Shown here: positions 1 through 7,997 of the stretch, piece by piece | Layout: the number at the start of each line of letters is the position of its first letter | Position numbering within the stretch: position 1 is the first letter of the stretch | Virus record (IMG/VR): IMGVR_UViG_2565956613_000013 | Strand: one strand, 5' to 3' | From: a virus | Lineage: Duplodnaviria > Heunggongvirae > Uroviricota > Caudoviricetes | DNA: 7,997 nucleotides | Made by a program: the position numbers and the translations under genes | Notes under the pieces: model-generated | Database searches by the model: none | What the model saw: only the letters and a program-made list of their open reading frames with translations | Told to the model about the DNA's origin: nothing

Positions 1-1
1 A

Positions 2-3000
2 ATGAAACGGCTTAATTTAGGGGACGTTTCTCGTGTAGTTCAGGAGGGCATTGCTCAACAGGAACAGCAGGCCAAATCAACTACACCAAAGGGTAAAAAA
101 AGACGCAGGAAGGCTATATCAGAGGATATAAAGGCACAACGGACCGAAGCAGCCGAACACGCTCGCGAAATGTTCGATCAAAAAGGCGGTGCGCAAAAAA
201 GCCAAAACCAACGCGATGCGCGTGGTCGTTTTATTGGAAAGTCAGGGAGTAAGGCCGCAGCGGAAGATGCCCGTGCTGAACGTGCTGAAAAGGCCAGGCG
301 CAAAGAGGATGATGAGCGTCTAAATGCTGAATCAGGTTTATTAAAAAAACTGTCAAAAGTAGCTGAAGGCATAGGTAACCCTTCAGAGACTCGTGCCGTC
401 GATGCGTTAGGTTATGCCGTTGCTGGTCCATTGTGGGCAGCAGGGAAGGAGCTTGGCGGGATATCAAAAGAAGTTGGTGGATCGCTTAATGGCGCCAGAA
501 AGTCTATTGCCGATGTGATTCGTGGCAATGACGATAACAGCCGTAGAAAAGGTTTTTTTAGGCGTAAATCGCAAAATAGTGCCGATGTCGTTCAGGTTAA
601 CACCCAAAAACGGACGGTTCAGGAACTTCAGGAGCAGACCAGCGAAATTAAAGAGGGCAATGACAAGATTCTCAGCGCCCTTGATCAGATAGCCAAAAAC
701 ACCGGGAAAAAGAAGGGCGGCTTGCTGTCCAAACTATTTAGCCTGTTAGGGAAGGGGGCCGGTGGCGTCGCGTCGTTGTTAATGGGGCGTGGCATGCTGA
801 AAAAAGCTGGAGCACTCGCTTTTGGCGCTCTGGGGGCAAAGAAACTTGTAGGAATGCTACGCGGTGGTGGCAAGAAGACTATCGCCCATGAAGGTGGAGA
901 TTTGGCTGCCCGGGCAGCAGGTAAATTTGGATTAAAGGCAGTTGGTAAAGGGGCGTTACGCGCAATTCCCTTAGTCGGCACAGTGGCTGGAGGTATTTAT
1001 GATGCGGTAACCGGTTGGAATGATACAGAAGCGCAACGTCGAGCGTTTGGGCTTAAATCAGGACAAGAGCCATCATTCCAGCAAAAAGCCGCTTATACGT
1101 TAGCCAATGTTCTTGATATGGGGGGACTGGTATCTGGTATTAGCAGCGCCATTGGTGAGGTTCTCAAATCACTTGGATTTGAGGATATCGGCAATATGTT
1201 GCAATCATTTTCGACGGAAAGTATTGCCCAGGCCATTGATAGTGGGATTACCAACTTAGAAACATATATTTCTAACCTTGGCGACACCATTTCTACCAAG
1301 TTCGAAGATTACACAGCAAAGATTGGTGATGCTGTTTCAGCATGGTTTAGCGATACATCTAATAAGCTGCTTGAAAAGCTGGATGCCATCAAAGACTTCT
1401 TTACTGTTGATAACCTGAAACAGGTTTTCAGTGATGCAATTGATAGTGCAATTGATTTCATTAAGAACCCAGGGAAACACATTAAAGAGGCGGCTGGTAA
1501 TATTTGGGATGGGGTTAAAAATTTACCTGGTAAAGCATTAGATGCAGCGGTTGATGCCGTTAAAAATACCCCTGCGGCAATGATTGTATCAAAAATACCC
1601 AATCCGATCGGCGAGGCTAATGCGAAAGAAATCACTCCGGAGTTAAAAGCTCCGGTTAATAGCCACCAGGAGACGTCTGATTCTAAAACTGAATCCGATG
1701 CCAAACAGAGTAATATTGCTACCCGCGTGATAAATGCGGCACTGGACACAGCGAAAGATAGCAATAAAACAGTTAAACAAACTGCCAATCAGATTATCAA
1801 TGCAAATGCCGTAGAAACGGGCAATAGCGCGTTGCAGAAAATTGATAAAGCTATTGGTCAAAATAGCTCGTCATCATCGTCGCTTAATACCACTGGCACC
1901 AGGAATGACATTCAGAAAGCTGCGGATACTTACAACAATGGCAACTTAGATGTAAAAGTCGGAAGTCTTGGCGCTGAAGGTAAGGCAAATCTCGATAAGT
2001 TGGCTCCGTATTTTGCCGAACTAGAGAATAAATACGGTCTTCCAGAAGGCACTCTTTACGCGATTGCTGCAACTGAATCTGGTGGTAATCCGTATGCAAA
2101 ATCCCAAACCGGTGCTCTGGGGATGTTTCAGTTCACGGGGATTGCTCGTGAAGAGACTGGCTTAGCTGAAGGTGAATCGTTTGATCCTGTGAAATCGGCA
2201 GAAGCTGCGGCTCTTCTCATGAGCAAGTATCTTAAGCAAGCCAATGGAGACTTAAACGAGGCCATCACTGCATATAATGCTGGGTTTGGCACTATTAATA
2301 AGTGGAAAAAAGGCACCGGTGACTTATCGAAAGAAAACCGTGAGTACGCGATCAAGGTCAATACTCATCGTGCTCGCTATTTAGGTGGTGAAATCTATAC
2401 ACCTGGAGCAGGAGCACAGGGTGGGGCGCAATATGGAGTGAGGGGACCACTGCCTGATAACGCTGTTATCGATCAGTATACTGGCCTGGCGTTTACCCCT
2501 GGTGATAGCCCGTTTGAGAAAGGCGGTCTGGTCGACAAAATCGGCAATGCTGTTGGCGTTAACGATCTGGTCAACAAATTCATGAATGACCGGGGGATGC
2601 GTCGGGAAGTCGTTCAGGGAACGCTAGAAGAACGTGCACGAGAGAAGGGGACCGCAACAGCAGCTGGCAATGTGTATGTTGATACTCCGATGCCAGTTGA
2701 AGAGGCGCGTCCGGTGGCCAACAACTCAAGTTACTTTGACCATCTCGGCGCACAAATGGGGATTGATGGACTATTCGATAAACTCCGCAACTCGCCGGGG
2801 ATGCGGAAAAATAATGCGCCTGAACCAGCCTCCACGTCCCAGGTGACGACTGCCGCCAACGATTTGCAGCAACCAACCGGTCGTATGCAGATAGACGGGC
2901 AGGTTATTAGTGACCTTGGCGGTTCCGGTGCCAAGCCGACAATGCAGTTGGCTGATAATACCGTTTCACTTGATGGTGAAACGAAGCGGCTGTTTGCGCA

Positions 3001-3160
3001 GATGACCTCATTGCTTGCCAGGATTGAAGAGCACACCAAAGACTCGGCGAAAGGCCAGGGAACTGTCGTAAAGGTCAGCACGCCTCAGCCGGGCGTTATG
3101 CGCACGGTACCACTGTCAATTGATGATCCGTTGATGAATGACTACGCGAGAGTTGATTGA
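2..3160 (+). CDS. sit: Phage tail tape-measure-like protein with an embedded lytic transglycosylase (SLT) domain, P1 Sit-like; 5' end probably cut by the window edge
   Basis: 1052-codon ORF from the ATG at 2-4 to the TGA at 3158-3160; only one base lies upstream, so the true start may be outside the window. Highly charged N-terminal region (KGKKRRRK, ERAEKARRKEDDER), then Gly/Ala/Lys-rich amphipathic segments (GGLLSKLFSLLGKGAGGVASLLMGRGMLKKAGALAFGALGAKK) typical of tape-measure proteins. SLT family motifs are present: AIAATESGGNP (Glu codon 2075-2077), GMFQF, AYNAG. The gene symbol rests on architecture, not on a sequence search. Confidence 0.8.
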   Translation: MKRLNLGDVSRVVQEGIAQQEQQAKSTTPKGKKRRRKAISEDIKAQRTEAAEHAREMFDQKGGAQKSQNQRDARGRFIGKSGSKAAAEDARAERAEKARRKEDDERLNAESGLLKKLSKVAEGIGNPSETRAVDALGYAVAGPLWAAGKELGGISKEVGGSLNGARKSIADVIRGNDDNSRRKGFFRRKSQNSADVVQVNTQKRTVQELQEQTSEIKEGNDKILSALDQIAKNTGKKKGGLLSKLFSLLGKGAGGVASLLMGRGMLKKAGALAFGALGAKKLVGMLRGGGKKTIAHEGGDLAARAAGKFGLKAVGKGALRAIPLVGTVAGGIYDAVTGWNDTEAQRRAFGLKSGQEPSFQQKAAYTLANVLDMGGLVSGISSAIGEVLKSLGFEDIGNMLQSFSTESIAQAIDSGITNLETYISNLGDTISTKFEDYTAKIGDAVSAWFSDTSNKLLEKLDAIKDFFTVDNLKQVFSDAIDSAIDFIKNPGKHIKEAAGNIWDGVKNLPGKALDAAVDAVKNTPAAMIVSKIPNPIGEANAKEITPELKAPVNSHQETSDSKTESDAKQSNIATRVINAALDTAKDSNKTVKQTANQIINANAVETGNSALQKIDKAIGQNSSSSSSLNTTGTRNDIQKAADTYNNGNLDVKVGSLGAEGKANLDKLAPYFAELENKYGLPEGTLYAIAATESGGNPYAKSQTGALGMFQFTGIAREETGLAEGESFDPVKSAEAAALLMSKYLKQANGDLNEAITAYNAGFGTINKWKKGTGDLSKENREYAIKVNTHRARYLGGEIYTPGAGAQGGAQYGVRGPLPDNAVIDQYTGLAFTPGDSPFEKGGLVDKIGNAVGVNDLVNKFMNDRGMRREVVQGTLEERAREKGTATAAGNVYVDTPMPVEEARPVANNSSYFDHLGAQMGIDGLFDKLRNSPGMRKNNAPEPASTSQVTTAANDLQQPTGRMQIDGQVISDLGGSGAKPTMQLADNTVSLDGETKRLFAQMTSLLARIEEHTKDSAKGQGTVVKVSTPQPGVMRTVPLSIDDPLMNDYARVD
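1990..2390 (+). other. Soluble lytic transglycosylase (SLT, family 1 type) catalytic domain inside the tape-measure-like ORF
   Basis: Translated segment LDKLAPYFAELENKYGLPEGTLYAIAATESGGNPYAKSQTGALGMFQFTGIAREETGL...AITAYNAGFGTINKWKKG carries the ES, GLMQ-like (GMFQ) and AYNAG signatures of lytic transglycosylases. Domain boundaries are approximate. Confidence 0.75.
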
Positions 3161-3516
3161 TGGCCAACAATAACGAAATTGATCCTTTGCTGACGCTGGA
3201 GTTATCCGGCGTAAAAACGTATGAGTCCCAGGAGGAGGCCTGGGGCGCTCGTTTATATGAGTGGCTAAACACTTATCAGGGTGAGGTATACGGAGATCCG
3301 TCATGGGGCAATGTTTTACCGCTGTTTAAACACGAACCGACCAACTTGTCGCATGTTCAAATTGCGGTTGAGGCAATGCTGTTGCAAAAACTGACGGTAG
3401 ATTTACCTGACATACCGATTTCTGGCTTGTCAGTAGCCGAGGGAGATGCTTTTGATAAGTTGAAAATATCCATTCGTATCAGGGATATAACTATCACACA
3501 GGACGTGGTGCTATGA
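3160..3516 (+). CDS. Small baseplate protein, gp25/GPW-like (P1 pmgA position)
   Basis: 118-codon ORF; its ATG at 3160-3162 overlaps the upstream TGA by one base (TGATG). The ORF track starts it at a TTG at 3157; I prefer the ATG. The segment EEAWGARLYEWLNTYQGEVYGDPSWGNVLPLFKHEPTN resembles the conserved core of GPW/gp25 baseplate wedge proteins as I recall it. Position directly after the tape-measure gene fits. Confidence 0.55.
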   Translation: MANNNEIDPLLTLELSGVKTYESQEEAWGARLYEWLNTYQGEVYGDPSWGNVLPLFKHEPTNLSHVQIAVEAMLLQKLTVDLPDIPISGLSVAEGDAFDKLKISIRIRDITITQDVVL

Positions 3517-4946
3517 GTAAAACAACACCGACTAAAGACAGTATTCGTGCAGAGTTTGAAGAGCTTGTCGAGAAAGATTCATTCTGGTCGAAGTTTGTCG
3601 GCTCTCAATTTGTCTCGATGCTGACATTGTTTATTACCCAGATTGTCTACAGGTGCTTTCAGTATGCCGATGCGGCGCTGGCTGAAGGCTTTATATCGAC
3701 CGCGACGCGGCGTTCCTCTATCCTGGCAGCGGCAGAAACGAATAGTTACGTTGGTACCAAGCCAACACCGTCATCGGGGATGATTGAGATCACCGCCACA
3801 AGTGAAGATGCCCCAGCGGTAATCCCCAAAAATATGCCTTTAATATCTGACGACCAGTACCCTTACATGACTATGGATGTATGCAGGTTGGTTGACGGCA
3901 CCGGTACGGTAGAAGTGGCACAGTTGGAAATCCAGGAGGTGACATATACCGTTACGGCAGCCAAAGAATTTCTGGAAGTCGTGTTATCAAAGGCTCTCAC
4001 TGCTGTCTGCTATAAGCTGGAAGTATTCGTGACGACCGATGGTAAGACCACGCAGTGGTCTTCCAGCACTATGTTCCGGTTAGCCGGTAGTAAAAGCCAG
4101 GTCTACGTTGAGTTTTATAAGCCATCCGAGCAGTTGGGGGTTCGATTCGGTGATGGGCTAATTGGGCAAATACCGCCAGAAGGCTCGACCATTACACTTA
4201 AGGTATGGTGCACCAACGGAGATATAACCCTGGTTGCTGGCCAAAACCTGACGCCTGTCGATTCTGCGGCTAATTTAGCTAATTTGATTTCAGTTAAGAC
4301 AACGACACCCATAACCGCAGGTACCGATGCCGAAACAACGGAGATCACACGTAATCGTGCACAATATTACCTTGCCTATGATGATCAGGTCGTATGGGGC
4401 GGGGACTATACGTATTTTTTGGTGCGTAACATCCCGGGACTGTCCTGGGTAAAGGCATGGGGCGAAGGCCAGCAAGAGAAATTAGATGGTGCTTATAATG
4501 TTCGGAATATCAATAAGATATTTATTTCAGGATGGCATCCAAACAAAAGCCAGTCAGAGCTTGAAGAAGTGATCCTGGCTGCCTTTAAGAAGGTGCCGAA
4601 TGAGTTGAACAAGAAATTCTCGTATAAAGAGGTCAGAAAACTCCCCTTTAAGATCACTATCACTGGGCGGATATCGGCAAGCCTGACCATTGAGAACGTG
4701 ACTGATGAGCTGAAGTCGGCACTGGAAACAAAATTTGGGCGTGACTCAACTTTCTTTGATCCGAACCGTGTTGGCAAGTACATCCTAATCAAGAAAAAAG
4801 ACGTTTGGGCATTTATCGAAACGCTGGGTTATTTCCGCGACTTTTATCTGGAATTTGTCGAGTGGAATGAGTCCAACGGCTTTTACGATTTCGTTTATCT
4901 GGATACAGAAAACTCCACCTTTAATATTTCGTATGAGGAGGAGTGA
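3513..4946 (+). CDS. Baseplate structural protein, probably baseplate-J / gp47-like (P1 bplA position)
   Basis: 477-codon ORF; its ATG at 3513 overlaps the upstream stop in an ATGA (4-nt) overlap, with AGGA about 10 nt upstream. The call is by synteny: phage baseplate modules run W-like, J-like, I-like, fibre. I did not recognise a specific motif. Confidence 0.5.
   Translation: MSKTTPTKDSIRAEFEELVEKDSFWSKFVGSQFVSMLTLFITQIVYRCFQYADAALAEGFISTATRRSSILAAAETNSYVGTKPTPSSGMIEITATSEDAPAVIPKNMPLISDDQYPYMTMDVCRLVDGTGTVEVAQLEIQEVTYTVTAAKEFLEVVLSKALTAVCYKLEVFVTTDGKTTQWSSSTMFRLAGSKSQVYVEFYKPSEQLGVRFGDGLIGQIPPEGSTITLKVWCTNGDITLVAGQNLTPVDSAANLANLISVKTTTPITAGTDAETTEITRNRAQYYLAYDDQVVWGGDYTYFLVRNIPGLSWVKAWGEGQQEKLDGAYNVRNINKIFISGWHPNKSQSELEEVILAAFKKVPNELNKKFSYKEVRKLPFKITITGRISASLTIENVTDELKSALETKFGRDSTFFDPNRVGKYILIKKKDVWAFIETLGYFRDFYLEFVEWNESNGFYDFVYLDTENSTFNISYEEE
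4934..4942 (+). promoter_or_regulatory. Strong Shine-Dalgarno sequence (GAGGAGGAG) for the gpI-like gene
   Basis: GAGGAGGAG ends 3 nt before the ATG at 4946, and lies inside the 3' end of the preceding gene; consistent with translational coupling. Confidence 0.6.
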
Positions 4947-5782
4947 TGCAGCGTTCCTGGTTTAATAACCGGCTTACATCAGCTAAGCAAAAGTCATTGC
5001 TCTATAAATCATTGGCTGATTTGGTTCAGTCAATGATGGATGCCTTTGTTGACCCATGGTTGGAGCGAATTACCAACCGGAAGTCTATTTTTTCCATGAG
5101 CAAGGAGGATCTGGAGACCAGGACAAATGAACTTGGCCAGTTCTTTACTATCAGAACGTCGAACTCATCTTCCGTTCCGATGTTGTTACAACAGCGTCTT
5201 GATGAGATTCACTTTAAGGGGACTGAACGCCCTATAAACCAGACAATTTACCGCGAATTTAACGGTATTTCTGTTTTATGGGATCCGATATATGCACCGG
5301 TGGACCTTGAGCGTCATCCCTATGGCACGGTTCTAATACCAGAAAGCACACTGGAGACTACCGGCGGCACATTCGGTGAGATGTTTCTGACTTCCAGAGG
5401 GATGATCAGTATTCCCATAAACGACCTGGCCCGGACAATGGGGATTACTGGCACGATAGATCAGTCCGCAATTACAGAAGAAATTCTCAGAAAGTTTAAT
5501 CAGTTCGTAAAGCCTCTACTGCCACTGCATATAGTGTTTGATGGGCTTACGCTCTATTTGTCGGTTGTTGTAAATGAACAGGCCGACATGATCACTTTGA
5601 ACGAGATTTCTGATACCGAAAAAGCATTCTGCTGGTTTGAAACTTCGGATACAACTTCGCTTACTGGAGTTACGTCGATTAGCGCCCCGATCACCGCAAC
5701 GCCTGGTGGCACTATTGTGAAAGCGACACCTACGTTTGATCGCACACGCGCAGATGATTTGTTGCTGGATAGCGACGCCTGA
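4946..5782 (+). CDS. Phage tail protein I-like baseplate protein (P2 gpI / Mu gp48 family; P1 gene 16 position)
   Basis: 278-codon ORF from the ATG at 4946, overlapping the upstream TGA by one base (TGATG); a strong Shine-Dalgarno GAGGAGGAG lies at 4934-4942. The track's alternative GTG start is at 4943. The segment IHFKGTERPINQTIYREF resembles the H-x-KGT region of P2 gpI-like proteins as I recall it. TGA stop at 5780-5782. Confidence 0.55.
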   Translation: MQRSWFNNRLTSAKQKSLLYKSLADLVQSMMDAFVDPWLERITNRKSIFSMSKEDLETRTNELGQFFTIRTSNSSSVPMLLQQRLDEIHFKGTERPINQTIYREFNGISVLWDPIYAPVDLERHPYGTVLIPESTLETTGGTFGEMFLTSRGMISIPINDLARTMGITGTIDQSAITEEILRKFNQFVKPLLPLHIVFDGLTLYLSVVVNEQADMITLNEISDTEKAFCWFETSDTTSLTGVTSISAPITATPGGTIVKATPTFDRTRADDLLLDSDA

Positions 5783-5785
5783 CAA

Positions 5786-5810
5786 TCACCCCGTCCGCAG
5801 GGCGGGGTGA
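5786..5810 (+). terminator. GC-rich hairpin in the intergenic gap: candidate weak intrinsic terminator, RNA-stabilising stem-loop, or dyad-symmetric regulator site
   Basis: TCACCCCG-TCCGCAGGG-CGGGGTGA: a perfect 8-bp inverted repeat around a 9-nt spacer, extendable by inner C-G pairs, starting 4 nt after the stop at 5782. The downstream sequence CAAGTTACTTCTCTTACAAT is only moderately T-rich, so any terminator would be weak. Confidence 0.3.
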
Positions 5811-5860
5811 CAAGTTACTTCTCTTACAATGAGGCTTCACAACATTGATTAGGGAAAATC

Positions 5861-6295
5861 ATGTCTGACGTCTCAACAAACCTCTATAAGAGTCAATTGT
5901 TGGACTATTACTATCAGCGGCGCGCTGAATCGTCCATTAACAAAGGCTCTCGATTTTTAATCAGCAAGGCCGTTTTCGGTACCAGTTCACTGGTTACTAA
6001 GAAAGGAGATGGCACTTATGAGATTGGAGAACTGCCAAAGGCTTTCGATCTGGCAGAACTGACCAGTCAATTTTGCACCATCAACCTCGTCCCAACCTAC
6101 TCAGGCGGGATAATTACTGTCCGAATGGACCTTGATCAAAGTCAGTTGCAGGAAGGGAAAAACTACCCATTCAACACTCTGGTTGTTCTGGATAACGAGA
6201 ATAAGCCAATCGCCATTATTTGTGTCCAGGAAGACTCGCTGTATGTGGGCAAAACATATACCGCAGTTATGGCCATAAACTCGACTACAGCATAA
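5861..6295 (+). CDS. Small tail-fibre-associated structural protein of unknown function (P1 R position)
   Basis: 144-codon ORF with ATG at 5861 and AGGGA at 5851-5855; TAA stop at 6293-6295. It sits directly upstream of the tail fibre gene and follows the only real intergenic gap in the window. It loosely resembles N-terminal anchor regions of P2 H-type fibres (NTLVVLDNENKPIAIICVQE), which is impressionistic. Confidence 0.45.
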   Translation: MSDVSTNLYKSQLLDYYYQRRAESSINKGSRFLISKAVFGTSSLVTKKGDGTYEIGELPKAFDLAELTSQFCTINLVPTYSGGIITVRMDLDQSQLQEGKNYPFNTLVVLDNENKPIAIICVQEDSLYVGKTYTAVMAINSTTA

Positions 6296-6306
6296 GGATA
6301 TGCTTG

Positions 6307-7997
6307 ATGAATGACGTTACAGTTGTTACATCGGTTACTTACCCATCACCCGAGTCGTTGGCTCTGGTGGCTGATGTGCAATACCACGAACCATATCTGT
6401 CAGCCGCTCTAAACCGAAAATTCAGGGGAATTGTTGACCCGGGATTTTATGCTGGTTTCTTGCCTAAGCCTGGCGGTGGGATGAACCTGTTAATCACCTC
6501 AGTGGATGGAGATAAAACCGCTGGCGCGGCGTCAGTGGATATTGGTGAATTCTACCAGGTAACTATTCAGCATCGTAAGGATATCTCTCTTGCACTTAAC
6601 GCAGGCAAGAAATATGCAATTGTGCTGAAGGGAAGATACCTTCTTGGAGAAGATACCTATCAGGTGAATACCGCGTCACATATTCATGCAGCTGAATTTG
6701 TTGCCAGAACCTATACCGATTCATATCAGTTAGGTGATGGGGAACTGCTGGTTTGTACGGTGAATATCCCTGCTGGCGTATCTACCATTACTCAAGAGAT
6801 GATTGATACATCCGAGCGTATCAACCGCACGATCGGCATTGATATTTCAGACTCTGTAACCAGTACCAGAAGTGATGTTGCTGCGAGTTCGCTGGCAGTT
6901 AAAAAAGCCTACGATCTGGCGAAAAGCAAGTATACGGCGCAGGATGCAAGCACAACGCAAAAGGGATTAGTTCAGCTCAGTAGTGCCACTAACAGTACGT
7001 CCGAAGTGCTGGCCGCCACACCGAAAGCTGTCAAGGCTGCATATGACCTGGCTAACGGGAAGTATACAGCCCAGGATGCAACCACGACACAAAAAGGGAT
7101 AGTTCAGCTCAGTAGCGACACCAACAGCACTTCTGAAACATTAGCTGCAACTCCAAAAGCGGTTAAAGCTGCATACGATCTAGCAGCCGGAAAGGCACCA
7201 TCCAGTCATACACATCCCTGGAATCAGATCACTGGTGTGCCAACAGCTTCATTGACAGCGAAAGGCATCACTCAGCTCAGTAGTGCCACTAACAGCACGT
7301 CTGAAGTGCTGGCCGCCACACCGAAAGCTGTCAAGTCTGTAAAAGATCTTGCTGATACCAAAGCGCCAATAGAAAGCCCGAGTCTGACAGGAACGCCAAC
7401 CGCGCCGACGGCAGCGCAAGGTACAAACAGCACGCAGATCGCAAATACAGCCTTTGTTAAGGCAGCTATAACGGCACTTATCAACGGTGCACCTGGCACA
7501 TTGGATACGCTGAAAGAAATAGCGGCTGCGATCAATAACGACCCGAATTTCAGCACAACTATCAACAATGCCTTGGCTCTCAAAGCGCCTTTGGCAAGCC
7601 CTGCATTAACGGGTGTCCCTACTGCGCCTACCGCTGCACAGGGTACGAATAACACGCAGATTGCTACGACCGCTTATGTAAGAGCTGCCATATCCGCATT
7701 GGTTGGTTCATCACCAGAAGCTCTTGATACCCTGAATGAGCTTGCCGCAGCACTTGGCAATGACCCGAACTTTGCGACAACAATGACAAATGCGCTGGCA
7801 GGCAAACAGCCTCTGGATGCAACTTTAACCGCTCTCGCTGCCCTTGCGACTGGTGCAAACAAACTGCCTTATTTCACTGGTAAGGATACGGTAGCTCAGA
7901 CTGATTTAACGTCAGTCGGTCGCGATATTCTGGCTAAAACAAGCACACTGGCCGTTATCCAATACCTTGGTTTAAGAGAACTCGGTACCAGCGGTGA
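6307..7997 (+). CDS. Side tail fibre protein, constant N-terminal part (P1/Mu S-type, lambda Stf / P2 H-related); 3' partial, continues beyond the window
   Basis: I translated this by hand from the ATG at 6307 (AGGA at 6295-6298): frame 1 is open for 563 codons to the window end. It is missing from the supplied ORF track because it has no stop inside the window. It contains the tail-fibre repeat KG(L/I)VQLSSATNSTSE(V/T)LAATPKAVKAAYDLA and the conserved block NDPNFATTMTNALAGKQPLDATLTALAALATGANKLPYFTGKDTVAQTDLTSVGRDILAK that I recall from lambda Stf and P2 H. Confidence 0.9.
   Translation, partial: MNDVTVVTSVTYPSPESLALVADVQYHEPYLSAALNRKFRGIVDPGFYAGFLPKPGGGMNLLITSVDGDKTAGAASVDIGEFYQVTIQHRKDISLALNAGKKYAIVLKGRYLLGEDTYQVNTASHIHAAEFVARTYTDSYQLGDGELLVCTVNIPAGVSTITQEMIDTSERINRTIGIDISDSVTSTRSDVAASSLAVKKAYDLAKSKYTAQDASTTQKGLVQLSSATNSTSEVLAATPKAVKAAYDLANGKYTAQDATTTQKGIVQLSSDTNSTSETLAATPKAVKAAYDLAAGKAPSSHTHPWNQITGVPTASLTAKGITQLSSATNSTSEVLAATPKAVKSVKDLADTKAPIESPSLTGTPTAPTAAQGTNSTQIANTAFVKAAITALINGAPGTLDTLKEIAAAINNDPNFSTTINNALALKAPLASPALTGVPTAPTAAQGTNNTQIATTAYVRAAISALVGSSPEALDTLNELAAALGNDPNFATTMTNALAGKQPLDATLTALAALATGANKLPYFTGKDTVAQTDLTSVGRDILAKTSTLAVIQYLGLRELGTSG
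6901..7335 (+). repeat. In-frame tail-fibre repeats: two tandem 44-aa units (6901-7032, 7033-7164) plus a third partial copy (7258-7335)
   Basis: Units KKAYDLAKSKYTAQDASTTQKGLVQLSSATNSTSEVLAATPKAV and KAAYDLANGKYTAQDATTTQKGIVQLSSDTNSTSETLAATPKAV have a 132-nt period. Nucleotides 6972-7035 and 7272-7335 match over 64 nt with 2 mismatches (6996 and 7002), exactly 300 bp apart. Confidence 0.85.
7360..7803 (+). repeat. Two tandem 74-aa (222-nt) repeats in the tail fibre
   Basis: Unit 1 (7360-7581) KAPIESPSLTGTPTAPTAAQGTNSTQIANTAFVKAAITALINGAPGTLDTLKEIAAAINNDPNFSTTINNALAL versus unit 2 (7582-7803) KAPLASPALTGVPTAPTAAQGTNNTQIATTAYVRAAISALVGSSPEALDTLNELAAALGNDPNFATTMTNALAG; I counted 51/74 identical residues. 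The nucleotide sequences are diverged. Confidence 0.8.
7955..7980. other. Candidate 26-bp DNA-invertase crossover site (hix/gix/cix family) inside the fibre coding sequence; likely left boundary of an invertible host-range segment
   Basis: TTATCCAATACCTTGGTTTAAGAGAA. Its reverse complement TTCTCTTAAACCAAGGTATTGGATAA matches the Mu gixL sequence as I recall it (TTCCTGTAAACCGAGGTTTTGGATAA) at 21 of 26 positions, and matches Salmonella hixL at 20 of 26. It has the imperfect dyad around a central TT/AA typical of these sites, and it sits where P1 and Mu place the site in the S gene. Confidence 0.6.

Follow-up and report, generated by a model that had tools for sequence, protein, structure and literature searches.

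The tail protein Sit of a P1-like phage-plasmid has a lytic transglycosylase domain in its C-terminal third

The first gene of the 7,997-nucleotide stretch of viral DNA analysed here (the window; Caudoviricetes record IMGVR_UViG_2565956613_000013) is a long, tape-measure-like open reading frame with motifs of a peptidoglycan-cleaving enzyme. This raises the question of whether a tail protein brings its own murein-cutting domain into the virion and which other functions that protein has. The sit allele in the window comes from a P1-like phage-plasmid. The window shows 96.6-97.8% DNA identity to P1, P7 and JL22 over 96-97% of its length, is 99.9% identical to the E. coli plasmid NZ_MK410117.1 (P1-like), and has the gene order sit-pmgA-bplA-16-R-S in common with P1, P7 and JL22. 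The preliminary description of this locus had found it consistent with P1 Sit, and in agreement with this the encoded protein is the orthologue of P1 Sit (96.6% DNA identity), with neighbouring genes, architecture and the catalytic Glu (E770) in common. P1 Sit (AAQ14011.1) is annotated as 'putative structural injection transglycosylase; putative tail ruler' and was earlier named 'orf47 structural lytic transglycosylase' (AF035607); the 'orf47' mentioned in PMC5380687 belongs to other phages only. Sit with an SLT domain has been present in annotations since 1998 and 2004. The reading of an SLT domain in Sit is correct and already known, and our result mainly confirms a textbook-level annotation.

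The sit coding sequence occupies positions 2..3160 of the plus strand according to the ORF list, the P1/JL22 annotation and the protein alignment. It ends with the stop codon TGA at 3158-3160, while its 5' end is cut by the window edge. By P1/JL22 coordinates and protein alignment, nt 2 of the window falls on codon 79 of a ~1130-aa Sit, and PHROG 2533 is aligned to Sit at profile positions 79-1130 of 1130. Full-length residue numbers are therefore obtained by adding 78 to those of the window ORF, which places the catalytic Glu at E770 and the Pfam domain at residues 748-857 of 1130. The 1052-residue ORF described before is present as listed, but it is a truncated gene, and the domain, formerly placed in the middle of the protein, lies at 66-76% of full-length Sit and hence in its C-terminal third; the coordinates given here correct for this. 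According to the annotation tables of P1 and JL22, tub and pmgB lie upstream of sit. Downstream, baseplate wedge genes occupy 3160..5782 on the plus strand, a context expected 3' of a tape-measure gene. These are pmgA (3160-3516; gp25-like baseplate wedge by P1 annotation and PHROGs), bplA (3513-4946; gp6/J-like by Pfam Gp6-like and Baseplate_J matches and P1 annotation) and gene 16 (4946-5782; baseplate wedge by P1 annotation and PHROGs baseplate/tail families), which were assigned by cryo-EM to BW1, BW3 and BW2, respectively (PMC12810830). Two minus-strand ORFs underneath the domain (1884-2099 and 2128-2361) were dismissed as frame shadows, with no credible family match and unannotated in any relative.

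The folded lytic transglycosylase domain covers 1898..2377 on the plus strand (ORF residues 633-792, full-length ~711-870), with AF2 pLDDT values of 81-97 that exceed 90 over the core, and this comes close to the residues 664-796 of the first estimate. Within it, the Pfam SLT core (PF01464) extends over 2009-2338 on the same strand (ORF residues 670-779) and matches profile positions 2-115 of 117 at 93.6 bits (E=8.1e-27), a score far beyond chance at a gathering cut-off of 21.3 bits. Motif I (ES) provides the predicted catalytic Glu, encoded by GAA at 2075..2077 on the plus strand (ORF E692). It lies within the sequence AIAATESGG, where TES comprises ORF residues 691-693 (nt 2072-2080) and E692-S693 are encoded by nt 2075-2080; E692-S693 are aligned to ES of the PDB chains of MltC (9vi7, 4c5f) and MltD (8rhe). 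The Glu is retained in every homologue covering its column; a search for homologous proteins gave 27 sequences, mostly partial and <470 aa. The remaining plus-strand motifs are motif II, GMFQ, a variant of G-L-M-Q (2120..2131; ORF residues 707-710), motif III, AYNAG (2270..2284; ORF residues 757-761), and the motif IV Tyr, ORF Y782 (2345..2347), which occupies the near-invariant column Y150 of alignment A2. G707 and Q710 of motif II as well as Y758 and G761 of motif III are also near-invariant in A2, and GLMQ, GLFQ and GMFQ variants of motif II occur among the homologues. All three motifs of the preliminary description, including the codon of its Glu, were found at the positions it gave.

Foldseek matched the AF2 model of ORF residues 633-792 to PDB entries of MltD, Slt, Slt70, MltE, MltF, MltC and T7 gp16. 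The best 50 PDB matches were all lytic transglycosylases or T7 gp16, with a probability of 1.00, and fold matches in BFVD included the PRD1 transglycosylase, tail tape measure proteins and internal virion proteins. Both checks that had been suggested along with the SLT assignment, the Pfam search and structure prediction, agree with it, the latter at the level of the fold. Motifs, profile and fold place the domain among the family-1 (goose-lysozyme-like, GH23) lytic transglycosylases. It has the fold and all four motifs in common with Slt70, MltC, MltD, MltE and MltF (Pfam SLT, GH23), and the Glu residues are aligned, while sequence identity between the bacterial family-1 enzymes and the Sit domain is only 17-26%. 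Their settings differ as well: the bacterial relatives are periplasmic enzymes or lipoproteins, whereas the Sit domain is embedded in a phage tail protein of >1100 aa and, unlike the bacterial enzymes, has no signal peptide or lipobox context.

Judged from sequence and fold, Sit is probably muralytic. No enzymatic assay of Sit was found in the papers that were searched. A domain that is catalytically dead, or that only binds peptidoglycan and would serve to fix or position the tip of the tail within the periplasm instead of cutting murein, might be considered, since activity is deduced from sequence and fold only, motif II reads GMFQ and not GLMQ, and alleles of Sit tolerate an insertion of 8-10 residues beside the catalytic loop. 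We regard this as very improbable, because GLFQ and GMFQ are found among the homologues, too, and because of what the alleles of the domain reveal. The Sit protein of this window comprises 1130 aa, as in JL22, and P1 Sit 1140 aa. The ten additional residues of P1 (TLTRSPNGKL) are encoded by 30 nt that fall between window nt 2104 and 2105, between motifs I and II, and around that site a patch of ~110 nt (2084..2197, plus strand; ORF residues 695-732) is diverged from reference P1 in the protein and DNA alignments. It is the short allele of this window that has the canonical spacing from ES to GxxQ, as in MltC and MltD. Compared to P1, the diverged patch shows a dS of ~1.8 and a dN/dS of 0.11, and the whole fold a dN/dS of 0.115, all amino-acid changes being confined to the recombinant patch. 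The SLT fold is under strong purifying selection, which argues against a dead or merely binding module.

Mosaic breakpoints in relatives delimit an exchangeable SLT cassette at 1832..2491 on the plus strand (ORF residues ~611-830). The relative P0013 is 90-100% identical outside the cassette and 15-60% inside, and in Sit proteins that are identical elsewhere a third SLT module with ~35-50% identity is spliced in. Among plasmid records, the canonical short allele occurs 201 times and the P1-type allele 209 times. As a recombining cassette, the SLT module occurs in three alleles, whose sequences diverge by up to ~50-65% and which all retain the four motifs; preservation of Glu-Ser, the motif II Gln, AYN/HxG and the motif IV Tyr through such divergence again points to an active enzyme. 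If the alleles differ in function, the SLT module would be a specificity determinant of the tail enzyme, with possible differences in substrate-groove geometry, in tolerance of host peptidoglycan modifications or in evasion of periplasmic inhibitors. This allelic cassette structure is of modest interest for phage structural biology.

An active SLT domain could act at either end of the infection cycle. PHROG 669, which matches residues 500-1046, carries the label 'endolysin' and would suit an enzyme for lysis from within at the end of infection instead of an entry enzyme, although such a label is a family-level annotation and not a test. P1 has its own separate lysis system with lyz, lydA and lydB, and a 120-kDa protein locked in tail tubes would be a poor lysis enzyme. 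The gene sit is located within the tail/baseplate late operon behind the LPsit promoter (P1 annotation), and its product is a structural protein of the virion, with 23 peptides found in P1 virions by mass spectrometry (PMC9024508). A role as endolysin therefore has a negligible probability. P1 gp5 is devoid of the lysozyme domain of T4 gp5 (PMC9024508). As far as sequence and model allow, P1 would rely for murein cutting on Sit, its tape-measure/injection protein, and do without a tail lysozyme of the T4 gp5 type. In a CRISPRi study sit was scored as essential (PMC10695390). This score is specific neither to sit nor to the SLT domain, since CRISPRi can be polar on downstream baseplate genes.

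The tape-measure role of Sit is less direct than its SLT domain: published work argues for it from the size and helicity of the protein, the place of the gene and the detection of Sit in virions. The earlier view of a tape measure with an SLT domain holds for the SLT part by profile and fold, while the tape-measure half is without a profile match: no tape-measure family of Pfam (searched to E=10), NCBIfam (to E=1) or PHROGs was matched by the N-terminal 633 aa or the C-terminal 256 aa. Matches of the non-SLT parts to ESAT-6-like, DnaD and INO80F families were far below the cut-offs and were discarded as noise. Since tape-measure proteins are poorly conserved, the missing profile is weak evidence against a ruler. 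A single-sequence AF2 model of the whole ORF contains ~66% helix over residues 1-632, which at a mean pLDDT of 42 serves as a rough helix count only, and it agrees with the helical Quick2D prediction for P1 Sit (PMC9024508). Cryo-EM of P1 did not resolve Sit, but revealed low-resolution tape-measure density at the baseplate centre (PMC12810830).

The fold matches suggest a different comparison. T7 gp16 (internal virion protein D), a component of the ejectosome (PDB 7k5c), is matched by the Sit domain in Foldseek (7k5c_B), and many T7-like genes for an 'internal virion protein with endolysin domain' are 30-38% identical to the SLT part of Sit (tblastn). Like Sit, gp16 is carried in the virion, and during infection it is expelled to pass the murein layer. 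In gp16, a capsid-core protein of a short-tailed phage, the domain is N-terminal, whereas the Sit domain belongs to the C-terminal third of a protein of the tail lumen in a contractile tail. PHROG 342 aligns with the SLT part only (residues 670-787 to profile positions 18-140 of 1235), and in this alignment no gp16-type homology was found in Sit beyond the SLT domain. The P1 literature assigns Sit to the tail/baseplate (PMC9024508, PMC12810830).

Parallels in architecture are T5 pb2 and Tmp of mycobacteriophage TM4, where, as proposed for Sit, a long helical ruler bears a peptidoglycan hydrolase module nearer its C-terminal end. Their enzyme classes differ from that of Sit, the motif in T5 pb2 being of the peptidase type and those in TM4 Tmp Rpf-like and peptidase motifs, and both phages are siphophages. 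Outside the SLT domain no sequence relation of Sit to pb2 or TM4 Tmp was detected. Sit has been likened to muralytic tape measures in the P1 literature before (PMC9024508).

With regard to tail length, Sit can be compared with the tape-measure protein gp42 of Mu, likewise a myophage, whose simple baseplate is homologous to that of P1. The trimeric C-terminus of gp42 is held in hub and spike, and the protein is ejected on contraction; to our knowledge, no lytic domain is known in Mu gp42. Sit provides 21.3-21.5 residues per 40-A tube ring (1130-1140 aa, 53 rings, with the SLT residues counted) and the Mu tape measure ~23 (~690 aa, 30 rings), so that the two ratios agree within about 7%. At 1.5 A per residue, 1130-1140 aa correspond to ~1700 A compared to a tube of 2120 A, and this shortfall grows if the ~160-residue domain is folded. 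A stronger claim that Sit is too short for a ruler was softened in view of the similar Mu ratio. Sit could have an active SLT domain and yet be an ejected 'injection' protein, similar in function to T7 gp16, that does no more than occupy the lumen of the tail, with tail length set by another factor or jointly. Such a role would fit the absence of a tape-measure profile match in the three collections, the calculated reach, the SLT homology to T7-like internal virion proteins, the label 'internal (core) protein' in the JL22 annotation and the variable tail length of gene 6 knockouts (PMC9024508). We consider it quite unlikely, because gp6 is a 338-aa hub protein and too short for a ruler (PMC9024508), the annotated P1 tail cluster holds no other long helical candidate, the residues-per-ring value approaches that of the established Mu tape measure, sit follows the tail tube/chaperone genes tub and pmgB and precedes the baseplate genes, and the conservation of the C-terminus resembles that of tape-measure proteins anchored in the hub.

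For a ruler, the length arithmetic works only if the SLT residues are counted, which would imply that the domain travels unfolded or axially staggered and folds after ejection. A folded domain of ~160 residues measures ~34 A across by our own estimate compared to a lumen of 40 A, and since it would nearly fill the lumen three folded copies cannot sit abreast. The fitting and counting of such an enzyme in the tail lumen is also of modest interest. That the SLT cassette represents a balanced polymorphism in P1-like phage-plasmids, or that the domain is unfolded or axially staggered in the lumen, are speculative extensions which we hold to be rather unlikely.

The regions around the domain are all on the plus strand. 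The N-terminal tape-measure-like part (2..1897; ORF residues 1-632) has a Lys/Arg-rich start, followed by a Gly/Ala/Lys-rich amphipathic block (722-1051; ORF residues ~241-350) and then mostly helical sequence. The strongest Gly-rich block of the composition table lies here, far upstream of the domain (28% Gly at ORF residues 251-300). The low-complexity and Gly-rich flanks noted previously are apparent on both sides. Upstream of the domain, a polar Ser/Thr/Asn/Gln-rich segment with an SSSSSS run (1652..1951; ORF residues 551-650) reaches 44-46% S+T+N+Q in 50-residue windows. On the 3' side of the domain a Gly/Pro-rich linker (2387..2491), identified by composition, is mostly predicted to be disordered; ORF residues 801-850 contain 22% Gly and 10% Pro and are mostly of low confidence in the AF2 model, with pLDDT <50 at fragment residues 165-185 and 192-197. 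The C-terminal region follows at 2492..3157 (ORF residues 831-1052). Its last ~30 residues (3068-3157) are a candidate hub/spike anchor, as the last 20-30 residues of Sit retain 87-93% identity in relatives that fall to 0-30% in the sequence before them; the hub-held C-terminus of the Mu protein and the density at the centre of the P1 baseplate fit such an anchor.

Taken as a whole, the region very probably encodes the catalytic, lytic transglycosylase part of the Sit protein, which belongs to the virion tail in a P1-like phage-plasmid, while its enzymatic activity, the order of ejection and the ruler function are what we infer. We propose that, as the tail is assembled, Sit would be placed in the lumen of the tube and anchored in the baseplate hub by its conserved C-terminus, and would contribute to setting tail length. 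Sheath contraction would push the spike through the outer membrane, and Sit would then leave ahead of the DNA. Since the SLT domain is ~270 residues from the C-terminus of Sit, it should be among the first parts to come out. In the periplasm it would open the murein mesh locally, using the single Glu (E692 of the ORF, E770 of the full-length protein) as acid/base to cleave the MurNAc-beta-1,4-GlcNAc bond of peptidoglycan with formation of 1,6-anhydro-MurNAc. The Gly/Ala-rich amphipathic segments of the N-terminal part may subsequently aid DNA passage across the inner membrane.

The window shares 96.6-97.8% DNA identity over 96-97% of its length with the phages P1, P7, JL22 and RCS47, and 99.9% identity with the E. 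coli plasmid NZ_MK410117.1 (~95 kb). Because of this near-identity we assign it, by sequence, to the P1-like phage-plasmids (Punavirus). In P1 and JL22 the annotated genes run sit, pmgA, bplA, 16, R, S, and the large ORF at 2-3160 (+) is sit, the 5' part of which is cut off by the window edge. Since the P1 match begins 233 nt inside sit, window nt 2 corresponds to codon 79, and the ATG found there is an internal Met. The residue numbers of the preliminary description, taken from this truncated ORF and also used here, therefore need a shift of +78 for full-length Sit, while its nucleotide coordinates for the motifs hold. Sit comprises 1130 aa in the window's allele and in JL22, and 1140 aa in reference P1.

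The earlier comparison with P1 Sit was apt, as the ORF is sit and already annotated as a transglycosylase. The SLT domain of Sit is a known feature: the P1 record reads 'putative structural injection transglycosylase; putative tail ruler', and the 1998 entry AF035607 'structural lytic transglycosylase'. Gonzales et al. (2022; PMC9024508) mapped the domain to residues ~750-900 and regarded Sit as the tape-measure protein. The proposed catalytic Glu is indeed encoded by GAA at 2075-2077 within AIAATESGG; GMFQ from nt 2120 and AYNAG from nt 2270 were likewise found, and the Tyr of the fourth motif lies at 2345-2347. The SLT profile (PF01464) matches ORF residues 670-779 (nt 2009-2338; E=8.1e-27) with 93.6 bits (gathering threshold 21.3), almost the whole profile being covered, and phmmer against PDB sequences pairs the ES dipeptide with that of MltC and MltD. 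For ORF residues 633-900, 27 homologues were collected, of which 21 were aligned with the query; AlphaFold2 on this alignment models residues 633-792 with pLDDT 81-97 and the Gly/Pro-rich stretch after residue 792 mostly with low confidence. In Foldseek searches with this model the top PDB matches were all lytic transglycosylases, including, at probability 1.00, P. aeruginosa MltD and Slt, E. coli Slt70, MltE and MltC, MltF, and the T7 ejectosome protein gp16 (7k5c_B). Matching predicted viral structures comprise the PRD1 transglycosylase, tail tape-measure proteins and T7-like internal virion proteins. With the profile match this strong and the predicted fold that of lytic transglycosylases, neither ground named beforehand for giving up the domain (no significant profile match, or a fold lacking the lysozyme-like groove) applies at the level of profile and predicted fold. 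That the domain is an inactive peptidoglycan-binding module is very unlikely, although the literature searched yielded no enzymatic assay of Sit. Minus-strand ORFs under the domain were rejected as genes, as a family search returned no credible match.

Sit was detected in P1 virions with 23 peptides by LC-MS/MS (PMC9024508); an endolysin role, with the SLT domain acting from within, is hardly credible. As P1 gp5 lacks the lysozyme domain of T4 gp5 (PMC9024508), Sit probably supplies the lysozyme-type activity. In a CRISPRi screen sit came out as essential, with polarity on downstream genes possible (PMC10695390). We consider it very probable that Sit resides in the tail lumen of the virion and that its family-1 lytic transglycosylase domain cuts the murein locally when the phage enters. 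During assembly its N-terminal helical body would act as the ruler; upon sheath contraction Sit would be expelled from the tube, and its SLT domain would then cut the murein. T7 gp16 and TM4 Tmp are established analogues for such an entry role, and by this analogy a Glu-to-Gln mutant is expected to show a conditional rather than a lethal entry defect.

The tape-measure assignment draws on gene position, size, helicity and virion presence; searches of Pfam, NCBIfam and PHROGs with the parts outside the SLT domain gave no tape-measure match. A single-sequence AlphaFold2 model of the whole ORF, poor with a mean pLDDT of 42, has ~66% helix over ORF residues 1-632 and ~21% after the domain, in agreement with the published secondary-structure prediction (PMC9024508). 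The P1 tail has 53 rings with a rise of 40 A and a lumen of 40 A; Sit itself was not resolved by cryo-EM, and the baseplate centre holds low-resolution density (PMC12810830). At 1.5 A per residue, 1130-1140 aa would span ~1700 A compared to a 2120 A tube, and published tail lengths conflict (120 nm, PMC9024508; 2450 A by cryo-EM). The empirical per-ring figure agrees better: Mu has ~23 residues per ring (~690 aa, 30 rings) and Sit 21.3-21.5, an agreement that holds only with the SLT residues counted. By our own estimate a folded 160-residue domain is ~34 A across and would nearly fill the 40 A lumen, with three copies to house; this packing question goes slightly past the literature read. An active SLT enzyme in a Sit that is not the ruler is improbable, if less so than the inactive module.

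The domain had been placed in the middle of the protein, but at full-length residues 748-857 of 1130 it lies in the C-terminal third, followed by ~270 residues. The final 20-30 residues are 87-93% identical in relatives, while identity just before them drops to 0-30%; this conserved end would fit a hub anchor like the C-terminus of the Mu tape-measure protein. Low-complexity sequence upstream was confirmed (ORF residues 551-650, 44-46% Ser/Thr/Asn/Gln). The proposed Gly-rich flank exists at residues 801-850 (22% Gly, 10% Pro; mostly low-confidence in the AlphaFold2 model), but the strongest Gly block, which is amphipathic, lies far upstream at 251-300 (28% Gly), with enrichment to ~350. The surrounding Gly/Ala/Lys-rich amphipathic block at nt 722-1051 (ORF residues ~241-350), e.g. 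GGLLSKLFSLLGKGAGGVASLLMGRGMLKKAGALAFGALGAKKLVGML, may insert into membranes, as has been suggested for segments of other tape-measure proteins; no 19-residue window gave a clear transmembrane score (maximum Kyte-Doolittle 1.35).

Slightly past the literature read is also the allelic nature of the domain. Compared to reference P1, 30 nt (10 aa, TLTRSPNGKL) are missing from the window's allele between motifs I and II, the indel site lying between nt 2104 and 2105 in a diverged patch of ~110 nt (2084-2197; dS ~1.8, dN/dS 0.11). Outside the patch the fold differs from P1 only synonymously (whole-fold dN/dS 0.115), and this combination points to recombination with a more distantly related allele, under purifying selection. 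Between ES and GxxQ the short allele shows the canonical spacing seen in MltC and MltD. It occurs in 201 plasmid records (at least 99% identical) and the P1-type in 209 (80-90% identical; 450 nt, against 420 nt for the short allele); phage records hold 7 and 13, respectively. The homologous proteins P0013, P0014 and P0016 carry a third module, 15-60% identical over ORF residues ~611-830 (window ~1832-2491), between flanks 90-100% identical to Sit. Since a divergent module sits inside near-identical flanks, the SLT domain with its linkers behaves as an exchangeable cassette. The Glu-Ser, GxFQ, AY(N/H)AG and Tyr motifs are kept in all aligned alleles.

Downstream, the sit stop TGA shares one base with the pmgA ATG (3158-3162), and pmgA/bplA (3513-3516) and bplA/16 (4943-4946) overlap by 1-4 bases, depending on the gene 16 start chosen. 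Such tight overlaps suggest that translation of the tape-measure gene is coupled to that of the baseplate wedge genes. In four matching plasmid records (H81, H83, H84, H88) a P1 tail/baseplate gene under the window is labelled "bleomycin hydrolase", apparently an annotation artefact. The P1 late promoter LPs has its counterpart between gene 16 and R, AAGTTACTT-ctct-TACAAT (5812-5830), directly preceded by a GC-rich hairpin, CACCCCGTCCGCAGGGCGGGGTG (5786-5808). The constant part of the tail-fibre gene S (6307-7997) is ~300 nt longer than in P1, P7 and JL22 (1698 nt in the query, 1398 nt in those records). It contains a 132-nt unit three times at 6907-7338 (100%, 75% and 64% identity), and the fibre shaft here probably carries an added repeat element. 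At 7958-7977 the Cin recombinase site cixR, TCCAATACCTTGGTTTAAGA, is the same as in P1, and the window ends just within the invertible C segment, the switch of tail-fibre host range.

Follow-up and report, generated by a model that had tools for sequence, protein, structure and literature searches.

The 78-nt gap between gene 16 and gene R in the window, by which the whole stretch of 7,997 nucleotides analysed in this study is meant, is probably the junction of two late transcription units, and it holds the late promoter Ps together with a separate GC-rich dyad that is likely to be the 3'-end RNA hairpin of the sit-16 unit. Orthology with the experimentally mapped Ps of phage P1 identifies the segment 5810-5839 as the late promoter Ps (LPs), which serves the tail-fibre operon R-S-U. 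The Ps part of this result is known biology carried over by near-identity, and, read from that identity, the finding as a whole is already known.

The window is identified by nucleotide identity as part of a P1-like phage-plasmid. Megablast of positions 4900-7000 against phage records found phage P1, P7 and other punaviruses at 97-98% identity, and the whole window is 99.9% identical to the E. coli IncY P1-like plasmid NZ_MK410117.1. The gene map was obtained by transferring the P1 annotation by alignment and was then checked by translation, with the following result:

2-3160: sit, cut at the window start (P1 annotation and translation)
3160-3516: pmgA (P1 annotation and translation)
3513-4946: bplA (P1 annotation and translation)
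4946..5782, + strand: gene 16, baseplate protein, Pfam Phage_P1_Gp16 (a family named for homologues)
5783-5860: gap between gene 16 and R, 78 nt
5861..6295, + strand: gene R, tail-fibre structure or assembly, Pfam Phage_P1_tail_fiber_R, first gene in the Ps operon
6307..7997, + strand: gene S, tail fibre, N-terminal part, continuing past the window end, second gene in the Ps operon

The initial annotation had described gene overlaps of 1, 4 and 1 nt followed by a 78-nt gap, and the gene coordinates agree with this description. Sit and pmgA overlap by 1 nt (TGATG, 3158-3162), pmgA and bplA by 4 nt (ATGA, 3513-3516), and bplA and gene 16 by 1 nt (4944-4948), while the gap between R and S is only 11 nt. 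The gene 16 translation contains no internal stops and ends at the stop codon 5780-5782. Gene 16 is the final gene of the sit-pmgA-bplA-16 block, which is transcribed from LPsit in P1.

Several further features of the gene map were observed. In gene S, the megablast identity to the P1 reference and to most P1/P7 records ends at about 6995, in a repeat region, and some P1-like plasmids match the window through its end, past 6995; together these observations suggest that the element has a different S variant. The long minus-strand ORFs at 7249-7862 fall inside the coding region of S and are likely to be spurious. The window segment of about 5281-6995 corresponds to GenBank V01534, which is described as the P1 'IS2 insertion hot spot' and is a record without insertion-site features. 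In addition, the interior of pmgA (3225-3246) carries a GC-rich stem-loop, GTCCCAGG...CCTGGGGC, of -14 kcal/mol, which was flagged by a terminator-like scan and is kept in P1 (40923-40902).

The promoter was assigned by comparison with M81956, the P1 R gene region, whose coordinates convert to window coordinates by an offset of +5280 in a gapless alignment. This record has the features '-22 box of Ps' (532-540) and '-10 box of Ps' (545-550), and it places the 'transcription start from Ps phage-specific late promoter' at 559. The same element is annotated as LPs in NC_005856 (38318-38336), in AF234172 and in P7 (AF503408). In the gap, 76 of the 78 positions match P1; the two differences, at 5783 and 5821, are both outside the boxes, and no difference from P1 occurs in 5822-5880, a segment that runs through the R start. 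The elements of Ps in the window are as follows:

5810..5811, + strand: conserved AC dinucleotide directly 5' of the -22 box, from the alignment of 11 annotated P1 late promoters
5812..5820, + strand: -22 box AAGTTACTT, a 9-bp palindrome identical in M81956, NC_005856, AF234172 and P7
5821..5824, + strand: spacer CTCT, 4 nt (ATCT in P1)
5825..5830, + strand: -10 box TACAAT, identical to the annotated -10 box of M81956
5839, + strand: Ps transcription start A5839, placed by homology with the mapped start of P1 (M81956:559)
5839..5860, + strand: leader, 22 nt, with a Shine-Dalgarno-like AGGGA at 5851-5855 read from the sequence

The TACAAT at 5825-5830 had already been pointed out in the initial annotation, which had missed the -22 box AAGTTACTT (5812-5820) that lies between this hexamer and the dyad. 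The Ps site has a palindromic -22 box 4 nt 5' of a -10 box, and TACAAT has the -10 hexamer form TAnnnT. Moreover, the site lies at the gene 16/R junction, in the same position as the mapped Ps and its start. The earlier statement that no usable -35 is present was also confirmed: a sigma-70 consensus scan found no match in the gap, no functional -35 lies at 16-18 bp at the Ps site, and the sole TTGACA-like hexamer is GTGACA at 5807-5812, which is 12 nt from the -10 box. Compared with the Ps of P1 and P7, the window has an identical -22 box, -10 box, 4-nt spacing, leader and upstream dyad, and differs solely at 5783 and 5821 (C here, A there). The spacer base 5821 is itself dimorphic in 83 close loci: about 45 share the C of the window and about 38 the A of P1.

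The 11 annotated P1 late promoters share the consensus (A/G)AC-AAGTGACTT-N4-TAnnAT, in which the AC before the -22 box is present in 8 of the 11, Ps counted. A PWM was trained on the nine other P1 late promoters with 4-nt spacing, with Ps itself left out. A comparison with mapped P1 late promoters had been recommended in the initial annotation. With this PWM, the window segment 5810-5830 scored 23.1 bits, which falls inside the range of the training promoters (12.7-24.3 bits), and the next best site in the window reached 8.7 bits. In a control of 200 shuffles, the maxima averaged 11.4 bits and the highest was 20.4. Furthermore, a search of the window with the strict pattern AAGTNACTT-N3-6-TANNNT gave a single match, where 0.03 would be expected. 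The same architecture, without a -35, is shared by the ten remaining late promoters of P1 (LPmat, LPpro, LPlyz, LPdar, LPsit, LP23, LP26, LPpmgL, LPhot and LPpac); unlike Ps, none of them is accompanied by a strong GC dyad with its centre at -41. By all of the sequence-level features that define it, the window site thus belongs to the Lpa-dependent late promoters of P1, a class of which Ps, annotated in public records, is one of the founding examples. In a separate observation on this class, a small GC hairpin, gcccgttccgggc, with a T-run lies just 3' of lpa and adjoins the -22 box of LPpac (P1 AF234172 at about 90455-90474; L004 at about 43055-43074), and is a second hairpin set against a late promoter; among the ten promoters other than Ps, LPpac alone shows this.

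Previous studies have documented binding of Lpa to a conserved sequence with its centre at -22 and a requirement for the host co-activator SspA (PMC3152322, PMC1891329), and a 9-bp inverted repeat is the Lpa site in all 11 late promoters (PMC10695390). In the window, Lpa (gp10) would be expected to recognise the -22 box, and Lpa together with the RNA-polymerase-associated host SspA would, by analogy, let the sigma-70 polymerase start at A5839. The nearest complete record, which is 99.9% identical over the window, encodes a 'late promoter-activating protein (Gp10)'. The C-dependent late promoters of phage Mu resemble those of P1 in that a phage activator makes up for a -35 box that is missing or poor. 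Mu C occupies the region from -30 to -55 (PMC3152322), which is the geometry that the initial annotation had pictured for the dyad, whereas P1 Lpa binds at -22. The broader suggestion in that annotation, that the fibre genes are preceded by an activator-dependent P1-type late promoter lacking a -35, is supported by the Ps/LPs orthology.

The second component of the gap is the dyad itself:

5786..5810, + strand: GC-rich dyad, arms 5786-5796 and 5800-5810, loop GCA at 5797-5799

A perfect 8-bp inverted repeat had been reported at 5786-5810; its arms are indeed present (5786-5793 and 5803-5810), and the extended stem in fact comprises 11 pairs, one of which is G.T. The dyad begins 3 nt past the gene 16 stop, and on its other side a single nucleotide separates it from the -22 box proper, so that A5810 of the conserved AC doubles as the final base of its right arm. 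The 11-bp stem contains 8 G-C pairs and has a stability of -20.4 kcal/mol, which makes it a stable GC stem-loop. RNA folding of the 61 nt at 5775-5835 gave -24.6 kcal/mol against a shuffle mean of -15.5 (z = -3.5), and 0 of 200 shuffles were as stable. In a stem-loop scan, the dyad was the strongest simple hairpin in the window, and in the same scan its 8 G-C pairs exceeded those of any simple hairpin in the whole P1 genome.

This stem lacks a U-tract on its 3' side. The sequence 3' of the P1 dyad is CAAGTTAC, and the tail CAAGUUACUUCUCUU has 2 U in its first 8 nt; the tail CAAGUUAC... scores -1.75 against the cut-off of -2.5 used by TransTermHP. A scan for the intrinsic terminator consensus did not call the dyad, and it is unannotated in the P1/P7 records examined (M81956, NC_005856, AF234172 and P7). 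A search of Rfam at a permissive E-value gave chance-level matches only, far under the gathering scores (P9 sRNA, 18 bits against 43). Two other hairpins of P1 AF234172 were observed on the minus strand, at 54587-54564 (gap 21/pmgG) and 10463-10444 (darB/ulx). Both are U-less GC hairpins in co-directional gaps that resemble the dyad of the 16/R gap, and they are possible intercistronic stabilisers.

As judged from its distribution, the dyad is outside the promoter recognition apparatus, being absent from the ten other P1 late promoters and from the orthologues of Ps in Cronobacter phage JK004, a Salmonella arizonae plasmid and Pantoea-type relatives. The initial annotation had considered it as a class II activator site centred near -39. 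The class II-like position stands, and the figure does not: the dyad centre, 5798, is at -41 relative to the transferred start A5839 and lies near the class II position of -41.5. It is nevertheless very improbable that the dyad is a DNA site at which an activator near -41 aids Ps. This geometry and a right arm that is invariant in 83 relatives speak for such a site, but the class-defining activator element is the -22 box, the dyad occurs in 0 of the 10 other P1 late promoters, and in diverged relatives the region from -30 to -50 of the orthologous Ps is coding and the dyad is lacking. Moreover, the distance from hairpin to box differs among other lineages, and the P1 hairpin scan found no repeat copy of the dyad arms. 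The notion of an attenuator ahead of the fibre genes was likewise abandoned, since the dyad is upstream of the start and Ps transcripts would begin at 5839, past it. A CRP-like reading of the TCAC...GTGA ends was considered separately and rejected, because the orientation of the half-sites and their spacing are wrong relative to the CRP consensus TGTGA-N6-TCACA.

The variation of the dyad was followed in a close set of 83 near-identical loci (15 haplotypes). Two substitutions occur in the core stem, and both keep pairing (5794 T to C, changing T.G to C-G; 5791 C to T, changing C-G to T.G). The loop varies at 5797/5798, and the two outermost pairs are broken in 5 of the 83. No double-sided compensatory change was seen in the stem among these relatives, and covariation therefore cannot prove the structure of the dyad. 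Taken together, the population data from the 83 loci are weak evidence, compatible with a role as a 3'-end hairpin.

More distant relatives were sought in several ways. A distant blastn search returned JK004 and a few plasmids only, a viral contig scan returned near-identical loci only, and a genome contig scan by protein alignment gave 5 loci; the diverged junction set came mainly from look-ups of single R homologues. Of the diverged junction types, about 16 in number, 8 carry a hairpin past the gene 16 stop. Four of these hairpins are canonical terminators with T-runs (L092/93, L095, L096 and L105), one has a short T-run (L107), and the three without a T-run are found in P1, L097 (TGGCCCCgagcaGGGGCCA) and L094. 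The canonical terminators of L092/L093, L095, L096 and L105 resemble the dyad in being GC stem-loops 3' of the gene 16 stop and 5' of the R promoter; they end in 4-6 T, and the P1 dyad does not. Stem sequences and distances to the promoter differ among the lineages, with the exception that P1 and L092/93 share an arm. In the canonical terminator of L092, the 3' arm and the flank downstream of it align to the P1 arms CCCCGTC and GGCGGGGT, which suggests a common origin of both hairpins.

Orthologous promoters without a hairpin are found in Cronobacter phage JK004, in a Salmonella arizonae plasmid and in Pantoea-type contigs, in which R is 65-75% identical. In these types, the gene 16 stop overlaps the (T)GAC/(T)AAC before the -22 box, and the arrangement box-N4-TAnnAT is kept. 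Such dyad-less promoters read TGAC AAGCGACTT ccca TAAAAT, TGAC AACGGACTT tcca TAGAAT and TAAC AAGTCACCT gaat TACCAT. In L104, 16 and R are joined by an ATGA overlap, with no gap. The absence of the hairpin from about half of the diverged lineages and the ATGA coupling in L104 indicate that the hairpin is dispensable for the system. Furthermore, because stems, distances and presence vary by lineage, the hairpin is better described as an accessory end-of-operon module than as a protein site of fixed geometry.

The length of gene 16 also differs among these groups. It is 277-290 aa in the P1-type (window 4946-5782), 367-372 aa in the JK004, Salmonella and Pantoea types (L085 1302-2420, L086 1975-3090 and L098 348-1451), and about 540 aa in L094 and L095, where the gene is cut at the locus start. 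Elements with a gene 16 of 367-372 aa have the late promoter embedded at its stop codon and no intergenic hairpin. In JK004 and the Salmonella arizonae plasmid (L085 2431-2472 and L086 3101-3142), a 13-14 bp inverted repeat, CCATAAAATCAGAC ... GTCTGATTTTATGG, spans the -10 box of the orthologous promoter and the stretch just 5' of the R ribosome-binding site, and the P1-type leader is without a counterpart.

These data bear on what the dyad does as RNA. Because it lies 5' of the Ps start, it would be transcribed only from upstream, which in P1 means from LPsit. The dyad would most likely be a weak terminator or a 3'-end stabiliser of the sit-16 transcript. The initial annotation had offered a partial terminator among its readings, and part of this holds: a stable GC stem-loop follows the stop, and this is the most plausible role for the dyad, but the U-tract is absent. 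Without a U-tract and without a call in the scan, efficient intrinsic termination is unlikely and at most partial termination is expected, and for lack of the U-tract the dyad was not filed as a canonical terminator. That it could be an efficient terminator fully separating the sit-16 and R-S-U units is accordingly quite improbable, although a strong hairpin right past the last stop of the upstream block and the canonical terminators at the same place in other lineages are in its favour; the U-less stem, the silence of the consensus scan and the lack of annotation in the P1/P7 records all weigh against it. It is just as possible that the dyad blocks 3' exonucleases or acts as a pause element as that it terminates partially. 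U-less GC hairpins between co-directional genes can stabilise polycistronic bacterial or phage mRNA, for example as REP-type 3' stabilisers. The dyad can be likened in general terms to such intercistronic stabilising hairpins, being likewise stable, GC-rich, U-less and placed between co-directional genes; REP elements share no sequence similarity with it.

The dyad might also be a functionless remnant of a canonical terminator of the L092 type, from which the upstream arm and the T-run have been lost, so that only the promoter matters. We consider this rather unlikely. The P1 arms align with the L092 terminator at its 3' arm and flank, as such a history would leave them, and the missing U-tract, the missing compensatory covariation, the outer pairs broken in a few relatives and the hairpin-free half of the lineages all fit with it. 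On the other hand, no other simple hairpin of the P1 genome is as rich in G-C pairs, contrary to decay, both of the core-stem substitutions seen preserve pairing, and L097 and L094 have different U-less GC hairpins at the same place, which suggests recurrent retention. At the opposite end, the U-less GC hairpin could be a selected module that pauses or stops LPsit read-through on top of Ps, and so insulates the promoter from occlusion or serves as an antitermination target. This is improbable; if true, it would explain why P1, L097 and L094 keep different U-less hairpins at this junction. To our knowledge, antitermination in P1 has been postulated and never demonstrated.

The preferred reading, a 3'-end hairpin of the upstream unit next to an independent promoter, leads to the following picture. 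The dyad in the sit-pmgA-bplA-16 transcript would form an RNA hairpin marking the 3' end of that unit, and this hairpin may act as a weak terminator without a U-tract, as a barrier to 3' exonucleases, or as both. In this way, fibre-gene expression could be partly uncoupled from baseplate-gene expression, and Ps could be shielded from read-through polymerases. A literature search found no TSS, Term-seq or 3' RACE study of P1, and the text of the P1vir RNA-seq paper contains no data at the level of the junction.

In conclusion, the finding carries little weight for discovery, as the promoter is already annotated publicly. Its practical value is that the window is annotated correctly, with the Lpa box at 5812-5820, the -10 box at 5825-5830, the start at 5839 and the dyad kept apart from them. 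The question of the dyad, which is of modest scope, bears on operon insulation and on the 3' ends of mRNA in P1-like phage-plasmids.

Follow-up and report, generated by a model that had tools for sequence, protein, structure and literature searches.

A probable P1-type cixR crossover site at the end of the constant tail-fibre region in a P1-like phage-plasmid

The 26-bp sequence TTATCCAATACCTTGGTTTAAGAGAA, located at positions 7955-7980 of the + strand of the analysed stretch of phage DNA (7,997 nt in total, referred to below as the window), is an exact copy of P1 cixR and very probably serves as the right-hand crossover site of a Cin/C-segment switch in a P1-like phage-plasmid. The window ends 17 nt past this site, and the partner site, the cin gene and the alternative fibre ends all lie beyond that end. 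Since the nearest relatives of the window, as well as all four known carriers of its variant of the constant fibre region, have the full switch, comparison of their sequences makes it highly likely that the source of the window contains a complete and functional switch of the P1 type; it is from these relatives that we infer the partner components and the inversion in the window's own replicon. Both the identity of cixR and the Cin switch are textbook matters, and the original prediction rightly spoke of known biology in this respect, as the P1 Cin switch is long established.

The identity of the site follows from its comparison with the published table of Din-family sites (PMC3241671, Table 3). 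The reverse complement of the window 26-mer agrees in 26 of 26 positions with cixR, given there as TTCTCTTAAACC-AA-GGTATTGGATAA, and in 22 of 26 with cixL, given as TTCTCTTAAACC-AA-GGTTTAGGATTG (PMC3241671). The corresponding values are 21/26 for gixL and gixR, 21/26 for hixL, 20/26 for pixL and 15-19/26 for the mix sites of p15B. The assignment of the sequence to the hix/gix/cix family, proposed earlier without mention of its exact identity to P1 cixR, is thus correct, and the site is unique in the window (one occurrence in a search allowing up to 3 mismatches). The similarity to Mu gixL had been given as 21/26, in agreement with the table and with the Mu genome, which reads TTATCCAAAACCTCGGTTTACAGGAA at the left G-segment boundary, while the 20/26 given for hixL was one too low. 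The site has the layout of Din-type sites, TTATCCAATACC-TT-GGTTTAAGAGAA, with two 12-bp half-sites, symmetric in 8 of 12 positions about the central TT, and a 2-bp core, which in this family is the exchange point (PMC3241671).

The same 26-mer is present at positions 7856-7881 of the curated GenBank record of P1 (locus L001), the annotation of which served as the source of P1 reference features. It overlaps there the features 'recombination site cixR' and 'crossover site within cixR ... right C-segment boundary', as well as the end of Sc. The annotated crossover between positions 7868 and 7869 of that record corresponds to window positions 7967/7968. In the window, the 26-mer is in frame in S, where it covers codons 550-558 and codes for (V)IQYLGLRE within ...VGRDILAKTSTLAVIQYLGLRELGTSG; it corresponds in position to the Sc/Sv boundary of P1, with LPs and R conserved upstream. 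The site had been placed inside the fibre ORF, which is the case, and right after the YLGLRE block, which is not, as it overlaps this block and encodes it. That the constant part of S meets the variable part here is corroborated by the P1 annotation, which puts both the crossover and the C-segment boundary at this point. The relevant features of the window are the following:

5812-5830, + strand: P1 late promoter LPs (alignment to annotated P1 LPs)
5861-6295, + strand: R, first gene of the R-S-U tail-fibre operon (open reading frame; position matches P1 R, L001 6062-6496)
6307-7967, + strand: Sc, constant N-terminal part of S, about 553 codons (translation, alignment to P1 S, P1 annotation)
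7955-7980, + strand: cixR, 26-bp Cin crossover site, reverse complement of the published sequence (published cixR; P1 L001 7856-7881)
7955-7966, + strand: outer, constant-side 12-bp half-site TTATCCAATACC, the half that differs between cixR and cixL
7967-7968, + strand: central TT, point of strand cutting and exchange, bases 2-3 of the Leu554 codon of S (P1 annotation, published table)
7969-7980, + strand: inner, segment-side 12-bp half-site GGTTTAAGAGAA, the same in cixR and cixL
7968-7997, + strand: initial 30 nt of the invertible C segment, where the terminal inverted repeat begins, identical in both orientations (repeat I2 of the nearest relative, L004, described below)

The window represents the sit-pmgA-bplA-16-R-S region of a P1-like E. 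coli phage-plasmid. Its genes, in the order sit, pmgA, bplA, 16, R and S, are collinear with those of curated P1; the Sit protein is represented by its C-terminal 1052 aa with an SLT domain, and the bplA product is baseplate J/gp6-like. Matches to the full window number in the hundreds among IncY-type E. coli phage-plasmids, and its final 1.7 kb are 93-95% identical to the relevant sequences of P1, P7, RCS47, SJ46, JL22 and D6, with a cix site annotated beneath the match in several records of the P1 family. The R proteins of the relatives share one protein accession at the matching position. The S reading frame starts at position 6307 and runs off the window end, and its product contains four Phage_fiber_2 stretches (Pfam, E 5e-66). 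Outside a 100-aa insertion the window Sc is 97% identical to P1 Sc. The insertion (aa 223-322, nt 6973-7272) is clean and consists of extra fibre repeats.

Upstream of R, the -22 box (5812-5820) and the -10 box (5825-5830) of LPs are both identical to those of P1, and the spacer differs by one substitution, at position 5821. A scan of positions 5700-6320 for sigma-70 promoters and intrinsic terminators found none, which for sigma-70 promoters is to be expected, as LPs is a P1 late promoter. At the other end, window positions 7981-7997 are the reverse complement of the sequence adjoining cixL in the nearest relative. These last 17 nt are part of the terminal inverted repeat and read identically whichever way the segment lies, so that the orientation in the source is not readable from the window.

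The best match to the window, the record NZ_JBWLLS010000002.1 (L004), differs from it by 2 mismatches in 7997 nt, both in sit (positions 1945 and 2589); the search reported 100.0% identity, the mismatches being revealed by direct comparison, and no record fully identical to the window was present among the database matches. The L004 sequence downstream of the region shared with the window contains the remaining parts of the switch. An exact cixL is located, in inverted orientation, at positions 22508-22533, 5553 nt from cixR, and a scan of positions 15300-23300 with all 14 sequences of the published table (hix, gix, cix, pix, mix and bix) at up to 7 mismatches revealed no Din-type sites besides these two. 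The S gene reaches its stop codon 2.2 kb further downstream and is followed by a chaperone gene on the same strand and then by a second, opposed chaperone gene on the opposite strand, both of the Caudo_TAP type. The opposite strand also carries Sv', a promoterless fibre C-terminus, labelled by PGAP as 'incomplete, missing N-terminus'. After cixL there is a 561-nt recombinase gene, the product of which, with Resolvase and HTH_7 domains, is identical to P1 Cin over all 186 residues (100%), and the annotated 72-bp enhancer of P1 is present inside this gene in exact form. The segment is bordered by the inverted repeat I2 (16957-17274 vs. 22214-22531).

When L004 positions 16968-22520 are inverted in silico, Sc continues in frame into the alternative end, giving an S' protein of 1319 aa with a different tip, as compared to 1273 aa of the recorded S. 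Because cixR and cixL have the same inner half-site, inversion regenerates both sites, and indeed both junction sequences remain unchanged in the inverted sequence. As judged from its sequence, the L004 locus is a simple two-site switch and not a multi-site system of the p15B type, and all its cis and trans components are the same as those of P1. The elements that the original prediction expected downstream, namely an inverted second site, an alternative fibre C-terminus with opposed chaperone genes and a serine recombinase of roughly 190 aa (here the 186-aa Cin), are all found in this record, and likewise in the other three known records with the Sc variant.

In P1, Cin inverts the C segment at cixL and cixR, switching the S- and S'-determined host range (bioRxiv 10.1101/2022.07.24.501295), and the invertases of the Hin/Gin/Cin family act within an invertasome containing Fis and an enhancer, by subunit rotation (PMC3798978). 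By analogy, dimers of the serine invertase Cin would bind cixR and its inverted partner cixL several kb away, and host Fis bound to the enhancer inside cin would assemble with the Cin-bound sites into a synaptic complex on supercoiled DNA. After both sites had been cut in their 2-bp core, one subunit pair would turn by 180 degrees before the DNA was religated. The segment would thereby flip, with LPs, R and the constant part of S remaining fixed upstream, so that LPs would drive R, Sc and whichever variable end adjoins Sc. Inversion would join Sc at Leu554 either to Sv or to Sv', each followed by its own chaperone gene, U or U', and progeny phages would carry one of two host ranges.

The cixR site is the point at which the tail-fibre gene passes from the fixed shaft to the swappable receptor-binding end, and for this reason assemblies and annotations differ here, with one of the fibre ends being called a pseudogene. 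The phage-plasmid probably makes particles of two host ranges, a relevant point given the resistance genes that P1-like phage-plasmids carry.

An exact cixR is in itself insufficient as evidence for a live switch, since there are carriers in which it is an orphan. The exact 26-mer was found in 77 contigs of IMG/VR, 15 of which contain enough downstream sequence to be classified. Eight of the 15 have exact cixL and full-length Cin, and the other seven reach the lyd genes with neither a full cin nor a Din-type partner. Similarly, NZ_CP062905.1, with 98.3% identity to the window, carries the 26-mer in exact form but neither cin nor a partner site; it has instead a single long fibre gene, together with one assembly gene and a serine acetyltransferase gene. 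The same fixed-fibre arrangement has been described for JL22 (PMC9603915). Among complete E. coli genomes, a full-length match to cin was found in 144 records and most of the tail region in 414, although the cin search gives only a rough prevalence, as many of its 424 matching records are partial or diverged. The 26-mer is a coding sequence, and its conservation alone is therefore no sign of its use; an exact cixR can persist as coding sequence.

The source of the window might accordingly be a replicon that has lost cin, in which the module has been replaced by a single fixed fibre end, nothing inverts, and the site is nothing but the coding sequence for IQYLGLRE. While this state is common among the carriers just described, including the closely related NZ_CP062905.1, we consider it quite unlikely for the window on account of the Sc insertion. 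This variant is rare, being found in 2 of 5,426 complete E. coli genomes and in two PLSDB plasmids, and cixL as well as an intact cin is present in all four known carriers, whose identity to the window is 99.5-99.97%. None of the testable orphan carriers has the insertion; it is absent from all IMG/VR contigs with the 26-mer whose upstream DNA could be tested, and from L084. Exact cixL is located 4.5-6.0 kb downstream in MK410117 (L002), CP103660 (L003), L004 and L085. If the source of the window has the switch, inverted TTCTCTTAAACCAAGGTTTAGGATTG would be expected 4-6 kb away, followed by the cin gene for a 186-aa protein. The earlier view that the site implies a switch is therefore supported by way of the nearest relatives, but the site alone does not prove it. 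For the scanning of phage genomes this means that an exact cix site is necessary and not sufficient for a working switch, and that the downstream DNA needs to be checked, as about half of the classifiable carriers have neither the invertase nor the partner site.

A multi-site inversion system like Min of p15B, in which several sites shuffle many cassettes of fibre ends, is a much less probable interpretation. According to the P1 annotation, the stretch from gene 16 to Sc (L001 5482-7197) is 96% identical to p15B, and the segments of the relatives are mosaics with internal inverted repeats. However, Min has six mix sites, whereas the scanned part of L004 contains only cixR and cixL, which led us to reject a p15B Min-type system for this record; moreover, the window site agrees with the mix sites in only 15-19 of 26 positions, and the L004 invertase is identical to Cin. 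Finally, although the site lies within a conserved coding block, the probability that it resembles a recombination site by chance or owing to coding constraints, with no evolutionary link to such a site, is negligible, this being refuted by its full identity to cixR and by synteny, in a region collinear with and 93-97% identical to that of P1, and no match to the 26-mer was obtained in 200 dinucleotide-preserving shuffles.

Inversion isomers with the same two sites exist among natural plasmids. A search with the whole segment led to two E. fergusonii plasmids, NZ_AP028829.1 and NZ_AP028823.1, which have the same flanks and coordinates but swapped chaperone genes. Both carry the 26-mer of the window and cixL in exact form, and they represent a lineage different from that of the window. 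When NZ_AP028829.1 is inverted in silico at the cix centres, it becomes identical to NZ_AP028823.1, with 0 mismatches in 14,001 nt. As the arms of these plasmids are perfect inverted repeats for 444 nt, which places the exchange point only to the interval from -4 to +444 nt, homologous recombination could give the same isomers, and the pair does not separate the action of Cin from homologous exchange.

In the window's own lineage (L002, L003 and L004) the segments differ in a mosaic manner and not by a clean flip. In L002 (99.9% identity to the window), a stretch of 540 nt that borders cixR in L004 is found beside cixL; we considered this record as an isomer of L004 and rejected it as a clean one, because a fuller comparison revealed a mosaic, in which some repeats are additional and the distal parts collinear. 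A cix inversion was likewise rejected as the difference between L003 and L004, in which the cix-proximal parts have the same orientation and the inner 2.7 kb are inverted, with endpoints in an internal repeat and not at the cix sites. Junction probes were also compared with complete E. coli genomes; at a coverage of at least 80%, the Sc-Sv junction was matched in 52 records and the in-silico Sc-Sv' junction in 70. Most of these matches contain an insert of about 520 nt and are 92-96% identical, and the result therefore says no more than that each of the two ends occurs joined to Sc in nature.

The inner inversion between L003 and L004, ending in a repeat of 528 nt, raises the idea of a second level of rearrangement. 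The internal inverted repeats in question (L004 17662-18189 and 21230-21757) are 528 nt long and 93% identical. In the lineage with the Sc variant, the fibre locus may, as a rather doubtful but conceivable possibility, rearrange at two nested levels and give four combinations of proximal shaft and distal tip instead of two. The first level would be the Cin inversion at cixR and cixL, and the second an inversion between these internal repeats.

Compared to the P1 Cin system, the site is identical (26/26) and falls, where Sc ends, on the same codon position, in an operon of the same LPs-R-S organization, and cixL, the Cin protein and the enhancer of the relatives are all identical to those of P1. 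Differences concern the Sc of the window, with its 100 additional residues of fibre repeats, and the size of the C segment, which is 5.55 kb in the relatives vs. 4.26 kb in P1. The terminal inverted repeat of the relatives (318 nt at 83%) is more diverged than that of P1, and, unlike P1, they have the second, internal repeat of 528 nt at 93%. Additionally, in L004 it is an end similar to P1 S' that is joined to Sc, as compared to the P1 reference.

In the Gin/G-segment system of phage Mu, the site likewise lies within S where the constant part gives way to the variable one, the cassettes are S/U and S'/U', and the gene of a serine invertase is located next to them; Mu gix agrees with the window site in 21 of 26 positions. 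The gix core, however, is GA/TC instead of AA/TT, and Mu also has other half-sites, another invertase (Gin) and another phage backbone. The hix sites of Salmonella share with the window site the length of 26 bp, the two 12-bp half-sites and the AA/TT core (21/26 for hixL), and Hin is also a serine invertase dependent on Fis and an enhancer, but it flips a promoter to switch flagellin genes and not the coding end of a fibre gene (PMC3798978).

Among phages of the same backbone, those of the JL22 and NZ_CP062905.1 type have kept the exact cixR 26-mer but have no partner site and no cin, and their fibre is therefore fixed. In SJ46, the homology to the window ends inside the crossover site; the outer half-site has been kept, forming the hybrid site TTATCCAATACCTTGGTTTAGGCGAA, but the module downstream is one of a Pin-type invertase, with only a remnant of cin. 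Such orphan and hybrid cix sites may be the marks of a Din-mediated exchange of cassettes between elements.

A clean case of inversion at the C segment, the invertible DNA carrying the alternative fibre ends, is a pair of Escherichia fergusonii IncY/IncQ1 phage-plasmids, NZ_AP028829.1 (L086) and NZ_AP028823.1 (L087), which are exact inversion isomers with a C segment of 4278 nt: once this segment is inverted in silico in one of them, the two agree over 14 kb with 0 mismatches. Within the plasmid series to which this pair belongs, one orientation is found in six records and the other in two. The positions referred to here and below are as follows.

L086 and L087, 5790-10068: inverted C segment (in-silico inversion)
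Salmonella phage SJ46 (L083), 8356-8381 and 11580-11605: entry for the hybrid crossover site
NZ_CP062905.1 (L084), 15655-15680: orphan cixR, exact 26-mer

The record nearest to the window, NZ_JBWLLS010000002.1 (L004), has a C(-)-like orientation relative to the P1 reference (L001): comparison of L004 18079-21340 with L001 8377-11616 indicates that the cassette similar to P1 Sv'/U' is joined to the constant part of the fibre gene (Sc), while the end similar to P1 Sv is silent. The C segment of L004 also contains an inverted repeat of 528 nt (93% identity; 17662-18189 and 21230-21757). In CP103660 (L003) and L004 the cix-proximal parts are common and in the same orientation, whereas the inner 2.7 kb (16677-19345 in L003) is inverted, with the endpoints of this inner inversion in the 528-nt repeat. 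This pattern hints at a second, nested rearrangement.

Not all relatives retain a C segment bounded by two sites. The exact cixR 26-mer occurs with neither a partner site nor an intact cin in the P1-like elements L084, L009, L014, L020, L046, L050, L081, and L082, in which the fibre is fixed; L009, L046, and L081 retain short remnants only. Downstream of the fixed fibre gene in L084 lie a single assembly gene and a gene for a serine acetyltransferase. Among classifiable IMG/VR contigs, 7 of the 15 are in this orphan state.

The homology between SJ46 and the window ends within the crossover site itself, and the SJ46 site is a hybrid, with the outer half from cixR and a different inner half. SJ46 additionally encodes a Pin-type invertase and carries a 225-nt remnant of cin. 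These features suggest a cassette swap at the crossover point.

Relative to P1 S, extra Phage_fiber_2-type repeats are cleanly inserted in the window Sc, adding 100 aa (6973-7272). This variant is rare: a set of 5,426 complete E. coli genomes contains only 2 carriers, and the only others known are two PLSDB plasmids, which have an additional insert of ~297 nt. Upstream of R, in the stretch 5787-5830, the boxes of the P1 late promoter LPs are kept in the window, with a single substitution, at 5821, in the spacer. Directly upstream of these boxes, at about 5787-5809, lies an inverted repeat rich in GC (CACCCCG...CGGGGTG), which was not flagged in a simple terminator scan because no T run follows it.

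The window differs from L004 at only two positions, 1945 (C/A) and 2589 (A/G), both within sit, a gene whose start point varies in the PGAP annotation of near-identical plasmids (2991 nt vs. 3690 nt). The silent Sv' of L004 (20222-22312) is labelled a pseudogene with a "missing N-terminus", which is an annotation artefact inherent to invertible fibre ends. Another annotation artefact is the inconsistent naming of the bplA homologue (window 3513-4946), described as "bleomycin hydrolase" in some records and as "baseplate J/gp47" in others.

Follow-up and report, generated by a model that had tools for sequence, protein, structure and literature searches.

How does a phage tail-fibre gene come to hold two nearly identical 64-nt direct repeats exactly 300 bp apart, with a third copy between them that encodes almost the same peptide in different codons? 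The question arises in a window of 7,997 nt (the whole stretch of DNA analysed here) from a P1-like phage-plasmid, one of a group of elements that commonly carry resistance genes in E. coli. Comparison of the gene with its relatives leads us to posit that the repeats are very probably Phage_fiber_2 shaft motifs in the constant segment (Sc) of tail-fibre gene S, of two paralogous types, A and B, combined in a 300-nt unit whose copy number is changed by homologous events.

The window derives from an IncY element of the P1 type: E. coli pMB5646_3 matches it at 100% identity, and record NZ_CP103660.1, likewise 100% identical, agrees in the order of sit, baseplate genes, R and S, an order also found in P1 records. 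Gene R (5861-6295), 98.6% identical to its P1 counterpart, lies upstream of a plus-strand frame that is open from the ATG at 6310 to the window end at 7997 and is 100% identical to the CDS annotated as 'tail fiber protein' in NZ_CP103660.1. By its place 3' of R, as in the P1 tail-fibre operon, and by its high nucleotide identity along P1 Sc (93.0% over 1,398 aligned nt, collinear except for one 300-nt gap), this frame is the 5' part of gene S, which runs beyond the window end to a full length of 3,891 nt in the source plasmid. Sc extends to the cix crossover near 7968, where the cixR core (CCAATACCTTGGTTTAAGAG; 7959-7978, plus strand), at which Cin inversion crosses over, corresponds to the cixR annotated in P1 and is the single match in the window, against 0 expected by chance; a recombinase gene is present downstream in the source plasmid. 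The cixR site is not part of the repeat mechanism and bounds the gene segment that holds the repeats. Both the a and the b repeated elements of P1 are present, a0, a1, b1 and b2 mapping onto 6895-7806, and relative to P1 the window has two extra 'a'-type units; the motif repeats are the counterparts of these annotated 'a' elements. Pfam family PF03406 (Phage_fiber_2) matches S in four stretches at 218.4 bits, well above the curated gathering cutoff of 22 (E = 5e-66).

Within this segment, all on the plus strand, a degenerate motif copy (ISDSVTSTRSDVAASSLAVKK) at approximately 6847-6909 forms one of the four Phage_fiber_2 stretches and overlaps the P1-annotated 'repeated element a0' (window equivalent 6895-6930 in the P1 alignment). 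Copy 1 (6972-7035) is a type A motif in a 'first-copy' variant with T6996 and C7002, and is followed by a 68-nt linker (7036-7103, encoding AAYDLANGKYTAQDATTTQKGIV) that completes a 132-nt sub-unit. Copy 2 (7104-7167), a type B motif (QLSSDTNSTSETLAATPKAVK), is followed by a 104-nt linker (7168-7271, encoding AAYDLAAGKAPSSHTHPWNQITGVPTASLTAKGIT with an HxH motif) that completes a 168-nt sub-unit. Together these make up one complete A-linker-B-linker compound unit of 300 nt or 100 codons (6972-7271; 132 + 168 nt), which is tandemly iterated in related alleles and absent from P1. Copy 3 (7272-7335), again type A in a 'later-copy' variant with C7296 and T7302, opens a second period that is interrupted by a joint to P1-type sequence. 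That sequence begins with SVKDLADTK (7336-7362), at a point where array-type alleles continue after the A motif with GCTGCATATGA (AAYDLANGK...), and goes on into the 222-nt repeated elements b1 (7363-7584; 97.6% identical to P1) and b2 (7585-7806; 62% nucleotide identity to b1), both placed by alignment to the P1 annotation.

As the initial annotation had noted, copies 1 and 3 differ at only 2 of 64 nt (T/C at 6996 and C/T at 7002), their starts being exactly 300 nt apart; both differences are synonymous (AGT/AGC Ser and TCC/TCT Ser), and each copy encodes QLSSATNSTSEVLAATPKAVK. The edges of this identity are sharp, the bases before 6972 and 7272 being unrelated and 7036 differing from 7336. 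Since all other direct repeats in the window are at most 24 nt long at 71-93% identity, the likeness of copies 1 and 3 is not due to chance. The initial annotation was also right that the middle copy spells nearly the same peptide with many synonymous changes, although its position, given as about 7093-7160, becomes 7104-7167 when read in register. Copy 2 differs from copy 3 at 16 and from copy 1 at 18 of 64 nt, the latter through 13 synonymous and 2 non-synonymous codon changes that keep 19 of 21 residues. It shows how alike two stretches are when codons for almost the same peptide are chosen independently (about 72% identity, against 97% between copies 1 and 3). Type B is an old paralogue of type A. 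Rather than a converted pair flanking a diverged copy, copies 1 and 3 represent consecutive periods of a compound A-B unit.

A repeat search and TRF also place a 132-nt periodicity at 6907-7038, 7039-7170 (75%) and 7207-7338 (64%), and this periodicity is the older one. Run on the window alone, TRF reports only the 132-nt period (1.9 copies, 78% matches) and misses the 300-nt unit because just 1.2 copies of it are present; the longer unit becomes visible only through comparison with relatives. A minus-strand ORF of 127 aa that overlaps copy 3 (7272-7655) was set aside as a mechanical consequence of a coding strand that is repetitive and Ala/Thr-rich. The window contains no Chi site, and outside 7959-7978 it has no match to the cix core at up to 3 mismatches, within the repeats or elsewhere; the repeats thus bear no cix-like sequence on which Cin/Min site-specific recombination could act.

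Among 16 related S alleles, a hand-picked and non-random sample, the gene forms a series of the form (A-B)n-A. P1 stands at n=0, exactly 300 bp shorter than the window, with the gap falling between copy 1 and copy 3; P7, RCS47, SJ46 and hundreds of plasmids are shorter by the same 300 bp at the same spot. One unit (n=1) is present in the window and in L015, two in L011 and four in L010; L016 adds a P1-type copy to its two units and L005 an extra A to its three, and L007 and phage vB_EcoM-673R5 (L012) reach n=5; in motif copies, L003 and L009 reach 13 and L008 and L013 reach 15, so that related plasmids range overall from zero to at least six units. The spacing between motifs is always 132 or 168 nt, except that L005 has an in-frame duplication of 12 nt and the two phage records show gaps of 1 nt. 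All three step sizes (132, 168 and 300 nt) are multiples of three, as in a VNTR-like coding repeat that varies in frame, and the S CDSs of RefSeq plasmids are intact at 2,019-3,795 nt. Homologues therefore do not all keep the three-copy arrangement, and the proposal in the initial annotation that recombination between copies 1 and 3 would give fibre length variants of 100 codons agrees well with what alignment reveals, P1 and its like being 300 bp shorter and other alleles carrying two to five or more units.

The series also extends across nearly constant backgrounds. Over the 660 nt that precede copy 1, eight alleles show 0-2 mismatches, and their n values are 1, 1, 2, 2, 3, 4, 5 and 5. L008 and L009 are 99.7% identical in their flanks (9 of 3,464 and 11 of 4,700 positions differ), and their arrays are exactly one clean 300-nt unit apart. 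Copy number thus varies between near-identical genomes and shifts much faster than point substitutions accumulate. The units lie head to tail at high identity, 1.2 of them in the window and as many as 5 canonical ones, or 15 motif copies, in relatives; compared across 10 alleles, 24 canonical units show 97.2-100% identity to one another, with 17 variable sites. Neighbouring units of one array have private variants in common, namely T16/G20 in L005, G49 of B in L007, and C25/A58 in the arrays of L003, L008 and L009. The full 300-nt unit is found in 184 of 5,426 E. coli genomes, and an identical protein of 13 motifs (WP_077879135.1) is encoded by two independent plasmids, from Myanmar and China. 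In tandem arrays of 300-nt units some of the lengths recorded may reflect assembly, and the 1-nt gaps in the two phage records break the ORF. A lambdoid Stf (L006) and a P2-like fibre (L014) also contain the A/B module, at 92.7-98% nucleotide identity, and tandem 132-nt 'a' units in 2-3.6 copies are present in prophage fibres of many Enterobacterales.

The window allele itself is a chimera, with an array-type left part and a P1-type right part that includes b1 and b2, joined at 7335/7336 at the end of copy 3. Array-type alleles match its left flank at 100% identity, and b1 and b2 are found only in P1-type or hybrid alleles. The joint is present in just 5 of 5,426 genomes, and the n=1 hybrid recurs in four independent records, those from Greece and elsewhere including NZ_MK410117.1, NZ_MK455768.1 and NZ_JBWLLS010000002.1. 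The mosaic half of the initial annotation's proposal of gene conversion or mosaic acquisition thus holds, with this joint as its evidence, while the recent gene conversion half is not needed, the near-identity being family-wide.

That second half would have a conversion private to this plasmid overwrite copy 3 with copy 1, or the reverse, and leave the middle copy untouched. Gene conversion is one process that homogenises repeats, and an identity of 62/64 with tract edges sharp at both ends is what such an event could leave behind. Across 12 alleles, however, including the lambdoid and P2-like fibres, A copies lie 0-3 of 64 nt from copy 1, the sole exception being one terminal copy at 6 nt, and no diverged copy 3 occurs among the alleles compared. 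The first A copy of L005, L007, L010, L011 and L015 has the same sequence as copy 1, and later A copies of L007, L010, L011, L015 and L016 match copy 3 exactly; the window's two differences are therefore a 'first versus later copy' polymorphism that it shares with L007, L010, L011 and L015. Type B is equally conserved across alleles (0-2 nt), as expected of two stable types, and paralogues within an allele are not more alike than orthologues between alleles. Because the near-identity is common to the whole family, a private recent conversion is not needed, and we regard it as very improbable. Still harder to credit is the idea that the 64-nt identity is kept by selection on the nucleotides themselves, as a recombinase site, a regulatory RNA or the target of a DNA-binding protein, and not by repeat dynamics. 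We found no support for it and considered it only since the identity far exceeds what the peptide needs. Type B, with 13 synonymous codon changes and near-same peptide, is as conserved as its own type as A is; the sole cix-like site in the window is the one at 7959-7978; and in the arrays high identity spans the whole 300-nt unit and not just the 64 nt.

A more serious competitor, which we consider possible but on the unlikely side, is that n=1 is a primary acquisition, the 300-bp cassette or the whole left part having been gained once from another fibre gene through recombination, so that the window allele is a seed or stable form, not itself dynamic, and not a contraction. The allele is chimeric with its joint at the copy 3 end, records from Greece and elsewhere independently show this n=1 hybrid, and the A/B module is common to unrelated fibre genes. 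Moreover, an exact deletion junction, built synthetically by fusing copy 1 to 7336 onward, is absent from 5,426 E. coli genomes, so that no exact deletion derivative was found there; the best contiguous match in that set is 93.7%, and the idea that P1 is a recombinant of this allele was rejected for want of anything closer. In the databases, n=0 alleles have a P1-type copy that has diverged by 17 nt and are therefore not recent deletion products of the window allele; by the same token, the 300 bp that separate P1 from the window are an old difference or the result of replacement, not of a recent crossover. Against a single acquisition stands the sister hybrid L016, which combines n=2 and a P1-type copy with an identical b2 and with the window's left flank (a single mismatch over 660 nt), so that copy number varies on the P1-type right-hand background too; two 64-nt stretches of 97% identity 300 bp apart are, besides, ample substrate for recombination. 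Finally, the window's unit might be a longer array collapsed in assembly, or the longer arrays might be mis-assembled. Tandem 300-nt repeats at 99% identity are hard for short-read assembly, repeats prevented the full assembly of induced phage-plasmids (Pfeifer et al., PMC9600943), and the frameshifting 1-nt gaps of two phage records lie within the array. Yet the n=1 hybrid is present in four independent records, the 13-motif WP_077879135.1 is identical in two independent plasmids, the arrays of RefSeq plasmids hold exactly to the 132/168-nt registers and stay open in frame, and the n=0 state of P1 comes from Sanger sequencing in several records; an artefact is accordingly a poor candidate, with little chance of being the explanation.

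We thus return to shaft motifs in a unit of variable copy number as the preferred reading. Old paralogous motif types A and B alternate at 132- and 168-nt spacing to form the 300-nt, 100-codon unit, of which the window holds one plus the start of the next (A-B-A); because it holds A-B-A, copies 1 and 3 are near-identical and the middle copy is synonymously diverged. In the P1-like population this unit acts as a tandem array, its copy number probably being altered between long near-identical direct repeats, with unequal crossing-over, replication slippage or exchange with other fibre genes as candidate routes. A gain or loss of 132, 168 or 300 nt stays in frame, and each step would probably make the trimeric fibre shaft longer or shorter by two motifs and leave the receptor-binding end untouched. 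In the window allele an array-type left part, through A-B-A, is joined to the part with b1, b2 and cixR where copy 3 ends in its conserved ...AATPKAVK-coding stretch. The alignments directly show the anatomy, the series of alleles, a clean step of 300 nt between plasmids that are otherwise near-identical, and the chimera. The pathway would be one that depends on RecA, on slippage or on a phage function; the window allele could be a contraction or a seed; and an effect on fibre length or host range would be a plausible consequence.

We tentatively raise a further reading, to which we give low credence: that the (A-B)n array is a fast-switching contingency locus that tunes the length of the tail-fibre shaft. 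It fits the evidence because copy number outpaces substitution and the variants are all in frame. If it were true, populations would continually make virions with fibres of differing reach, matched to the O-antigen or capsule depth of the available hosts, and such tuning would complement Cin/Min inversion, which switches the receptor-binding tip. Array change might be accelerated by a function that the phage uses in recombination, for instance Ref, whose gene family is listed among the genes of P1-group phage-plasmids (PMC9600943).

What we describe is a real but ordinary, largely known route for phage fibres to change length, and there is little new in it in principle: motif-mediated mosaicism of tail fibres is textbook phage biology, and the 'a' and 'b' elements of P1 Sc have been annotated in GenBank for decades. 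Its use is mainly practical. P1-like S genes differ by whole 300-nt units, so length differences or 'partial' matches should not be taken to mean different fibre types or pseudogenes, and short-read assemblies are unreliable at the S repeat region. The natural series from n=0 to at least 6 on near-identical backbones offers material for testing shaft length against adsorption to hosts with different surface layers, and the conserved ...AATPKAVK-coding stretch is a natural joint that could be used to engineer chimeric P1 fibres.

Sandmeier, Iida and Arber are said to have reported in 1992 that P1 and p15B carry sequence amplifications, as mosaics of partially related repeated elements. The repeated elements a0, a1, b1 and b2 of the P1 S constant part are annotated in GenBank M81956 and AF234172, and the window shares with P1 Sc the gene, the position, the 132-nt 'a' period and the downstream b1 and b2. 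In contrast to the single diverged full motif copy of P1 (n=0), it has three copies and the compound A-B unit; the P1 annotation has P1-p15B homology ending at window equivalent 6996, within copy 1. Exchange at conserved motifs between different phages reportedly underlies the mosaic evolution of tail fibres described by Haggard-Ljungquist et al. Similarly, the A/B module is common to P1-like S, lambdoid Stf and the P2-like fibre, with homology bounded by motif edges, but in P1-like S the motifs also drive copy-number change inside one gene. Tetart et al. (1996) reportedly described in-frame tandem duplications in the T4 gp37 adhesin that alter host range and arise by recombination between short repeated motifs. 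The S gene resembles gp37 in having in-frame tandem duplications between short motifs of a tail-fibre gene; those of gp37, however, reportedly affect the receptor-binding tip and thereby act on host range directly, whereas the S array is shaft and sits upstream of the invertible receptor-binding segment.

The collagen-like and coiled-coil repeat domains of E. coli prophage side tail fibres also vary in length (Ghosh et al. 2012, PMC3368898). These trimeric fibres contain Phage_fiber_2 (Pf2) and, like S, change length in frame by whole periods, but their Gly-X-Y and heptad repeats move in steps of 3 and 7 residues, whereas in S it is the Pf2 motif that varies, by 44, 56 or 100 residues at a time. 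A 300-nt array or copy-number series in P1-like plasmids is not described in PMC6906374, PMC9600943, PMC9603915, PMC3368898, PMC8078820 or PMC3945230.

Among solved structures, none of which covers an array, the only chains with a recognisable motif are those of phage Mu S (gp49; PDB 5yvq, 9ki1 and 8ju3; residues 95-152, E = 3e-8), which unlike the P1-like S has a single motif copy and no array; other matches were to antibody chains at E > 0.5 and were discarded as noise. A single-sequence AlphaFold2 model of 6901-7420 was unusable (mean pLDDT 38.7, pTM 0.17), as expected because the segment belongs to a trimeric fibre. One might speculate, by analogy with other fibres, that the 168-nt linker binds metal through its HTH, as an HxH site.

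Alignment of the repeats in tail-fibre gene S bears out the near-identical 64-nt pair reported in the initial annotation: copy 1 (6972–7035) and copy 3 (7272–7335) start exactly 300 nt apart and differ at 2 of 64 bases (6996 and 7002, both synonymous), and direct repeats elsewhere in the window are all 24 nt or shorter, none comparable to this pair. The middle copy had been placed slightly off and lies in register at 7104–7167, but its description as encoding nearly the same peptide with mostly synonymous divergence stands, as 18 of 64 bases differ from copy 1, with 13 synonymous and 2 non-synonymous codon changes and 19 of 21 residues kept. Pfam assigns the peptide motif to Phage_fiber_2, at 218 bits over four stretches, and a 132-nt period is seen at 6907–7038, 7039–7170 and 7207–7338. 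At the same place in Sc, the constant part of S, P1 GenBank records annotate repeats of 36 nt (‘repeated element a0’), 132 nt (‘a1’) and 222 nt (both ‘b1’ and ‘b2’); the a/b elements are in this sense already known. Mapped from P1, b1 and b2 occupy 7363–7584 and 7585–7806 as a second tandem repeat pair, 62% identical to each other in nucleotides and encoding APxxSPxLTGxPTAPTAAQGTN...NDPNFxTT.

In P1, P7, RCS47, SJ46, JL22 and hundreds of plasmids, S aligns end to end with the window, over 1,398 nt versus 1,698; in the global alignment with P1 the 300-nt gap falls between copies 1 and 3, leaving P1 a single motif copy against three in the window. Length variants of exactly 300 bp, the main prediction of the initial annotation, are thus found, and the feature itself is real and was correctly observed. 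Mapping every type A (copies 1 and 3) and type B (copy 2) motif in 14 further S alleles yields a series (A–B)n–A in which motifs lie 132 or 168 nt apart and n counts complete 300-nt units: n is 0 in P1, 1 in the window and hybrid allele L015, 2 in L011, 2 plus a P1-type copy in hybrid L016, 3 plus an extra A in L005 (NZ_CP065205.1), 4 in L010, and 5 in L007 (NZ_CP102949.1) and phage vB_EcoM-673R5 (L012, ON470615.2). L003 and L009 hold 13 motif copies, L008 and L013 (ON470617.2) hold 15, and L004 holds at least 12, its array extending beyond the stretch compared; some extra B–B steps, 168 nt each, occur in the two longest array classes. Annotated RefSeq plasmid S coding sequences are intact at 2,019 to 3,795 nt. 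Copies 1 and 3 are thus consecutive periods of one compound unit of 300 nt, with copy 2 as its other half, which explains why the flanking copies are near-identical while the middle one is full of synonymous changes; A and B are old paralogues, and the higher-order unit is young.

Several arrays carry irregularities of their own. In L005, a 12-nt in-frame duplication (…HPSNQITNQITGVP…) at about 1900–1935 extends one 168-nt linker to a 180-nt spacing, and the three later A copies all share the same private changes (SATDSTSE). The induced-phage records L012 and L013 have 167-nt rather than 168-nt spacings at several array positions, and their S is annotated as several fragments; the short spacings probably reflect 1-nt mistakes in sequencing or assembly and not real pseudogenes. 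In L007, a second R and then a second S annotated as frameshifted lie directly downstream of the first fibre operon (9043–10300), a tandem duplication of the R–S region.

Eight alleles with 0–2 differences from the window over the 660 nt upstream of copy 1 have n of 1, 1, 2, 2, 3, 4, 5 and 5. Similarly, the plasmids pEC2_5 (USA, urine) and pSJ_98 (China, pheasant), with handles L008 and L009, differ at 9 of 3,464 and 11 of 4,700 flanking positions, while their arrays are exactly one unit apart with an identical 780-nt prefix and 1,500-nt suffix. Such unit differences on near-identical flanks indicate that copy number changes far faster than single bases are substituted. Across 10 alleles, the 24 canonical units share 97.2–100% identity with only 17 variable sites, and private variants tend to be common to neighbouring units within one array, which we read as the signature of amplification and unequal exchange inside arrays. 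Recent gene conversion had been proposed for the likeness of copies 1 and 3; however, the pattern ‘First A = T..C, later A = C..T’ recurs in L007, L010, L011 and L015, so that the two differences between the window's A copies are shared with other alleles and conversion specific to this plasmid is unnecessary. We also reject the short alleles as fresh recombinants of the window allele: although alleles exactly 300 bp shorter exist, they represent an old, diverged form, and the exact deletion product was not found in 5,426 complete E. coli genomes (best contiguous match 93.7%). Of these genomes, 299 contain the contiguous one-copy, P1-type allele; a complete 300-nt unit occurs at least once in 184, and a single genome can match it in as many as 14 places. 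It is the array-type alleles, those with repeated A–B units, that show clean, recent ±300 events.

Mosaic acquisition, also suggested initially, is borne out, as these alignments show the window allele to be a chimera of an array-type left part and a P1-type right part. Up to copy 1, S is 100% identical to L005, L007, L011 and L012; b1, b2 and the rest occur, among the alleles compared, only in P1-type alleles and the two hybrids, and array-type alleles continue after their last A with AAYDLANGKQAADATL..., without b1 or b2. The joint lies at 7335/7336, where the conserved ...AATPKAVK-coding stretch ends, and a query across it is at least 80% covered in only 5 of the 5,426 genomes. The A/B module is also present in a lambdoid Stf gene (L006, 98% identity) and a P2-like fibre gene (L014, 92.7%), and P1 annotation independently places the end of P1–p15B homology at the equivalent of 6996, within copy 1; the motifs are therefore also seams for fibre-gene reshuffling. 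Along the right part, identity to P1 falls stepwise (b1 97.6%, b2 91%, 7807–7997 86%), which suggests further mosaic joints.

Prophages of Shigella, Buttiauxella, Serratia, Kosakonia, Enterobacter, Citrobacter and other genera also have tandem 132-nt ‘a’ units in their fibre genes (2–3.6 copies, 76–95% matches). The near-identical compound unit was found in this sampling only in Escherichia sequences: E. coli P1-like plasmids, a few E. coli prophages and L018, an Escherichia sp. contig of 1,154 bp with 99% protein identity. Contigs binned in Sporobacter, Collinsella and Bacillota MAGs (L032, L035, L055) carry sequences close to the Enterobacterales fibre motif (69–89% amino acid identity); most likely these contigs come from enterobacterial prophages or plasmids and were binned wrongly.

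Long, near-identical in-frame direct repeats, an allelic series stepping by whole units, clean unit differences on near-identical backbones and mosaic joints at motif edges are all seen directly. Copy number may change when repeats undergo unequal homologous recombination or slip during replication, and also when sequence is exchanged with other fibre genes. With each unit the trimeric shaft, which lies upstream of the invertible receptor-binding segment, would gain two Phage_fiber_2 motifs (100 residues in each chain), and fibre length might change accordingly. A PDB search with the motif matched only a single Mu S copy, and an AlphaFold model of the repeat segment was unusable. For tail-fibre genes, horizontal exchange and the rearrangement of motifs were reportedly described by Haggard-Ljungquist in 1992 and Sandmeier in 1992 and 1994, papers cited in PMC3945230. 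The window S is an allele with extra units within the known repeat architecture of a well-studied gene; wider significance could come only if array length proved to be an adaptive trait that switches rapidly and sets how far the fibre reaches. Other repeat domains vary in length in E. coli prophage fibres with the Pf2 domain, about which little was known (Ghosh et al. 2012, PMC3368898). Among accessible recent P1-like phage-plasmid surveys we found no description of the array, the fibre region being treated as variable; one reports assembly hampered by repeats (PMC9600943).

The source plasmid pMB5646_3 (NZ_CP103660.1, IncY, 96 kb), from an E. coli blood isolate, is 100% identical to the window, which follows the P1 gene order: sit (transglycosylase/tape measure, 2–3160), three baseplate/tail genes, R (5861–6295) and S, from an ATG at 6310 to beyond the window end. 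With one gap set aside, the S segment and reference P1 Sc share 93% identity; Sc ends at cixR, the Cin crossover site, which in the window lies at 7959–7978. The cixR core for Cin-mediated inversion, CCAATACCTTGGTTTAAGAG, lies 20 nt before the window end, so that the window reaches only a short way into the invertible C segment; a plasmid match to this stretch (H88) sits within a recombinase gene. At full length, S of the source plasmid (CDS 9008–12898) is a protein of 1,296 residues; past the window end it has a further family of repeated motifs (…GNQNTTGNAATATKLQTARTI/NGVSFDGSANI…), in at least four copies. RefSeq plasmids disagree on the name of the baseplate J/gp47-like gene in the P1 tail module (3513–4946): several call it ‘bleomycin hydrolase’, another ‘baseplate J/gp47 family protein’.
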